A stretch of DNA of 64,000 nucleotides from contig JBQGDO010000100.1 of NCBI GenBank assembly GCA_052039105.1, forward strand, positions 10,701 through 74,700, read 5' to 3'. Made by a program: the position numbers and the translations under genes. Origin of the DNA: Methyloceanibacter sp. Lineage in GTDB: Bacteria > Pseudomonadota > Alphaproteobacteria > Rhizobiales > Methyloligellaceae. The notes beneath the pieces are model-generated. The model was not told the DNA's origin. It saw only the letters and a list, made by a program, of their open reading frames with translations, and did no database searches. The stretch's first letter is position 1. Each line of letters opens with the position of its first letter. Shown here one piece after another: positions 1-64,000 of the stretch.

Positions 1-740
1 TCAGTGAGGCCAATCGCCTCCTCCCAGGCCGGGAGCTGCACGGCGAGCGCGCCATCCGCTTTCAGCACGAACGACGCGCCGTCGAACACCAGCTCATCCT
101 GCCCGCCCACCTGATTGACATAGGCGAGCGGCAGACGCGTTTCCGCCACCCGGGCCTCCGCCACCTCGTAGCGCGTCTCCTGCTTGTCCATCCAATAGGG
201 CGAGCCGTTCGGCACGATCAGCAGACCGGCGCCTTCGAGCGCCAGGCTCTCGCACACTTCCGTGCTCCAGATGTCTTCGCACACCGGCACGCCAAGCTTG
301 ACGCCACGGAACTCGAGCGGCTGCGGCAGCGGTCCGGGCGCGAACACGCGCTTCTCGTCGAACACGCCGTAATTCGGCAGATTGAACTTGTAGCGCACCG
401 CCTCGATGCGGCCGCGATCGAGCAGCGCCACGGCATTATAGACGAACGGCCCCTCGCCCCAGGGCAGCCCCATCAGCAGCGCCGGGCCGCCGTCGCCTGT
501 GTCATGCGCCAGCGCCTCGCAGGCCTCGCGCGCGGCACTCTGCAAGGCGGGCTTTAGCACCAGGTCTTCGATCGGGTAGCCGGTGAGATAAAGCTCGGTG
601 AAGGCGACCAGGTCCGCGCCGTCGCGGGCTGCCCGCGCGCGCGCCGCGCGGGCCTTCTTGACATTGCCCTCGAGATCGCCCGCGACCGGGTTGAGCTGCG
701 CCAGCGCGAGCTTGAAACTGTCTTTGATCGCTTTCGTCAT
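1..740 (-). CDS. nadE: Glutamine-dependent NAD+ synthetase, N-terminal nitrilase/glutaminase domain (partial, runs off window start)
   Basis: Not in ORF track. Manual translation from ATG at 740: MTKAIKDSFKLALAQLNPVAGDLEGN...FTELYLTGYPIEDL...KFNLPNYGVFDEKRVF...VCEDIW...NGSPY...YVNQVGGQDELVFDGAS, typical NadE motifs. Confidence 0.92.
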   Translation of the reverse strand, partial: MTKAIKDSFKLALAQLNPVAGDLEGNVKKARAARARAARDGADLVAFTELYLTGYPIEDLVLKPALQSAAREACEALAHDTGDGGPALLMGLPWGEGPFVYNAVALLDRGRIEAVRYKFNLPNYGVFDEKRVFAPGPLPQPLEFRGVKLGVPVCEDIWSTEVCESLALEGAGLLIVPNGSPYWMDKQETRYEVAEARVAETRLPLAYVNQVGGQDELVFDGASFVLKADGALAVQLPAWEEAIGLT

Positions 741-775
741 GAGCGGAACTTAATCCGAAAGCCTCTAAATTGAAT

Positions 776-863
776 TCGTCATGGCCGGGCTTGTCCCGGC
801 CATCCACGTCTTTCGCTATCTCGGAAATTCGTGGATGCCCGGCACTTCGGCCGGGCATGACGA
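776..863. repeat. REP-like palindromic repeat of the Rhizobiales GTCATGGCCGGGCTTGTCCCGGCCATCCAC family
   Basis: TCGTCATGGCCGGGCTTGTCCCGGCCATCCACG...CGTGGATGCCCGGCACTTCGGCCGGGCATGACGA: nested inverted repeats in the gap between the DAHP synthase gene and nadE. Confidence 0.85.
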
Positions 864-873
864 GTCACCTGGG

Positions 874-2265
874 TCACTCGCCGGCGGCAATCGAGATCTC
901 GGGCTCGGGGCGCCCTTCGCGCTCGCGCTTCAGCCGCTCCGCCACGATGAAGGCAAGCTCGAGCGATTGGTCGGCGTTCAGCCGCGGATCGCAATGCGTG
1001 TGGTAGCGGTCGCGCAGATCGGCGTCGGTCAGCGCCTTGGCCCCGCCGACACATTCGGTGACGTTCTGCCCGGTCATCTCCACGTGAATGCCGCCCGCAT
1101 GCGTGCCCTCGGCCCGGTGGATATCGAAGAAGGTTTCCACCTCCGACAGGATCAGATCGAAGGGCCTGGTCTTGTAGCCGCTTCCCGCCTTGATCGTGTT
1201 GCCGTGCATCGGATCGCAGGCCCACACCACGCTCTTGCCCTCGCGCTTCACCGCGCGGATCAGGCCCGGCAGATGCTTGGCCACCTTGTCGGCGCCGAAG
1301 CGGCAAATCAAGCTCAGCCGTCCCGGCTCGTTCTGCGGGTTCAGCACGTCGATCAAGGTCAGCAGCGCCTCCGGCGCGAGCGACGGTCCGACTTTGGCGC
1401 CGATCGGATTCTTGACGCCGCGCAGATATTCGATATGCGCGTGGTCGAGCTGCCGCGTGCGGTCGCCGACCCACAGCATATGCCCTGAGGTCGCGTACCA
1501 GTCGCCCGAGGTGGAATCGACGCGGGTCAGCGCCTGCTCGTAGCCGAGCAGCAAAGCCTCGTGGCTCGTGTAGAAGCTCGTGGTTCTGAGCTGCGGCGTG
1601 TTATCGGCGTTGAGGCCGCAGGCGCGCATGAAGCGCAACGTCTCGGCGATGTGCTGGGCGAGTTCCTCGTAGCGGTGCCCGGCCGGGCTGTCCTTGACGA
1701 AGCCCAAATTCCAACGATGCACATGCTCCAGATTGGCGTAGCCGCCTTGCGCAAAAGCGCGCAGCAGATTAAGCGTCGCCGCCGCCTGACGGTAGGCCAT
1801 CAGCATGCGCTGCGGGTCCGGCTGTCGCGCCGCCTCGTTGAAGTCGATGCCGTTGATGATGTCGCCGCGATAGCTCGGCAATTCCTTGCCGTCTTGCATC
1901 TCGGTCGGCGCCGAGCGCGGTTTGGCGAACTGTCCGGCGATGCGCCCGACCTTCACCACCGGCGAGCCGCCGGCATAAGTCAAGACCACCGCCATCTGCA
2001 GGAACACGCGGAAGAAGTCGCGGATCGTGTCGGCGCGATGCTCGGCGAAGCTCTCGGCGCAGTCCCCGCCTTGCAGCAGGAAGGACTCTCCCGCGGCCAC
2101 CCGGGCGAGCTTCGCCTTCAGTTCGCGCGCCTCGCCGGCGAACACCAGCGGCGGAAAGGTCGCGAGCTGCTGCTCCACCGTCGCGACCTGGTCCGGGTCG
2201 GGGTAGACCGGGACCTGTTCGATCGGTTTCGATCGCCAGCTATCGGGGCTCCAACGCGGGGCCAT
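874..2265 (-). CDS. Class II 3-deoxy-7-phosphoheptulonate (DAHP) synthase
   Basis: Motifs [37 protein letters not shown]; ATG at 2265 after AAGGAG. Confidence 0.95.
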
Positions 2266-2396
2266 TTCCAAGCACTCCTTGAGAAGTCAACGCTATATAG
2301 GCGATCGGCGGAACCAAGGCCAGAAGTCCCGGCTTGATTGCCGGGGCGCGTCGAGCGTGCCACATATCCGTTAAGAACCCCCGGAAGGAACCGATC

Positions 2397-3122
2397 TTGG
2401 ACCGCCACCTCGAGCACGGCCATCACCCCGGCGAGATCGCCAGGCGCCTGGAGCAAGGGCCCAAGGCCAGCTATCTGCGCGACTGGGTCTATGGCGGCAT
2501 CGACGGCACGGTGACCACTTTCGCCATCATGGCCGGCGTAGTCGGCGCCAGCCTCTCGGCGGGCGTGGTGATCATCCTCGGCATCGCCAATCTGCTCGCC
2601 GACGGCTTCTCCATGGCCGCCGCCAACTATACCGGCACCAAGGCCGAGCACGACGAATACGAGCAGCTGCGCCGCATGGAGGAGCGGCATGTGGACCTCG
2701 CGCCGGAAGGCGAGCGCGAGGAGGTCCGCCAGATCTTCGAGGCGAAGGGCTTCAAAGGCGAGGCGCTGGACACCGCCGTCGAGGTCATCACCGCGCGGCG
2801 CGAGCGCTGGATCGACACCATGATGGCCGAGGAGCACGGCATGCCGGCGGTGATCCGGTCTCCGTTCCGCGCGGCGCTGATGACCTTCATCGCCTTCGTG
2901 CTGTGCGGCAGCGTGCCGATCATCCCTTATGCCTTGGGGCTCGCCAATCCGATCTGGCCGGCCACGATCATGACCGGTCTCACCTTCTTCGGCATCGGCT
3001 CGTTCAGGAGCTATTGGTCGCCGACGCCCTGGTGGCGCGCGGGGCTCGAGACCTTCGCTATCGGCATGGGCGCCGCGGGCGTCGCCTACGCGGTCGGCGC
3101 CCTGCTCAAAGGGCTGGTTTAG
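2397..3122 (+). CDS. VIT1/CCC1 family Fe/Mn transporter
   Basis: YLRDWVYGGIDGTVTTFA, GIANLLADGFSMAAANY, several TM helices; TTG start at 2397 inferred from upstream AAGGAA. Confidence 0.9.
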   Translation: MDRHLEHGHHPGEIARRLEQGPKASYLRDWVYGGIDGTVTTFAIMAGVVGASLSAGVVIILGIANLLADGFSMAAANYTGTKAEHDEYEQLRRMEERHVDLAPEGEREEVRQIFEAKGFKGEALDTAVEVITARRERWIDTMMAEEHGMPAVIRSPFRAALMTFIAFVLCGSVPIIPYALGLANPIWPATIMTGLTFFGIGSFRSYWSPTPWWRAGLETFAIGMGAAGVAYAVGALLKGLV

Positions 3123-3177
3123 CAGCCCGAGCTTTCGCTCTACCGCCCGCCATATCGTTTGTGCCACATTGCCGGCC

Positions 3178-4347
3178 ATGGCGATCAAGGAACCAAGTTT
3201 CTCCATCGGCATCGAGGAGGAATATCTCCTCGTCGACAAGGAGAGCCGCGACCTCGCGGCCGAGCCGCCGCAGGCATTGTTCGCCAAATGCGAAGAGGCA
3301 TTGCGCGGCCGCGTCAGCCCCGAATTCCTGCGCTCGCAGATCGAGGTCGGCACCAGCGTGTGCCGCTCCGTGCAGGAGGCGCGCGATCAGCTCGTCGAAC
3401 TACGCAGCACGGTGGGCGCGATCGCCGGCGAGTTCGGCCTGGCGCCGATCGCCTCTTCCACCCATCCCTTCGCCGAATGGTCGCACCAGCAGCACACCGA
3501 CAAGGAACGCTACAACGTGCTGGCGCAAGACCTCCAGCACGTGGCGCGGCGGCTGGTGATCTGCGGCATGCATGTGCATGTCGGCATTGAGGACAACGAG
3601 CTTCGCATCGACCTTCTGAGCCAGGCGGCCTATTTCCTGCCGCATCTGCTCGCGCTCTCCACCTCCTCGCCCTTCTGGCAGGGCGCACAGACCGGGCTCA
3701 AATCGTACCGCCTATCCGTGTTCGACGAGCTGCCCCGCACCGGCATTCCGCATCAATTCTCCAGTTGGAGCGAATATGAGCGCACCGTCGAGCTGCTGGT
3801 GCACGCCGGCTTGATCGAGGACGCGACCAAGCTCTGGTGGGATCTGCGTCCCTCGGCGCGCTTCCCGACCCTGGAAATGCGCATCACCGATGTCTGTCCG
3901 CTGATCGACGACGGCATTGCGATTGCTTCGCTTTATGTCTGCATCCTGCGCATGCTCTACCGCCTGCGCCGGCAAAATCAGCGCTGGCGGCATTACCCGC
4001 CCTTCCTCGTGCGCGAGAACCGCTGGCGCGCGCAGCGCTACGGCATCGAGCAGGGCATGGTCGATTTCGGCAAGGGCGAGGTCGTTCCCTTCGGCACGTT
4101 GCTGGAGGAATTGTTCGAGCTCATCGCCGAGGACGCCGCTTATTTCGGCTGCACCGCCGAGGTGACGCATGCGCGCACCATCGTCGCGCGCGGCACGAGC
4201 GCAGACCGCCAGCTCGCCCGCTACGATGCGATCAAGAAGCTTGGCGGCTCGGACAAGGCCGCGCTGGTCGCCGTGGTCGACGGCATCATCGAGGAAACCG
4301 TGATGCAGCCCGCCCTGGCCAAACAGCCCAGTGCGATTCCGGCCTAG
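3178..4347 (+). CDS. Carboxylate-amine ligase / glutamate--cysteine ligase (GCS2, YbdK family)
   Basis: IGIEEEY, GMHVHVG, ALSTSSPFW, WWDLRP, TLEMRITD. Confidence 0.92.
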   Translation: MAIKEPSFSIGIEEEYLLVDKESRDLAAEPPQALFAKCEEALRGRVSPEFLRSQIEVGTSVCRSVQEARDQLVELRSTVGAIAGEFGLAPIASSTHPFAEWSHQQHTDKERYNVLAQDLQHVARRLVICGMHVHVGIEDNELRIDLLSQAAYFLPHLLALSTSSPFWQGAQTGLKSYRLSVFDELPRTGIPHQFSSWSEYERTVELLVHAGLIEDATKLWWDLRPSARFPTLEMRITDVCPLIDDGIAIASLYVCILRMLYRLRRQNQRWRHYPPFLVRENRWRAQRYGIEQGMVDFGKGEVVPFGTLLEELFELIAEDAAYFGCTAEVTHARTIVARGTSADRQLARYDAIKKLGGSDKAALVAVVDGIIEETVMQPALAKQPSAIPA

Positions 4348-5099
4348 AGCGTTGTCCCCATGCCGCCGTCGACATTGAGCGCGGCGCCGGTGACATAGGC
4401 CGCTTCGTCGGAGGCCAGAAACAGCGCCGCGTTGGCGATGTCCTGCGGCGTGCCGAAACGCCTGAGCGGCGTCTGCGTCAGCAACGCCTTGGCGATCATC
4501 GGATTTGAGATATAGCGCCCGATCAGCGCCGTCTCGACATAACCGGGCACCAGCGCGTTCACCCTGATGCCGTAAGGCGCATATTCGACCGCCAGGCTCC
4601 GCGTCAGCGCCGAGACCGCGCCTTTGGTCGCCGAATAGACCGCCATCTGCCGCGTATGCTTGGTCGCCATCACCGAGGAGAGATTGATCACCGACGCCTT
4701 GCCGGACGCCTTGAGCAGATCGAAGGCCTCGCGCGCGCAGCGCACCGTGCCGTCTAGATTGGTCCTCCACACCCGGTCCCAGGCCTCGTCGGAGAGATGG
4801 CGGAAGTCTGCGCGCTCGCCGACGCCCGCATTGTTGACGAGCACGTCGAGCCGGCCGTGCTGCGCGCCGATGTCCTCCATCAAGGCTTTGACTTGCGGCG
4901 TGTCGGTGACATCCACCGCATGCGCGCTCGCCGCGCCGTTCGCCTTGACGATGGCGTCGGCTACCTCCCGTGCCGCGGCCTCGTCGCGATCGGCCACGGC
5001 GACCACCGCGCCCTCCCGCGCGAAGGTCTCGGCAATGGCCCGGCCGATACCGGCGCCGGCGCCGGTGACCAGCGCGATTTTCTCCTCAAGCCGCCGCAT
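4344..5099 (-). CDS. Short-chain dehydrogenase/reductase (SDR)
   Basis: TGAGAGIG, NNAG, YSATK (YxxxK), VDGG. Confidence 0.93.
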   Translation of the reverse strand: MRRLEEKIALVTGAGAGIGRAIAETFAREGAVVAVADRDEAAAREVADAIVKANGAASAHAVDVTDTPQVKALMEDIGAQHGRLDVLVNNAGVGERADFRHLSDEAWDRVWRTNLDGTVRCAREAFDLLKASGKASVINLSSVMATKHTRQMAVYSATKGAVSALTRSLAVEYAPYGIRVNALVPGYVETALIGRYISNPMIAKALLTQTPLRRFGTPQDIANAALFLASDEAAYVTGAALNVDGGMGTTL

Positions 5100-6480
5100 C
5101 GGACCCCGCCACAGGCTTGGGCGGCTCCCAGCGATGCCGCATCGTCACCAGTTCCTCCGCCGCGCTCGGATGCAGCGCCATGGTCCTGTCGAGCTGCGCC
5201 TTGGTCACGCCGAGCTTGAGCGGGATCGCCATCATCTGCACGATTTCCGCGGCGTCTTCGCCGAGAATGTGGCAGCCCAGCACTTTGTCGGAGTCGGCGT
5301 CGATCACGAGCTTCATCAGCATCTTCTCGTCACGGCCGCTGATCATCGACTTCAGCGGCCGGAATCGCGATTTGTAGACGTCCACATTGGGATGCATCTC
5401 ACGGGCCTTCTCCTCGGAGAGCCCGGCCGTGCCGATCTCAGGCTGGGCGAACACCGCCGTCGGAATGAACGTGTGATCGACCGGCGTCGGCGTGTCGTTG
5501 AACACCGTCTCGACGAAGGCGGTCGCTTCGTGGATCGCGACCGGCGTCAGTTGCACGCGGTCGGTCACGTCGCCGACGGCGTAGAGGCTGTCGACTGAGG
5601 ATTTGGAGAACTCGTCGACGACGACGTGGCCATTCCAGCCGAGCTCGACGCCGAGCTGTTGGAGGCCGAAGCCCATCGTGTTGGGCGCGCGCCCCGTCGC
5701 TGCCATCACCAGCTCGGCGGCGACTGCATCGCCCCGCTTCAGATGCACGCGATATCCCCCGCCGTCCTTCTCCACCGAGGCGATATCGGTGTCCATGCGC
5801 AGATCGACGCCGCGATTGCGCATCGCCTCGGCAAGCCCGTCACGCAAATCCATGTCGAAATCGCGCAAGATTTGCTCGCCGCGATAGAGCACCGTCACCG
5901 CCACGCCGAGCCCGCGAAAGATCGAGGCGAACTCCATGCCGATATAGCCGGCGCCGATAATGACGATGCTGGCGGGCAGCTGCTCGAGCTCGAAACATTG
6001 GTTCGAGGTGATGAGGTGCTCCTTGCCGGGCACGTCCGGTAGGACCGGATGCCCGCCGGTCGCGACCAGGACGGTCCTGGCCGAGAGCGCCCCGTCGCGA
6101 TCGGCGAGCTTAATCTGGTGCGGCCCGCCGACCGAAGCGCGGGTGAGGAATTTCGTTACCCCGGCATTTTCCAGGGTGCGGGTATAGACGCCGTTCAGCC
6201 GGTCGACCTCGCGCCTGACATTGCCGATCAGGGTCGGCCAGTCGAAGCGCAAATTCTCGCCGGTCCAGCCGAAGCCGACCGCGTCGGCAAGCTCGCTGGC
6301 GTAGCGGCTGCCATAGACGAGCAGCTTCTTCGGCACGCAGCCTCGGATGACGCAGGTGCCGCCGATGCGATATTCCTCGGCGATGCCGACCCGCGCGCCC
6401 AGTTCGGCGGCGAGCCGCGCCGCGCGCACTCCGCCCGAGCCCGCGCCGATCACGAACAGATCGTAGTCGTATTTTGCCAC
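5086..6480 (-). CDS. gor: Glutathione-disulfide reductase
   Basis: GAGSGG, GGTCVIRGCVPKK redox disulfide, HPSAAEE. Confidence 0.95.
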   Translation of the reverse strand: MAKYDYDLFVIGAGSGGVRAARLAAELGARVGIAEEYRIGGTCVIRGCVPKKLLVYGSRYASELADAVGFGWTGENLRFDWPTLIGNVRREVDRLNGVYTRTLENAGVTKFLTRASVGGPHQIKLADRDGALSARTVLVATGGHPVLPDVPGKEHLITSNQCFELEQLPASIVIIGAGYIGMEFASIFRGLGVAVTVLYRGEQILRDFDMDLRDGLAEAMRNRGVDLRMDTDIASVEKDGGGYRVHLKRGDAVAAELVMAATGRAPNTMGFGLQQLGVELGWNGHVVVDEFSKSSVDSLYAVGDVTDRVQLTPVAIHEATAFVETVFNDTPTPVDHTFIPTAVFAQPEIGTAGLSEEKAREMHPNVDVYKSRFRPLKSMISGRDEKMLMKLVIDADSDKVLGCHILGEDAAEIVQMMAIPLKLGVTKAQLDRTMALHPSAAEELVTMRHRWEPPKPVAGSDAAA

Positions 6481-6486
6481 TTGGCG

Positions 6487-7194
6487 TCAGGCTCCTGGGC
6501 GGCGCAAGGCCTTCACGCCGCTCTTGCCGGCCACGATAGCCAAATCGGCAAGCCCGAGAAACAAGCCATGCTCGACCACCCCCGGCACGCGTTTCAGCGA
6601 GAAGGCGAGCACTTCGGGCTCGGGGATCGAGCCGAAGGCGCAATCGAGAATGAGATTGCCCTGGTCGGTGACGAAGGGAGCGTCGCCCTGGCCGGGTCGC
6701 AGCGAGACGGCGCCATGACAACCGGTCTCGGCGGCGATGGCTTCGACCAGCCGCATCGTCGCCATCAGCCCGAAGCGCACCACCTCGACAGGAAGCGGAA
6801 ACAGGCCGAGCGTGGAGACCACTTTGCTCTCGTCGACGATCGCCACCATGCGGTCGGACGCCGTGGCCACGATCTTCTCGCGCAACAGGGCGCCGCCGCC
6901 GCCCTTGATCATGCGCAGCTGGTCGTCGATCTCGTCGGCGCCGTCCACCGTCAGGTCGAGCTGCGGCGTCTCGTCGAGCGTGGTCAGCGGGATGCCGAGA
7001 GCCTCGGCCTGCGCGCGCGTCGCCTCCGAGGTGGGAACGCAAACGACCTTCAGGCCCTTGGCCACGCGCTCGCCAAGCGCGGCGACAAAGCGCGCGGCCG
7101 TCGATCCCGTGCCGAGCCCGAGCCGCATGCCGTCCTCGACCAGGTCGAGCGCGGCCCTCGCCGCACTTTCCTTGAGCTCATCGACGTTGAGCAA
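6487..7194 (-). CDS. rpiA: Ribose-5-phosphate isomerase A
   Basis: [32 protein letters not shown]. Confidence 0.97.
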
Positions 7195-7300
7195 ACATCC
7201 CTCCCCGCAGGGTCGTGGTGACAGCGGGCCCGATCGCTAGCTTGGCCTGCTCTCTACGCCCCCGCTTGCCAGGCCGCAAGGCGCGTGTGAGACACAGCCC

Positions 7301-7981
7301 ATGCTGAAACAGGCCACCATCGTGTTCGATCTCGACGGCACCTTGGTCGATACCGCGCCCGACCTCTCCAACGCGCTGAACGACGTGATGACGAGGCGCG
7401 GCCATGCGCCGGTCCCGGCGGAGACCGTCCGCGCCTGCGTCGGCCATGGCGCAAGGGTGATGATCGAGCAGGCTCTGCGCCGGGCCGGGGCGAGCGACGA
7501 CGTCGACCGCATGCTGGCCGAGTTCCTGGTCCACTACGAGGCGAATATCGCCGCCGAGAGCCGGCCGTTTCCCGGCGCGGTGGCCGCCTTGGAGACGCTT
7601 CTGGCCCAAGGCGCCACCCTCGCCGTCTGCACCAATAAGCGCGAATATCTATCCCGCAAGCTGCTTTCGGAGCTTGATCTCGCCCGGTATTTCTCGGGGC
7701 TCGCGGGGCGCGACACGTTCAGCGTATCGAAGCCCGACCCCCGCCATTTGACCCAGGTGATCGCTCTGGCCGGTGGCAATCCCTCTCGCGCCATCATGGT
7801 CGGCGACAGCGAAGTCGACATCGCCACGGCTGAGGCCGCGGCGATCCCCATGGTGCTCGTCAGCTTCGGCTACGCCAACAGCCCGCTCGACGCTCTCCGC
7901 GCGGCGGCGAGGATCGATCATTTCGACGAGCTGGAGGCCCAGGTCACGACGCTGCTAAACGGGCTGAGCGCAAACGCCTGA
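7301..7981 (+). CDS. gph: HAD hydrolase, phosphoglycolate phosphatase-like
   Basis: FDLDGTLVDT, CTNK, KPDP, MVGDS; divergent from rpiA. Confidence 0.85.
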   Translation: MLKQATIVFDLDGTLVDTAPDLSNALNDVMTRRGHAPVPAETVRACVGHGARVMIEQALRRAGASDDVDRMLAEFLVHYEANIAAESRPFPGAVAALETLLAQGATLAVCTNKREYLSRKLLSELDLARYFSGLAGRDTFSVSKPDPRHLTQVIALAGGNPSRAIMVGDSEVDIATAEAAAIPMVLVSFGYANSPLDALRAAARIDHFDELEAQVTTLLNGLSANA

Positions 7982-8117
7982 CCCATTGAAACGCCCAAAT
8001 CCCGCCGCAGATCGGGCTTAATTCCACCCGGCCCTTCCCAACGAAGAGCCATAGTCAAAGAACATTTTCAGTTGCCCTCCTGGGGGGACGGATGAAATGC
8101 CATTCAGGGAGAGACAG

Positions 8118-8390
8118 ATGATCAGACATGCCGTGCTTGGCGTCGCGCTTCTATGCCTCATGGGCGGCGCGGCTTACGCGCAGGACGCCGAGGAGGACAA
8201 TGCCTGCACCCAGCAGCTCACCGCGGTCGAAGAGAAAGTGCATGACAAGATCGAGTCGAATGCGCTGAGTGAGGCCGACGCCGATCAGGTCAATCTCATG
8301 CTCGACGAGGCCGACGCGCTTTGCACCGAGGGCAAATTCGACGAAGCCACCGCCACTCTGGCCGCCATCACCAAGATCGTCGGCAATTAG
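8118..8390 (+). CDS. Small secreted acidic helical protein with two Cys in the mature part
   Basis: Signal peptide MIRHAVLGVALLCLMGGAAYA, RBS GGGAGAG, GC3-biased codons. Confidence 0.75.
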   Translation: MIRHAVLGVALLCLMGGAAYAQDAEEDNACTQQLTAVEEKVHDKIESNALSEADADQVNLMLDEADALCTEGKFDEATATLAAITKIVGN

Positions 8391-8434
8391 GCGCAAGTTT
8401 GGGGGATGGCGCGGCGTCCGGTCGCGCCGTCCGT

Positions 8435-9619
8435 TCAGCCCAAATTCGTCTGAGCGATTCGGGAACTGGGAGCCTCATTGGGGTCGAAGGACTCCGCGTA
8501 TTCTCTATAGATCGCCAGGTACTCTTCGGGCACCGCCGGGTTGGCGTAGTGGTGGATAGAGTCGATCCAAGGCTCGTCCCAAGATGACGGAGCCGTCATT
8601 TGCTGCAGTTGGATGGCTCCCCTTTCCTGCGATCTCCGGATGATGGCTCGCATCTCGCGCGAGATAATTTCGCGGTGCCCACGATAGCCCCAATCCCCCT
8701 CGGCTGCGGCGAGCTGTTCCCGGGCGAAATTGTGGAGCAGCTCCAGAAAGCAATCGCCGTCGCAGCAATCGTCGAACGACAGTCCGTGATACAGCTTCAG
8801 CAGTGCGAGGTGCAGAGCCTTCTCGGTACGCTCGTTCTTCCTGACACTGACCTGACGCGCATAAAGCTCCGGATATCGAAACGCGAGGATCTTCTGGGTG
8901 ACGTTATAGGGAAGCACACAAAGCGGAACCTCGAACGCGATCTCCAAGCCGATCGACTTGAATAACGCAGAGGTCTCGGCGAGCGCCACCGGAGAGGAGA
9001 TGTCGAAATATTGGTGCCACGGCTCTCCTCGGGGCGAGAGGTGAACCTCACCCAGGCCGGAGCCGTGATAGATCGTCCTAGGCAAGAGCATCAGCCCCGG
9101 CACAATGCGGCTCGGCATGGAGCTGCTGATGGGCGTGACGCTCAGCACGTTTGGAAGGTCCGCCGCGTAGGTGGAGCCCCAAGCGCACAGGACGGCGGGA
9201 TCGTGCCCGGTTTCCCGCAGCATTCCCAACAGCAGCCGGCTGTCCTTGCCGCCGCCGAACAGAAGCACGCTGCCGGCAGACTTGGCTTCATAGCCGACAT
9301 CCGCGAGACTCGAGGTGACATCGAGTTCGAGTCCGAATTGACGCGCGCGCTTCTGAAAGTGGGCGACGACCTGACGCGAGGCCGCAAATTCGAAGTGAAC
9401 TTCGGCCCGCTTGTGCTCGGTCTTGTAGAGAGGTCCGCCGTTCCGCGTGATGTGCATCAGCGGATAAAAGCTGTCCCAGATCTGGGCGTGAGGCACGGCA
9501 AAGTTGGCATCCTTGAAACCGATGACTCCCGCCTTCGTGCTGCCATCGGGCAAAGCGACCTCGATATCGAAGACATACGCGGTTTCATCTTTGAACGGCT
9601 TGGCGACTTTGATCTTCAT
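8435..9619 (-). CDS. Hypothetical protein with PP-loop (adenine nucleotide alpha-hydrolase-like) motif
   Basis: VLLFGGGKDS motif; ATG at 9619 (MKIKVAKPF); codon use visibly less GC-biased than neighbours. Confidence 0.7.
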   Translation of the reverse strand: MKIKVAKPFKDETAYVFDIEVALPDGSTKAGVIGFKDANFAVPHAQIWDSFYPLMHITRNGGPLYKTEHKRAEVHFEFAASRQVVAHFQKRARQFGLELDVTSSLADVGYEAKSAGSVLLFGGGKDSRLLLGMLRETGHDPAVLCAWGSTYAADLPNVLSVTPISSSMPSRIVPGLMLLPRTIYHGSGLGEVHLSPRGEPWHQYFDISSPVALAETSALFKSIGLEIAFEVPLCVLPYNVTQKILAFRYPELYARQVSVRKNERTEKALHLALLKLYHGLSFDDCCDGDCFLELLHNFAREQLAAAEGDWGYRGHREIISREMRAIIRRSQERGAIQLQQMTAPSSWDEPWIDSIHHYANPAVPEEYLAIYREYAESFDPNEAPSSRIAQTNLG

Positions 9620-9824
9620 TCGAGACCTGGCGTCATCAGCTGCGAACGTGCTCGGTCTCGCGGAGTCTGTCACAGCAGCGTGCCGGCAACAAAGCGGCAA
9701 AGCGGGCGGAACACGCGCGGCCCCCTGCGAAGGGCTCAAACAGGCCGCCGTCCCAATCCTCCGCCTGCCGCGCTTCCTTGACTTCACCGGGAGCCAATCG
9801 CTAAATCCACCAGGCCAGCACGGC

Positions 9825-9900
9825 GGGCGGTTAGCTCAGCTGGTAGAGCACTGTGTTCACATCGCAGGGGTCGCTGGTTCGAGTCCAGCACCGCCCACCA
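9825..9900 (+). tRNA. tRNA-Val (anticodon CAC)
   Basis: GGGCGGTTAGCTCAGCTGGTAGAGCA-CTGTG-TTCACAT-CGCAG-GGGTC-GCTGGTTCGAGTCCAGC-ACCGCCC-ACCA, 76 nt cloverleaf with encoded CCA. Confidence 0.97.
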
Positions 9901-9956
9901 TTAAAAGGCGTGGTTGCCGGCTCGCCAGGCGACACATTCGGGGAGGACTCTCGACA

Positions 9957-10673
9957 ATGTCGATCTGGCGGAGGCTGGCCAAGGCCGTTCCCGATCTCTC
10001 GATCGAAGCGCAAATCAGCGCCCTATTGGGCGGCTCCAAAAACGAAGCCGGCCTTCGCGCCAAGCCCTCCCCCGCGCCTGACAGCGAAATCCCTTTCACC
10101 GTGGGGGTGATCGCGCTGAGCGCCAAGATGGCCAAGGCCGACGGCACGGTCAGCACCTACGAGGTGGGCGCGTTCAAGCAGGCGTTTAGAGTCTCGCCCG
10201 CCGAGATGCGGGAGGCCGCGCCCATCTTCAATGCGGCGAAGCGGGACGCCGGCGATCATGCCGCCTATGCGCAGCAGCTGGTCGCCGTGTTGCATGGAAA
10301 CCGCAAGCTGCTGGAGGATGTGCTCGACGGCCTCTTTCATATCGCCAAGGCCGACGATCAGTTCCATCCGCAGGAGCTGCAGTTCCTGAGCGAGGTCGCC
10401 AGGCAGTTCGGCTTCAACGAGGCCCAGTTCAACTCAATCAAGGCGCGCCACGTCGCTGCCGCCGAGCGGAACCCCTATGAGGTGCTCGGTGTGGACCGAT
10501 CCATTGGCGCTAAGGAGCTCGAGGCGCGCTACCGGTCGCTGCTTGCCGACTGCCAGCCCGATGCGCTTGTCGGCCGTGGCGTGCCCAGGGAGTTCGTCGA
10601 TACTATCGCGAACGAGAAGCGGACGGCTCTCGTCGAGGCTTACGAGGCCATCGTCAAGGGCCGCAAATCCTAG
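9957..10673 (+). CDS. DjlA-like co-chaperone (TerB + J domain) with QPD instead of HPD
   Basis: FTVGVIALSAKMAKADG, LFHIAKAD, NPYEVLGV, CQPDALVGRGVP; ATG at 9957 after GGGAGGA. Confidence 0.85.
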   Translation: MSIWRRLAKAVPDLSIEAQISALLGGSKNEAGLRAKPSPAPDSEIPFTVGVIALSAKMAKADGTVSTYEVGAFKQAFRVSPAEMREAAPIFNAAKRDAGDHAAYAQQLVAVLHGNRKLLEDVLDGLFHIAKADDQFHPQELQFLSEVARQFGFNEAQFNSIKARHVAAAERNPYEVLGVDRSIGAKELEARYRSLLADCQPDALVGRGVPREFVDTIANEKRTALVEAYEAIVKGRKS

Positions 10674-10720
10674 TCGTGGGCTTGGGGGCTTCGGCGGTTA
10701 GTCAATTCTGCCACAAGAGA

Positions 10721-10752
10721 AAGCCCTGGCCGAGCAAGCTCGGCCAGGGTTG
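10721..10752. terminator. Hairpin between convergent genes, likely terminator
   Basis: CCCTGGCCGAGC-AA-GCTCGGCCAGGG 12-bp stem with an A run on one side. Confidence 0.75.
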
Positions 10753-10805
10753 GCATTGCCGGAGAGATAGTTAGTGCAGAGATAAACGTTTGGGCTTCTC
10801 GCCGC

Positions 10806-10916
10806 TTAGCCGAGCTTCAAGGGCTCTGCCACGACGGCCTTCTCGTGATGACCGAAGCAGCCGCCAAGGCCGATAGTCGCCGAGATAGCGATCGCAATAG
10901 CTAGTAAGACACGCAT
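10806..10916 (-). CDS. 36-aa lipoprotein
   Basis: MRVLLAIAIAISATIGLGGC-FGHHEKAVVAEPLKLG; lipobox LGGC; RBS GGGGGA. Confidence 0.7.
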   Translation of the reverse strand: MRVLLAIAIAISATIGLGGCFGHHEKAVVAEPLKLG

Positions 10917-11091
10917 AGCCAATCCCCCGTTTCGTTGCTTTATTCTTGGCCGAGTATAGAGATTCTTCTGGAAAAAGCTGTGACCCGCGGGCCACAGATG
11001 ACAGCAAAATGCGGGTCTCGCGCCTGCGGTCAACCACGCAAATCCGCCGTTTTTTTATCCAGACCGCCCCCGAAGCCCGGCGCAAGGGCGA

Positions 11092-12279
11092 TCAGGCGCG
11101 TGCCGTCTTCAGCGGCACCACCGCCTCGTCCGTCCCGGCGAACATCGACAGCATCGGCTCGTCGGTCAGAATCACCTCGTCATACTCGCCGAACCCGTTG
11201 AAACGATTCGCAAGTACACGGCCGTAGGCGCCGATCTGACCGATCTCGATATAGTCGCCCTCGCGCACGCAAGCCGGCAGCACGAACGGCCCCGGCAAAT
11301 AGTCGGAGCTGTCGCAGGTCGGACCGTATAGGGCAAATTCCCCCACCGGCTTCGATCTGCGGCGCGAGGTCGCCACCAGCCGCGCCGGAAAACGGAAGGC
11401 TGCGTAGGCCGCGTCGAACAAAGTGCCGAACGCCCCGTCATTGACATAGAGCGCATTGCCACGACGGGCATCGACCCGAACGATCACCGATTCGGCTTCC
11501 GCCACCAGCGCGCGCCCCGGCTCGCACATCAGTTCGCAAGAATGCTTGACGGCAAGCTCGTCCGCCGCCCGCGCCACCTCGTCGATGAACACCTGCAAAT
11601 CGGGAGGATCGGAATGGGGGTAGCGGCTCGGGAAGCCGCCGCCGATATCGATCGCGTCGACCAATACGCCGGAGGCAACGATCAGCTGGCCGACCTGGCG
11701 GATCGCTTCGCCGAACGCGGCCGGCACCACGGCCTGCGAACCGACATGGAAGGTGATGCCGAGCCGCCGCGCGATCTGCCGCGCGCGCAACAAAAGCGCC
11801 GGCGCCTCCTCGCTCGACACGCCGAACTTGCCTTCAAGCGGGATGAGGCTGTGCGTGTTGGGACAGGCGATGCGCAGAAAGAGGGTCAGATCCTTGGCTC
11901 CACCCGTCTCGGCGAGGATCTTGTCGAGCTCTTCGTCGCTGTCGAAGGCGAAGTTGCGGATGCCGAACTCCCGATAGGCGCGCGCGATAGCGCCGCGCGA
12001 CTTGACCGGGTTCATGTAATAGAGCTCGGCGCCCGGAACGCTCGCCAGCCGCTCGATCTCCGTCAGCGATGCCACGTCGAAGGCGCGCACCCCCGCCTCG
12101 GCCAGTGCGCCGATGATCGGCGGCGCGTCGTTCGCCTTGGCGGCGTAGAGCACCCGGCCCGGGAAGTTCGCGAGAAACCACTTGGCCGCACGGCGCGCGG
12201 CGTGCGGTCTTAAGGCTAGGACCGGCCGCTCCGGGCGGCGATGACGCAGAAGCTCCGCGGCAGAAGTGAAAACGTCCAT
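11092..12279 (-). CDS. Type III PLP-dependent ornithine/lysine decarboxylase
   Basis: YAAKAND (PLP Lys), FHVGSQ, DIGGGFP, CEPGR, GPTCDS. Confidence 0.9.
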   Translation of the reverse strand: MDVFTSAAELLRHRRPERPVLALRPHAARRAAKWFLANFPGRVLYAAKANDAPPIIGALAEAGVRAFDVASLTEIERLASVPGAELYYMNPVKSRGAIARAYREFGIRNFAFDSDEELDKILAETGGAKDLTLFLRIACPNTHSLIPLEGKFGVSSEEAPALLLRARQIARRLGITFHVGSQAVVPAAFGEAIRQVGQLIVASGVLVDAIDIGGGFPSRYPHSDPPDLQVFIDEVARAADELAVKHSCELMCEPGRALVAEAESVIVRVDARRGNALYVNDGAFGTLFDAAYAAFRFPARLVATSRRRSKPVGEFALYGPTCDSSDYLPGPFVLPACVREGDYIEIGQIGAYGRVLANRFNGFGEYDEVILTDEPMLSMFAGTDEAVVPLKTARA

Positions 12280-12425
12280 CCCATGTCTACTCCACACGAG
12301 ATTGCCGATGTCAGTTGCCGCCCTCGAGCGAATTCGCCTCCGAGCGCGCGAGGTCCGTATGAAATCCTGACCCCAATGTAAAGCGGTTTTCGCGCGCACC
12401 CCCCACAAACTGCCCGAGCGCCCGC

Positions 12426-14126
12426 CTAGTTCGACGCCGGGGGGGCGGAGCGGGCGCTGGTGAGCACGCTGGCGGCGGCGCCGGAGTGGATCGGCTGCTG
12501 CAGCAGGCCGAAGCTCTTGCGAGCCGCGAGATCGGTAAAGGCGGCGGTGTAAACGTAGAGCTCGGCGGTATCGACCTTGCCGTCCCGGTTGCCGATCGGC
12601 GAGAGATCGGCGTTGCCGGCTAGCCCCTCGATCAGATAGCGCGTGAAGAGGCCAATATCATATGTGAGGTCCATCAGGCTGCGCTGCCCGCGGTCGGTTG
12701 CGGCGAGCACGGCGATTCCAGCCAGCGGCGTGCGAGGCAGCGCCGTTTGCAGCGTCTCCGGCAGGTTGGGCGGCAGCACGAAGGGGCTGTGGTCGCGCCC
12801 GTATTCTGTCTCCAGCAGCACGACCGTCGACCTGACCTTGAGCCGCGCGAGATTGGCGTAGAGCGTGGAAAGCTTGTAGCCGCCGATGTCCTCGCGATGA
12901 GGCACGCTGTCCACCGGCAGAAGGTAGACTTCATTCTGGCCTTCATCGGTCGCGCCGTGGCCCGAGTAATAGATCAGCAGCTTGGCGTTGGGTTGGCCCT
13001 CGACAAGACGCTCCAGATCCCCCTCGTCACCCGGCTCGGTGCCGAACACCCTGTCGAACTCGGCCTTGCTGGCGTCGCGTAGGTCGATGATGTTGTCCGG
13101 ACGATAGCCGAGATGCTCGGTGAGGAAGGAATAGATTGCGTCGGCGTCATTATAGGAGCTGGCGCTGCGCGGCAGCTTGTCGTAGCTCCGGTTGCCGATC
13201 ACCACGGCAAATGCGTCGGGATCGTCCTCCCCAGGCGGCAAACCGCGATAGAGCTCGCGCACCCGCATATAAGACCGCAGCCCGTCCGCCGCGCCCTCTC
13301 CATACCGCGCGAGCTTGCGCGGCGGCGTGGCGCAAAGCTGGAGGTTGCCGGCTTCCTCGATCCGGCGGACGTCCTCGAGCGCGAGCCTGCCCTCAATCGG
13401 CACACAGGCACGGCACCAAACCACGCCGTTCTTCGCCTGCAGCTCATCGAGGTGGCGTTGCGCAAGTCCCCTGGGGGACGGCAGGCAGCTCCGCTCGCAG
13501 GGCGTGACCCAACGTCCCGGACCTTGCGCGCGCTGCAGCACGGCGATCAGGTCCTGCGGCAGGCAGTCGATGTCGAGACGCGCACTCGGCGCCACAGGCA
13601 CGACCGGTTCGTCCTCGGATTGAGGAAAAGCGAGAGCCGCCTCGTCGTCTTTCCCATCGTCGCCCTCGGCAGTCTCCTCAGTGGCCGCGGCCGCCGGAGC
13701 GGACGGCTCCCCGTCCTCAGGCTGGTACAGCGGATCGGCCCGCGCCGCCGCGGCCGCGACGGCTTCCGCGTGCGCCGCGCAAAGCTCGGTGAGCTTCTGC
13801 TGCACCGGCTCGGCAAGCAGATCGCTATAGGACTTCAGTCCGTGCTCCTGCTTGAAGTTCCAGAACGCGGTCCAGGTCTGCTTGCCCCGCTTGCCGTCGA
13901 CCGCCCCTTGGTAATAGCCGAGATCTGCCAGGCATTTTTGCGTCTTGGCGATCGCTTCGACCTGCTCGGGTGTGGGAGCGTTGGTGGCGGGCGGCGGCGG
14001 CGGGATCTCAGCGCTGCGCGATGCGTCAGGCGGCTCGGCACGAGGGGCGCCTGGAAGCGCCACCACCCCCGCGACAAGACCAAGGCCCAGGATCAGGCCC
14101 CGAAAGCTCACCACACTCCCCGCCAT
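12426..14126 (-). CDS. Secreted peptidoglycan-binding + caspase-fold (C14-like) protein lacking the catalytic Cys
   Basis: Signal peptide; QKCLADLGYYQGAVDGKRG (PG_binding_1-like); AVVIGNRSY, YYSGHG; LLETEYG where LDAC is expected. Confidence 0.8.
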   Translation of the reverse strand: MAGSVVSFRGLILGLGLVAGVVALPGAPRAEPPDASRSAEIPPPPPATNAPTPEQVEAIAKTQKCLADLGYYQGAVDGKRGKQTWTAFWNFKQEHGLKSYSDLLAEPVQQKLTELCAAHAEAVAAAAARADPLYQPEDGEPSAPAAAATEETAEGDDGKDDEAALAFPQSEDEPVVPVAPSARLDIDCLPQDLIAVLQRAQGPGRWVTPCERSCLPSPRGLAQRHLDELQAKNGVVWCRACVPIEGRLALEDVRRIEEAGNLQLCATPPRKLARYGEGAADGLRSYMRVRELYRGLPPGEDDPDAFAVVIGNRSYDKLPRSASSYNDADAIYSFLTEHLGYRPDNIIDLRDASKAEFDRVFGTEPGDEGDLERLVEGQPNAKLLIYYSGHGATDEGQNEVYLLPVDSVPHREDIGGYKLSTLYANLARLKVRSTVVLLETEYGRDHSPFVLPPNLPETLQTALPRTPLAGIAVLAATDRGQRSLMDLTYDIGLFTRYLIEGLAGNADLSPIGNRDGKVDTAELYVYTAAFTDLAARKSFGLLQQPIHSGAAASVLTSARSAPPASN

Positions 14127-14222
14127 GCCTCGACGCTCCGCCGCCAGCGGTTCACTCGAAGATCGGGCGTCACTCTAGCAGGGTGCGCGGCGCCTCGCAT
14201 CGGCCATTTGGTTTTCGCGCTG

Positions 14223-15176
14223 CTAGTTTTCGCGCTTCTTGTCCTGCTCGGGCACCGCGCTTGGGCGTGGCGGCAGCGACTTCAAATAGGCGGCGATCGC
14301 CAGGCGATCCTCGGATGTGAGCTTCGCCATATTCTCCTGCACCGGGGCCATGAGGCCGCCCACCACGTCGAACTCGGGCGTGTTGCCGGTCTCGAGGAAA
14401 TAAGCAATGTCCTCTTCGTCCCAATCGCCGATGCCATCGTCGCTCGGCGTGATGTTGGGCACCGTCCCCTCCTCCGCCGGGTTCGGCGCACCGGCGAACT
14501 CGGTCTCAGCCACGATGCCGCCGATCAGGTTGCGCGAGGAATGGCACTCGGCGCAATGGCCCGGTCCGCGCACGAGATAGGCGCCGCGATTGACCTCGGC
14601 GCTCGCGTCCGGGTCCGGCGTGAAGCTCTCGCCGTCGACATAGAGCCTATGCCAAAGCCCGAGCGCGCGGCGGAGACTGAACGGAAAGACAAGCTCATGC
14701 GCGGGCACCTCGTTCCTCACCGCCGGCAACATATCGAGATAGGCCTTGAGGTCGATCAGGTCCTCGATGCGCATGCGCTGATAGGAGGTGAAAGGGAAGG
14801 CCGGATAATAATGCGAGCCGTCCGGCGCCACGCCGCGCTTCATGGCGTTGATGAAATCGAGCGTACTCCAATGGCCGATGCCGGTCTCCTTGTCGGGAGA
14901 GATATTCGGCACATGGAAGGTGCCGAACGCCGTCTTGAGACAGCGTCCGCCGGCGAGCGCCTCTTTCGATTCAATATTGAGGTCGTCGCACCCCTTCACC
15001 GGCACGGCGTGACACTCGGCGCAGCCGCCGGCGATGAACATGTATTTGCCGTTGGCAATGTCGGGCGCATGCGCCGGCAGTGCGGAGGCCGGTAGCGTCA
15101 CCGGCCGCGCAAGCAGATAGAGAACGATCGCGAGCGCGACTAGGAACACCAGGAGCGCGAGCACCGTCTTGCGCAA
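14223..15176 (-). CDS. Membrane-anchored diheme cytochrome c (gluconate-2-dehydrogenase cytochrome subunit-like)
   Basis: Two CAECH motifs, PNISPD, YYPAFPF, N-terminal TM. Confidence 0.9.
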   Translation of the reverse strand: MRKTVLALLVFLVALAIVLYLLARPVTLPASALPAHAPDIANGKYMFIAGGCAECHAVPVKGCDDLNIESKEALAGGRCLKTAFGTFHVPNISPDKETGIGHWSTLDFINAMKRGVAPDGSHYYPAFPFTSYQRMRIEDLIDLKAYLDMLPAVRNEVPAHELVFPFSLRRALGLWHRLYVDGESFTPDPDASAEVNRGAYLVRGPGHCAECHSSRNLIGGIVAETEFAGAPNPAEEGTVPNITPSDDGIGDWDEEDIAYFLETGNTPEFDVVGGLMAPVQENMAKLTSEDRLAIAAYLKSLPPRPSAVPEQDKKREN

Positions 15177-15190
15177 AGTTCTCCCTCCGC

Positions 15191-15820
15191 TCAGGGCATG
15201 GGTATCTGGCGGCCTTTGCTGGGCACGTCAAAGCCGCGTTGCACCGCCGGGCGCGCCGCGATCGCCAGATACCAGCGCTTCACCTGGGGATAGTCGGCGA
15301 AATCGATGGTCTGCCAGCCGAAGCGTGCGATCCACGGCCAGATGGCAATATCGGCAATGGAATAATCGCCTGCGACATATTCGACTTGCGCCAGCCTGCG
15401 GTCGAGCACGCCCCACAGCCGTTTCGCTTCCTTGAGGTAGCGCTCCTCGGCATAGACGCTCTTGCCGGGATTGAACTTCACGAAGTGATGCACCTGACCC
15501 AGGAACGGCCCGGGCCCACCCATCTGCCACATTAGCCACTCGACCACGCGCCATTTCGTCGGGAAATCCTGCGGCCACAGCTTTCCGGTCTTCTCGGCGA
15601 GATAGAGCAGGATCGCGCCCGACTCCATCAGCTGCAGCCCATTATCGGTGTCGATGATGGCCGGGATCTTGTTGTTCGGCGAGATCTTGAGGTGCTCCGC
15701 CGCGAACTGCTCGCCCTTGGTGATGTCGATCGAATGCACCCGGTACGGCAAGCCGACCTCTTCAAGCATGATCGAGACCTTCTGCCCGTTCGGCGTCCCC
15801 CAGGTGTAGAGCTCGATCAT
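15191..15820 (-). CDS. Glutathione S-transferase (YfcG-like)
   Basis: MIELYTWGTPNG, SPNNKIPAI, ESGAILLYL. Confidence 0.92.
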   Translation of the reverse strand: MIELYTWGTPNGQKVSIMLEEVGLPYRVHSIDITKGEQFAAEHLKISPNNKIPAIIDTDNGLQLMESGAILLYLAEKTGKLWPQDFPTKWRVVEWLMWQMGGPGPFLGQVHHFVKFNPGKSVYAEERYLKEAKRLWGVLDRRLAQVEYVAGDYSIADIAIWPWIARFGWQTIDFADYPQVKRWYLAIAARPAVQRGFDVPSKGRQIPMP

Positions 15821-16042
15821 GATTCCTTGCTCTTCGCAGCGCAGCATCGCATGCCCTTGAACCGCGGCCGTGTCAAAGGGTCCTGCAACAAGCCCTTAGC
15901 AGTTGCGGAAAATTTGATTCACCAAGTGTTCATTCCTCGGCCTTCCTGTCGCCAAGAACCTGTCGCGCCTGCGCCATAGGTCGGTGCTAACCATTCGCGC
16001 ATGAGCGCTGCCAATTCCGTGCGAGCGCCTTGGGAGGATTCG

Positions 16043-16798
16043 ATGCTCAATTGTGCCCATCTCGATCATGAAGTGAAGGGCGCCGCTCCGTCCCGCGCGA
16101 CTTACGCCCGCTATGCGATCTACTACACGCCGCAGCCCGGCACTGCGCTTGCGGCTTTCGGCCGCTCCTGGTTCGGCCGGGCCAATGACGGCGTCACCCT
16201 GCAAGCCTTCTCCGATGCGGGCCTGTCCGGCACGAGCTTCGCCAAGCTCGTCACCGCACCCGGCCGGTACACGGGTCTGCACGCGCTGTTCCGCGCGCCG
16301 TTCGCGTTGCGCGATGGCTTCGGCCCCGACGCGCTGAAGACGCGGCTGATCAATTTCACTGCGCGGCGCAAGCCCGTCGCGACCGGCCCGCTCACTTTGT
16401 CGCGCGCCGGACGCTACCTCGTGCTGCGCCCGGTGGAAGCCACGCCGGCGCTGGATTGGCTCGCGGCGCAATGCGTCGCTGCCTTCGAGGATTTCGCCGC
16501 GCCGACGACTGACCTCGAGCGTGCCGAGCACTCAAATCCCAAGCTGAGTGAATATCAGCGCCTGCTGCTCGAGAGCTTCGGCGATCCTTATGTGTTGAGC
16601 GAGTACCGCTTCTCCATCACCTTGACCGGCCCGCTCGATGCCGCCCATCTCGATCGTGTGGCGCAGGCGCTGTGGCCGGTGCTCGAGGAGATTTGCGCGG
16701 AAGGCGTGATCGTCGACGGCTTGTCGCTGTTCGGCGATTCAGGAGGTCCCTCGCCGATGCGGCTGATCGGCCGTTATCGCCTCGGCGCGCACGGCTAA
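16043..16798 (+). CDS. DUF1045 family (2H phosphoesterase-like) protein, degenerate motifs
   Basis: RYAIYYTP, GLHALFRAPF, GDPYVLSEYRFSITLTG; start 16043 or 16001. Confidence 0.75.
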   Translation: MLNCAHLDHEVKGAAPSRATYARYAIYYTPQPGTALAAFGRSWFGRANDGVTLQAFSDAGLSGTSFAKLVTAPGRYTGLHALFRAPFALRDGFGPDALKTRLINFTARRKPVATGPLTLSRAGRYLVLRPVEATPALDWLAAQCVAAFEDFAAPTTDLERAEHSNPKLSEYQRLLLESFGDPYVLSEYRFSITLTGPLDAAHLDRVAQALWPVLEEICAEGVIVDGLSLFGDSGGPSPMRLIGRYRLGAHG

Positions 16799-16868
16799 GG
16801 CAAGGACCGTCCGGCCAGACAAAGTTTTGACACATGGGCTCGTCACCCTCGCCAAAACGGGGGTGACG

Positions 16869-17057
16869 ATGCCTGACTACGAGGAAATCCTCACATTCCT
16901 TGCCGAAAATCCGCCAAAGCTCGCCGCCGAACGCGAGCTGCACGCGTCCTTGCTCGAACTGATCGCCAAAGGCCTGCGCTCTGGCGCGGCCGATGACGAA
17001 GAGGCGTTGCCCGAGGATACGCGCACGGGCTGCATTCGCTGGACGGACATCAATTGA
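16869..17057 (+). CDS. Small hypothetical protein (62 aa)
   Basis: MPDYEEILTFLAENPPKL..., RBS GGGGGT, GC3-biased codons. Confidence 0.55.
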   Translation: MPDYEEILTFLAENPPKLAAERELHASLLELIAKGLRSGAADDEEALPEDTRTGCIRWTDIN

Positions 17058-17248
17058 TGCGCCCCCCCTCAGTGGGATGGAGCAGCAGGCAATTTGTCGC
17101 GGAATCATTTGATTTGGGTCTGCGCCTGCGCGCCGGAAGATTTGCAGGCGAGGTCGGAAGGGTGCTATTGGAACTTAATAAGGGGTGAGGCCGCCTGGGC
17201 GCTGGATGGCCAGTATCTTCGTATCTTCAGAGGGAGTTGACCGGCATC

Positions 17249-17944
17249 ATGCGGGAAAGCGTCGCGGTCAAGCATTCGGCCGAGCCTAAGAGCACCGCCG
17301 AGGACATCGTTCGGAGCTTCATCCGGAGCATCGACACCGCCAAGCGGTCGGAGCGGCCTTATCGCAATTGGGCGCTCACCGAGTGCTTTCCGGAGGACAC
17401 GGTCGACGACATTTTGGCGCTGCCCTTCGAGGCGCCGTCATTGGAAGGCATTTCCGGCAAGCGCGAGCTGCACAACAACACGCGCAAATATTTCGACGTC
17501 GAGAACCGCGCGGCCTTCCCGGTCTGCGAGGCCGTGGCGCAAGCCTTCCAGGACAAGCGCATCATCAGCCACATCGAGAAGACGTTCGGCACCAAACTCG
17601 ATGGAACCTATCTCCGCATCGAGTTCGCGCAGGATATCGACGGCTTCTGGCTCGAGCCGCATACCGATCTCGGCGTGAAGTCCTTCACCTTGCTGCTCTA
17701 TCTGTCGAAGGACCCGAGCCATCACGATCTCGGCACCGACATTTACGACGCCGACAAGCGCCATGTCGGCCGTTCGCCCTTCGCCTCGAACGCCGCAATG
17801 GTGTTCGTGCCATCGAACAACACCTATCATGGCTTCGAGCAACGCCCGATCAAGGGCGTGCGCACTTCGCTGATCATCAATTACGTCACCAATGAGTGGC
17901 GCGCGCGCGAGCAGCTCGCCTTCCCCGAAGCGCCGATCGCTTAG
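17249..17944 (+). CDS. 2OG-Fe(II) oxygenase family protein
   Basis: WLEPHTD (HxD), TYHGF, distal RTS; start 17237 or 17249. Confidence 0.8.
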   Translation: MRESVAVKHSAEPKSTAEDIVRSFIRSIDTAKRSERPYRNWALTECFPEDTVDDILALPFEAPSLEGISGKRELHNNTRKYFDVENRAAFPVCEAVAQAFQDKRIISHIEKTFGTKLDGTYLRIEFAQDIDGFWLEPHTDLGVKSFTLLLYLSKDPSHHDLGTDIYDADKRHVGRSPFASNAAMVFVPSNNTYHGFEQRPIKGVRTSLIINYVTNEWRAREQLAFPEAPIA

Positions 17945-17970
17945 CGCAATCCTAGCAACAGGATTTCAGT

Positions 17971-18040
17971 GTCGTGGCCGGGCTCGTCCCGCGCCCGCGC
18001 GGCCAAAGCCGCCTCGGCGCGGCGAAGGCCCGGTCACGAC
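17971..18040. repeat. Second REP-like palindrome, related to 776-863
   Basis: GTCGTGGCCGGGCTCGTCCCG...GCCCGGTCACGAC; first 21 nt match the 778-798 arm at 19 positions; internal GCCGCCTCGGCGCGGCGAAGGC. Confidence 0.7.
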
Positions 18041-18111
18041 CAATTTGGCACCCTTTCCGTCGCCGTTGCGCTGTGCTGTAAGCATGCCCTGAAGCAAGCG
18101 GGCCAAAGCCA

Positions 18112-18999
18112 ATGAGCAAAGTCGCGTGGATCGGGCTCGGCACCATGGGCTTTCCCATGGCCGGCCACCTCAAGACGCGTGGCGGCCACGATCTCGTCGT
18201 GTTCAACCGCACGCGCGCCAAGGCCGAGTGCTGGGTGGCGCGCTTCGGCGGCAGCGTCGCTGCGAGCCCTGCAGAGGCAAGCGAGGGTGCGGCCTACGTC
18301 TTTACCTGCGTCGGCAATGACGACGATCTCCGCCAGGTGACGCTTGGACCTGACGGCGCCTTCGCTTCGCTGGGCCAGGGCGCCATCTATGTCGACCATA
18401 CCACGGCGTCCGCCCGCATCGCCCGCGAGCTTTATGCCGCGGCCGCGGCGCGAGGCGCAAACGCGCTCGATGCGCCCGTGTCGGGCGGCCAGTCGGGTGC
18501 GGAGACCGGCACATTGACGGTGATGGTGGGCGGCGACGAGGCCCCCTTCGCCGCGGCGAGGCCGGTGATCGAAGCTTACGCGCGCACTGTCAATCGCATC
18601 GGCCCGGCCGGCTCGGGCCAGCTCACCAAGATGGTCAATCAGATCTGCATCGGCGGCCTGATCGAGGGACTTGCCGAGGCGCTGCATTTCGCCGCCCGCG
18701 CCGGGCTCGACATCGAGAAGGTGATCGAAACGATCTCCAAGGGCGCCGCCCAGTCCTGGCAGATGGACCATCGCTGGGAGACCATGACCGAGGGCAAGTT
18801 CGATTTCGGCTTCGCCGTCGATTGGGTGCGCAAGGACTTCGGCATGATTTTCGAGGAAGCGCGGGCGAATGGCGCAAGCCTGCCCGTCACCGCTCTGGTC
18901 GACCAATTCTATGCCGAGATCCAGGAAATGGGCGGCGGAAGATGGGATACGTCGAGCCTGATCGCGCGGCTCGAGCGCAACGACAAAGGTGGGACATGA
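18112..18999 (+). CDS. Beta-hydroxyacid dehydrogenase (3-hydroxyisobutyrate DH family)
   Basis: IGLGTMG, DAPVSGG, KMVNQ, KDF. Confidence 0.92.
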
Positions 19000-19886
19000 C
19001 CGCAAAGATCATCGACGGCAAGGCCATCGCCGCGGAATTGAGCCAGAAGATCGCCGAGGCGGTGAAACGCGTCACCGCCGAGCACGGCCTCGAGCCGGGG
19101 CTTGCCGTGGTGCTGGTCGGCGACAACCCGGCGAGCGAGATTTATGTGCGCAGCAAGACCGCCAAGACGGCCGCCACCAATATGCGCTCGATGCTCTACA
19201 AGCTGCCGGCCACGGCCTCGGAGGCCGAGCTGTTGGAGGTGGTCGAGCGGCTCAATCAAGACCCGACGGTCCACGGCATCCTGGTGCAGTTGCCGCTGCC
19301 GCCACAGATCGATTCGCGGAAAGTGATCGAGGCGATTTCGCCTGCCAAGGACGTCGACGGCTTCCATCCGCTCACCGCGGGCCTGCTTTCCACCGGCCTC
19401 CCCGGCATCGTGCCTTGCACGCCGCTCGCCTGCATCATCCTCGCCAAGAAGGTGCATGGGTCGCTGACGGGCCTGGAGGCGGTGGTGATCGGCCGCTCCA
19501 ACATCGTCGGCAAGCCGCTGGCGCAGCTCCTGCTGATGGAAAACGCGACGGTGACTATCGCGCATTCGAAGACGCGCGATCTCCCCGGCGTGTGCCGGCG
19601 CGGCGACCTCGTTTTCGCCGCCGTCGGTCAGCCGGAGATGGTTCGCGGGTCTTGGATCAAGCCTGGCGCCACCGTGATCGACGTCGGCATCAACCGTGTG
19701 GCGGCGGGTGACGGCAAGTCGAAGGTCGTGGGCGATGTGGCCTTCGACGAGGCGGCGCAAGTGGCCGGCGCCATCACGCCCGTGCCTGGCGGCGTCGGGC
19801 CGATGACTATTGCCTGTCTGATGCTCAATACTTTGACGGCGGCCTGCTTGCAGAACGGCCTGCCGGCGCCTTCCGTCGTCAGCTAG
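18996..19886 (+). CDS. folD: Bifunctional methylene-THF dehydrogenase/cyclohydrolase
   Basis: [41 protein letters not shown]; ATGA overlap with upstream gene. Confidence 0.97.
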
Positions 19887-20388
19887 CGAGACGCTTCTCG
19901 GCGCGGTTCTCCTCGCGCTTGTCTCCCACCGCATAATCGAGCGGCAGCGCGGTGGTGTATTTGATCTGCTCCATGGCGAAGGCGGAGCTGACATCCGACA
20001 ACTCGATCTTGGAGATGAGCTTCTTGTAGAAAATGTCGTAATGCTCGATGTCGGGCACGACCACGCGCAGGAGGTAGTCGACCTGCCCGCTCATGCGGTA
20101 GAGCTCGACCACTTCGGGAAAGTCCTTCAGCGTCGCGTGGAAGCGATCGAGCCATTCCTGCGTGTGATGGCTGGTGGTGATCGACACGAACACCGTCACC
20201 CCGACATTGATCTTCTTCGGATCGAGAATGGCGACGCGGCGTTGGATCACCCCGAGCTCCTCGAGCTTCTGGATGCGCCGCCAGCAGGGTGTGGTGGACA
20301 GCCCGATTTGCTTGCCGATCTCGGCTACGGGAAGCGTTGCATCCCGCTGCAGGATGTCGAGGATCTTCCGGTCCATTCTGTCGAGCAT
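19879..20388 (-). CDS. Lrp/AsnC family regulator (DecR-like)
   Basis: [33 protein letters not shown]. Confidence 0.93.
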
Positions 20389-20502
20389 GGATCTCTCCGC
20401 AATTTCTTTCCGGTAGAACGCCCCTAGCGGAAACCAGTTTGCTCATGTTTGCAATCTCGACCAGACTGATAGATTATTTTTCTAAGGCCTGCAAGCTCGA
20501 TT

Positions 20503-21126
20503 TCACAGCAGGCGCCGGACCGCGCGGCGCAGCACGGGCAGAAGCTCCGCCTCGAACCAGGGATTGTCGCGAAGCCAAGCATTGTTTCGCCAAGAGGGAT
20601 GCGGCAGCGGCAGGACCCGCGGCCGCGCCTTGCGCCGCAAATGCGTCCTCCAGGAGAGCATCGTCTCCTGCAGGCTTGCGCCCGCCGCGTCTCCCAGGTG
20701 GAAATTCTGCGCATATGAGCCGACCGCGAGCACCAGCTCGATCTGGGGCAAGGCGGTAAACAGCTTCTCATGCCAGAGACGCGCGCATTCCTTGCGCGGC
20801 GGCAGGTCGGCGCCCTGCTCGTTCTGCCCCGGGAAGCAGAATCCCATCGGCACAATCGCGACCCGCGCCTCGTCGTAGAACTCCTCGCGCGTTACGCCCA
20901 TCCAGTCGCGCAAGCGATCGCCCGATGCGTCGGTGAAGGGCGTGCCGGAGAGATGCACTTTGGTGCCCGGCGCCTGGCTGCAGACGGCCAGCCGCGCCCT
21001 GCAGCTCGCGCGCAATACGGGGCGCGGCTCATGCGGCAGCGGCTTGCCTTGCGGCGTCTCGACGCAAACTCGGCAGGCGCGGATGGCGGCGAGCATGGTC
21101 TCGAGCTCTGCCTGCTGCGCCGTCAT
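20503..21126 (-). CDS. Uracil-DNA glycosylase family protein
   Basis: SQAPG, FTDASGDRLRDW, PMGFCFPG, LPHPSWRN; start MTAQQ at 21126. Confidence 0.88.
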   Translation of the reverse strand: MTAQQAELETMLAAIRACRVCVETPQGKPLPHEPRPVLRASCRARLAVCSQAPGTKVHLSGTPFTDASGDRLRDWMGVTREEFYDEARVAIVPMGFCFPGQNEQGADLPPRKECARLWHEKLFTALPQIELVLAVGSYAQNFHLGDAAGASLQETMLSWRTHLRRKARPRVLPLPHPSWRNNAWLRDNPWFEAELLPVLRRAVRRLL

Positions 21127-21866
21127 AGGTCGAGGCTCATCCCGTCTTTGGCGATGAGATAGCGCGCGCGATCGACCTTGCCGGCATTGGCCAGCATCGC
21201 CTCGCCCATATGCGTGAGCAGTACGCGCCTCGCACCGAGCTTCTGATAATTGGCGTCGATCGTCAGATAGTCGAGATGAATAGGCAGCACCACGTCGTAT
21301 TGGAAACACTCGGTGATGAAGAGGTCGGAGCCCTGCGCCACTTCGCACAAGACATCGACCCAGCCGGTATCGCCAGTGAAGGAAACCACTTTCCCGTCGA
21401 TCTCGAATCTCAGCGCATAAGGCGGGGCGCCCGACGGATGCTTCACCTCGAACGGCGTGACCGTGACCCCGCCGGCTTCGAGCGGCGTGCGCTCCGCATA
21501 TTCGACAAAGCGCAAATCGAAATCGCGCTTGGTCGTGGTGATATTGGGATAAAGACCCTCCGCAACGCTGAGGAAGCGCTGCTCGATGCCGCGCGGGCCG
21601 GTCACCACCAAAGGCCGCGTCCGCTTGCTGACATAAATCGCGTCGACCAGCAGCCAGGGCAGCCCGCCGAAATGATCGCCATGCAAATGCGAGACGAACA
21701 CCGTGCCGATCCCGTTCACGTCGAGCCCGAGCCGGCGCATGCCGATCAGGGTCGTCGCCCCGCAATCGATCAGGAAGCCCCCGGCCCCCGCCTGCACGTG
21801 AAATGAGGTCTGCAAGCTGCCGCCGGCGCCGAACGCGTCGCCGCAGCCGATGATGGTCAGTCGCAT
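21123..21866 (-). CDS. MBL-fold metallo-hydrolase (RNase Z-like)
   Basis: SHLHGDHFGG, FTGDT, LTHM. Confidence 0.9.
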   Translation of the reverse strand: MRLTIIGCGDAFGAGGSLQTSFHVQAGAGGFLIDCGATTLIGMRRLGLDVNGIGTVFVSHLHGDHFGGLPWLLVDAIYVSKRTRPLVVTGPRGIEQRFLSVAEGLYPNITTTKRDFDLRFVEYAERTPLEAGGVTVTPFEVKHPSGAPPYALRFEIDGKVVSFTGDTGWVDVLCEVAQGSDLFITECFQYDVVLPIHLDYLTIDANYQKLGARRVLLTHMGEAMLANAGKVDRARYLIAKDGMSLDL

Positions 21867-22042
21867 GGCGCGCGCATCTTAGAGCCTCGTATCAGCACGG
21901 GGCGAGAGTAAACGCACCGTTAGGGATTTCCGCAGATAGTTTGAGCGGTGCCATCAGGGGGTTGGCCGGGGCCTGCCGCGGGCTAGGTCTCTGGCCGTTC
22001 TCGCTTTTTCGTCAGCCTAGGTCGTTTCGGGTCGAGCGGAGC

Positions 22043-23593
22043 ATGTCAGTCAGCGCGTCAGCGGAGGCGGGAAGGGCCGCCCCGGCAGCCGCAAGCGGCA
22101 AGCGGCGCGCCTATCGCAGCGTGCAAGAGGCGCGCGAGCGGCTCACCTACAAATCCGGCGGCAAGCCAGAGTTCGAATACGAATTGCTGTTGATGTTCGT
22201 GCGGAACGAACTGTCCGCCGCCGTCACCACCCCGTTGCTCGCTATAATCGTCGCCATGGGCGCCATGTTCTGGGCGCCGCCGCGCGACCTGCTCATTTGG
22301 CTCGCCGCCGTGTTCGTCGCCAAAGGCATCGTCATCGCCCTTTGCCGCCAATTCGCCAATGCGCCGCGCGACGACAGTCAGACGCCGGTATGGCGTGCCA
22401 AGATCACCGCCGCGGAATTCCTCTACGGCGTGACTTGGGCGGCGGTCGCCTTCATCAGCCCCGACACGCAGAACGAGGCGGCCAACACCTTCATCTTCGC
22501 TTCGATGATCGTCGTCATCTCGATGCGCATGCTGTTCGCCTCGACCGTCATGCCCATCGTCTATGCCGGCACGATTCCGATGACCGTGGCGATCGTGCTC
22601 CGCTTCGCCCTGCTCGACAATCCGTTTTACTGGGCGATGGCGGCCATGGCGGTGGGCGTGCACATCTATTTCATCTGGCTGATGAACGGCCTCAACTCGA
22701 CCGTCGTCGCCATGCTCGAGTTCCGCGCCGAGAAAGACGCGCTGATCGCCGAGCTCGAGCAATCGAAGGCGATCTCCGACGAGGCGCGGCTCAGAGCCGA
22801 AGAAGCCAATCACGCCAAGTCGCGCTTCCTCGCCACCATGAGCCATGAGCTGCGCACCCCGCTCAACGCCATTCTCGGCTTCTCCGAGATCATGCGTACC
22901 GAAATTCTCGGGCCGCACGCCAATCCGACCTACAAGGAATATGCCAACGACATCCACCAAAGCGGCCAGCATTTGCTCAACCTCATCAGCGAGATTCTCG
23001 ACATCAGCCGCATCGAGGCCGGCCGCTACGAACTGCGCGAGGCGCCGGTTAACCTCCCCGAGGTGGTCGAGGACTGCCACCGCCTGATGCGGCTCCGCGC
23101 CGAGAACAAGCGATTGAAGATCGTCGAGAGCTTCGAAGCGTACCTGCCGCAGCTCTGGGCCGACGAGCGCGCCATCCGCCAGATCTGCCTCAACCTGCTC
23201 TCGAACGCGATCAAGTTCACCCCGGCCGGCGGCACGATCACCTTGAAGGTCGGGCGCACCCCGACCGGCGGCCAGTTCCTCAGCGTGAAGGACACCGGCC
23301 CCGGCATTCCCGAGAACGAGATCCCGCGCGTGCTGAGCAGCTTCGGCCAGGGCTCGCTCGCGCATCAGACCGCCGAAGGCGGTACCGGTCTCGGCCTGCC
23401 CATCACCAAGGGCCTGACCGAGCTGCATGACGGCACCTTCGAGCTGAAGAGCAAGCTCCGCTACGGCACCGAGGTGGTCATCGCCTTCCCCAAGAAGCGG
23501 GTGATGGAGGCGCTGCCCCGCGTGCCCGAGCCCGCCGAGATCAAGGCCGAGCAGCCGGGTGCGACCGCTTGGCGCGCCAGGGCGCGGCGTTAA
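22043..23593 (+). CDS. Orphan membrane-bound sensor histidine kinase (PleC/DivJ-homolog-like H-box)
   Basis: About 6 TM, MSHELRTPLNAILGFSE, NLLSNAIKF, DTGPGI, GTGLGL. Confidence 0.9.
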   Translation: MSVSASAEAGRAAPAAASGKRRAYRSVQEARERLTYKSGGKPEFEYELLLMFVRNELSAAVTTPLLAIIVAMGAMFWAPPRDLLIWLAAVFVAKGIVIALCRQFANAPRDDSQTPVWRAKITAAEFLYGVTWAAVAFISPDTQNEAANTFIFASMIVVISMRMLFASTVMPIVYAGTIPMTVAIVLRFALLDNPFYWAMAAMAVGVHIYFIWLMNGLNSTVVAMLEFRAEKDALIAELEQSKAISDEARLRAEEANHAKSRFLATMSHELRTPLNAILGFSEIMRTEILGPHANPTYKEYANDIHQSGQHLLNLISEILDISRIEAGRYELREAPVNLPEVVEDCHRLMRLRAENKRLKIVESFEAYLPQLWADERAIRQICLNLLSNAIKFTPAGGTITLKVGRTPTGGQFLSVKDTGPGIPENEIPRVLSSFGQGSLAHQTAEGGTGLGLPITKGLTELHDGTFELKSKLRYGTEVVIAFPKKRVMEALPRVPEPAEIKAEQPGATAWRARARR

Positions 23594-23685
23594 ACCGATC
23601 TCGCCAATCTCGTTCCCGCCATAAAGAGTACGTACTCCATCGTGCCAGCCGGTCGCGCAATTCCACTCTGCAACGGGGAGATTCC

Positions 23686-23949
23686 ATGAGCTTCAACAAG
23701 AACGCGCAGTTCAATCGCCGGCGAGCGCCGGCCAAGCGGGTGTTGACCGGCGAGACACGCGAAGAGGAAGCCGCGCGCCTGGAACGCGAGATCGCCGCGC
23801 ATCCCGTGACGAAATGCGAGCCCGGCAAGCGCAATCCTTCATCATCGCGGCCCGGCTGGAGCAGCGAGCCGTTCATCCCCCTTGCCGAGCGGATCGTCGC
23901 CGAGGACATCGCCAAGAAGATGCTGCACAAGCCCAAGCGGAAGGCTTGA
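23686..23949 (+). CDS. Small basic hypothetical protein (87 aa)
   Basis: MSFNKNAQFNRRR...EIAAHPVTKCEPG...; RBS GGGGAG. Confidence 0.7.
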   Translation: MSFNKNAQFNRRRAPAKRVLTGETREEEAARLEREIAAHPVTKCEPGKRNPSSSRPGWSSEPFIPLAERIVAEDIAKKMLHKPKRKA

Positions 23950-23976
23950 TTTTCTGCGCGGCCGCGACTGGGCCTA

Positions 23977-24702
23977 TCAAACGGTGCGAGCGATGAGACG
24001 GATGCGCGGAGAGATGCCCGCTTGCAGCCGCGCCTCGTCTATGACCGGTTCGATGGCGCCAAATCCCGCGCCTTCCAGCAGTCCGATGAGCTCGGGGAAG
24101 GAATAAAGCCTGAGCGAGAAGCTCGCGCGCCGCACACCGCCGTCCCGGATATAGACCCGGTCGTTGCGCATGCGGCTCGTCTGCGAGTCGTAGGACAGGC
24201 GGTCGATCATGAAATTGTCGCCGCGCTCGAACACCGCCGTCTCGCGGAAGTTGCGCACCAGAAAGTCCTTGTTGGTGACGTCGATGGCGAAACGCCCGCC
24301 CTGCCTGAGCTGGGCGCGGATGGCACACAAAACATCGCGATTGCCGGCATCGTCCTCATAGCCGAATGACGTGTACCAGGAGAACGCGCCGTCGCACGGC
24401 GCGTCCGCAGGCATGTTGCGTACATCGCCGTGGAAATAGGCGATTGCCGCAGCGCCGCGCCCCTTCGCCCTTGCCGCTTCGATCATGGTCTTGCTGCGAT
24501 CGACGCCGGCCCCCCGATAGCCGCACGCCGCGAGCTCACGCAACAGCCTCCCCTCGCCGCAACCGACTTCAAGGATCGAGCTGCCGGGAGCAAGGTCGAG
24601 CATGCGCAGGATCGTGTCCGCGTCCCTCTTGACTGACGCCTCGGACGCATCCTCGGCATAGAAGAACAGGTAATCCTCGCCAAACAGGTCTTCGTCAGCC
24701 AT
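23977..24702 (-). CDS. Class I SAM-dependent methyltransferase
   Basis: ILEVGCGEGR, GVDRS, GDVR, WYTSFGY, LRQGGRF. Confidence 0.9.
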   Translation of the reverse strand: MADEDLFGEDYLFFYAEDASEASVKRDADTILRMLDLAPGSSILEVGCGEGRLLRELAACGYRGAGVDRSKTMIEAARAKGRGAAAIAYFHGDVRNMPADAPCDGAFSWYTSFGYEDDAGNRDVLCAIRAQLRQGGRFAIDVTNKDFLVRNFRETAVFERGDNFMIDRLSYDSQTSRMRNDRVYIRDGGVRRASFSLRLYSFPELIGLLEGAGFGAIEPVIDEARLQAGISPRIRLIARTV

Positions 24703-24764
24703 CGACCATCGACCTTTGCAGAGCAGGCGAAGGCCCCGCCGCATGGACGAGGCCCTTGTGCCCG

Positions 24765-25052
24765 CTATCCTCTCCGGACTCCAGTGTCCGTCTTTTGCTG
24801 ATTTCTCCGCATCTTTTCTTCCAGCGGATGAGAGTGCTCGTACGGCGATGCATGCGCAACCACAGTCGCCGACCCGCCGGCCATTCTGGTGTCGACCTTT
24901 TCCTTCCACGGGCAAGAACTGGGAGGACACTTATTATCGCGCTCCCCCGTCGCAACTTGCCACGTCCCCTGCGCGTCGGTGTAGCTGCCGCCGATCTCAG
25001 ACACGCCAACCAGTGTCACCGCTGTCAGCACAAGCATGGTGGTTTTCAACAT
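24765..25052 (-). CDS. Small putative secreted protein (95 aa, CPPSSCPW)
   Basis: Strong RBS AAGGAGA, N-terminal hydrophobic segment. Confidence 0.55.
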   Translation of the reverse strand: MLKTTMLVLTAVTLVGVSEIGGSYTDAQGTWQVATGERDNKCPPSSCPWKEKVDTRMAGGSATVVAHASPYEHSHPLEEKMRRNQQKTDTGVRRG

Positions 25053-25092
25053 GATATTTCTCCTTCGGAGTTTCTTTCAGTCCGAATCGTTG

Positions 25093-25119
25093 GTCGCTGC
25101 CGGAGTAGGAGAAGGTTCA
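25093..25119 (-). promoter_or_regulatory. Putative ECF sigma promoter TGAACC-N17-CGAC
   Basis: Minus-strand TGAACC at 25119-25114 and CGAC at 25096-25093; similar to 27383-27408. Confidence 0.4.
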
Positions 25120-25125
25120 CGAAAT

Positions 25126-25165
25126 AGAAGCGCGCCCCCAAGGAGGAGGCGCGCCTCTTTTCTCT
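25126..25165 (-). terminator. Rho-independent terminator after the large secreted protein
   Basis: GCGCGCC(T/C)CC stem with T-rich flank on both strands. Confidence 0.7.
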
Positions 25166-25179
25166 GAACCGCCTGCCGG

Positions 25180-27309
25180 CTAGCGGAGCGCGGACGACCC
25201 GTTGCCTTGCTTGGCGGTCTTGCCCTTGCCTTTGCCGCCCTTGTCTGCGTTGCCGGACTTCGGAGCGGCCGTCTTCTTCGGCGCGGTCTTCACCTCGAGC
25301 TTGGTCTTGTCCTTGTTGCGCGGCGGGTCGACCACGACCTTGACGCAGGCCCAGGCGTTCTTGCCGGTCTTTGTGAGCTTGTCCGTCTTGGCGCACTTGC
25401 AGGTGTCGTTCACCACCTTGCCGCGGGCGCAGCTGACCTTCGGCTCGGAGACGATCGGCGTCTCCGGCTTCGGATCGGCCGTCGAGCGTACGCAGCGCCA
25501 GGCATGCTTGCCGGCCTTGACCAGCTTGAAGTAGGGCTCGCACTCGCAAGCGCCGCCTTTGACCTTGCCGTTCGCGCAACTGATCTTCACCGGATCGACC
25601 ACGGCCGTGCTTGGCTGCTCGGGCTTCACCGGATCGACGATGGCCGTACCGGGCTTTTGCGGATCGGAGGGCGTCTCGGGGGTCAAATCCTCCGGGCCGC
25701 CGACATCGGTGCGGTTCACGCACTGGAACACATGGCCCTTGAGCGTGTGCACCTTGGCCTTGCCGGGCGCCACCGTCTTCAGCGCGCATTTGGCATGCGT
25801 GGTCTGGTTGACGGCGAACGAGGCTATAGCCGGGGCGATGTAGCCGCCCTTCGGGCTCGGCGCGGTCTGCGCCACGCCGGAGAAATGCCCGTTGGTGCAG
25901 TCGAGCGACCAATGCACATTGTCCGGCTTGCTGGTCTTGAAGTTGATCAGCGCCTTGCCCTGGCGGGGGCAACGTGTGCCGCCGTTATCGACGAAGGAGA
26001 AATCGCCGGTCAGCGTCGGACCAACCACCGGCGGGTCTCCGGGTGGCAGCTCCGGCGCAAGATCGGAGGTGCCGGTGTCGATCGGCTTGTACTCGCACTC
26101 GATCTTCAACGGCTGCCAACCGGAATTGACTGCCGAATCGTTCGCATCCTCGGCGATCAGCATGGTGTCGATCGCGGTCATGTTGAACTTCTTTGTGAGG
26201 CGGCCGACATATTGATTTCCTTCGCGTTCGACCTTGATGCTTTCGATCGCCATGACCACACCGGCCTGGTTCTTGATCTTGGTCAGCACGCTGCCCGGGC
26301 GGTTGCCATTGATACGGACTGTGGCGTCGACATTTTTCGGACAGGTATCCTTGTCCTCCGTGTTGAGCGTCAGCCACATGCTGGTTGCTTGAAACGGCGG
26401 GCAGGTGATCTCGAGCGTCCTGACGGCGCTCTGCTTGCCGTCTTCCGCCTCGACGCGGAAATGATGCTGGCCCGGGTCGAGATGGTAGGTCTTGACGTGC
26501 TCGACCAGATAGACGGGCTTGGGCGGAGGCGAATTCGGCGGCTCTTTCCGCGCTTTGACGTTGAACCACTTCGACGGCTTGCCATCGACCTTGAAACGGA
26601 AACGCGACGTCGTCGGCACCTGATATTTGATGCGGGCCTTGACTTCCGTCTGTTTCGGGCAGGTCTGGCCGCCCTGCTGTACGAACACTTCGACGCTGAA
26701 CGGCTTTGGCGCAGCCTGCAGCATGGCCACAGGGGCCAGACAGCGGACGATGACGGGGACACGGGCATAGTCAAACTCCTCCCGTCCGTAATCGCCCGGC
26801 TCATGAGCATCATTGGTTTCGCTCCGGCGCGGGATGCGGGCTTTGATGCCCACGCTGATTTCACTCGCGAATGGCGCTCTCTCTTTCGTAGGATCGTGAT
26901 CACCCGCGTTGCACGCGTTGACGATGGCCTGCGCGTCCAAACCGCCGATATGGTCGGTGGAGAAGTCATACTCCCGGCCATCGAGTTTGACGTGTTTGGT
27001 CCTGCCGGAGTAAATGTTGGTGCACCCCTCCGTGGATTCGGGGGAGCAAAAGTCGGCACTGGGGAAGCCGAGATAGACCTTCACAACGCGCCAGCCGGAG
27101 CTGACTTTGACTTCGGTGCTGAGCTTGACTTTCTTCCAGTCGCTTTTGATGTCGGTCCATTCGTTGCCGCTGGAGTAAACCTCGATCGTAGGCGCGCCCG
27201 CCGGGCTGTTCTGGGGCGTGACTTTAACGGTCCATCCGGCGTTTGCCGGCTGATACAGCAGGCAGCTCGCGGCCATGGCGAGCGCCGTCTTCAGGAATAT
27301 TGTCCGCAT
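25180..27309 (-). CDS. Large secreted Cys-rich repeat protein (about 709 aa), unknown function
   Basis: Signal peptide ending ANA; three CP-initiated beta-rich repeats; two C-x9-C-x-C-x15-C repeats; Lys-rich tail; RBS GGAGG. Confidence 0.85.
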   Translation of the reverse strand: MRTIFLKTALAMAASCLLYQPANAGWTVKVTPQNSPAGAPTIEVYSSGNEWTDIKSDWKKVKLSTEVKVSSGWRVVKVYLGFPSADFCSPESTEGCTNIYSGRTKHVKLDGREYDFSTDHIGGLDAQAIVNACNAGDHDPTKERAPFASEISVGIKARIPRRSETNDAHEPGDYGREEFDYARVPVIVRCLAPVAMLQAAPKPFSVEVFVQQGGQTCPKQTEVKARIKYQVPTTSRFRFKVDGKPSKWFNVKARKEPPNSPPPKPVYLVEHVKTYHLDPGQHHFRVEAEDGKQSAVRTLEITCPPFQATSMWLTLNTEDKDTCPKNVDATVRINGNRPGSVLTKIKNQAGVVMAIESIKVEREGNQYVGRLTKKFNMTAIDTMLIAEDANDSAVNSGWQPLKIECEYKPIDTGTSDLAPELPPGDPPVVGPTLTGDFSFVDNGGTRCPRQGKALINFKTSKPDNVHWSLDCTNGHFSGVAQTAPSPKGGYIAPAIASFAVNQTTHAKCALKTVAPGKAKVHTLKGHVFQCVNRTDVGGPEDLTPETPSDPQKPGTAIVDPVKPEQPSTAVVDPVKISCANGKVKGGACECEPYFKLVKAGKHAWRCVRSTADPKPETPIVSEPKVSCARGKVVNDTCKCAKTDKLTKTGKNAWACVKVVVDPPRNKDKTKLEVKTAPKKTAAPKSGNADKGGKGKGKTAKQGNGSSALR

Positions 27310-27382
27310 TTTTTCCTCCATCGGAATGCGTTGCCAAAGGCGGCATGCGCGGCCTCGCGGACGCCGCTCGGTTTGCTCGTCA

Positions 27383-27408
27383 GACGCTGTGAATGCGCGC
27401 GGGGTTCA
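27383..27408 (-). promoter_or_regulatory. Putative ECF sigma promoter TGAACC-N16-CGTC
   Basis: Minus-strand TGAACC...AGCGTCTGA upstream of 27309. Confidence 0.45.
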
Positions 27409-27558
27409 AACCCGGGCCCCGCCGCCTCGATGGGCGGAAACCGGCCAGAGTTCGGTAAATTCACCGCCTTCCCGGCGCCTAAATCGGTGCTAAACTCCGG
27501 GATGCGCAGCCGCCTTGCGCGGCCGGCGCACGGGGCGTTTTGAGGGAAATCGCGAGCG

Positions 27559-28095
27559 ATGCGGCTCCGGCTATTGGCTAGCGCATTCATTGCGGCAGGC
27601 TTGGCCTGCGCCGCCGCCGCGCCGGTTGCCGCGGCCGTTCTCATCCAGATCGACAAGCCGACCCAGGTGATGACCGTTACCGTCGACGGCCAGGTTGCCT
27701 ATCGCTGGCGTGTCTCGACCGGCGCCACCAAATATTCGACCCCGGCCGGCTCCTACACGCCGTTCCGGCTCGAGGTGATGCATTACTCGCGTGAGTGGGA
27801 TAATGCCGGCATGCCGCATTCGATTTTTTTCAGCTCGCGTGGCCACGCGATTCACGGCTCGGATCATCCGGGCCTCGGTACGCCCGCCTCGCATGGCTGT
27901 GTGCGGCTCTCGCTCGGCAATGCCGCGACCTTGTTCCAGCTCGTGTCGGCCCGCGGCCTAGGCAGCACCAAAGTCGTGGTGAGCGGATCCGATCCTCCCG
28001 GCTACCATGCCGCCACCCAGATCCCGACGCGGGGCAGGACCGTGCGGCGGGGTCCGGCGGTTACGCCCTTCGACTGGCTCTTTGGCGGACGCTGA
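27559..28095 (+). CDS. L,D-transpeptidase (YkuD family)
   Basis: Signal peptide, VSTG, TPAG, AIHG...SHGCVRL. Confidence 0.93.
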   Translation: MRLRLLASAFIAAGLACAAAAPVAAAVLIQIDKPTQVMTVTVDGQVAYRWRVSTGATKYSTPAGSYTPFRLEVMHYSREWDNAGMPHSIFFSSRGHAIHGSDHPGLGTPASHGCVRLSLGNAATLFQLVSARGLGSTKVVVSGSDPPGYHAATQIPTRGRTVRRGPAVTPFDWLFGGR

Positions 28096-28219
28096 GCCCC
28101 TCTTCGTCCCGGCCTGGAGGGGTTGCTTCTCTCTGCCCTCGCCGTGGCAAGGGATGATGCGATTGCCCGTGAACGTGGCAACGCCTACATAGGCGGGAGG
28201 GATCATTGGCGGGTGACGC

Positions 28220-28396
28220 GTGGAAAGCCCTTGCATCAATATTTGCCTGCTCGACGATGCGACCGGGCTTTGCCTCGGCTGCGCGCGCAGCCTCAAAGAG
28301 ATCGCCGCCTGGGCGGCGATGACTGACGCCGAGCGCCGCGCCGTGATGCGCGCACTTCCGGCGCGCAAAGCGCGACTCGAGCAGGTGAAAGGCTAG
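28220..28396 (+). CDS. DUF1289 family small Cys-rich protein (58 aa)
   Basis: Below ORF-track cutoff. Manual translation (V/M)ESPCINICLLDDATGLCLGCARSLKEIAAW...KG*. Confidence 0.85.
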   Translation: MESPCINICLLDDATGLCLGCARSLKEIAAWAAMTDAERRAVMRALPARKARLEQVKG

Positions 28397-28399
28397 ACT

Positions 28400-29101
28400 G
28401 TGACCACCTGGGTTGCCCTGTTCATCCTCGCGCTCGCCGCCATGCTGCTGATCTCGAACGAGTCCGGCATGATCGCCGGCATCGACGCGACCACCTTCGG
28501 GTATGTCGCGCTCCTGCTCGCGCTGCTCGTCTTCATCGGCGGCGGCATGCTCGGCAGCTATCGCGGGCGCGTCGGCTCGATGGCGCGCGACGCCGTCACC
28601 TGGCTCGCGCTGGGGCTGGGGCTGGTCACCCTCTATGCCTACAAGGACGACCTGATGCCGATCGCCGCACGCGTGGTCGGCGAGCTGCTGCCCGGCAGCG
28701 CCATGACCGTGGAGCAAAGCTCGGGCGGCCTCACCGAGGTCAAGATCAGAAAGCGCCTCGACGGGCATTTCACCGCCAACACCAAGGTGAACGGCAAGAC
28801 CATCTCGATGATCGTCGATACCGGCGCCTCGTCCATCGTGCTGCGGCCCGAGGACGCCAAGAAGGCCGGCATCGATGTGAAGAAGCTCACTTTTCGCGTG
28901 CCGGTGCTGACCGCCAATGGCCGCACCACCGCAGCTCGCGTGCGCCTCGAAAAAGTCTCGATCGGACCGCTCGACCGCGAGGGCGTCGATGCCCTGGTCG
29001 CCCCGCAAGGGGCGCTCACCCAGAGCCTGCTCGGTATGAGTTTCTTAAGCCGCCTGCGCTCCTATGAATTCTCCGGCGATTTCCTCACCTTGCGCGGCTA
29101 G
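28400..29101 (+). CDS. Clan AA retropepsin-like aspartic protease (TIGR02281), 3 TM
   Basis: DGHF, IVDTGAS, TANG, SLLGMSFL. Confidence 0.92.
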   Translation: MTTWVALFILALAAMLLISNESGMIAGIDATTFGYVALLLALLVFIGGGMLGSYRGRVGSMARDAVTWLALGLGLVTLYAYKDDLMPIAARVVGELLPGSAMTVEQSSGGLTEVKIRKRLDGHFTANTKVNGKTISMIVDTGASSIVLRPEDAKKAGIDVKKLTFRVPVLTANGRTTAARVRLEKVSIGPLDREGVDALVAPQGALTQSLLGMSFLSRLRSYEFSGDFLTLRG

Positions 29102-29103
29102 CA

Positions 29104-29150
29104 CCGAAAAAATCCGCAAAAGTCCGCAAAGAAACGCAAATCGCCGCCAT
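29104..29150 (+). promoter_or_regulatory. Phased 10-bp-period direct repeats (CCGCAAA consensus)
   Basis: CCGAAAA, CCGCAAA, CCGCAAA, ACGCAAA, CCGCCAT starting at 29104, 29114, 29124, 29134, 29144. Confidence 0.5.
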
Positions 29151-29170
29151 TTCGGGAGCGTTGCGAGTCC

Positions 29171-29719
29171 ATGGGTTCGGCGGCCAAGAATCTGCTGCAA
29201 GAGGGGCTGCTCTGGGGCGCCGTGGCGCTTGGCGGCTTCGCGCTCTTCTATTTTTTCGACGATCTAAAAGCGGCCCTCGCCCCGAACGCTGAAGCGCCAG
29301 CGATCGCCGAACTGAGTGCGCCGGAGCCCTCCGCCGCAAGCGGATGGAGCGGCGAGGTACGGCTCAAGGCCGATCCCATGGGGCACTTTATGGTTCCCGC
29401 CGAGGTCAATGGGCGGTCGGCGGATTTCATGGCCGACACCGGCGCCACCCTCGTCGTCCTGACCTACGAAGACGCCGTGCGGCTGGGCCTGTCGCCGCAT
29501 AGCCTCGAATTCAACGGCATGGCGCAGACCGCCAACGGCATCGCCCGCGTGGCCCCGGTGAGCCTGGACCGCGTGCAGGTGGAGGACATCACCGTGCGCG
29601 ATGTCCCCGCCGTGATCGCGGAGAAAGGCGCACTCGCCACCAACCTGCTCGGCATGAGCTTCCTGGGCCGGCTGAAAAGCTTCCAGATGCAAGGCAGCGA
29701 ACTGGTTCTGATCAAGTAA
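29171..29719 (+). CDS. Second clan AA aspartic protease (TIGR02281), 1 TM
   Basis: GHF, ADTGAT, TANG, NLLGMSFL. Confidence 0.92.
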   Translation: MGSAAKNLLQEGLLWGAVALGGFALFYFFDDLKAALAPNAEAPAIAELSAPEPSAASGWSGEVRLKADPMGHFMVPAEVNGRSADFMADTGATLVVLTYEDAVRLGLSPHSLEFNGMAQTANGIARVAPVSLDRVQVEDITVRDVPAVIAEKGALATNLLGMSFLGRLKSFQMQGSELVLIK

Positions 29720-29786
29720 TTGGTCTGCGGAACCGCGGCCCACAGCTCGCTGTTGGTTGACAGACAAAAATCGCTTAAGAGGCAGC

Positions 29787-31289
29787 ATGCTCCCCAAGCC
29801 CCGCCAAGACCTTGTGCCCAATACCGCCGAATTCGAGCGCCTGCCTTTCGTCAAGCAAACCGGTTTCCGCGAATACGACGCCCGCTGGCGCTACCCCGAG
29901 GAGATCAACCTGCTCGGGCTTCAGGCCGTCGGCCTCGGCCTTGCCACCTTGATGCGCGCGCGCGGCGTGCCGGTCAGGGTCGTGGTCGGCCACGATTACC
30001 GCTCCTATTCCGCGGCGGTGAAGGCAGCGCTCACCACCGGACTGATGTCCGGCGGCGCCGAGGTGCACGATATCGGGCTCGCACTGTCTCCGATGGCCTA
30101 TTTCGCGCAATTCGCCCTCGGCGTCGAAGGCGTGGCCATGGTCACCGCGAGCCACAACGACAATGGCTGGACCGGCATCAAGATGGGCATGCAGAGGCCC
30201 CTCACCTTCGCGCCCGACGACATGACCGCGCTGAAGGAGATCGTATTGAACGCCGACTTCGGCCCGCAGAACGAAGGCGGGCGCTACATCTACGTGCCCG
30301 ACCTGCCCGAGCGCTATATGGCCGACCTGCTCAAGCGCCCGAAATTCTTGCGCCCGATGAAGGCGGTCGTCTCTTGCGGCAATGGCACCGCCGGCGCATT
30401 CGTTCCGCGCGTGTTGAGCGAGCTTGGCATCGAAGTCATCCCGCTCAATTGCGAGCTCGACTACACCTTCCCGGCGCACAATCCCAATCCCGAGGATCTC
30501 GGCATGCTTGACGCCACCCGCGACGCGGTGCTTGCGCATAAAGCCGATCTCGGGCTTGCCTTCGACGGAGACGGCGACCGCTGCGGCGTGGTCGACAACG
30601 AAGGCGAAGCGATCTTCGCCGATAAGGTCGGTGTGATGCTCGCCCGCGACATTGCCGCGCGCAATCCCGGCGCGCTGTTCGTCGCCGACGTGAAATCGAC
30701 CGGCCTGTTCCTCACCGATCCGGTGCTGAAGCAGCATGGTGCCAAGACCACGTTCTGGAAGACCGGACACTCCTACATCAAGCGCTATAGCCACGAGACC
30801 GGCGCGCTGGTCGGCTTCGAGAAGTCCGGCCATTTCTTCTTCAACCCGCCGCTCGGACGCGGCTACGATGACGGGCTTGTCGCGGCGCTCGCCGTGCTCG
30901 ACATGCTCGACCGCAATCCCGGCAAGACGCTTGCCGAGCTGAAGCGCGAGCTGCCGCAGACTTGGCAATCGCCGACCATGTCGCCGCATTGCGACGACGA
31001 AAAGAAATATGGCGTGGTCGACCGCGTGGTGAAGCATTTCGAGAAGGTTGCCGCCAATGGCGGCGAGCTGGCCGGGCAGAAGATCCGCGAACTCATCACC
31101 GTCAACGGCATCCGCATCGTGCTTGAGGATGGAACCTGGGGCTTGGTCCGCGCGTCATCGAACAAGCCGGAGCTTGTGGTGGTCGTCGAAAGTCCGACCT
31201 CCGAGGCCAACATGCGGGCGATCTTCGCCGAGATCGACCGGCAACTCGCCAAGCAGCCGGAGGTGGGCGAATATAATCAGAAGATTTAG
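29787..31289 (+). CDS. Phosphomannomutase/phosphoglucomutase
   Basis: FREYDAR, VTASHN, FDGDGDR, FEKSGH, RASSN. Confidence 0.95.
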   Translation: MLPKPRQDLVPNTAEFERLPFVKQTGFREYDARWRYPEEINLLGLQAVGLGLATLMRARGVPVRVVVGHDYRSYSAAVKAALTTGLMSGGAEVHDIGLALSPMAYFAQFALGVEGVAMVTASHNDNGWTGIKMGMQRPLTFAPDDMTALKEIVLNADFGPQNEGGRYIYVPDLPERYMADLLKRPKFLRPMKAVVSCGNGTAGAFVPRVLSELGIEVIPLNCELDYTFPAHNPNPEDLGMLDATRDAVLAHKADLGLAFDGDGDRCGVVDNEGEAIFADKVGVMLARDIAARNPGALFVADVKSTGLFLTDPVLKQHGAKTTFWKTGHSYIKRYSHETGALVGFEKSGHFFFNPPLGRGYDDGLVAALAVLDMLDRNPGKTLAELKRELPQTWQSPTMSPHCDDEKKYGVVDRVVKHFEKVAANGGELAGQKIRELITVNGIRIVLEDGTWGLVRASSNKPELVVVVESPTSEANMRAIFAEIDRQLAKQPEVGEYNQKI

Positions 31290-31366
31290 GCGGCCGGCAC
31301 CGCCACAGAACCGTCAGCTGCCTGTCGCAAATTTGCAAAACGAATCTGCTTGTTTGCCCAAGCGCC

Positions 31367-31987
31367 ATGACCGATTTCGTTCTCGCCAGTACCGTCTTCG
31401 CAGCAGGTTTCGCCGCCGGCGCCACGCTCGATCTCTTGCTGCTGCGCACCTATCTGGCTCCCCCCTTCCGCATCTGGCCGACTCCCGAGCCCGGAAGCTG
31501 GCAGAGCCTGACCTTCTGGGGATTGTTCCGCGGCGGCATGGTGCTCACCTTCGCCGTCGCGCTGTTGGATTGGAATAGCGCGGGCCTGCTCGCTGCGAGC
31601 CGCTATCTCATCGGCCTGCCGCTGTTCCTTGTTGGCTTCGGCATCACCGTGTTCGGCTATTTCAACCTCGGCCTCGGCAATACCTATTGCGGGGCCGATG
31701 GCCTCGTGAGACACGGGCTCTATCGCTTCAGCCGCAACCCGCAATATACCTCTTCCATCCTCGGCCTCATCGGGCTGGCGATCTGCGCCAATTCCTGGCT
31801 CACTCTGCCGCTCGCGTTTTTGATGAGCGCGGCCTATGTGCTGATGGCACTCACAGAAGAGGCGTGGCTCGAGCGGCATTACGGCGCGTCCTATCAGGAA
31901 TATTGCCAGCGCACTGCCCGCTTCATCGACGTGCCGGAATTGCTGGCACTCATCGAGCGCAAAAAGCCTTCGCGCCAGACGAGCTAA
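31367..31987 (+). CDS. Isoprenylcysteine/phospholipid methyltransferase family membrane protein
   Basis: GLYRFSRNPQY, EEAWLERHYG.Y.EY...RF. Confidence 0.85.
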   Translation: MTDFVLASTVFAAGFAAGATLDLLLLRTYLAPPFRIWPTPEPGSWQSLTFWGLFRGGMVLTFAVALLDWNSAGLLAASRYLIGLPLFLVGFGITVFGYFNLGLGNTYCGADGLVRHGLYRFSRNPQYTSSILGLIGLAICANSWLTLPLAFLMSAAYVLMALTEEAWLERHYGASYQEYCQRTARFIDVPELLALIERKKPSRQTS

Positions 31988-31993
31988 CTAGCG

Positions 31994-33004
31994 CTACTCG
32001 GCGGCAATAGCAGTCTGGCGCTCCTCGCCGGCGACGATGCGGCGCGCAGCTTCGAGCACCTCGAGCCCCGCACCATCAAGATGCGCATGCTCGGCGAGAT
32101 GGCGGCGGAAGACCCGCGCGCGCGGCTGTCCGTGAAACAGACCGAGAATGTGCCGCGTCATCTGGTTGAGCCGCGCGCCGCCCGCGAGCTGTCGCTCCAC
32201 ATAGGGCGTGAAGCGATCGAGCACGTCGAGCCGCGACGGCGGAGTGTGCGGCTCGCCAAACAGAGCGCTATCGACTTCCGCCAGAAGATAAGGATCCGCA
32301 TATGCGGCACGGCCGAGCATGACGCCGTCCACTTGCGGCAGATGCGCTTCCGCGGCGGCGAATGACTCGATCCCGCCATTCAGCACGATCTCGAGGTCGG
32401 GCCTGCGCTGCTTCAGCCGGGCCACGCGATCATAGTCGAGCGGCGGTACGGAGCGGTTGTCCTTGGGGCTCAGGCCCTGAAGCCAAGCCTTGCGTGCATG
32501 CACGATGAAGGTCTTGCAGCCGGCCTCCGCCACGCGGCCGACGAAGCGATCGAGGCTCGCTTCGGTATCCTGATCGTCGATGCCGATGCGGCATTTTACC
32601 GTGACCGGAACTTGCACCGCCTGGCCCATCGCCGCGACGCATTCCGCCACAAGATCGGGCTCTTCCATCAGACAGGCGCCGAACCGCCCGGACTGCACGC
32701 GGTCCGACGGGCAGCCGATATTCAGATTGATCTCGTCATAGCCGTAGTCCGCACCGATCTTCGCCGCCCGGGCGAGTTTGTCCGGATCGCTGCCGCCGAG
32801 CTGCAGCCCGACCGGAGTCTCCTCGGGCGAAAAGCCCAATACGCGCTCGCGATTGCCGTAAAGAACCGCGTCAGCCGTCACCATCTCGGTGTAGAGGAAA
32901 GTCCGCCGCGAAATCAGCCGCAGGAAATAGCGGCAGTGGCGGTCGGTCCACTCCATCATCGGCGCGACACAGAAACGGTGGGTCGAGTTGCTCGTCATGT
33001 GCAT
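31994..33004 (-). CDS. dusA: tRNA-dihydrouridine synthase A
   Basis: APMMEWTDRHCR, QLGG, NIGCPSDRVQSG, KCRIG, HARKAWL; start 33004 or 32998. Confidence 0.95.
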   Translation of the reverse strand: MHMTSNSTHRFCVAPMMEWTDRHCRYFLRLISRRTFLYTEMVTADAVLYGNRERVLGFSPEETPVGLQLGGSDPDKLARAAKIGADYGYDEINLNIGCPSDRVQSGRFGACLMEEPDLVAECVAAMGQAVQVPVTVKCRIGIDDQDTEASLDRFVGRVAEAGCKTFIVHARKAWLQGLSPKDNRSVPPLDYDRVARLKQRRPDLEIVLNGGIESFAAAEAHLPQVDGVMLGRAAYADPYLLAEVDSALFGEPHTPPSRLDVLDRFTPYVERQLAGGARLNQMTRHILGLFHGQPRARVFRRHLAEHAHLDGAGLEVLEAARRIVAGEERQTAIAAE

Positions 33005-33057
33005 CACATGGCGTGGATAGGAGCCGAAGACAACCCGAAAATTCCCGGAAGAGCCTG

Positions 33058-34263
33058 CTAGTCCGGTACCACCGGCAAAGCCCGGATCGCCCGCAAGCCC
33101 GGCTGCCTGCGCCAACCGATTTCGGCGGGATCCACTGCAAGCCTGAGCTTCGGCCAGCGCGTGAACAGAGCCTTGAGGGCGCAGCGCGCCTCGATGCGTG
33201 CGAGCTGATGCCCGAGACAGAAATGGATGCCGGTGCCGAAGGCGATGTGCTTGTTCGGATGGCGCTCCAGATCGAGTGTTTCGGGATGTTCGTTGGCCGC
33301 CGGATCGTAATTCGCGGCGGTGATCATCGCCATGATGCGGTCGCCGCGCTTGAGCTTCACGCCGCACAACTCGAGGTCCCGTTGCACGAAGCGCGGCTTG
33401 GAGAATTGCACCGGCGAGACAAAGCGCAGGAACTCTTCGACACCGAGATCGGCCCGCCGCCAGTCCTCCTCAATCCAGTCGCGCAGCGCCGGATTCTTCA
33501 AAAGCTCAAACACCGAGCCGCTGATCAGATGCGTGGTGGTCTCGTGCCCGGCGAAAAGCAATAGAAAGACCATCGCCACCATCTCTTCGCGGCTGAGCTT
33601 GGCGCCGTCCTTCTCGACCTTGATCAACTCGGCGATCAGCCCCTCCCCGCCGCTTGCGCGCGCCGATTCGAGATGCTCGATCAGATAGCGCCGGATCGAA
33701 CGGACGCCATAGGTCATGCGCCAGAGAAAGCCGATCGTGCTGCGTACATCGGTGAGATTGCCGGCCCAAGCCATGAATTTCGGCCGGTCGGTCGCAGGCA
33801 GTCCGAGCAATTCGCAGATGACGGAGAGTGGAAGGATGCGCGCGCAGCGCTGGACCAGATCCGCTGGGATGCCTTCGTCGAAGAGCTGGGCCGCAAGCGC
33901 GTCGGCAATGACGAGGATGCGCGGCTCCATCTCGAGGATGGCGCGGCGGCGGAAGGCCTCGTCGACGATGCTGCGCAGCCGCGTGTGATCCGGCTCATCA
34001 TTCGTCAGCATGTTGCTGGCGACGACACGGAACAAGCTTGGCATCCACCAGCGCATGCCGGCCACCTTGCCGTCTTTGCGTAAAGTGAACGTCTCGTTGT
34101 CCTTGAGCATGCGGCCGGCCGCCTCTTGCGTCGTGGTAATCCAGACCTTGCCGATGATCGGGAAGCGCGTTTCGACCACCGGTCCCGCCGCGCGCAAGCG
34201 CACAATTCCGGCCGCCGGGTCGCGCAGGAAATCCTGACTCGTAAAATCGAATTTCAAGGTCAT
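33058..34263 (-). CDS. Cytochrome P450
   Basis: DEPDHTRLR, AGHETT, EEFLR, AFGTGIHFCLG. Confidence 0.96.
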   Translation of the reverse strand: MTLKFDFTSQDFLRDPAAGIVRLRAAGPVVETRFPIIGKVWITTTQEAAGRMLKDNETFTLRKDGKVAGMRWWMPSLFRVVASNMLTNDEPDHTRLRSIVDEAFRRRAILEMEPRILVIADALAAQLFDEGIPADLVQRCARILPLSVICELLGLPATDRPKFMAWAGNLTDVRSTIGFLWRMTYGVRSIRRYLIEHLESARASGGEGLIAELIKVEKDGAKLSREEMVAMVFLLLFAGHETTTHLISGSVFELLKNPALRDWIEEDWRRADLGVEEFLRFVSPVQFSKPRFVQRDLELCGVKLKRGDRIMAMITAANYDPAANEHPETLDLERHPNKHIAFGTGIHFCLGHQLARIEARCALKALFTRWPKLRLAVDPAEIGWRRQPGLRAIRALPVVPD

Positions 34264-34355
34264 GGCTTAGGGAAGCGCAGGCGTTGGCGAATGCGTGTCG
34301 ATCTACTGCCGGCAGGTGGTCTCAGTGTGACACGGTGCAGACGATTGCGGGGCGG

Positions 34356-34673
34356 CTATCCGTAGCGCTCGCCCCAATTGTAGAGAGCTTTCAGCACCGG
34401 ACCGAGCGCTTTGCCTTTATCGGTGAGCAAATATTCGTAACGGGGCGGATGACTCTCATAGAGACGCGTCGCTATCACGCCTTTTGCCTCGAGCGTCTTC
34501 AGTCTCGCCGACAGCGTATTTGGCGCAACGCCGGGGAGACCCTCCTCGAGTGCCTGAAACCGCAGTGGTCCCTTGCGGAAGAGGTCGCGAAGGATCAGCA
34601 GCGACCATTTCTCGCCGATCACGTCGAGCGCCACCGCTACCGGGCATTCCTTCTGGCCGTATCCGCTTTTCAT
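34356..34673 (-). CDS. HxlR family winged-helix regulator
   Basis: CPVAVALDVIGEKWSLLI, LSARLKTL, PPRYEYLLT.KG. Confidence 0.92.
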   Translation of the reverse strand: MKSGYGQKECPVAVALDVIGEKWSLLILRDLFRKGPLRFQALEEGLPGVAPNTLSARLKTLEAKGVIATRLYESHPPRYEYLLTDKGKALGPVLKALYNWGERYG

Positions 34674-34707
34674 GTCGGCTCGATAACCCAAGAAGGCAAA
34701 ACTTTCC

Positions 34708-34748
34708 AGTGACTACATATTGACAAGTCACTATCGAAATAATAATTG
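34708..34748. promoter_or_regulatory. Inverted-repeat operator AGTGACT-N11-AGTCACT enclosing a TTGACA -35 box
   Basis: AGTGACT 34708-34714, TTGACA 34720-34725, AGTCACT 34726-34732, AT-rich -10 region about 34738-34748, between divergent genes. Confidence 0.7.
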
Positions 34749-34778
34749 CTATCTAGGTCGCTTTCAAGAGGCGGGCAT

Positions 34779-37235
34779 ATGACCCTGGAAGGCCATCCGA
34801 CTGTGAGACGCTTGGCGAGCGCGAAAGAGGCTGCAAGCGGTTCTTCCCTTTCGCAAATCGATGCTGCCGCTTTGCGTCAGCTTGCATTCGACTGCGGCGC
34901 CGACGATGTCGGCCTGGTCGAGATCGCCCGCCCCGCGCTCGCGCCCCAGCGCGACGAGATCGTCCGCCACTATCCCTGGACCAGAACCTTGATCAGCTTC
35001 GTGACGCGCATGGCCCGTGAGCCGGTTCGCGGCGCCCCCCGCTCTGTCGCCAATCTCGAATTTCATCGCGCCGGTCACGAGGTCACCGAAATCGGCGCGG
35101 AAATCGTGTCGCAGCTTGAGGCCCGCGGCATTCGCGCGGTCAATCCCGCCATGGGCTTTCCCATGGAGATGCATCAGACCGTGCCGTGGATCGTCTCGCA
35201 CAAGCCGGTCGCGGTCGAGGCCGGGCTCGGCCATATGGGCATCCACCGCAATCTCATTCACCCGAAATTCGGCAACTTCGTCATCCTCGGCACGGTGCTC
35301 ACCGATGTCGCGGTCGAGGCTTACGATCATCCGGTCGAATACAATCCTTGCCTCGAATGCAAGCTCTGCGTTTCGGCCTGTCCCGTCGGCGCCATTGCGC
35401 CCGACGGCTCGTTCAATTTCTCGGCTTGCTTCACGCATAATTATCGCGAGTTTCTCGGCGGCTTCTCGGATTGGGTCGAGCAAGTCGCGGACTCGCGGGA
35501 TGCGCTCGACTATCGCGCCCGCATCAATGAGGGCGAGACCGCCTCGATGTGGCAAAGCCTAAGCTACGGGGCGAATTACAAATCCGCCTATTGCATGGCG
35601 GTCTGCCCGGCCGGCGAAGACGTGATCGGCCCCTATCTGCAAGACAAGCAGAAGCATCTCAAAGAGGTGGTCCGGCCGCTGCAGGAGCGCCCCGAGCCCG
35701 TCTATGTCGTCGAGGGCTCCGATGCCGAAGCGATCGCCAAGCGGAAATTCAAGAACAAGACGGTGAAGCCGGTCGGCAACGGGCTCCGGCCTCGCACCAT
35801 CGCCGGGCTGTTACAGTTCATGCCCTATGTCTTCCAGCCGAACCAGTCGCGCGGTCTCGACGCCGTCTTCCATTTCAAATTCACCGGCGCGGAGGAGCGC
35901 GAGGCATCGGTTACGATCAAGAGTCGCACGATCGACGTCAAAGACGGTCTGGTCGGCAAAGCGAATATCCGCGTCACCGCCGATGCGAGGACCTGGCTCG
36001 GCTTCCTCGCCGGCGAAAAGAGCCTGCCGCTCGCTCTGCTCAGGCGAAAGATCAAGATCAAGGGCGATCCGCGCCTGCTGCTCGCCTTCGGCAAGTGCTT
36101 TCCGCAATCCCGCGTCCGCCACAAGAAGGTGCAGATCGTCCCCGAAACCTCGCGGCTCAAAGGCGAGCCTACCCGCTATCTCCGCAACGATCCCGCGACC
36201 GGCAAGATCAGATGGCTCGGCAAGCTTGTCCTGGCCGAGACGCAAGACGTCACCCGCCACGTGAAGACCTTCCGCTTCAAGCCTGCGGATGGGACGGAAA
36301 TCCCATTCGATTACCTCCCCGGGCAGTTCTTGACCTTGCATGTCGCGCCGGGCGGTACTCCCACCAAACGCTCCTACACGATTGCCTCGACCCCGACTTG
36401 GCGCGACCGCGTCGAGATTACCGTGAAGCGCGAGGCGCACGGTCTCGTCTCGCGCTGGCTGCACGATGAGCTGCAACCGGGCGACGAGGTCGAGATCGAA
36501 GCCCCGAACGGCACGTTCTTCTTTACCGGCACGGAAGCGGAGAGCGTCGTTCTGATCGGCGGCGGTGTCGGCATTACGCCGATGATGAGCGCGGCGCGCT
36601 ATCTAACGGATACCAATTGGCCGGGGGTCTTGCACCTCATCCTGGGGTTCCGCTCCCCCGACGATTTCATTTTCCGGGCGGAGATCGCCGCACTGCAAGC
36701 CCGTAATCCCAACCTTCATGTGACGGTGACGATGAGCCGGGCCGACGCTGGGACTTGGTCGGGCCGCAGCGGTCAGATCGACGCCGCGCTGCTGGCCGAG
36801 GCGGTCCCAGATCTCGCCTCCCAGCGCGCGCACCTTTGCGGACCCCCGCCAATGATGAACGCTGTGAAGACCGCGCTGATGTCGCTCGGCCTGCCCGAGA
36901 TACAAATCCGCACCGAAGCTTTCGGCACCATCAAGCGCGATCCGACAGCAATGGGCGCCGCATCAACGCAGATCGCGGGAAAGGTGTACTTTCAGGCATC
37001 GAACCTCACAGCGCCCGTGTATGCAGGCGCGACGATCCTGGACACCGCAGATGCAGCGGGAGTCTTCATCGATAATGCGTGCCGCTCGGGAACTTGCGGC
37101 TCCTGCCGCGTTAAGCTCGCTTCGGGTCGTGTATCCATGCAGGTCGAGGATGCGCTTACGCGCGAAGATAAGACCGAGGGCTACATCCTCGCCTGCCAAG
37201 CCGAGATCAGCGGCGATGTCACCGTCGATGCCTAG
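34779..37235 (+). CDS. Fusion: QueG/reductive-dehalogenase-like Fe-S domain + SCP2 + FAD/NAD(P)H FNR domain + 2Fe-2S ferredoxin
   Basis: HKPVAVEAGLGHMG..LIHPKFG; CLECKLCVSACP; YCMAVCP; SCP2-like segment ending KIKIKGD; RSYTIAS, GGGVGITP, LCGP; CRSGTCGSC...C. Confidence 0.85.
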   Translation: MTLEGHPTVRRLASAKEAASGSSLSQIDAAALRQLAFDCGADDVGLVEIARPALAPQRDEIVRHYPWTRTLISFVTRMAREPVRGAPRSVANLEFHRAGHEVTEIGAEIVSQLEARGIRAVNPAMGFPMEMHQTVPWIVSHKPVAVEAGLGHMGIHRNLIHPKFGNFVILGTVLTDVAVEAYDHPVEYNPCLECKLCVSACPVGAIAPDGSFNFSACFTHNYREFLGGFSDWVEQVADSRDALDYRARINEGETASMWQSLSYGANYKSAYCMAVCPAGEDVIGPYLQDKQKHLKEVVRPLQERPEPVYVVEGSDAEAIAKRKFKNKTVKPVGNGLRPRTIAGLLQFMPYVFQPNQSRGLDAVFHFKFTGAEEREASVTIKSRTIDVKDGLVGKANIRVTADARTWLGFLAGEKSLPLALLRRKIKIKGDPRLLLAFGKCFPQSRVRHKKVQIVPETSRLKGEPTRYLRNDPATGKIRWLGKLVLAETQDVTRHVKTFRFKPADGTEIPFDYLPGQFLTLHVAPGGTPTKRSYTIASTPTWRDRVEITVKREAHGLVSRWLHDELQPGDEVEIEAPNGTFFFTGTEAESVVLIGGGVGITPMMSAARYLTDTNWPGVLHLILGFRSPDDFIFRAEIAALQARNPNLHVTVTMSRADAGTWSGRSGQIDAALLAEAVPDLASQRAHLCGPPPMMNAVKTALMSLGLPEIQIRTEAFGTIKRDPTAMGAASTQIAGKVYFQASNLTAPVYAGATILDTADAAGVFIDNACRSGTCGSCRVKLASGRVSMQVEDALTREDKTEGYILACQAEISGDVTVDA

Positions 37236-37247
37236 GAGGATCTTCCA

Positions 37248-38225
37248 ATGAATTGGTTTTTGTGGGTTCTCGCACTCTTTGTCGTTATCGGGATCGGAAC
37301 TTGGCTCGTCTCTTTTGTCGCCGAGGCGCTGCGTCCGAAGCCGAAAACGCCCGCCAAGCTCCGTTGGGCACCCGACATTCCGATCCAGTCCGTGGAGATC
37401 GGGGGCAACAAAGTTCGCTACATCAAGACCGGCAAAGGTCCGGTACTCGTTCTTTTGCACACGCTCAGGACGCAGCTCGACCTGTTCGAGAAAGTCGTAC
37501 CTGAACTCTCAAAGCGCTTTACCGTTTATGCGCTCGACTATCCCGGCCATGGCTATTCTGATATCCCAGAAGCCCGGTACGACGCTGGCTTTTTCGCCGA
37601 TGCCGTTGAAGGTTTTCTCGACAAGCTCGACCTTCGCGACGTGACCTTGGCCGGCGTTTCGATCGGCGGATCGATCGCGCTGATCCTCGCCTCCCGGCGC
37701 AATCCGCGCGTCGCGCGCATCATCGCCATCAACCCTTATGACTATGCCAAGGGCCGCGGCATGGCGCGGAGCTCGATCTTCGGCCGCTTCATCACCTACG
37801 CATCGCTGCTCCCCCTCATTGGCGAGACGGTGATGCGGCTCAGAAATTCCTTCATCATGAGGCAGGTGCTCAACGGTGGCGTTGCCGATGCGAAGAGCAT
37901 CCCGCCCGCGCTTTTGCAGGAGATGTATCTCGTCGGCAATCGGCCCGGCCATTACCGCGCCTTCCTGAGCCTGCTGCGCAACTCGCCGAGCTGGGAGGAA
38001 GCGACCAAAAACTATGGCCGCATTCAGATACCCGTGCTGCTCGTCTGGGGCGACCGGGACTGGGCCAAGCTGTCCGAGCGCGAGCATGATCGCAAGCTGA
38101 TCCCCGGCGCCGAAATGACGACTATCTCCGGCGGCGGTCATTTCTTGCCGCTCGACCGCCCCCAAGACGTGGTCGGGGCGATCTCCCGCTTCGCCGGCGC
38201 GCCCGTTCCTGCGAGCGCTCGCTGA
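37248..38225 (+). CDS. Membrane-anchored alpha/beta hydrolase
   Basis: N-terminal TM, DYPGHGYS, GVSIGG, WGDRD, GHF. Confidence 0.9.
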   Translation: MNWFLWVLALFVVIGIGTWLVSFVAEALRPKPKTPAKLRWAPDIPIQSVEIGGNKVRYIKTGKGPVLVLLHTLRTQLDLFEKVVPELSKRFTVYALDYPGHGYSDIPEARYDAGFFADAVEGFLDKLDLRDVTLAGVSIGGSIALILASRRNPRVARIIAINPYDYAKGRGMARSSIFGRFITYASLLPLIGETVMRLRNSFIMRQVLNGGVADAKSIPPALLQEMYLVGNRPGHYRAFLSLLRNSPSWEEATKNYGRIQIPVLLVWGDRDWAKLSEREHDRKLIPGAEMTTISGGGHFLPLDRPQDVVGAISRFAGAPVPASAR

Positions 38226-38253
38226 TCGAGAGCCAACCGGCTGCACCCCGCGT

Positions 38254-39090
38254 TTACGGCAGCTCCGGTGAGGTTTCGGGCGGCGCGGGCGGGTGCGGGT
38301 TGGAGATCATATAAGCCGCGACGTCCCAGGCCTCCTGCACGCTGAGCACCGGCGCCAGATAGCTGACGCCGAACGGCATGTTGTCGCGGATATAGGACGC
38401 GGCGTAGGCGGTCTTGGCCATGCCCGCGCCCGCGTTGAAACTTGCCTCGCCCCAAAGCGGCGGGATGGCGTAGCCGATCCCGTCCTGAGCTCTCTCTCCT
38501 TGACCGTCCGGCTTATGGCAGCTGGCGCAAAGCCGCGCATAGACCGCCTCGCCCCGGCGGGCATCCGGCGGCAAATTGGGCTCGGCGATCGGCCGCAGGC
38601 CCATGCCGGGGAGTCGCACGCCTTCCGGCGTGCCTCTGCCGACGAACTGGAAATAGGCGACGAAGGCCTGCATCTCGCGGCTTTCATGCGGCAGGTCCTT
38701 GCCGTTGAGGCTCCGCCGCATGCAGCCGTTGATGCGCTCGGTCAACGTGATCACCTGGTCATCGACCATCATCGGGAAGGTGGCGAAGGTCGAGACGAAC
38801 GGCGCGGCGAATGGCTGTAGTCCGGCATTCAAATGGCAGTTCTGGCAGGCGAGATTGTTGCCGGCATAACGCATGGCGGGGTCGGTCGCGTCCTTGCCGA
38901 TATGGCGCGGCGTGTTGACGATCAGCTCCTTGCCATAGCGGATAAGGTCGTTCTCGGGCCCCTTGCCAAGCTTCGCGACATCGGGGACGGCTGCGTACCA
39001 GTTCGTCGGCGTTCCCCAAACGATGTAGCCGATGGCGATGCCCATTGCGACCGCGAGCACCAGCCCGATCTCGATCAACAATGCTCGCAT
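38254..39090 (-). CDS. Diheme cytochrome c, thiosulfate dehydrogenase TsdA-like
   Basis: CQNCH, RINGCMRRS (Cys ligand), CASCH, PPLWG, GAGM, NMP. Confidence 0.8.
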   Translation of the reverse strand: MRALLIEIGLVLAVAMGIAIGYIVWGTPTNWYAAVPDVAKLGKGPENDLIRYGKELIVNTPRHIGKDATDPAMRYAGNNLACQNCHLNAGLQPFAAPFVSTFATFPMMVDDQVITLTERINGCMRRSLNGKDLPHESREMQAFVAYFQFVGRGTPEGVRLPGMGLRPIAEPNLPPDARRGEAVYARLCASCHKPDGQGERAQDGIGYAIPPLWGEASFNAGAGMAKTAYAASYIRDNMPFGVSYLAPVLSVQEAWDVAAYMISNPHPPAPPETSPELP

Positions 39091-39191
39091 GAGTGATCCC
39101 CCCAACCTGATCACGTTCACTTTATGCTAGGCCAGGTGTGTCAGGCAGCAGAAATCCTTATATGAGGAATGGATTACTGGGATTTGCCAAC

Positions 39192-41513
39192 ATGAATGAA
39201 AGAAGCGAGGCCCATCTCGCCATTGATCCGGTCTGCGGCATGAAGGTCGATCCTAAGGCCGGCAAGCCGTCTTTGGCGCATGGCGGCCACATCTATCATT
39301 TCTGCTCCGAAGGCTGCCGCAGCAAGTTCGCCGTCGATCCGGGGCGTTATCTCGACAAGAGGGGCGAGCCCGAGCCGCTGCCAAAAGGCACGCTCTACAC
39401 CTGCCCGATGCATCCGGAGGTCGTGCAGGAGGGACCAGGGGCTTGCCCGAAATGCGGCATGGCGCTCGAGCCCATGGGCGTCCCCTCGGAGCACGACCAT
39501 GGCGGCCATCCCGAGCTGGTCGACTTCACCCGCAGGCTGTGGGTTGGTGGACCCCTGTCGCTCGCGCTCTTACTGATTGACAGCGGCGAGCACGTTCTTG
39601 GCCTCAACGTCCTTCCCTTCCTCAACCCCTGGGCCAAGCAATGGCTGCAATTGGCGATTGCCTCCGTTGCCGTGCTCTGGTGCGGCTGGCCCTTCTTCGT
39701 GCGGGGGTTCCAGTCGGTGCGTACCGGCTGGCTCAATATGTTCACCCTGATCGCGCTCGGCACGGGAGCGGCGTTTCTGTACAGCGTCGTCGCCACGGTT
39801 GACCCCAGTCTCTTCCCGGAGGCGATGCGTGACGCGCACGGCCTCGTCCCAGTTTATTACGAGGTCGCTGCCGTCATCGTGGCACTGGTGCTGCTCGGTC
39901 AGGTTCTCGAATTGCGCGCGCGTGAGAAGACCGGCGGCGCCATCCGCGCGTTGCTCGATCTCGCCCCTAAAACCGCGCTGCGCGTCCTGAAAGACGGCAA
40001 GATCGAGACTATCCCGCTCGCCGAAGTCAAGGTCGGCGACGTGTTGCGGGTGAGACCTGGCGACAAGGTGCCGATCGACGGCACCGTCATCGAAGGGCGC
40101 AGCGCGGTCGACGAGTCGATGCTGACCGGCGAACCGATTCCGGTGGAGAAGACGGACGGCGACCGCGTCACCGGCGGCACCCTGAACGGCAGGGGCAGCT
40201 TCGACATGCGCGTCGATCGCACCGGCGCCGAGACGACACTTGCGCAAGTGGTCGAGTTGGTAGCCTCGGCGCAGCGCAGCCGCGCGCCAATCCAGGGCCT
40301 TGCCGACACCGTTTCCGGCTATTTCGTCCCGGCGGTCGTCGCCGTCGCCATCGTCGCCTTCATCGTCTGGTATTTCGTGGGCCCTGCGCCGCAACTCGCG
40401 CATGCGCTGGTCGCCGCAGTGGCGGTGCTCATCATCGCCTGTCCTTGCGCGCTCGGGCTGGCCACGCCGATCTCAATCATGGTGGCGACGGGTCGCGGCG
40501 CGCAGGCGGGCGTGCTGGTGCGCAACGCCGCCGCATTGGAGCGGCTTGCCGCCGTCGACACCTTGATCGCCGACAAGACTGGAACTCTGACCGAGGGCAA
40601 GCCCGCCTTGACCGGCGTTGAGGCCGCGCCCAGCTTCGACTCCGATGAGGTGCTGCGTCTTGCCGCGTCACTCGAGGCCGGCAGCGAACATCCGCTTGCC
40701 GCGGCGATCTTGCGCGGCGCCGAGGCGAAGGGGCTCAAGCCCGCCAAGGTCGACGGCTTCGAGGCGGTAACCGGTCAGGGCGTGAAGGGTACGGTCGATG
40801 GCCGCGCCGTCGCGCTCGGCAACGCGCGGCTCATGCAAAGCTTCGGCATCGATTCTGCGCCGCTGGCCAAGGCCGCGGAGACGAGACGCAAGGCAGGCGA
40901 GACGGTGATGTTCCTCGCCGCGGACGGCAAGCTCTCGGGCCTGGTCGCCGTCGCCGATCCGATCAAGCCCTCCGCCGCCGAGGCCATCGCCAAGCTGCAC
41001 GCTCTGGGTCTCAAGGTGATCATGGCAACTGGCGACAACGAGACCACCGCCAAGGCTGTGGCCGCTCGCCTCGGCATCGACGAGATACGCGCCGGCCTCC
41101 GCCCCGAGGACAAGCTCAATCTGATCGCCGACCTGCAGCAGCAAGGCCGCGTCGTGGCCATGGCGGGCGACGGCATCAATGACGCGCCGGCGCTGGCCAA
41201 GGCCGACGTCGGCATCGCCATGGGCACCGGCGCCGACGTCGCCATGGAGAGCGCAGGGCTTACCTTGCTGAAAGGCGATCTTCGCGGCGTGGTGCGGGGC
41301 GTCAAGCTTGCCCGTGCCACCATGCGCAACATCAAGCAGAATCTGTTTTTCGCCTTCGTCTATAACGCGCTCGGCGTCCCGGTCGCCGCGGGCGTCCTCT
41401 ATCCTTTCTTTGGCATCCTGCTGTCGCCGATCATCGCTGCTGCCGCCATGAGCCTCTCTTCGGTCTCGGTGGTGGGCAACGCGCTTCGCCTCCGCAACGT
41501 CGACCTCGACTGA
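39192..41513 (+). CDS. copA: Cu(I)/Ag(I)-translocating P1B-type ATPase with YHS and heavy-metal-binding domains
   Basis: DPVCGM...[39 protein letters not shown]. Confidence 0.93.
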
Positions 41514-41523
41514 TCCGATTTAT

Positions 41524-41578
41524 TCAACCAAATGGTTGACAATTATCTCACGCCGCGTTATTAAACCATATGGTTGAA
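41524..41578. promoter_or_regulatory. Two ArsR-type palindromic operators (AACCAnATGGTT)
   Basis: TCAACCAAATGGTTGA 41524-41539 overlapping TTGACA, and TAAACCATATGGTTGA overlapping the ATG at 41570. Confidence 0.8.
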
Positions 41579-41923
41579 CAACACACCGCGAAATTGGACG
41601 CCGTTTTCCACGCCCTGTCGGACCCGACACGCCGGGCCATTCTCGCGCGCCTGGCGCAAGGCGAAAGCAGCATCGGCGCGCTTGCCTCCCCCTTCCACAT
41701 GACCTTCGCCGGCGCCTCCAAGCACATCAAGGCGCTGGAGAAAGCGGGCTTGGTGCGGCGACGGGTCGAGGGCCGTACGCATCTCTGCCGCCTCGAACCA
41801 AAACGCCTCGCGGAAGCTTATGACTGGCTGGGGCACTACCAACGCTTCTGGGCGACACGGCTCGACGATCTGGAGCGGGAATTGCGCAACGCAGACAAGA
41901 AAGCGAAGAGGAGCAAGCGATGA
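41570..41923 (+). CDS. ArsR/SmtB family regulator
   Basis: VFHALSDPTRRAIL, SKHIKALEKAGLV..RVEGR. Confidence 0.93.
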   Translation: MVEQHTAKLDAVFHALSDPTRRAILARLAQGESSIGALASPFHMTFAGASKHIKALEKAGLVRRRVEGRTHLCRLEPKRLAEAYDWLGHYQRFWATRLDDLERELRNADKKAKRSKR

Positions 41924-42453
41924 ACGAGTATGGCGTCATCACCCACCCCGACACCGTTCGGCTCGAGCGTCTCTTGCCGGGGCCGATCGAGCGCGTCTGG
42001 GATTATCTCACCGACTCGAAGAAGCGCGGCACCTGGTTGGCCACCGGCACGATGGATTTGCGCGTCGGCGGCAAGGTCGAGCTGAAGTTTCATCATGCTG
42101 ATCTCTCCGCCGAGAAGGAAATCCCCGAGCGCTTCAAGCAGAAATGTGCGGGTGATGTGAGGATGAATGGTACCGTCACCGCCTGCGAGCCGCCTCGCCT
42201 CTTGAGCTACACCTTCGGTGACTCCGGCGAAGTCACCTTCGAGCTAACTCCCAAAGGCAAGGACATCCTGCTCGTGCTGACGCATCGCCGCCTCGCCGAT
42301 CGCAAGACGATGGTCGGCGTGTCGACCGGCTGGCATAGCCACCTCGCCATCCTGACCGACGTGCTCAACGGTGGCGAACCTCGTCCCTTCTGGACCACCG
42401 TCAACAAGATGGAGGCTGAATACGAGAAGCGGATTCCGCCGTCGCTTGGCTAG
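41920..42453 (+). CDS. SRPBCC/AHSA1 domain protein
   Basis: ERLLPGPIERVW.YLTD, DLRVGG, EPPRLL, GW. Confidence 0.9.
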   Translation: MNEYGVITHPDTVRLERLLPGPIERVWDYLTDSKKRGTWLATGTMDLRVGGKVELKFHHADLSAEKEIPERFKQKCAGDVRMNGTVTACEPPRLLSYTFGDSGEVTFELTPKGKDILLVLTHRRLADRKTMVGVSTGWHSHLAILTDVLNGGEPRPFWTTVNKMEAEYEKRIPPSLG

Positions 42454-45116
42454 GACATGATGCCGACACCGCCGCCGGCCGGTGGCCGCTCGGACGGCGC
42501 ACGCCCGCGCGGCAGCCTCGGGCGGTAGGTGGAGAGCGCGGTCAGTCTCCGCCACGTGGCGAGCTCGTTGAGTGGCGAGCGCTCGATCAGCGCCAGTCCC
42601 ACGGCGGCGAGGAACGGCAGACTCTGCACCAGAAGCACCGCACTGAAGATCGAGATCTCACGCACCTGGTTCACATTGGTGAGATAAAGCGTCAGCGCGC
42701 CGAGCAGAAGCAGACCGCCAAGCATGCCCTCCCAGAACGCCGGGAAGGCCTGGGCCGGTCCCGAACTCCCGCCCTTCGCCGTGCGCATGAAGGGCAGTCC
42801 GTCGCGGATCACGCCTTCGGCGACGGCACGGCTCACGGTGAATTGCAGAGCCATAGCCGACATGGCGGCGCCGATCGAGGCGAGCAGTGGCGCCTGCACG
42901 CGCACCCGATAAAGCAGCATGAAATGCAGCAAAGTGACGGCGAATGTAGCCAGCACGGGCACCGTCAGTACCGCCTCCGGCACGGCAATACCGAAAAACG
43001 CCACGAGCGGCATCCAGATCAGATTGAGGATGGCGATCAGGACACCGAGCGCCTCGGCGCCGAGCCAGGTCAGCCAGCCGAACATATATTCGCCGCGCTG
43101 CTCGGACGTAAGCCGGCTTCCGCCCGGCAGGAAGGCGCGCCAATGCTTCTTGATCAACTGCACGCCGCCATAGGCCCAGCGATGCCGCTGCCGCTTATAG
43201 GCCGCGAAGTCGGAGGGCAGCAGTCCCCAGCCGTAGCGGGTCTGCGTATAATGCGCCCGCCACCCTTGCGCGAGCAGGGAAAGCCCAAGATCGCTGTCCT
43301 CGACGATCGTGTCGCTCGACCAGCCGCCAGCGTCGATCAGCGCCTCGCGACGGATCAGGCACATCGTGCCGTGCACGATGATGGCGTTGGCCTCGTTCCG
43401 CTCCACCATGCCGATGTCGAAGAAGCCGGCATATTCGCCGTTCATGGCGACCTGGGTGACGCGGCGGGAGGCATCGCGATGGTCCTGCGGCGCCTGCACT
43501 AGGCCCACCGCCGGGTCGGCAAAGGCAGGCACGAGGTCCTTCAACCAATCGGGATGCACCGCATAGTCGGCGTCCAGCACGCCAATGATCTCCGCCTCGG
43601 GCGCGGTATGTTCGAGCGCAAGCCTGAGCGCACCCGCCTTGAAGCCCGCAAGCGTGTCGGCGCGCACGAATTTGAAGCGGGCACCGAGCAGCCGGCAATG
43701 ATCCTCGATCGGTTGCCAGAATGCGGGATCGGGCGTGTTGTTGATGACCACGACGCATTCGAGATTGGGCCAATCGAGCTGCGCCACGCTGTCCAGCGTC
43801 TGCCGCAACATCTCGGGCGGTTCGCGATAGGCGGGAATATGGATCGAGACCAGCGGCGTGCGTTCCGGCAGCGCGCCCCCTTGCGGCAGCAATCGGCGCG
43901 ACTTCCGGCCGAAGACGATAGCGGCAAGCTCCTCGATGCGCCGTGTCATGATAATGATGAGGGGAATAAGCAGCCCGGCGCCGACCAGCATGGCGATCTG
44001 CGAGCCCAGCACGAAATAGTGCGTCGCCCAGTAGTCGACGACATTGGCCGACCAGGCGCCGATCACCTGCGCCGTGAGCGCAAGCACCCCGGCCTGCGCC
44101 GCAGTCACGCGTGGAATGGCGAAGATCGGGATTGAGAGCAAGAGCCCGATGACCAGAGCTGCCATCAGGGTCGGCAGGAAATTGGGCGTCTCCACCGTGC
44201 CGGTGAAGGCGAATTTCGGTTCTCGGTCGGCGTTGAAGATACCCCAATAGGGGCCCACGCTTCCTTCGGCCGTCTTCCAAGGCTGGTCGAACGCCTCGAC
44301 GATCGAATAGTCGATGCCCATCGCGTCCGCGCGGGCCACGAAATCGCGCACCACCTCGGCTTGTGCCGTGGGCGCAGGCACCGCGGCATGGCGGTTGAGG
44401 CCGGCGCTCGGCCAGCCAAACTCGGCGATGACGATGCGCTTGCCGGGATAGGCCTGCCGCAGTTGCTCGTAGACCTTGATCGCGTGATCGACGGCCGCGC
44501 TAGCCGGCATCCCCTCCCAGTAGGGCAGGATATGCACGGCAAGGAAGTCCACGGCGGAGACCAGCTCGGGGTGGTCGAGCCAAACGTCCCAGACCTCTGC
44601 TGTCGAGACCGGCTTGCGCGCGCTGCGCTTCACATATTGAATCTTGTCGATGAGCGCTCGGATGTCGTCGCTGAGGTCGGTCTTCGTGAGTCTGTTGCGG
44701 TAGATCGTTTCATTGCCGACGATGACGCCGTCGACGTTCCGATGGCTGTTGGCGAGCGCAATGACGCGCTCGATTTCCTTCTTGTCGTGCGCTTCACGTC
44801 CGTCGATCCAGGCGCCCAATGTCACGCGCAAGCCGTATTCGGCGGCAAGCCCGGGGACGAGCTCGAGCCCGCTGTTCACGCTATAGGTTCTGACCGTGCG
44901 GGTGTAAGGCGCGATAGCTTCGAGATCCGAGCGGATTTGCGCCTCGGTGGTGGCGTGTTCTTCCGCGTCCTGCTTCGGATCGATAGGTGAGAAAGACACC
45001 GATGCGAGCGCGCCATTGGTATTGGGAGGCGACACCCGCTCGTGCAACACGAACCACACTGAAGCATGCATCGTGGTCGCAAGGACGACCACAACGGCGA
45101 CGAGGACGTTGCGCAT
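42450..45116 (-). CDS. GH17 + GT2 glucosyltransferase, cyclic beta-1,3-glucan synthase (Bradyrhizobium/Pseudomonas NdvB-like)
   Basis: GH17: VGNE, HILPYWE, AEFGWPS, EAFDQPWK; GT2: FKAGAL, DAD, VQAPQ, EDSD, QRHRW. Confidence 0.9.
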   Translation of the reverse strand: MRNVLVAVVVVLATTMHASVWFVLHERVSPPNTNGALASVSFSPIDPKQDAEEHATTEAQIRSDLEAIAPYTRTVRTYSVNSGLELVPGLAAEYGLRVTLGAWIDGREAHDKKEIERVIALANSHRNVDGVIVGNETIYRNRLTKTDLSDDIRALIDKIQYVKRSARKPVSTAEVWDVWLDHPELVSAVDFLAVHILPYWEGMPASAAVDHAIKVYEQLRQAYPGKRIVIAEFGWPSAGLNRHAAVPAPTAQAEVVRDFVARADAMGIDYSIVEAFDQPWKTAEGSVGPYWGIFNADREPKFAFTGTVETPNFLPTLMAALVIGLLLSIPIFAIPRVTAAQAGVLALTAQVIGAWSANVVDYWATHYFVLGSQIAMLVGAGLLIPLIIIMTRRIEELAAIVFGRKSRRLLPQGGALPERTPLVSIHIPAYREPPEMLRQTLDSVAQLDWPNLECVVVINNTPDPAFWQPIEDHCRLLGARFKFVRADTLAGFKAGALRLALEHTAPEAEIIGVLDADYAVHPDWLKDLVPAFADPAVGLVQAPQDHRDASRRVTQVAMNGEYAGFFDIGMVERNEANAIIVHGTMCLIRREALIDAGGWSSDTIVEDSDLGLSLLAQGWRAHYTQTRYGWGLLPSDFAAYKRQRHRWAYGGVQLIKKHWRAFLPGGSRLTSEQRGEYMFGWLTWLGAEALGVLIAILNLIWMPLVAFFGIAVPEAVLTVPVLATFAVTLLHFMLLYRVRVQAPLLASIGAAMSAMALQFTVSRAVAEGVIRDGLPFMRTAKGGSSGPAQAFPAFWEGMLGGLLLLGALTLYLTNVNQVREISIFSAVLLVQSLPFLAAVGLALIERSPLNELATWRRLTALSTYRPRLPRGRAPSERPPAGGGVGIMS

Positions 45117-45230
45117 TTACCTGGGATTCTCGACTAGAGTTGACCTGCCCTGTCCCCCTCGGCCGCCAAGCCGCGGACAAATTCCGCAGTCCCTCCCCTA
45201 ACTTTTCTTATTGGGAATTGTTCCGGCTGA

Positions 45231-45776
45231 TCAGTTTGGGATTGTCTTTTGCTTTGCGCCTGAGCCTTCTGTCGCTTGGCTCGCGGCTGTCGTCTCCCCC
45301 TGTGGTGCGATCCAGCAGCTATGGACGCGCGAAGCGAGCCGGTCAGCCGCCTTCGGATCGAGTGGTCCCTGTTCAATCACGCAGCGAAACACCAGCTTCA
45401 GATGTTGCGATGAGCAGTTGAAGCGATCGTAGAGATCGATGTAGCGGCGGGCGGTGTCGATGTCGTCGCGCCACAACAGGCTGGCGATGCGCCGCCCGGT
45501 CCAGACGCATTCGGGCGCGCCCGCAGATTGCGAGAGCTTCGCCGCGGCTTCCTTGAACTCGGCGATGGCCCGCGCCGCAGCTTCTTGCTCGGCCTTTTCC
45601 TGTTCGGCCGCCTTTTGATTGCCTTCGGCCCCTTGTTCGGGCTTCTGCTCTCCCTGTTGCGCCTGCTCCGGAGGCTTCTCCTCATTCCCCGGCTGCTGAG
45701 CTAGGGCGACGGCAGGCAAAACGAGAATAGCGCCCGCCAGGAGAGCGGCGGCCGGAACGAGAGTGCAGCGCAACAT
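45231..45776 (-). CDS. Periplasmic glucan biosynthesis accessory protein (NdvD-like)
   Basis: Signal peptide; ECVWTGRR..SLLWRDD.DTA..Y..LYDRF.C; located between the two glucan genes. Confidence 0.7.
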   Translation of the reverse strand: MLRCTLVPAAALLAGAILVLPAVALAQQPGNEEKPPEQAQQGEQKPEQGAEGNQKAAEQEKAEQEAAARAIAEFKEAAAKLSQSAGAPECVWTGRRIASLLWRDDIDTARRYIDLYDRFNCSSQHLKLVFRCVIEQGPLDPKAADRLASRVHSCWIAPQGETTAASQATEGSGAKQKTIPN

Positions 45777-45947
45777 GGGAAAGGGCCCGACGGTCCTAGT
45801 CATTTTCAACCGTTAGACCATGAGATTTTGTCAGCCCAACGGCAGACCGACTCAATATCATTTCGCATGCGCACAATCCAGGGGGATCGGTTCAACGAGG
45901 CGCCACAAGCTGCTATTCGTCGCATCCCCCCCACTCGAAGTCTCACC

Positions 45948-47555
45948 ATGCTCCGCTCCCTTGCCATTTTCGGGCTGATTGCCAGCGTCATCGCCGCTGC
46001 CTGGTATGGGCTGGGCAGACCGGTCGCCCTGCCGCCCTCCCCGCTTGGGTCCGGGGAGAGAATAACGTGCATGTCCTATGCGCCGTTCCACGGGGATCAG
46101 GCCCCGTACACGCCAAATCTGAGGATTTCCGACCGCCAAATCGAGGCCGACCTGGAACGGCTCGCCAAGGTGACGTCCTGCATCCGGACCTACTCCGCCA
46201 GGGGCTCGCAGAGCCGGATCGTCAGGCTCGCCGGCAAACATGGCCTGCAAGTTCTGCAAGGGGTTTGGCTCAACCGCAACCGGGCGGAGAACCGGCGCGA
46301 GATCGAGGCGGCCATGCGCTTGGCGCGGCACCACCCCGGCACGATCAAGGCGCTGATCGTCGGCAACGAGACATTACTCAGGGGCGAGCTCGCGCCCGAG
46401 ACAATCAAGGCCAATCTCGAGGAGGTCCGGCGCCGTTCGGCTCATCCCGTGACCTATGCCGACGTGTGGGAGTTTTGGCTCAAAGCGCCCGAGCTCGCCT
46501 CCACCGTCGACTTCGTCACCATCCACATTCTCCCTTATTGGGAGGACGATCCCGTGCGCGAGGCTGACGCTGTCGCGCATGTGCGGGAGGTGCGGGAGAA
46601 GATGGCGGCGGCCTTCCCCGGCAAGGACATCGTGATCGGAGAAGTGGGGTGGCCGAGCCACGGCCGGATGCGGGAAGGCGCACTGCCCTCTCCCGTCAAT
46701 CAAGCACGCTTCGTGAGCGGCATGGTGCGGTTGGCTGAGGCCGAGAACTGGCAGGTGAATATCGTCGAGGCTTTCGACCAGCCGTGGAAGCGCGTGCTCG
46801 AGGGAACCGCGGGTGGCAATTGGGGAATCTATGACGACGCGAGCCGCGAGCCGAAATTTCGCCTTGGCGATCCCGTGTCGAACCATCCCGATTGGCGCTT
46901 GAAGGCTGGCCTCGGCATCGCTGCGGCGTTTCTCGTCTGGCTCGCCTATTGGCTAGGTCGACACGACAGCGCGGCGCGGGAGATGTCTTGGCGAAGCGAT
47001 GCGGGCTTCGCCGCCATGGCGCTCGCGTCGGGTCTCGTGTTTGGGCTCGCTGCGGCCAACCTGCCGATCGAGGGCGAAATTCCCGCCGACCGGCTGCGCG
47101 CCGCGTTCCTGCTGGTTCTCAGCCTGGTCGTGCCCATGGCCGCCGCCTACGCGCTTGCGCGCGGCGACCGTCTCACCGGTTTCGCCAAAGCGCTCGATCC
47201 GGCGCATTGGCGCGCAGGCGACCTGGTCGCCGTGACCTTGTCGCTCTTGCTCGCCATGACGGTCGTTGCCGCCATCCATGTGGCGCTCGGGCTCGTCGTC
47301 GATCCGCGCTACAAGGATTTCCCGCTTGCCGCGCTGACCGGTCCGGTCATCGCCCTCGCCGTGCTCGCCTTCGCAGGCGACCCACTACACTCTCCTCACG
47401 GAGCCGCAGAAAGGATGGCCGCGGCGGTCCTCGCCGGCTCCGCGCTGTTCATCGCCCTCAATGAAGGACTCGCCAATTGGCAGGCGATGCTATTTGCCGC
47501 CTTGCTCTTGGTCCTGGCGCTCACCTGCCTGCGGGCCAAGGCCGCGCCAGGCTGA
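45948..47555 (+). CDS. GH17 membrane protein, beta-1,6 glucan linkage enzyme (NdvC-like)
   Basis: CMSYAPF, VGNE, HILPYWED, GEVGWPS, EAFDQPWK, C-terminal TMs with DPRYKDFP. Confidence 0.85.
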   Translation: MLRSLAIFGLIASVIAAAWYGLGRPVALPPSPLGSGERITCMSYAPFHGDQAPYTPNLRISDRQIEADLERLAKVTSCIRTYSARGSQSRIVRLAGKHGLQVLQGVWLNRNRAENRREIEAAMRLARHHPGTIKALIVGNETLLRGELAPETIKANLEEVRRRSAHPVTYADVWEFWLKAPELASTVDFVTIHILPYWEDDPVREADAVAHVREVREKMAAAFPGKDIVIGEVGWPSHGRMREGALPSPVNQARFVSGMVRLAEAENWQVNIVEAFDQPWKRVLEGTAGGNWGIYDDASREPKFRLGDPVSNHPDWRLKAGLGIAAAFLVWLAYWLGRHDSAAREMSWRSDAGFAAMALASGLVFGLAAANLPIEGEIPADRLRAAFLLVLSLVVPMAAAYALARGDRLTGFAKALDPAHWRAGDLVAVTLSLLLAMTVVAAIHVALGLVVDPRYKDFPLAALTGPVIALAVLAFAGDPLHSPHGAAERMAAAVLAGSALFIALNEGLANWQAMLFAALLLVLALTCLRAKAAPG

Positions 47556-47931
47556 GCACGAGCAGCGCCGCGGCGAGCGCGGCGAGGCGCGTGTTGTAGA
47601 GCACGAGACCGAGTAGCGCGAAGACGATGCCCACTCCGAACATGACCGCGTTCGGCCGCCACAACTGTATCAGCGCGGCAATCAGCGCCACCGAACCATA
47701 GACGCCATATACGAACAGCATGATCACGCCGAGCCGAAGCCGGCAGCCGAGGTCCCCCTCTTCCGCGGCTTCGCAGGCGATGCCGATTTCGCTGTTTTGG
47801 ATGATGCCGTAGCGGAGCCAAAGCGCGGCACCAAGCGCCGCAAGGCCGAGACCGGCGGTGACCGCAGCGGCGCGCTTGGAAGGCAAAAATAGCTTTGCGG
47901 CGGCGGGTTGAGACTTCGTGCTCGGGTCCAT
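47521..47931 (-). CDS. Hypothetical membrane protein with a periplasmic Cys pair
   Basis: 3-4 TM, LRYGIIQ...C....C.LR; overlaps the 3' end of the convergent gene. Confidence 0.65.
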   Translation of the reverse strand: MDPSTKSQPAAAKLFLPSKRAAAVTAGLGLAALGAALWLRYGIIQNSEIGIACEAAEEGDLGCRLRLGVIMLFVYGVYGSVALIAALIQLWRPNAVMFGVGIVFALLGLVLYNTRLAALAAALLVLSLARPWPAGR

Positions 47932-48060
47932 GGTGAAGCGCCTCTTAAGCCAGGAACGCGCTTCCGTCACCTGCCGGACCCATCATCGTTAGGAAGCTCT
48001 TTGAACCATTACAAAAAAGGACCAGAATGGGCCTAGACCTTGAGATGGGGAGGCGCGCCC

Positions 48061-49611
48061 ATGGCGAGCACCACTGCAAGGCTCCAGCGGCAGGTGCAGT
48101 TGCCGCAATATGTCGTTGACCTCGTCGCGGATGAATTGCGGACCGCGAAGGGGGAGCATGTGGAGTTGCGCCCGCGCTCCTTGGCCGTACTGCGTCTCCT
48201 CGCCGAACACGCCGGCCGCCTCGTCACCAAAGACGACCTCATCGCCAAGGTCTGGGACGACGTCGCCGTCACTGAGGATTCCCTCACCCAATGCATCGCC
48301 GATATTCGCAGGGCCATCGGCGACGAGGAGCGGCGCGTGCTGCGCACCATGCCGCGCAAGGGATACATGTTGGTGCCGGCGCAACGCCGTGCGCTTCTTC
48401 CCGGCCGTGCGCCGGATTTTCCTTCCCTCGCCATCATGCCTTTCCTGTCGATCGGAGAAGATTGCGGACCCGTGATGCTGGGTACAGGCGTGGCGAGCGA
48501 AATCATCAACGAACTGGCTCGCAATCGGGACCTCCGCTTGATTGGCCGCGATTCCTCCTTCGCATTGGGCGATCAGAATCTGATGGCGCAGGAGGTCGGC
48601 GAGCAGCTTGGCGCACGCTATCTGGTCGAAGGCACGACCCAGCGTATCGAGGACACAATTACCGTCGACGTGCAGCTTGTCGACACGCGCGACGGCAGCA
48701 TCGCCTGGGGCGATCGCTTCTCCGCTGAAGCGCCGAACGTGCTTCACGTGCAGCACGAGATCGCAACCAGGATCGCCGTAAGCGTGCATTCTGGCATACG
48801 CGCAGTTGAGAAGCAGGCCATCCTGGGGGCACCCCCGCGCGACCTCGACGTCTACGAACTGACACTGCGCGGTATCGCGCGCAAGCACTTATTCAGTGGC
48901 GAGGCGACACGCGCCGGAAGAGCCGATCTCGAAGAGGCGATCCGCCGCGATCCAAACTACGCGCCGGCCTATGCCTATCTCGGCTGGCTCAACCTGATCG
49001 ACTTGTTGCTGGGACTGACCGGCGAATGGGGCCCTTCCAGGCTCGGCGAGGTGATCGGTCAATTCAATCGCGCCATCGAGCTCGATTCCAGCTTGTCGTC
49101 GGCCCATCAAGGCTTGAGCCAGGCCCTGATCCACGCGGGCGACATCGAGCGAGCGGTCGCGGTGGGACGGCGCGGAGTCGAACTCGGGCCAAGCGATGCC
49201 GATGCGCTTTTGTTCCTCGCAGTTGTCCTGTTCGAGTCGGGAGCGCTCGGCGAGGCGCTGGAGCTGGCCGACAAGGCAATCAATCTCAATCCGCTCAGAC
49301 CGGCCTACTACTGCTTCTTCCACGCCATGATCCTGTGGGGCAATAAGCGCTATCAGGAGTCGTTGGGAGAATTTGAGGAGTGCCTGCGCAGCGCGCCGAA
49401 CTTCCGCGGCGCGGACACCTACCGCGTGATGTGCCTTGCCGGACTCCGTCGCCTCGACGAGGCCAAGAAGCTGCTGGCGCGATTGATGGCAAGTCCCAGT
49501 GGACTCCTGGTGCTTGCGCCGAAGCCGCCCGAGCTCGCCAGCCGCGCGCTGGCTCAGCTGCACGAGGCCGGCTGGCGGCCAACCCTGGCGACGGAACGCA
49601 AAGCCGTCTAA
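48061..49611 (+). CDS. Transcriptional regulator: OmpR-type winged helix + TolB-like + TPR
   Basis: LRPRSLAVL..L...GRLVTKDDLI..VW...VTEDSLTQCIADIRRA, T.PRKGY; SLAIMPF; RYLVEGT; TPRs (AIRRDPNYA, AIELDSS, GVELGPS, AINLNP). Confidence 0.9.
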   Translation: MASTTARLQRQVQLPQYVVDLVADELRTAKGEHVELRPRSLAVLRLLAEHAGRLVTKDDLIAKVWDDVAVTEDSLTQCIADIRRAIGDEERRVLRTMPRKGYMLVPAQRRALLPGRAPDFPSLAIMPFLSIGEDCGPVMLGTGVASEIINELARNRDLRLIGRDSSFALGDQNLMAQEVGEQLGARYLVEGTTQRIEDTITVDVQLVDTRDGSIAWGDRFSAEAPNVLHVQHEIATRIAVSVHSGIRAVEKQAILGAPPRDLDVYELTLRGIARKHLFSGEATRAGRADLEEAIRRDPNYAPAYAYLGWLNLIDLLLGLTGEWGPSRLGEVIGQFNRAIELDSSLSSAHQGLSQALIHAGDIERAVAVGRRGVELGPSDADALLFLAVVLFESGALGEALELADKAINLNPLRPAYYCFFHAMILWGNKRYQESLGEFEECLRSAPNFRGADTYRVMCLAGLRRLDEAKKLLARLMASPSGLLVLAPKPPELASRALAQLHEAGWRPTLATERKAV

Positions 49612-49637
49612 CCCGTCGGCGCCGGCTTTCCCCCAAC

Positions 49638-49690
49638 TTCAGAAACTTTCAGCGGCCTTTCAGGACCTTGGGCGAGGTCTTTTCTAGACT
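49638..49690 (+). promoter_or_regulatory. Triple TTCAG direct-repeat box with -10 element (copy 1)
   Basis: TTCAG at 49638, 49648, 49659, then GACCTT; TAGACT at 49685. Confidence 0.75.
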
Positions 49691-49764
49691 CGTGCTCATG
49701 GCGCGGGCCCGTGCCTCTCATAAGCCCTCCATCCCGGCGGGCTCAGCAATGTGAGGACACCGCC

Positions 49765-49941
49765 ATGAAAACGCTTGTTACCGCCATCGCTCTGGTTGTC
49801 GGCATCATCGCCGCCAACGGATCGGCCTCGGCTCGTTCTGACAGCCCGTTCTATCCGGAGAATTTCACCAATCAGCACCCTCCCGTTCCGGTCATCGGCG
49901 CGGGCAGCGGAATCCCGGCGCCATACCGCCTGGGCGACTAA
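49765..49941 (+). CDS. Small secreted Pro/Gly-rich peptide (58 aa precursor)
   Basis: MKTLVTAIALVVGIIAANGSASA-RSDSPFYPENF...; RBS GAGGA. Confidence 0.75.
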   Translation: MKTLVTAIALVVGIIAANGSASARSDSPFYPENFTNQHPPVPVIGAGSGIPAPYRLGD

Positions 49942-50020
49942 CGACATGGGGAGCCTTTGGCGCCAATCCGCAGCGCCTCGGGCTCCCCTTTTCCGCCAAG
50001 TAAACCCGAGGAGCTTGGCC

Positions 50021-50209
50021 ATGCCGTCCGCGATTGTGGCCGCCCTTCTTGCCTTTATGGCTTGCGCGCTTGGGGCCTCCGTCGAGGCTGAGGCGGCAGT
50101 GAAAAGTGCTTGCCCTGAGTTCGGGCGTCCCTGTGAGTGCTCGTGGCACGTCCGCGATTGCCTGCCGGTGTGTTACATCGACCTACGGATCGAATGCTCA
50201 CCGATTTAG
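50021..50209 (+). CDS. Small secreted 6-Cys peptide (62 aa precursor)
   Basis: MPSAIVAALLAFMACALGASVEAEA-AVKSACPEFGRPCECSWHVRDCLPVCYIDLRIECSPI; RBS GAGGAG. Confidence 0.7.
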   Translation: MPSAIVAALLAFMACALGASVEAEAAVKSACPEFGRPCECSWHVRDCLPVCYIDLRIECSPI

Positions 50210-50238
50210 CGGCTTGGGGCACACGAGCGGCTGTCGAA

Positions 50239-50291
50239 TTCAGAAAATTTCAGACCTCCTTCAGGACCTTCTTCGGCAGCGTCCCTATCGT
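50239..50291 (+). promoter_or_regulatory. Triple TTCAG direct-repeat box with -10 element (copy 2)
   Basis: TTCAG at 50239, 50249, 50260, then GACCTT; TATCGT at 50286. Confidence 0.75.
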
Positions 50292-50358
50292 CGGATGTGG
50301 CGCGAGAAGCGCCGCAAGGGTCGCCAATCTCGGGACCCGCGTCAGAGGAGGAAGCTCA

Positions 50359-50886
50359 ATGCCCACGCTCATGAAAACAATTCCACTTCTCGCCGCAATG
50401 GCGATCATTGGTCTGACCCCGTCCGGAGCGCTCGCAGGTGATGTCAAAGACTCCGGCAGCATCGATGCCGCTTACGTCAAACGCGATGCCCAGCCCATTT
50501 CGGAAGGCCACATGCTCGTTCTGAGCGAGTCGAGTGGCACTAGCGCCAATCCAGGAGGCCTCGTTGATGGTTTCGCAGTGAGCATCAAGGATGTCGTCGA
50601 CCTTCGCCAAGGCAACGGCCCCCAGCAGGGCTATGTGATTTACACCAACGGATCGCACCGGCAGGTCGTCAAAATTGACGGCATGGTGACCACTGTCATG
50701 CAGGACGGGCAGCCGAAAACCACCTTTAAGGGCAAATACACCATCGCTCCCAGCGACGGGACCTTGGGCATCGAGGGCAGTGGCACCTATTCCGGTTATT
50801 TCAAGTCGGAGAACGACTACCACGTCGACTGGGAAGGCACGCGCGCGGTCCAGAAGGACGCCATGAACTCCCCCGGCAAGAACTGA
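50359..50886 (+). CDS. Secreted beta-strand-rich protein of unknown function
   Basis: RBS GAGGAGG, signal peptide ending ALA, Gly/aromatic alternating strands (FKGKYTI, IEGSGTYSG, VDWEGT). Confidence 0.8.
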   Translation: MPTLMKTIPLLAAMAIIGLTPSGALAGDVKDSGSIDAAYVKRDAQPISEGHMLVLSESSGTSANPGGLVDGFAVSIKDVVDLRQGNGPQQGYVIYTNGSHRQVVKIDGMVTTVMQDGQPKTTFKGKYTIAPSDGTLGIEGSGTYSGYFKSENDYHVDWEGTRAVQKDAMNSPGKN

Positions 50887-50922
50887 CCCAAAGCGTGGAA
50901 AAAACGGCCTTTCTCCGCTTCC

Positions 50923-50960
50923 TTTGGCCCCCTCGTCCCAGTGGCAGGGGGCCAAATTTT
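50923..50960 (+). terminator. Hairpin terminator
   Basis: TTTGGCCCCCT...AGGGGGCCAAA followed by TTTT. Confidence 0.65.
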
Positions 50961-51019
50961 AACATTTCGCCCCTAGCCTTCCGGGCGGAGCGCAAGCTCC
51001 CAAAACCGGGCGTCAAATC

Positions 51020-51547
51020 ATGGCAAAGGCGAAGTTTCACAAGTCGCAGCGCGTCTTCGTCAAGCCAGTCGGCACTTGGGCTTATGTCGAAGCCGTCGTG
51101 CCGACCTGGGTTAAGGGCAGCACCGAGCCGTCCAAGATTACCTATGACTGCGGCATGGGGCGGGAATTCGAGCAAGAGGAGCTCGAGGAAGAATCTCTCG
51201 CGCTGCAAAGCAACGCCGCGAATGGCGTCGGCAGCTGGCGCATCCTGCGAGGCCACAACCGCTGGAAGGGTGCCGAACAATGCGGGCATCACCCGCACCC
51301 TGGCACCCACCCCCTGGTCGTGACCACCGAACGCGATTGGGGCGGCTGGCGAGTTCCCGGCGCCGAATACGATCTCGATCCCTATCGCATCGAGCGTCAG
51401 GCCGAGATCATCGTGCGCGCGCCGGTCTTCATGAAGCTTATCGAGGAATTCGTCGAACGGGCCGAGCAGGAACCTGAAAATCTCAGCGACGACATGATTA
51501 AGCTCGCGCAGCTCGCCCGCCGCATCGTCAGCGAAGTTGCCAGCTAG
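51020..51547 (+). CDS. Hypothetical protein
   Basis: Strong GC3 codon bias; Trp-rich (VKPVGTWA, WGGWRVPGAEYD); no function recognised. Confidence 0.8.
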   Translation: MAKAKFHKSQRVFVKPVGTWAYVEAVVPTWVKGSTEPSKITYDCGMGREFEQEELEEESLALQSNAANGVGSWRILRGHNRWKGAEQCGHHPHPGTHPLVVTTERDWGGWRVPGAEYDLDPYRIERQAEIIVRAPVFMKLIEEFVERAEQEPENLSDDMIKLAQLARRIVSEVAS

Positions 51548-51637
51548 CCGCCTCGCAGCAAGAAAAATTCCGGTCAGGACTTGGCATCCCGCGCGCCCTT
51601 GTCTAAGAGCGAAGGCAAGGGGGATGTTCCAAGTTCC

Positions 51638-54289
51638 ATGCAAGAGTCCGTCCGCCAGCCCAAACTCCTCAAGGACTACGCCCCGCCGGCCTATCTGATC
51701 GACGAGGTCGCACTTGACGTGGCGCTCGACCCGAAAGCAAGCCGCGTCGCCTCCAGCCTCAAGATCCGGCCGAACCCTGAAGCGCCACGCGGCGCGCCTC
51801 TCGTCCTCGACGGCGAAAGTCTTGCCCTGCAAAGCGTAACGCTCGACGGCAAACCCCTGGGGCCGGACGATTACACTTTGACGGACCGCTCGCTCACCAT
51901 AGCGCGGGTCCCGTCCGGACCATTCACGCTCGACGTCGTCACGACTTGCGACCCGGAGGCCAACACCGCGCTCTCCGGGCTCTACCGCTCGAGCGGCACC
52001 TATTGCACCCAATGCGAGCCGGAAGGTTTCCGCCGCATCACCTGTTTTGTCGACCGGCCCGACGTGCTGTCCGTCTACACGGTGCGCATCGAAGCAGACC
52101 GCGCGACCGCGCCGGTGCTGCTGTCGAACGGCAATCCGGTGTCGCGAGGAGACATTGCCGACACCGGGCGCCACTTCGCCGTCTGGCACGATCCCTTTCC
52201 CAAGCCCTCATATCTTTTCGCCTTGGTCGGCGGCGACTTGGCGCGGGTGCCGGATCGCTTCGTCACCGCCTCCGGCCGCGAGGTCGATCTCAATATCTAT
52301 GTCGAGCACGGCAAAGAGGACCGCTGCGCCTGGGCCATGGAGTCGCTGAAGCGCGCCATGCGCTGGGATGAGGAGCGCTTCGGCCGGGAATATGATCTCG
52401 ACGTGTTCAACATCGTCGCCGTCAGCGATTTCTATATGGGGGCGATGGAGAACAAGGGCCTCAACTTCTTCAACGACAAGCTCGTGCTGGCGCGGCCCGA
52501 CACGGCAAGCGACGCCGACTACGCCTCGATCGAGAGCGTGATCGCCCATGAATATTTCCACAACTGGACCGGCGACCGCGTCACCTGCCGCGATTGGTTC
52601 CAACTTTGTCTGAAAGAAGGGCTGACGGTGTTCCGCGACGAGGAGTTCACCGCTGACACGCGGCTCGGCCCGGTGCAGCGTGTGGTCGATGTGCGCCTGC
52701 TGAAGACGCATCAATTTCCGGAGGACGCAGGGCCCCTCGCCCATCCCGTGCGGCCCGCCTCCTATATCGAGATCAACAACTTCTACACCTCGACGGTCTA
52801 TGAGAAGGGTGCCGAGCTTTGCCGCATGTTGCAGACCCTACTCGGCCGCGAGGGTTTTCGCAAAGGCCTCGATCTCTATTTCGAGCGGCATGACGGCCAA
52901 GCCGTGACCGTCGAGGATTTCATCGCGGCCATGGCGGATGCCAACGCGCGCGATCTCTCCCAATTCATGCTCTGGTACACCCAAGCCGGCACGCCAGAAC
53001 TTGCCTGCTCGCTCGACTATGACCCGCGCGCCAAGACCGCGCGGCTCTCGGTCAGCCAGGTCGTGCCGCCGACACCGGGCCAGACCAAGAAAGAGCCGAT
53101 GCTGATCCCGCTGAAAGTCGGCCTGATCGGAGCGAACGGCGACGAGCTTCCTTTGAAGCTCGAGGACGGCAAGCCACTCGCCGATGGGCTGCTCGAAGTT
53201 ACCGGGCGCGAGCAGGTGTTCGCCTTCCGCGATATTCCCTCTCCGCCGACGCCATCCCTGCTGCGCGCCTTCTCCGCACCGGTCAGGCTCACCACCAATC
53301 TCGATCCCGCTCAGATCGAGTTCCTGATGATGCACGACACCGACCCGTTCAACCGCTGGCAAGCTGCGCAGACCTGTGCGACCGACCTGCTTACTTCCGC
53401 GGCGAAGAATGGCGGCGATGTCTCGAGGGTCCGAGGCAAGGAGGCGGTGCGTCTCGCCCAGGCGCTCGGCGCCACGGCGAGCGACGAGACCCTGCGTGAA
53501 GCCTATCGCGCCGAGTTCCTCAAACTCCCAAGCGAGTCCGACATCGCGCGCGAGCTTGCCCGCAACGTCGATACCGATGCCGTGCATGGCGCGCGCGAGA
53601 CATTGCGCGCCGCCATCGGTAAAGAGATCCGCGGGACCTTGGCCGAACTCTACGCGCGTACCGCGCCGCGCGGACCCTTCTCGCCCGACCCGCAAAGCGC
53701 CGGCCAGCGCGCGTTACAGAGTGCCGTGCTCGATCTCCTCGTCGGAACCGGTGACCCCGTGGAAATCGCCCGTGCCGAGCGTCATTACCGCGACGCGACC
53801 AACATGACCGACGCCATTGCCGCGCTGTCCATCCTCTCGCATCTCGATGGGCCGGCGCGCGGCGCGCTCGACGATTTCTACGCACGATGGCAGGACGAGC
53901 CCCTGGTGCTCGACAAATGGTTCGCCGTACAGGCGCGGGCGGCACGCCCGCAAGCGGTCGAGACCGTCCAGGCCCTGCTCGCCCACCCGAAATTCTCGCT
54001 GAAGAATCCGAACCGCGTCCGCGCTCTGCTCGGCGGTTTCGCCCACGGCAACCCGACCGCCTTCAATCGCCCGGACGGCGCCGGTTACCGGCTGCTGGCG
54101 GAGCAAGCCCTGCAAATCGACGGCTTCAATCCCCATGTCGCTGCGCGCCTGCTCGGCGCGTTCGAAAGCTGGCACACGCTCGAGCCCAAAAGGCAGGCCC
54201 ACGCCAAGGCCGTGCTGGAAGATCTCGCCGCGCAAAAGCTGTCCACCGACAGCTACGAGATCGTCACGAAGACCCTGGGAGCCAATTAG
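51638..54289 (+). CDS. pepN: Aminopeptidase N (M1 family)
   Basis: TQCEPEGFRRIT, GAMENKGLN, HEYFHNW, YEKGAE, NPNRVR. Confidence 0.97.
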   Translation: MQESVRQPKLLKDYAPPAYLIDEVALDVALDPKASRVASSLKIRPNPEAPRGAPLVLDGESLALQSVTLDGKPLGPDDYTLTDRSLTIARVPSGPFTLDVVTTCDPEANTALSGLYRSSGTYCTQCEPEGFRRITCFVDRPDVLSVYTVRIEADRATAPVLLSNGNPVSRGDIADTGRHFAVWHDPFPKPSYLFALVGGDLARVPDRFVTASGREVDLNIYVEHGKEDRCAWAMESLKRAMRWDEERFGREYDLDVFNIVAVSDFYMGAMENKGLNFFNDKLVLARPDTASDADYASIESVIAHEYFHNWTGDRVTCRDWFQLCLKEGLTVFRDEEFTADTRLGPVQRVVDVRLLKTHQFPEDAGPLAHPVRPASYIEINNFYTSTVYEKGAELCRMLQTLLGREGFRKGLDLYFERHDGQAVTVEDFIAAMADANARDLSQFMLWYTQAGTPELACSLDYDPRAKTARLSVSQVVPPTPGQTKKEPMLIPLKVGLIGANGDELPLKLEDGKPLADGLLEVTGREQVFAFRDIPSPPTPSLLRAFSAPVRLTTNLDPAQIEFLMMHDTDPFNRWQAAQTCATDLLTSAAKNGGDVSRVRGKEAVRLAQALGATASDETLREAYRAEFLKLPSESDIARELARNVDTDAVHGARETLRAAIGKEIRGTLAELYARTAPRGPFSPDPQSAGQRALQSAVLDLLVGTGDPVEIARAERHYRDATNMTDAIAALSILSHLDGPARGALDDFYARWQDEPLVLDKWFAVQARAARPQAVETVQALLAHPKFSLKNPNRVRALLGGFAHGNPTAFNRPDGAGYRLLAEQALQIDGFNPHVAARLLGAFESWHTLEPKRQAHAKAVLEDLAAQKLSTDSYEIVTKTLGAN

Positions 54290-54384
54290 AGTCTCGCTCT
54301 GTCAACGGGTTATTAACCGATTTTCCACAGCTTTGCTCTGGACAGACCCCGCCTTCATCGATTCCAATGAGATGCGGGCGATTC
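54289..54384 (+). promoter_or_regulatory. pleC upstream region: CtrA-like box, DnaA box, three GANTC sites
   Basis: TCAA-N7-TTAACC 54302-54318; TTTTCCACA 54321-54329; GANTC at 54289, 54360, 54380. Confidence 0.6.
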
Positions 54385-54436
54385 GGAGATGCGGCACTTC
54401 TCCGGCTCGATGCAGGGGAAGTCAGAGGGGGACCGA

Positions 54437-56713
54437 ATGGCGCGGGCGCATTCTGCGCGTGAGGGATTCGCGTTTGCGGGGCCGAACTGGCAGGATTTCC
54501 GCGCGGTTATCGGCCGTCATCTGTCCAATACGCAACGTCTGCGACGGCTTGTGCCGCTTCTGCTCGCGGGCTTTGCCGCCGTCGCCATCCTCGGCTTCAC
54601 CACGCAATTGACGATGGGCAAGCGGGCCGCTCTGGATGCGGCCCGCCAGCAACTCGCCCTGATCGCCGATAACGCCGCACTGAGCCTCAAGGACAAGACG
54701 CTCAGTTCGAGCACCGATTGGCAGAGCGCACTCGCTTCAAGCCTGCCCAAGGGTGCCACCACCGAGAACCGCGTTGCGCTGCTTGCCGACGCGGAGGGGT
54801 ATATCCGGGGTCGCGCGCCGCTCGATGCTTCGCGCTCCGGCAATCTTCTGAACATTCTCGGCCCACAGCAACCGCTGACCACCTTCGGGGCCGAGGCTGG
54901 CGTGCTGCGGCTCACCTTGCTCGACGGCACCGACGCGATCGTGACGGTGCGCAACGTTCCGCAAACCGACGCGCAATTGGCTTTCCTGCAACCGGTCGAT
55001 GCTGCGCTTGCAGACTGGCGCAACGCCGCGCGTCTGGAGATTACGCTGCTCTTCTTCGCCGGACTTATTCTGGCGCTGCTCGCCGGCGGCCTCTGGTACC
55101 TCGTCCCCGCCGCCTCGCGCGAGAAGGACGGCGTGCTTGCCAAGGAGCTAAGCGAAGCTCTGCCCGGCTGCGGTGTCTGGCGCTGGAACCTCGCTCGCGG
55201 CCATGTGCAATGGTCCGCGCCCATGTACCGCATGCTCGGACTTGAGCCGCGCGATAAGGCCATGGCCTTTGGCACGATCGCCCGCACCCTCCATCCCGAC
55301 GACGATCTGCGTGGCGTGATCGACCGGCATTTGCGCGAAGGCGCGTCTTTGTTCGACGGATGCTTCCGCCTGCGCCACGCCCAGGGGCAGTGGGTCGCCC
55401 TGCGACTGCGTGGCCACATCACTCGCGTCTCAGGCGAACCATGTCTCACCGGAATCGCCGTCATGGCCGAGCATGAGATCGTATCCGGCTCGCCGGACGA
55501 GAATGCGAGACTGCGCGATGCCGTCGAGACCATCTCCGAGGCCTTCGTGCTATGGAACCGAGAGAACCGGCTGGTGATGTGCAACAGCAAATACCAGCAG
55601 TTCCACGGCCTGCCGGACGATATGGTGCGCCCGGGCAGCCCCTATGACGAGGTGATCGCCGCCGCATCCGAGCCGATCGTTTCCAAGCGCGTGGCGGTGA
55701 CCGGTGGCAACGACGATGACAGCCGCACCTACGAGGCGCAACTCGACGATGGCCGTTGGCTGCACATCAACGAGCGCCGCACGCGAGACGGCGGCTATGT
55801 CAGCGTCGGCACCGACATCACCGTGCTCAAGGAGAGCCAACAGCTTCTCGCCGACAGCGAACAGCAGCTTCGCGCGAGCGTCGCCGAGCTCAGGCTCTCG
55901 CGCCGCGAGCTCGAGCAGCAGAAGCAACAGCTGGTCGACCTCGCCGAGAAATACGCGTTGGAAAAGAATCGCGCTGAGGCCGCCAACCGCGCCAAGTCTG
56001 AATTCCTTGCCAATATCAGCCACGAGCTGCGCACGCCGCTCAACGCGGTGATCGGCTTCTCCGAGGTGATGCAGCAGGCTTTATTCGGCCCGCTCGGTCA
56101 TCCCAAATATCAGGAATATGCCCGCGATATCTACGCGAGCGGCGCATATCTGTTGGAAGTCATCAACGACATTCTCGACATGTCCAAGATCGAAGCCGGC
56201 CGCATGTCGCTCGACGTCGGTACGGTCGACCTCGCCGACATCGTCGAGGACAGCATGAAGGTCGTCGGCCAAGCCGCGGCCGAACGCAATATCGCGCTCG
56301 GGCGCCACGGTCCGCAGCATCTGGTGCTCGAAGCCGACCGGCGCGCGCTCAAGCAGGTGTTCCTCAACCTGCTCTCCAACGCCGTCAAGTTCACCCGCGA
56401 CGGCGGCAGCGTCGACGTGCATCTCTCGCGCTCGCGGGGGCATGTGAAGATCGCCATCAAGGACACGGGCATTGGCATCCCCGAGACGGATATCGCCAAG
56501 CTCGGTCGTCCTTTCGAGCAGGTCGAGAACCAATTCTCCAAGAGCCATCAGGGCAGCGGCCTCGGCCTCGCCATCTCCCGCGCGTTGGTCGAACTGCACG
56601 GCGGCACATTGCGCATCACCAGCCGCGAAGGACACGGCACGACCGTCACCTGTACCCTGCCGGCGCGGCCGGTGATCGCCGACGAAGAGCCGCAGTTCGC
56701 CGCCAGCGCCTGA
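54437..56713 (+). CDS. pleC: Cell-cycle PAS-domain histidine kinase PleC
   Basis: 2 TM, LGPQQPLTTFGAEAGV, two PAS domains, RLRDAVETISEAFVLW, KYALEK.RAE.AN.AKSEFLAN.SHELRTPLNA; downstream of pepN. Confidence 0.85.
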   Translation: MARAHSAREGFAFAGPNWQDFRAVIGRHLSNTQRLRRLVPLLLAGFAAVAILGFTTQLTMGKRAALDAARQQLALIADNAALSLKDKTLSSSTDWQSALASSLPKGATTENRVALLADAEGYIRGRAPLDASRSGNLLNILGPQQPLTTFGAEAGVLRLTLLDGTDAIVTVRNVPQTDAQLAFLQPVDAALADWRNAARLEITLLFFAGLILALLAGGLWYLVPAASREKDGVLAKELSEALPGCGVWRWNLARGHVQWSAPMYRMLGLEPRDKAMAFGTIARTLHPDDDLRGVIDRHLREGASLFDGCFRLRHAQGQWVALRLRGHITRVSGEPCLTGIAVMAEHEIVSGSPDENARLRDAVETISEAFVLWNRENRLVMCNSKYQQFHGLPDDMVRPGSPYDEVIAAASEPIVSKRVAVTGGNDDDSRTYEAQLDDGRWLHINERRTRDGGYVSVGTDITVLKESQQLLADSEQQLRASVAELRLSRRELEQQKQQLVDLAEKYALEKNRAEAANRAKSEFLANISHELRTPLNAVIGFSEVMQQALFGPLGHPKYQEYARDIYASGAYLLEVINDILDMSKIEAGRMSLDVGTVDLADIVEDSMKVVGQAAAERNIALGRHGPQHLVLEADRRALKQVFLNLLSNAVKFTRDGGSVDVHLSRSRGHVKIAIKDTGIGIPETDIAKLGRPFEQVENQFSKSHQGSGLGLAISRALVELHGGTLRITSREGHGTTVTCTLPARPVIADEEPQFAASA

Positions 56714-56727
56714 CAGTCCGCCGCGCG

Positions 56728-56745
56728 AAAACTTAGCTAAGTTTT
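56728..56745. promoter_or_regulatory. Perfect 18-bp AT-rich palindrome (candidate operator)
   Basis: AAAACTTAGCTAAGTTTT upstream of the REC-EAL gene. Confidence 0.5.
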
Positions 56746-56863
56746 TGATATAGTTTTAGATATTAACCGTCGCGGTGAGTTTCTTCGCCCGGCCACGCCG
56801 TCTCCTTAATTACGAACCCTTCACCTTCGCAACATGGCCGCCTCGTCAATGACGGAGGGGACC

Positions 56864-58162
56864 ATGGACGAGCGAGAGCCCGGACGGGCCGCGCCTTTAG
56901 TCTGCATCACCGACGGCAAGCATCACATCCGCCAGTTCCTGCGCGAGGCTCTGGGCGAATACAATTTCACTCTCTACGAATGCGTGGAAACCGCCGACCT
57001 GGACGCAGCGCTCGACGCCCGCGCGCCCGACCTCATCGTTCTCGGCTTGACGGCGGGCTACGTCGCCGCGGGCGAGCTGCTTGAAGCGCTCGCCGCCAAG
57101 AATTTCGACGGCAGCGTATTGCCCTTCGCCGAACGCGACTCGGCGGCGCTGGAAACCATCCAAGAAATCGCCGAGCGATTCGGCATAAGGCTCCTGCCCC
57201 CGCTGCTCATGCCCTTCACCAGGGAGCGGCTGCGCGAGAGCATCGCCATCCTGCTGCCCGAGGGCGCCACGGGGCCCCTGGTGGACATGGCCGAGGCGGT
57301 GCGCGGAGGCTGGCTCGAGCTTTGGTATCAGCCGAAGATCGACGCCCGCGCCGTCGTCATGCGCGGCGTCGAGGCGCTGCTGCGCATTCGGCATCCGGCC
57401 TGGGGCATCGTGCCCCCCGCCTATCTCGTGCCGAATGACGGCGATCCGCGTTTTGCACCGCTCTCGGAGCAGGTGATCAGCCAGGCGGTCGACGACTGGT
57501 ACTATTTCTTCGCCCAGCGCGGCCCGATCGAGACGGCCATCAATCTGCCGATCGCTTTTCTTCAGGAACGCGACTCGCTCGCGCGGCTTTGCCGCAAATT
57601 GCCGCAAAGCTCCGCCTTCCAAGGACTCATCGTCGAGATCAACGGCACGGAGATCGTGCGCAATCTGCGCCTGGCGCGCGAGGTGGCCGATGAGCTCCGG
57701 CTGCATAAGATCGCGATCTCGATCGACGATCTCGGCGCGGAATGGCTTTCGCTTACCGGCCTGTGCCACTTCCCCTTTGTCGAGCTGAAAGTCGACCGCA
57801 AATTCGTCACCGGTTGCGCCAAGGACCGGCTGAAGCAATCGATCTGTCGGCGCATCCTCGACCTTGCCGGCAGCTATGGCGCTCGCACCGTCGCCGAAGG
57901 GGTGGAGACCTGGGCGGATTTTCTCGCCGTGCGGGAGATGGGCTTCGACCTTGCTCAAGGTTTCTTGTTCGCCAAGCCGATGAGCGCGCAGAAATTCGTG
58001 CAGACCTGCTGGTCGTCCTCCCAACCCTCACTCGCCTCGCCGCACAACGGCTCGCGCCCCGCGCTTGCCTTCGCCGCGCCCGAACCAAGCCTCGATGAGC
58101 CGCCCCACCTGCCCAACCTGGTGCGCTTGGGGCAGAATTTGCGGCGGCGCGAGGCGCTGTGA
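56864..58162 (+). CDS. Pseudo-receiver + EAL domain protein
   Basis: LWYQPK, VEALLR, IDDLG, LKVDR.FV, VAEGVE, QGF; REC-like N-terminus lacks the acceptor Asp; start 56864 or 56834. Confidence 0.85.
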   Translation: MDEREPGRAAPLVCITDGKHHIRQFLREALGEYNFTLYECVETADLDAALDARAPDLIVLGLTAGYVAAGELLEALAAKNFDGSVLPFAERDSAALETIQEIAERFGIRLLPPLLMPFTRERLRESIAILLPEGATGPLVDMAEAVRGGWLELWYQPKIDARAVVMRGVEALLRIRHPAWGIVPPAYLVPNDGDPRFAPLSEQVISQAVDDWYYFFAQRGPIETAINLPIAFLQERDSLARLCRKLPQSSAFQGLIVEINGTEIVRNLRLAREVADELRLHKIAISIDDLGAEWLSLTGLCHFPFVELKVDRKFVTGCAKDRLKQSICRRILDLAGSYGARTVAEGVETWADFLAVREMGFDLAQGFLFAKPMSAQKFVQTCWSSSQPSLASPHNGSRPALAFAAPEPSLDEPPHLPNLVRLGQNLRRREAL

Positions 58163-58165
58163 GGC

Positions 58166-61093
58166 TTAAGCCACGATGCGCTCGAAGGCCGCATGAACCG
58201 CCGCGAGCGTGTCCTTGAGCGAAGCTTCCAGCGTGGGGAAATCGGGCATCTCCGAGGCCCGCGCCAACAGATCCTTCAGCGCGCGCGGCGCCTCCTCCGC
58301 CGCGAATGGCTTGTCGAGACAGAGCCTGAGCACCTGCGTCAGCGTGTGGTAAAGCCGCGCCGCCGGCACCAGGATTTCGGCATTGCCAGCCGACAGCACG
58401 CCGGTCGCCGAAAGCTTGGACAGTGCCAGCTCGGTATTTTGCTCGAGCACGTCTGGGTGTTCTGCGGCGCTCACGATTTGCAGAAACTGCGCGATGAACT
58501 CAAGATCGATCAGCCCGCCGCGGGCGTGCTTCAAATCCCAGAGATCCGCGCTCCCCTTCTCCTCGGCGATCTTGGTCCGCATCGCCCTGACATCTTCCGC
58601 CACCTTGGCCCGGTCGCGCGGGGCGCAAAGCACTTCATTGGTCGTGTCGACGATTTGCCGCCGCAACGGCGCCGGCCCGGTCACCACGCGCGCGCGCGAC
58701 AGCGCAAGGCGCTCCCAGGTCCAGGCCGAGCCCTTTTGGTAGTCGATGAAGCTGGAGAGTTTGGTGGCGACCGGCCCTTGGCTGCCCGAAGGCCTAAGCC
58801 GCATGTCCACTTGATAGAGAGAGCCCTCGGCGGTCTCGGCCGAAAGCGCGGCGATCAGGCGCTGGGTGAATCGCGAGTAGTATTGCGGCCCGGGCAGGCT
58901 TCTCGGCCCATCGGAGTGGGCGCCGTCGCCCTCGTAATCGTAGACGATGATCAGATCGAGATCGGACCCCGCCGTCATCTCGCGCCCGCCGAGCTTGCCC
59001 ATGGCGATGATGGCGGCTTGCCCTCCCGGCATGCGGCCATGCGCCCGGACGAGCTCCTCCTCGACGCGGGCGGCGAGCGCCTCGATCAGGGTCTCGGCAT
59101 GGGCCGCATAGGCCGCGCCCGCTTGCCGGGCCGAAAGCGTGCCCGAGATCACACGCACCCCGATAAGAAAGCCCTGTTCCCGGCCGACAATGCGCGCACG
59201 GTCGAGCGCGTCTTGATAGTCGTTTGCCTCGGCGATCGCGCCGGTGACCAATTCCTTCAATCTGGCGGGAGTCGGCACCGCGCCGAAGAATCCAGGATCG
59301 AGCACCGCGTCGAGCAGGCGGGGCCTGCGGCCGATGATGCGCGCCAGCCGCGGCGCCGTCCCCATGATGTCGGCGACAAGCCGCAATAGACTCGGATTGG
59401 CCGCAAGCAGCGAGAAGAGTTGCAGCCCCGCCGGCATCCCGGCGATCACCCGGTCGAAGGTGGCGAGCGCGAGATCCGGCTCGGCCGTACGGCCGAACGC
59501 ATCGAGCAGCGAGGGAAGGAATTCGGTCAGCCGCTCGCGCGCCTTCAGGCTGCGCGTCGCCGCGTAGCGCCCCGACTGCCATGCCCTGATGGCGGCGACG
59601 GCCGCATCCGGATTGCGGAAGCCGAGCCGCTCCAGGCTGGCGAGCGCCGCCGGATCGCCCTCATCGGCCGAGACGACGATCGTTGGCGCTGCATTCGGCA
59701 GATCGGGCAACTTCTCGAACAGCGCGCCGTAATGCGCCTCGACCCGCTTGAACCGCGACAGCAGCGCTTCGCCGAAGGCGTTGGCGTCGGCAAATCCCGA
59801 GAGCCTCGCCACGCGGTCAAGCTCATCGCGCTCAGCCGGAATTATGTGGGTCTGCTGATCGCCGATCATTTGCAGCCGATTTTCGATGCGGCGCAGGAAG
59901 AGATAGGCTTCGCTGAGGTCTTTCTCCGCGTCGGGCGCGATCCAGCCGCCAGCCGCCAGCCGTTGCAAGGTCTCGATCGTGCCACGGGTTCTGAGCTCGG
60001 GGTGCCGCCCGCCGGCGATCAGTTGCTGCGTCTGTGCGAAGAACTCGATGTCGCGGATGCCGCCGCGTCCGAGCTTGACGTCGTGGCCCTCCACGGCAAT
60101 GGCGCCATGCCCCTTGAAGGCATGCACCCGCCGCTTCATGGCGTGAATATCGGCGATCGCCGCGAAGTCTAGATATTTGCGCCAAATGAACGGGCCGAGC
60201 TGGCTCAGGAATTCATCGCCGAGCGCGATGTCCCCGGCGGCGGCCCGCGCCTTGATCAAGGCGGCGCGCTCCCAGTTCTGGCCGAAGCTCTCGTAATAGG
60301 TGAGTCCCGCCTCGACCGAGAGCGCGATCTGGGTGGCGCCGGGATCGGGCCTCAGCCTCAGATCGGTGCGGAACACATAACCGTCGGCGGTGTGCTCTTG
60401 AAGCAGGCGCACGATCTCGCGCGTCAGCCGCACGAAAAAAGTCGACGGCTCGACCCCCGGCGCAAGCCCGGCGCGCTCCGCGTCATAAAAGACGATGATG
60501 TCGATATCGCTGGAATAATTCAGCTCGCGCGCGCCGAGCTTGCCCATGGCGATGATGAAATAGCCCGGAGCGGGCCCGGCATTCTCCGACTGCGGCACGA
60601 GCTGGCCGGATTCGCGTGCCTTGCGAAAGAGAAAAGCTGTCGCCTGCTGCAAAACCGCATCGGCGCCGGCGCTCATCGCCTTGAAGGTCGCTTCGGTCGT
60701 CCAGACGCCGCCAAGATCGGCGAGTCCGGTGAGCAAAGCGATCCGGCGCTTGAAGCGCCGCATCAGGCTCATGGCCTCGGCGGCTGTCGATGTTTGTGCC
60801 ACGTCCGCGGCAAGCGCCCGGCACGCGTCATCGAGATGCGCATCCGGATCGCGGGTGACGCACTCGGCAAACAGAGCCGGATCGCGCGAGGCAAGCGAGG
60901 TGAGATAGGGGGAGCCGGCAAACACGCCGAGCAGCAGCTCTCTGAGCTGCGGCGTTTCGCCCAGGAGTGCGGCTGCGGGAGCATGGCCGGGCGTTTTGGC
61001 GAGGGAGTCGCTGAGGGATTGGAGCGACTCGGCGCCCCGCGGCTCGTCGTGGACGCGGGGGGCCTGGGTGATGCGCTCGAAGAACGCCGTCAC
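58166..61093 (-). CDS. glnE: Bifunctional glutamine synthetase adenylyltransferase/deadenylase
   Basis: Two MGKLG..E....SD motifs, DLRLRP, WERAA, KLGRGGIRDIEF. Confidence 0.96.
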   Translation of the reverse strand: MTAFFERITQAPRVHDEPRGAESLQSLSDSLAKTPGHAPAAALLGETPQLRELLLGVFAGSPYLTSLASRDPALFAECVTRDPDAHLDDACRALAADVAQTSTAAEAMSLMRRFKRRIALLTGLADLGGVWTTEATFKAMSAGADAVLQQATAFLFRKARESGQLVPQSENAGPAPGYFIIAMGKLGARELNYSSDIDIIVFYDAERAGLAPGVEPSTFFVRLTREIVRLLQEHTADGYVFRTDLRLRPDPGATQIALSVEAGLTYYESFGQNWERAALIKARAAAGDIALGDEFLSQLGPFIWRKYLDFAAIADIHAMKRRVHAFKGHGAIAVEGHDVKLGRGGIRDIEFFAQTQQLIAGGRHPELRTRGTIETLQRLAAGGWIAPDAEKDLSEAYLFLRRIENRLQMIGDQQTHIIPAERDELDRVARLSGFADANAFGEALLSRFKRVEAHYGALFEKLPDLPNAAPTIVVSADEGDPAALASLERLGFRNPDAAVAAIRAWQSGRYAATRSLKARERLTEFLPSLLDAFGRTAEPDLALATFDRVIAGMPAGLQLFSLLAANPSLLRLVADIMGTAPRLARIIGRRPRLLDAVLDPGFFGAVPTPARLKELVTGAIAEANDYQDALDRARIVGREQGFLIGVRVISGTLSARQAGAAYAAHAETLIEALAARVEEELVRAHGRMPGGQAAIIAMGKLGGREMTAGSDLDLIIVYDYEGDGAHSDGPRSLPGPQYYSRFTQRLIAALSAETAEGSLYQVDMRLRPSGSQGPVATKLSSFIDYQKGSAWTWERLALSRARVVTGPAPLRRQIVDTTNEVLCAPRDRAKVAEDVRAMRTKIAEEKGSADLWDLKHARGGLIDLEFIAQFLQIVSAAEHPDVLEQNTELALSKLSATGVLSAGNAEILVPAARLYHTLTQVLRLCLDKPFAAEEAPRALKDLLARASEMPDFPTLEASLKDTLAAVHAAFERIVA

Positions 61094-62550
61094 GCCGATC
61101 CGATCTCTGCTCCGGAGGGCGGTTGGTGGGCCGCCCCGTTGACAAGCGCCTCGCCGTTCACCGGCAAGGCGAGGATGACTTTTAGCCCGGGCGCGTTGTC
61201 CTCGAGCTTCAGGCTGCCACCATGCAGCCGCGCCACCGCCGCGACAAGACTTAAACCGAGCCCGCTGCCGGGCTCCGACCGGCTGGCCTCGAGCCTGACG
61301 AAGCGGTCGAGCACGCGTTCCCGGTCCGCCTGGGGCACGCCCGGGCCCCGGTCGGTGACCACTATTTCCGCAACGCCGTTCTTGGCCACGGCACTCACCG
61401 TGACCTCCGGTCGTGCGGGTTCGTTGCCGGGACCCGTCTCCGCCGTGCCGTACTTGATCGCGTTGTCCACGAGATTGGCGATGGCCTGCCCGATGAGCTG
61501 GCGGTCCGCCTTGATGAAGACCGGGGACTCCGCTTGCGCCTTGAGCTCGAGCCCGCGCTCTTCGGCCACGGGTTCGTAAAGCTCGGCCACATCGCGCAGC
61601 AGCGCCGACACATCGAGCGTCTCGCGGTTCTCGGAGCCGGCGCCGGCCTCGATGCGCGCGATCGAGAGCAGCGCATTGAAGGTCTTGATCAGACCGTCCG
61701 CCTCTTCAATGGTTCGCTCCAGCGCCTCGCGGTAGACCGGCTCGCCATAGGGCTCGTGCAACGCCGCCTCGACGCGATTGCGCAAGCGGCTGAGCGGCGT
61801 TTTGAGATCGTGGGCGATGTTGTCGGAGACTTCGCGCAAGCCCGCCATCAACTGCTCGATGCGCGCCAGCATGAGATTGAGACTTTGTGCCAGGCGATCG
61901 AGTTCGTCGCCCGAGCCGTTGATCGGCAAGCGTCCGGTGAGATCGCCTTCCATGATGGTTCGCGTCGTATCCGACAGGGAATCGATCCGCGCCAGCAGCC
62001 TGCGGCTGACCCAATAGCCGCCGCCGATCCCAAACAGCGCCATGACCCCGAGTCCCCACAGCATCGTGGTGCGCACCATGCGGGCGAGCTGACGCCGGTC
62101 CTCGATATCGCGACCGACGATCAGCCGATAGCCGCTCGGCAGCCTGAACACATTGGCAAAGGCGAGGCGGTTCTCCACCCCGCCTTGCGCCGGACGCCGA
62201 TAGACGAATTCCACCGGGCCAAGGCTGTTCCAAAGATCGGGCGTAACCGCGCTCAAATTGCCGGCGAGCCTGCGGCCTTCCTTGTCGGCCACGAGATAGA
62301 GACTGTTGCCGGGCGTTCCGCTGCGCTCGGCGACGGTGCGCACCAACTGCTGCAATCCCCCCGCCCGATATTGCTCGGCGAGCCCCTTGAGTTCGGCATC
62401 GATCGTCTGGCTGAGCTGCTGCGACAGCAGCACCGTCGTGTTCCAGTAGATATAGACGATGGCGAGGATGGCGGCTGCGCTGAACAGCGCAAGATAAGTC
62501 AGCGATAGGCGAAAGGTCGTGGTCCGGAACAGCTTAGTGAGCGCTGTCAC
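61090..62550 (-). CDS. HAMP sensor histidine kinase
   Basis: GTG start at 62550 (VTALTKLFRTTTFRL), 2 TM, HAMP, IAHDLKTPL, NLVDNAIKY, GSGLGL. Confidence 0.92.
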   Translation of the reverse strand: MTALTKLFRTTTFRLSLTYLALFSAAAILAIVYIYWNTTVLLSQQLSQTIDAELKGLAEQYRAGGLQQLVRTVAERSGTPGNSLYLVADKEGRRLAGNLSAVTPDLWNSLGPVEFVYRRPAQGGVENRLAFANVFRLPSGYRLIVGRDIEDRRQLARMVRTTMLWGLGVMALFGIGGGYWVSRRLLARIDSLSDTTRTIMEGDLTGRLPINGSGDELDRLAQSLNLMLARIEQLMAGLREVSDNIAHDLKTPLSRLRNRVEAALHEPYGEPVYREALERTIEEADGLIKTFNALLSIARIEAGAGSENRETLDVSALLRDVAELYEPVAEERGLELKAQAESPVFIKADRQLIGQAIANLVDNAIKYGTAETGPGNEPARPEVTVSAVAKNGVAEIVVTDRGPGVPQADRERVLDRFVRLEASRSEPGSGLGLSLVAAVARLHGGSLKLEDNAPGLKVILALPVNGEALVNGAAHQPPSGAEIGSA

Positions 62551-63214
62551 GGATGGTATAGCCGGCGCCGCGGACCGTGTGCAGGAGGGGGTTTCCGAAA
62601 TTCTTGTCGATCTTGGACCGGAGCCGGGAAATGTGGACGTCGATGACATTCGTCTGGGGATCGAAATGGTAGTCCCAAACATTCTCGAGCAGCATGGTGC
62701 GCGTGACCACCTGACCCGCATGCTTCATCAAATATTCGAGCAAGCGAAACTCGCGCGGCTGCAAGGTAATCGGTTCCCCGGCCCGCGTCACCTTGTGTGA
62801 AAGCCGGTCCAGCACGAGGTCACCGACCTGGAAGCGCGTGCTGCCCTCCTCGGGGGATTTGCGCCGCGCCAGGGCTTCGATGCGCGCCAAAAGCTCGCTG
62901 AAGGCATAAGGCTTGGTGAGATAGTCGTCGCCGCCCGACCGAAGGCCTTTGACCCGGTCATCGACCTCGCCGAGCGCGCTTAAGATTAACGCGGGTGTGC
63001 CGATCTCCTCGGAACGCAACGCGCCGATCACGCTCAGTCCGTCGCATTTCGGCAGCATGCGGTCGACAATGAGCACGTCGTAGGCGTTGGCTCGCGCCAG
63101 TTCGAGCCCGGCATGGCCGTCGCCAGCATGTTCGGCGACATGACCGGACTCCTTAAGCGCCCGCTTCAAGAAGCTGGCAGTCTCTTGATCGTCCTCAATG
63201 ACCAGCACACGCAT
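62534..63214 (-). CDS. OmpR-family response regulator
   Basis: VIEDD, DRMLP, DDYLTKP, TNVIDVHISRLR, TVRGAGY. Confidence 0.95.
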   Translation of the reverse strand: MRVLVIEDDQETASFLKRALKESGHVAEHAGDGHAGLELARANAYDVLIVDRMLPKCDGLSVIGALRSEEIGTPALILSALGEVDDRVKGLRSGGDDYLTKPYAFSELLARIEALARRKSPEEGSTRFQVGDLVLDRLSHKVTRAGEPITLQPREFRLLEYLMKHAGQVVTRTMLLENVWDYHFDPQTNVIDVHISRLRSKIDKNFGNPLLHTVRGAGYTIRDSAH

Positions 63215-63277
63215 GCTTGTATCTCCCTGGCGTCACTCTCTTGCTATGGACCGGAGCTTTAGCCTTAAGAGGATGGC

Positions 63278-63310
63278 GGGCGGCGCGGCGGGGGGAAAAC
63301 CGCGCCGCCC
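63278..63310. terminator. GC-rich hairpin downstream of the degP-like gene
   Basis: GGGCGGCGCGG...CCGCGCCGCCC 11-bp stem; no clear U tract. Confidence 0.5.
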
Positions 63311-63328
63311 TCCGGCGTCGAAAGCGAC

Positions 63329-64000
63329 TTAGGCCGCCTTCTTCAGGGAAAGCGCCACGAAGCGCGTCTGGTCGCCGGACTTAACCTGCATCAGCACCTT
63401 GACGGTATCCTTGTCGGTCTTGGCGCCGTCCATCGCCTTTTTGATGCCGGCGGTGATGTCTGACGGCTTGGACACGGTAACGCCGGCGACCTGCAAGATC
63501 ACGTCGCCGGGCTTCAGGCCTTTGTCGGCGGCGTCGCTTGCCGGATCGACATCGGTGATCACCACGCCCTCGTCGCCGGCGCCTGGAAAGTTTGCAGCCG
63601 GCGCCACCGATAGGCCGAGATTCTTCATCTGCTCGCCGGTTTCCGGCTTCTTTTCCTCCTCGAGCGCGGCAAGCTTCTTGCTGCTCGGGAAGGTGCCCAG
63701 TTTCATGGTGAGCTGACGCTGATCGCCATAGCGGACGATGGACAGCTTCACATCCGTATTCGGATGCAGCTCGGCGATCTTCCGCGCGAGGTCGCGCGAA
63801 TCGTTAATCTTCTCGCCATTCACCTCGACGATGACGTCACCGGGCTTGAGGTCTTCCTTGGCCGCGGGACCGTCCTCGGTCACCTTGGTGATCATGGCGC
63901 CCTTGGCCTCGGCCATGCCAATCGAGTCGGCGATGTCGTCGCTCACGTTCTGGATGACGACGCCGAGCCAGCCGCGATCGACCGTGCCGGTCTCCTTGAG
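63329..64000 (-). CDS. DegP/HtrA (Do family) serine protease, C-terminal two PDZ domains (partial)
   Basis: GTVDRGWLGVVIQNV, GPAAK..LKPGDVI, SDAADKGLKPGDVIL; open to the window end. Confidence 0.9.
   Translation of the reverse strand, partial: LKETGTVDRGWLGVVIQNVSDDIADSIGMAEAKGAMITKVTEDGPAAKEDLKPGDVIVEVNGEKINDSRDLARKIAELHPNTDVKLSIVRYGDQRQLTMKLGTFPSSKKLAALEEEKKPETGEQMKNLGLSVAPAANFPGAGDEGVVITDVDPASDAADKGLKPGDVILQVAGVTVSKPSDITAGIKKAMDGAKTDKDTVKVLMQVKSGDQTRFVALSLKKAA

What the first reader, a model, noticed from the sequence alone, without database searches (positions are those of the whole stretch)
48061..50886. Candidate new regulatory module: wHTH-TolB-TPR regulator driving three small secreted proteins
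Seen: a cytoplasmic regulator (OmpR-type DNA-binding domain, TolB-like domain, TPR array, no receiver or TM) is followed by a 58-aa secreted Pro-rich peptide, a 62-aa secreted 6-Cys peptide and a secreted beta-rich protein, each with a clear RBS and signal peptide. Two identical-geometry promoter boxes precede the peptide pair and the third gene, and a terminator closes the unit. Known: OmpR-type wHTH domains bind phased direct repeats; TPR regulators next to small secreted peptide genes are the architecture of Gram-positive RRNPP peptide signalling. Inference: an analogous, uncharacterised alphaproteobacterial peptide-sensing or secreted-effector circuit. Peptide re-import and binding are not shown by the sequence.
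Basis: partly seen in the sequence, partly recalled or inferred. Interest (0 to 1): 0.78.

Follow-up and report, generated by a model that had tools for sequence, protein, structure and literature searches.

The report
Membrane-free CadC-type activator with swappable cargo
A conserved bacterial gene switch: a CadC-like regulator with no membrane anchor sits beside repeated TTCAG boxes that it likely binds to turn on three small genes whose products are predicted to be secreted; these look like interchangeable output rather than the regulator's own signal, which is probably a chemical stress.

Summary
In detail: regulator (48061-49611), two TTCAG triple boxes (2 found, 0.03 expected), two conserved mini-proteins under purifying selection, a secreted barrel and a terminator. 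The regulator model has CadC's layout (OmpR-type wHTH, TolB-N-like sandwich, TPR) without the membrane helix. A box lies within 200 bp downstream of 18 of 18 orthologues (controls 0 of 18) and within 600 bp of 30 of 35 other relatives across Proteobacteria. Its last half-site overlaps a weak -35 with a -10 behind it, as for an activator. The third gene is an allene-oxide-cyclase/dirigent-type barrel. The RRNPP-like reading is weak: 8 of 17 genomes with the regulator show neither peptide, including its four closest relatives' loci. The same peptide pair also sits beside a TetR repressor in 5 loci, with TetR-type palindromes and no TTCAG box. Cargo in relatives (GST, SnoaL-like, globin, hydrolase) points to small-molecule or electrophile stress. 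DNA binding and the ligand are inferred; the complex predictor was unavailable. No paper on the family or box was found in my searches.

The parts
48061..49611 (+). Soluble CadC/HilA-architecture regulator: OmpR/ToxR wHTH (about 10-108), TolB-N-like alpha/beta sandwich (120-244), TPR array (about 260-500); no TM helix, no receiver
49638..49669 (+). Box 1: TTCAG-N5-TTCAG-N6-TTCAGGACCTT, phased direct repeats; third half-site overlaps the predicted -35
49685..49690 (+). Predicted sigma70-type -10 element TAGACT, 18 nt after GGAC
   Evidence: TAnnnT at 18-19 nt in 17 of 20 sites, about 3% per site by chance
49765..49941 (+). Mini-protein 1 (58 aa; predicted signal peptide 1-23; Pro-rich mature part ending GIPAPYRLGD)
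49948..49992 (+). Conserved hairpin plus U-run between the two mini-protein genes (possible partial terminator or stabiliser)
   Evidence: z -4.0; GGGGRGYC..GGCTCCCC stem in 7 of 7 loci folded
50021..50209 (+). Mini-protein 2 (62 aa; predicted signal peptide; six invariant Cys, likely three disulfides)
50239..50270 (+). Box 2, same geometry as box 1
50286..50291 (+). Predicted -10 element TATCGT, 18 nt after GGAC
50359..50886 (+). Predicted secreted 8-stranded beta-barrel of the allene-oxide-cyclase/dirigent/DUF3224 fold (start may be 50371)
50923..50960 (+). Intrinsic terminator-like hairpin plus U-run

Best explanation
The regulator is a one-component transcription factor with CadC's predicted domain layout but no membrane helix, and it likely binds the phased TTCAG repeats beside it to activate two weak promoters for the mini-protein pair and the barrel, probably in response to a small-molecule or chemical-stress cue inside the cell. 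Shown: architecture by family scans and a predicted model; box-regulator linkage; promoter geometry; conservation of the three cargo genes; cargo exchange between lineages and between two unrelated regulators. Inferred: wHTH domains bind head-to-tail, one per 10-11 bp, with the last over the -35 (RGGACY instead of TTGACA) to recruit sigma70 polymerase, as OmpR/ToxR-family proteins do (own knowledge); the sandwich+TPR module is the sensor; the three products are exported to the periplasm or medium, where the barrel would bind or convert a small hydrophobic compound. The peptides are output, not the signal.
For: Box within 200 bp downstream in 18 of 18 orthologous loci, leave-one-out scores 26-33; reverse strand 0 of 18, inside-gene control 0 of 18. 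In 35 other regulator loci, 30 have a box within 600 bp: 30 boxes in 39,342 bp near the gene against 9 in 231,166 bp elsewhere, facing a neighbouring gene downstream, divergently or upstream in an operon. -10 at fixed spacing in 17 of 20 sites. The model matches the CadC periplasmic sensor over 320-338 columns (3ly8 E 4e-7; 3ly7 Z 13.4, rmsd 12.6, 270 aligned, residues 120-439); the nearest solved DNA-binding domain is CadC's (5ju7 E 5e-10). CadC's sensor is an alpha/beta sandwich plus TPR that senses pH and binds cadaverine (10.1101/2022.04.08.487670, passages). Barrel fold: 2q03 Z 15.1 (rmsd 2.1, 122 aligned), Diels-Alderases Z 12-12.6, pyocyanin demethylase Z 11.6. Cargo behind boxes elsewhere: GST, DUF4440/SnoaL, globin, alpha/beta hydrolase. 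Double dissociation: mini-protein 1 promoters in 5 TetR loci and one locus without a visible regulator have CTACC-N8-GGTAG palindromes and TTCAG scores of 5 or less, while 0 of 17 wHTH loci have the palindrome. The same GST family travels with both regulator types.
Against: No binding or expression data. The ligand class rests on neighbour functions only; the TetR's single conserved Cys (5 of 5) could not be aligned to NemR Cys106. The CadC match has a high rmsd (12.6) and generic TPR proteins score higher (Z 15-18.6); the sandwich alone finds no solved relative by sequence. Loci are kin (7 Mesorhizobium, 4 Methylobacterium among the 35) and were collected with the pattern [AV]VTEDSLTQ, so 30 of 35 applies to that subfamily. 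5 of 35 have no box nearby. A similar box occurs in this genome away from any such regulator gene on its short contig (C197), so other paralogues or trans targets exist. A mini-protein 1 homologue repeats its C-terminal motif twice (L118), as multi-core propeptides do.
Confidence: 0.62

Rival explanations
1. RRNPP-like peptide sensing: mini-protein 1 is exported, clipped to its conserved C-terminal GIPxxYRxG motif, re-imported by a peptide ABC transporter and bound by the TPR domain.
For: Small, adjacent, signal-bearing gene next to a TPR protein meets most of the RRNPP_detector signature (PMC10075063, passages). The C-terminal motif is conserved and duplicated in one homologue (L118). The genome has 5 SBP_bac_5 matches. 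A phage Rap aligns to the TPR part at Z 15.4.
Against: 8 of 17 regulator genomes show neither peptide (two 99% complete), and the closest regulators are barrel-only. The pair also lies under TetR without the regulator or its box. Peptide sequence is similar across regulators 54-76% identical to this one, without the diversification expected of a specificity pair. The Rap match ties with unrelated TPR proteins and covers only the TPR part. Known systems are from Firmicutes.
Confidence: 0.08
2. The regulator activates the same promoters, but its sandwich-TPR module reads a protein partner or envelope/export stress rather than a small molecule; in a variant, the barrel acts as a periplasmic co-sensor like VtrC/ToxS.
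For: TPRs mostly bind proteins or peptides (own knowledge). Most cargo is predicted secreted. The barrel family follows the regulator in 12 of 18 orthologous loci and in 4 of 4 Methylobacterium-family loci. Co-component systems pair a CadC-like factor with a neighbouring periplasmic protein.
Against: The regulator lacks a TM helix, so it and the exported barrel are in different compartments. 6 of 18 loci show no barrel-family gene (one is cut by a contig end). Cytoplasmic cargo (GST, globin) also sits behind boxes.
Confidence: 0.22
3. The boxes are read by another factor, or the regulator represses rather than activates.
For: The genome has three other wHTH-bearing paralogues and further TTCAG sites on other contigs; the third half-site overlaps the -35.
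Against: The box follows the regulator through three gene arrangements and several classes of Proteobacteria. The -35 is degenerate, which suits activation; two TetR-type promoters of the same peptide gene show TTGACA/TTGACT instead.
Confidence: 0.08

Closest known systems
CadC (E. coli; ToxR-like one-component regulator)
   Same: wHTH nearest to CadC's (5ju7, E 5e-10; 2e-20 with the profile); predicted alpha/beta sandwich plus TPR sensor matching 3ly7/8/9; NCBIfam CadC 61.8 bits.
   Different: No TM helix, so the sensor is cytoplasmic; far below the CadC cut-off (400); no cadBA; GC-balanced TTCAG repeats rather than CadC's AT-rich site (PMC5430869, passages).
HilA / EilA / YgeH
   Same: OmpR/ToxR-family activator (PMC7232297, passages); best NCBIfam match, spanning residues 27-416 (64.6 bits). 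Soluble wHTH+TPR layout and a direct-repeat box are recalled, not from a call.
   Different: Score far below cut-off (589); no secretion-system genes seen beside it; cargo is small adjacent genes.
RRNPP(A) peptide receptors (Rap, NprR, PlcR, Rgg, PrgX, AimR)
   Same: Cytoplasmic TPR regulator directly followed by a small signal-peptide gene.
   Different: OmpR-type wHTH plus sandwich instead of HTH or three-helix bundle joined to TPR (PMC9765709, passage); peptide is dispensable and shared with TetR; Gram-negative host.
AOC/dirigent/DUF3224 barrels (SO_1590 family, AbyU-type cyclases, pyocyanin demethylase)
   Same: Eight-stranded barrel, Z 11-15; atlas structure hit to DUF3224 TM 0.67, under its naming bar.
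   Different: 3-14% identity; no Pfam hit; no catalytic residue or substrate assigned.
TetR_C_13 repressors (NemR-like) with GST
   Same: Alternative regulator of the same peptide pair; TetR_N + TetR_C_13, GST neighbour; NemR among matches at E 2e-7; NemR senses electrophiles and HOCl by cysteines (PMC7464077, passages).
   Different: Not in this window; no close homologue in this genome at E 1e-8 (88% complete); NemR is only the 14th match.

Membership tests
RRNPP | Adjacent small (10-100 aa) propeptide gene | tested here: met
   58 aa ORF 153 bp after the regulator; criterion from PMC10075063
RRNPP | Propeptide exported by Sec | tested here: inconclusive
   Hydrophobic core and invariant Ala23; no SignalP run
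RRNPP | Receptor of 250-500 aa with TPRs | tested here: inconclusive
   TPRs present; length 516 aa, just over the range
RRNPP | N-terminal HTH or three-helix bundle joined to the TPR domain | tested here: not met
   OmpR-type winged helix plus an alpha/beta sandwich before the TPRs against the layout in PMC9765709
RRNPP | Receptor and propeptide form a cognate pair that stays together | tested here: not met
   9 of 18 loci have neither peptide; 8 of 17 genomes none; pair also beside TetR
RRNPP | Mature peptide re-imported and bound in the TPR groove | not tested
   Complex predictor unavailable; SBP_bac_5 genes exist
CadC / ToxR-like membrane regulators | N-terminal CadC-like wHTH | tested here: met
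CadC / ToxR-like membrane regulators | Single TM helix placing the sensor in the periplasm | tested here: not met
   Linker hydropathy max 1.23; model shows a coil
CadC / ToxR-like membrane regulators | Sensor of alpha/beta sandwich plus TPR subdomain | tested here: met
   Predicted model matches 3ly7/8/9 across both subdomains, with high rmsd
HilA/EilA/YgeH | Score above curated cut-off (589 / 800) | tested here: not met
   64.6 and 41.9 bits
OmpR-family two-component response regulators | N-terminal receiver domain | tested here: not met
   wHTH begins at about residue 10; matches to PhoB/OmpR cover only their C-terminal halves
VtrA/VtrC co-component systems | Membrane-tethered factor whose periplasmic domain binds the neighbour's product | tested here: not met
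   No TM helix; definition
AOC/dirigent/DUF3224 barrel | Eight-stranded antiparallel barrel of this topology | tested here: met
   Model pLDDT 85; Z 15.1 to 2q03
AOC/dirigent/DUF3224 barrel | Catalytic or ligand-binding activity | not testable with these tools
   A shared fold shows no function

The most novel reading that the evidence does not exclude
The 'TolB-like/wHTH/TPR' proteins, annotated in many Proteobacteria but unstudied in my searches, are a large family of soluble CadC-type chemical sensors that share one operator code (phased TTCAG over the -35). Each controls a swappable cassette of detox or ligand-binding proteins, here including two unnamed secreted mini-protein families that act as extracellular protectants or antimicrobials and can be handed over to a thiol-sensing TetR. 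The boldest version, that mini-protein 1 is also the ligand (a Gram-negative RRNPP analogue), is not excluded but has only about 0.08.
Probability: 0.4. Interest if true: 0.72.

Novelty: new variant of a known kind. Interest (0 to 1): 0.52.

Why it matters
It gives an unstudied, widespread regulator family a predicted operator, promoter geometry and target genes, testable at once in cultured Methylobacterium or Mesorhizobium strains that carry the same box. The same sandwich-TPR module is found on three other proteins of this genome without a wHTH, so a ligand found here would bear on them too. It also yields two real secreted mini-protein families (the Cys-rich one has only 14 clusters at 50% identity) and a clean natural case of one gene pair switching between an activator with direct repeats and a repressor with palindromes.

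Tried and rejected
Complex prediction of sandwich-TPR with mature mini-protein 1: queue full twice, nothing folded; binding is open. Recognition-helix/box co-variation (16:0 against 4:15, p 2e-6) was an artefact of a 300 bp outward-only window; the 'no-box' loci have boxes about 400 bp upstream; rejected. A uniform 11 bp pattern found 0; spacing is 10 then 11. A strict 29-base pattern matched only G000 among 301 genomes of the order: too strict, says nothing on the looser box. The C197 box as a conserved trans target: only G000 scored 17 or more among 30 homologous loci, next best 16.2 and 13.7. Expression: two soil RNA libraries hold short identical contigs within the barrel gene, but also elsewhere in the window, and DNA carry-over is not excluded; not used as evidence. 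Pfam, NCBIfam and atlas gave no family for the three cargo proteins. Aligning the TetR Cys to NemR Cys106 failed. The regulator tree is the quick version; the careful search did not finish, and three frameshifted rows were cut to their longest segment. Literature searches for the family or box found nothing relevant; subscription journals are mostly missing and no supplements were read. Four look-ups of earlier scan findings were empty.
Full report
Observation. All named parts are present at the stated coordinates. The boxes are TTCAG-N5-TTCAG-N6-TTCAGGACCTT at 49638 and 50239; the window holds 2 against 0.03 in shuffles, and the genome no other exact copy. The terminator and a second hairpin between the peptide genes fold far better than shuffles (z -3.6 and -4.0). 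The two small ORFs are under purifying selection: pN below pS in 21 of 21 and 27 of 28 pairs, with six invariant Cys in the second. Secretion is predicted from hydropathy and invariant Ala residues, not by a dedicated predictor. Homologues are labelled Methyloceanibacter by their sources.

The regulator. Pfam gives Trans_reg_C and TPRs. NCBIfam's best matches are HilA (64.6 bits) and CadC (61.8), far under their cut-offs. The predicted model (86 sequences, pLDDT 84.5, pTM 0.56) has a winged helix, a coil, an alpha/beta sandwich matching TolB's N-terminal domain (Z 13.7) and a TPR array. Foldseek matches the CadC periplasmic sensor over both subdomains (E 4e-7; Z 13.4 with rmsd 12.6), though generic TPR proteins rank higher. 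CadC's sensor is described as a sandwich plus TPR that senses pH and binds cadaverine (10.1101/2022.04.08.487670, passages). There is no membrane helix. The genome holds three more wHTH-bearing paralogues and three proteins with the sandwich but no wHTH hit.

Box and promoter. Close relatives were found in 17 of 100 other genomes of the genus. Of their 19 loci, one ends inside the gene; the other 18 all have the box 14-90 bp after the regulator, with controls at 0 of 18. Twenty aligned sites give TTCAGAAnTTTCAG-N7-TCRGGAC (sites were picked by a pattern, so core columns are conserved by selection), and 17 of 20 have TAnnnT 18-19 nt further on, a position not used in picking. This reads as a sigma70 promoter with a weak -35 under the last half-site. 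A scan of species genomes returned 53 loci; I left out 18 close ones and tested 35 (two at 57-60% identity, the rest distant). Thirty have a box within 600 bp, about 20-fold enriched over the rest of the loci, facing a neighbouring gene in three arrangements, in alpha-, beta- and gammaproteobacteria. These loci are kin and were collected with a recognition-helix pattern, so the count holds for that subfamily.

Cargo. The third gene has 118 relatives and folds as an AOC/dirigent/DUF3224 barrel. Among 18 orthologous loci, 6 have both peptides (one cut by a contig end), 1 a degenerate first peptide, 2 only the second, and 9 neither; 12 have the barrel. The window's regulator groups with four barrel-only regulators (95%, quick tree). 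Genome-wide profile searches find neither peptide in 8 of the 17 genomes (79-99% complete; one has only an E 0.0075 signal-peptide hit). In more distant loci the gene behind the box is a distant barrel (4 Methylobacterium-family loci; one tested at E 1e-19), a GST, a SnoaL-like protein, a globin, a hydrolase or an unnamed protein.

The decisive comparison. The peptide pair occurs in five further loci (G069, G030 with a truncated first peptide, G076, G088:C16, G124:C42) divergent from a TetR_C_13 repressor, in three of them with the same GST family. There the promoter carries two or three CTACC-N8-GGTAG palindromes and no TTCAG box; none of 17 wHTH loci carries the palindrome. Two other peptide loci (L111, L133) have neither element. 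Peptides that move between unrelated regulators, and a regulator that keeps its box without them, are output rather than a cognate signal. Against this, one homologue repeats the C-terminal motif (L118), the locus meets most of the published RRNPP screening signature (PMC10075063, passages), and peptide-binding ABC proteins exist in the genome. The direct test by complex prediction could not be run.

Mechanism. Most likely (0.62) the regulator senses a cytoplasmic small molecule or chemical stress through its CadC-like module, binds the phased repeats and activates two promoters, one for the peptide pair, with a hairpin that may favour the first gene, and one for the barrel. I put box binding and activation at about 0.85 and the small-molecule nature of the cue at about 0.7 given that. 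The cue is inferred from neighbours: GST, ligand-binding barrels, and a TetR with one conserved Cys in 5 of 5; NemR is a cysteine-based electrophile sensor (PMC7464077, passages), but the link to it was not established. Rivals: protein or envelope cue (0.22), RRNPP-like sensing (0.08), other factor or repression (0.08).

Known and new. It works like CadC or HilA but belongs to neither by cut-off, and fails two defining RRNPP features. Six literature searches for the family or its box found nothing relevant. Papers seen as passages only: PMC7232297, PMC5430869, 10.1101/2022.04.08.487670 (81), PMC10075063, PMC9765709, PMC7464077; others as search listings; no supplements read. HilA's soluble layout and box, and head-to-tail binding by OmpR-type domains, are recalled. 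Verdict: real, a new variant of a known kind, interest 0.52.

Noticed in passing
G000:C197:2074-2113 (minus strand; L045): A four-repeat TTCAG box with the same -10 spacing precedes a 72-aa gene with a YHPELHYMRG motif; homologues occur in 87 of 101 genus genomes, but only this one scored as a box among 30 loci. Possible trans target.
   Followed up: partly
G000:C158, C22, C94, C124 (short contigs): TTCAG pairs or triples lie upstream of genes beginning MRRREF/MxxxTRRxLI that look like ABC substrate-binding proteins; may be a related regulon or contaminant contigs.
   Followed up: no
G000:C160:695-2500: A wHTH paralogue with a different recognition helix has phased TCAAG/TCAGG repeats facing a divergent small gene with an AIDIDAYR motif.
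   Followed up: partly
L118:1423-1755 (minus): Mini-protein 1 homologue with its C-terminal SGIPAPYRIGN motif in two tandem copies, behind a TTGACA promoter with two TetR-type palindromes and ahead of a short-chain dehydrogenase.
   Followed up: partly
L106:1740-2612, L133, L034, L038: An unnamed hydrophobic, probably membrane protein follows mini-protein 2 in both TetR-type and wHTH-type loci.
   Followed up: partly
L070, L072-L074, L076, L079-L084, L087, L090, L098: In Mesorhizobium and Rhodobacteraceae the box lies about 400 bp upstream and faces a 77-107 aa unnamed gene followed by the regulator, suggesting autoregulation with a small partner.
   Followed up: partly
window 49697-49712 and 50296-50316: A TGGCGCG motif follows the -10 by about 8-10 nt in most sites, likely the conserved 5' end of the transcripts.
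   Followed up: partly
window 51020-51547: 175-aa gene with no Pfam or NCBIfam hit, 83-87% identical in relatives, between the module and an aminopeptidase N-like gene; it marks a fixed chromosomal site for the module.
   Followed up: no
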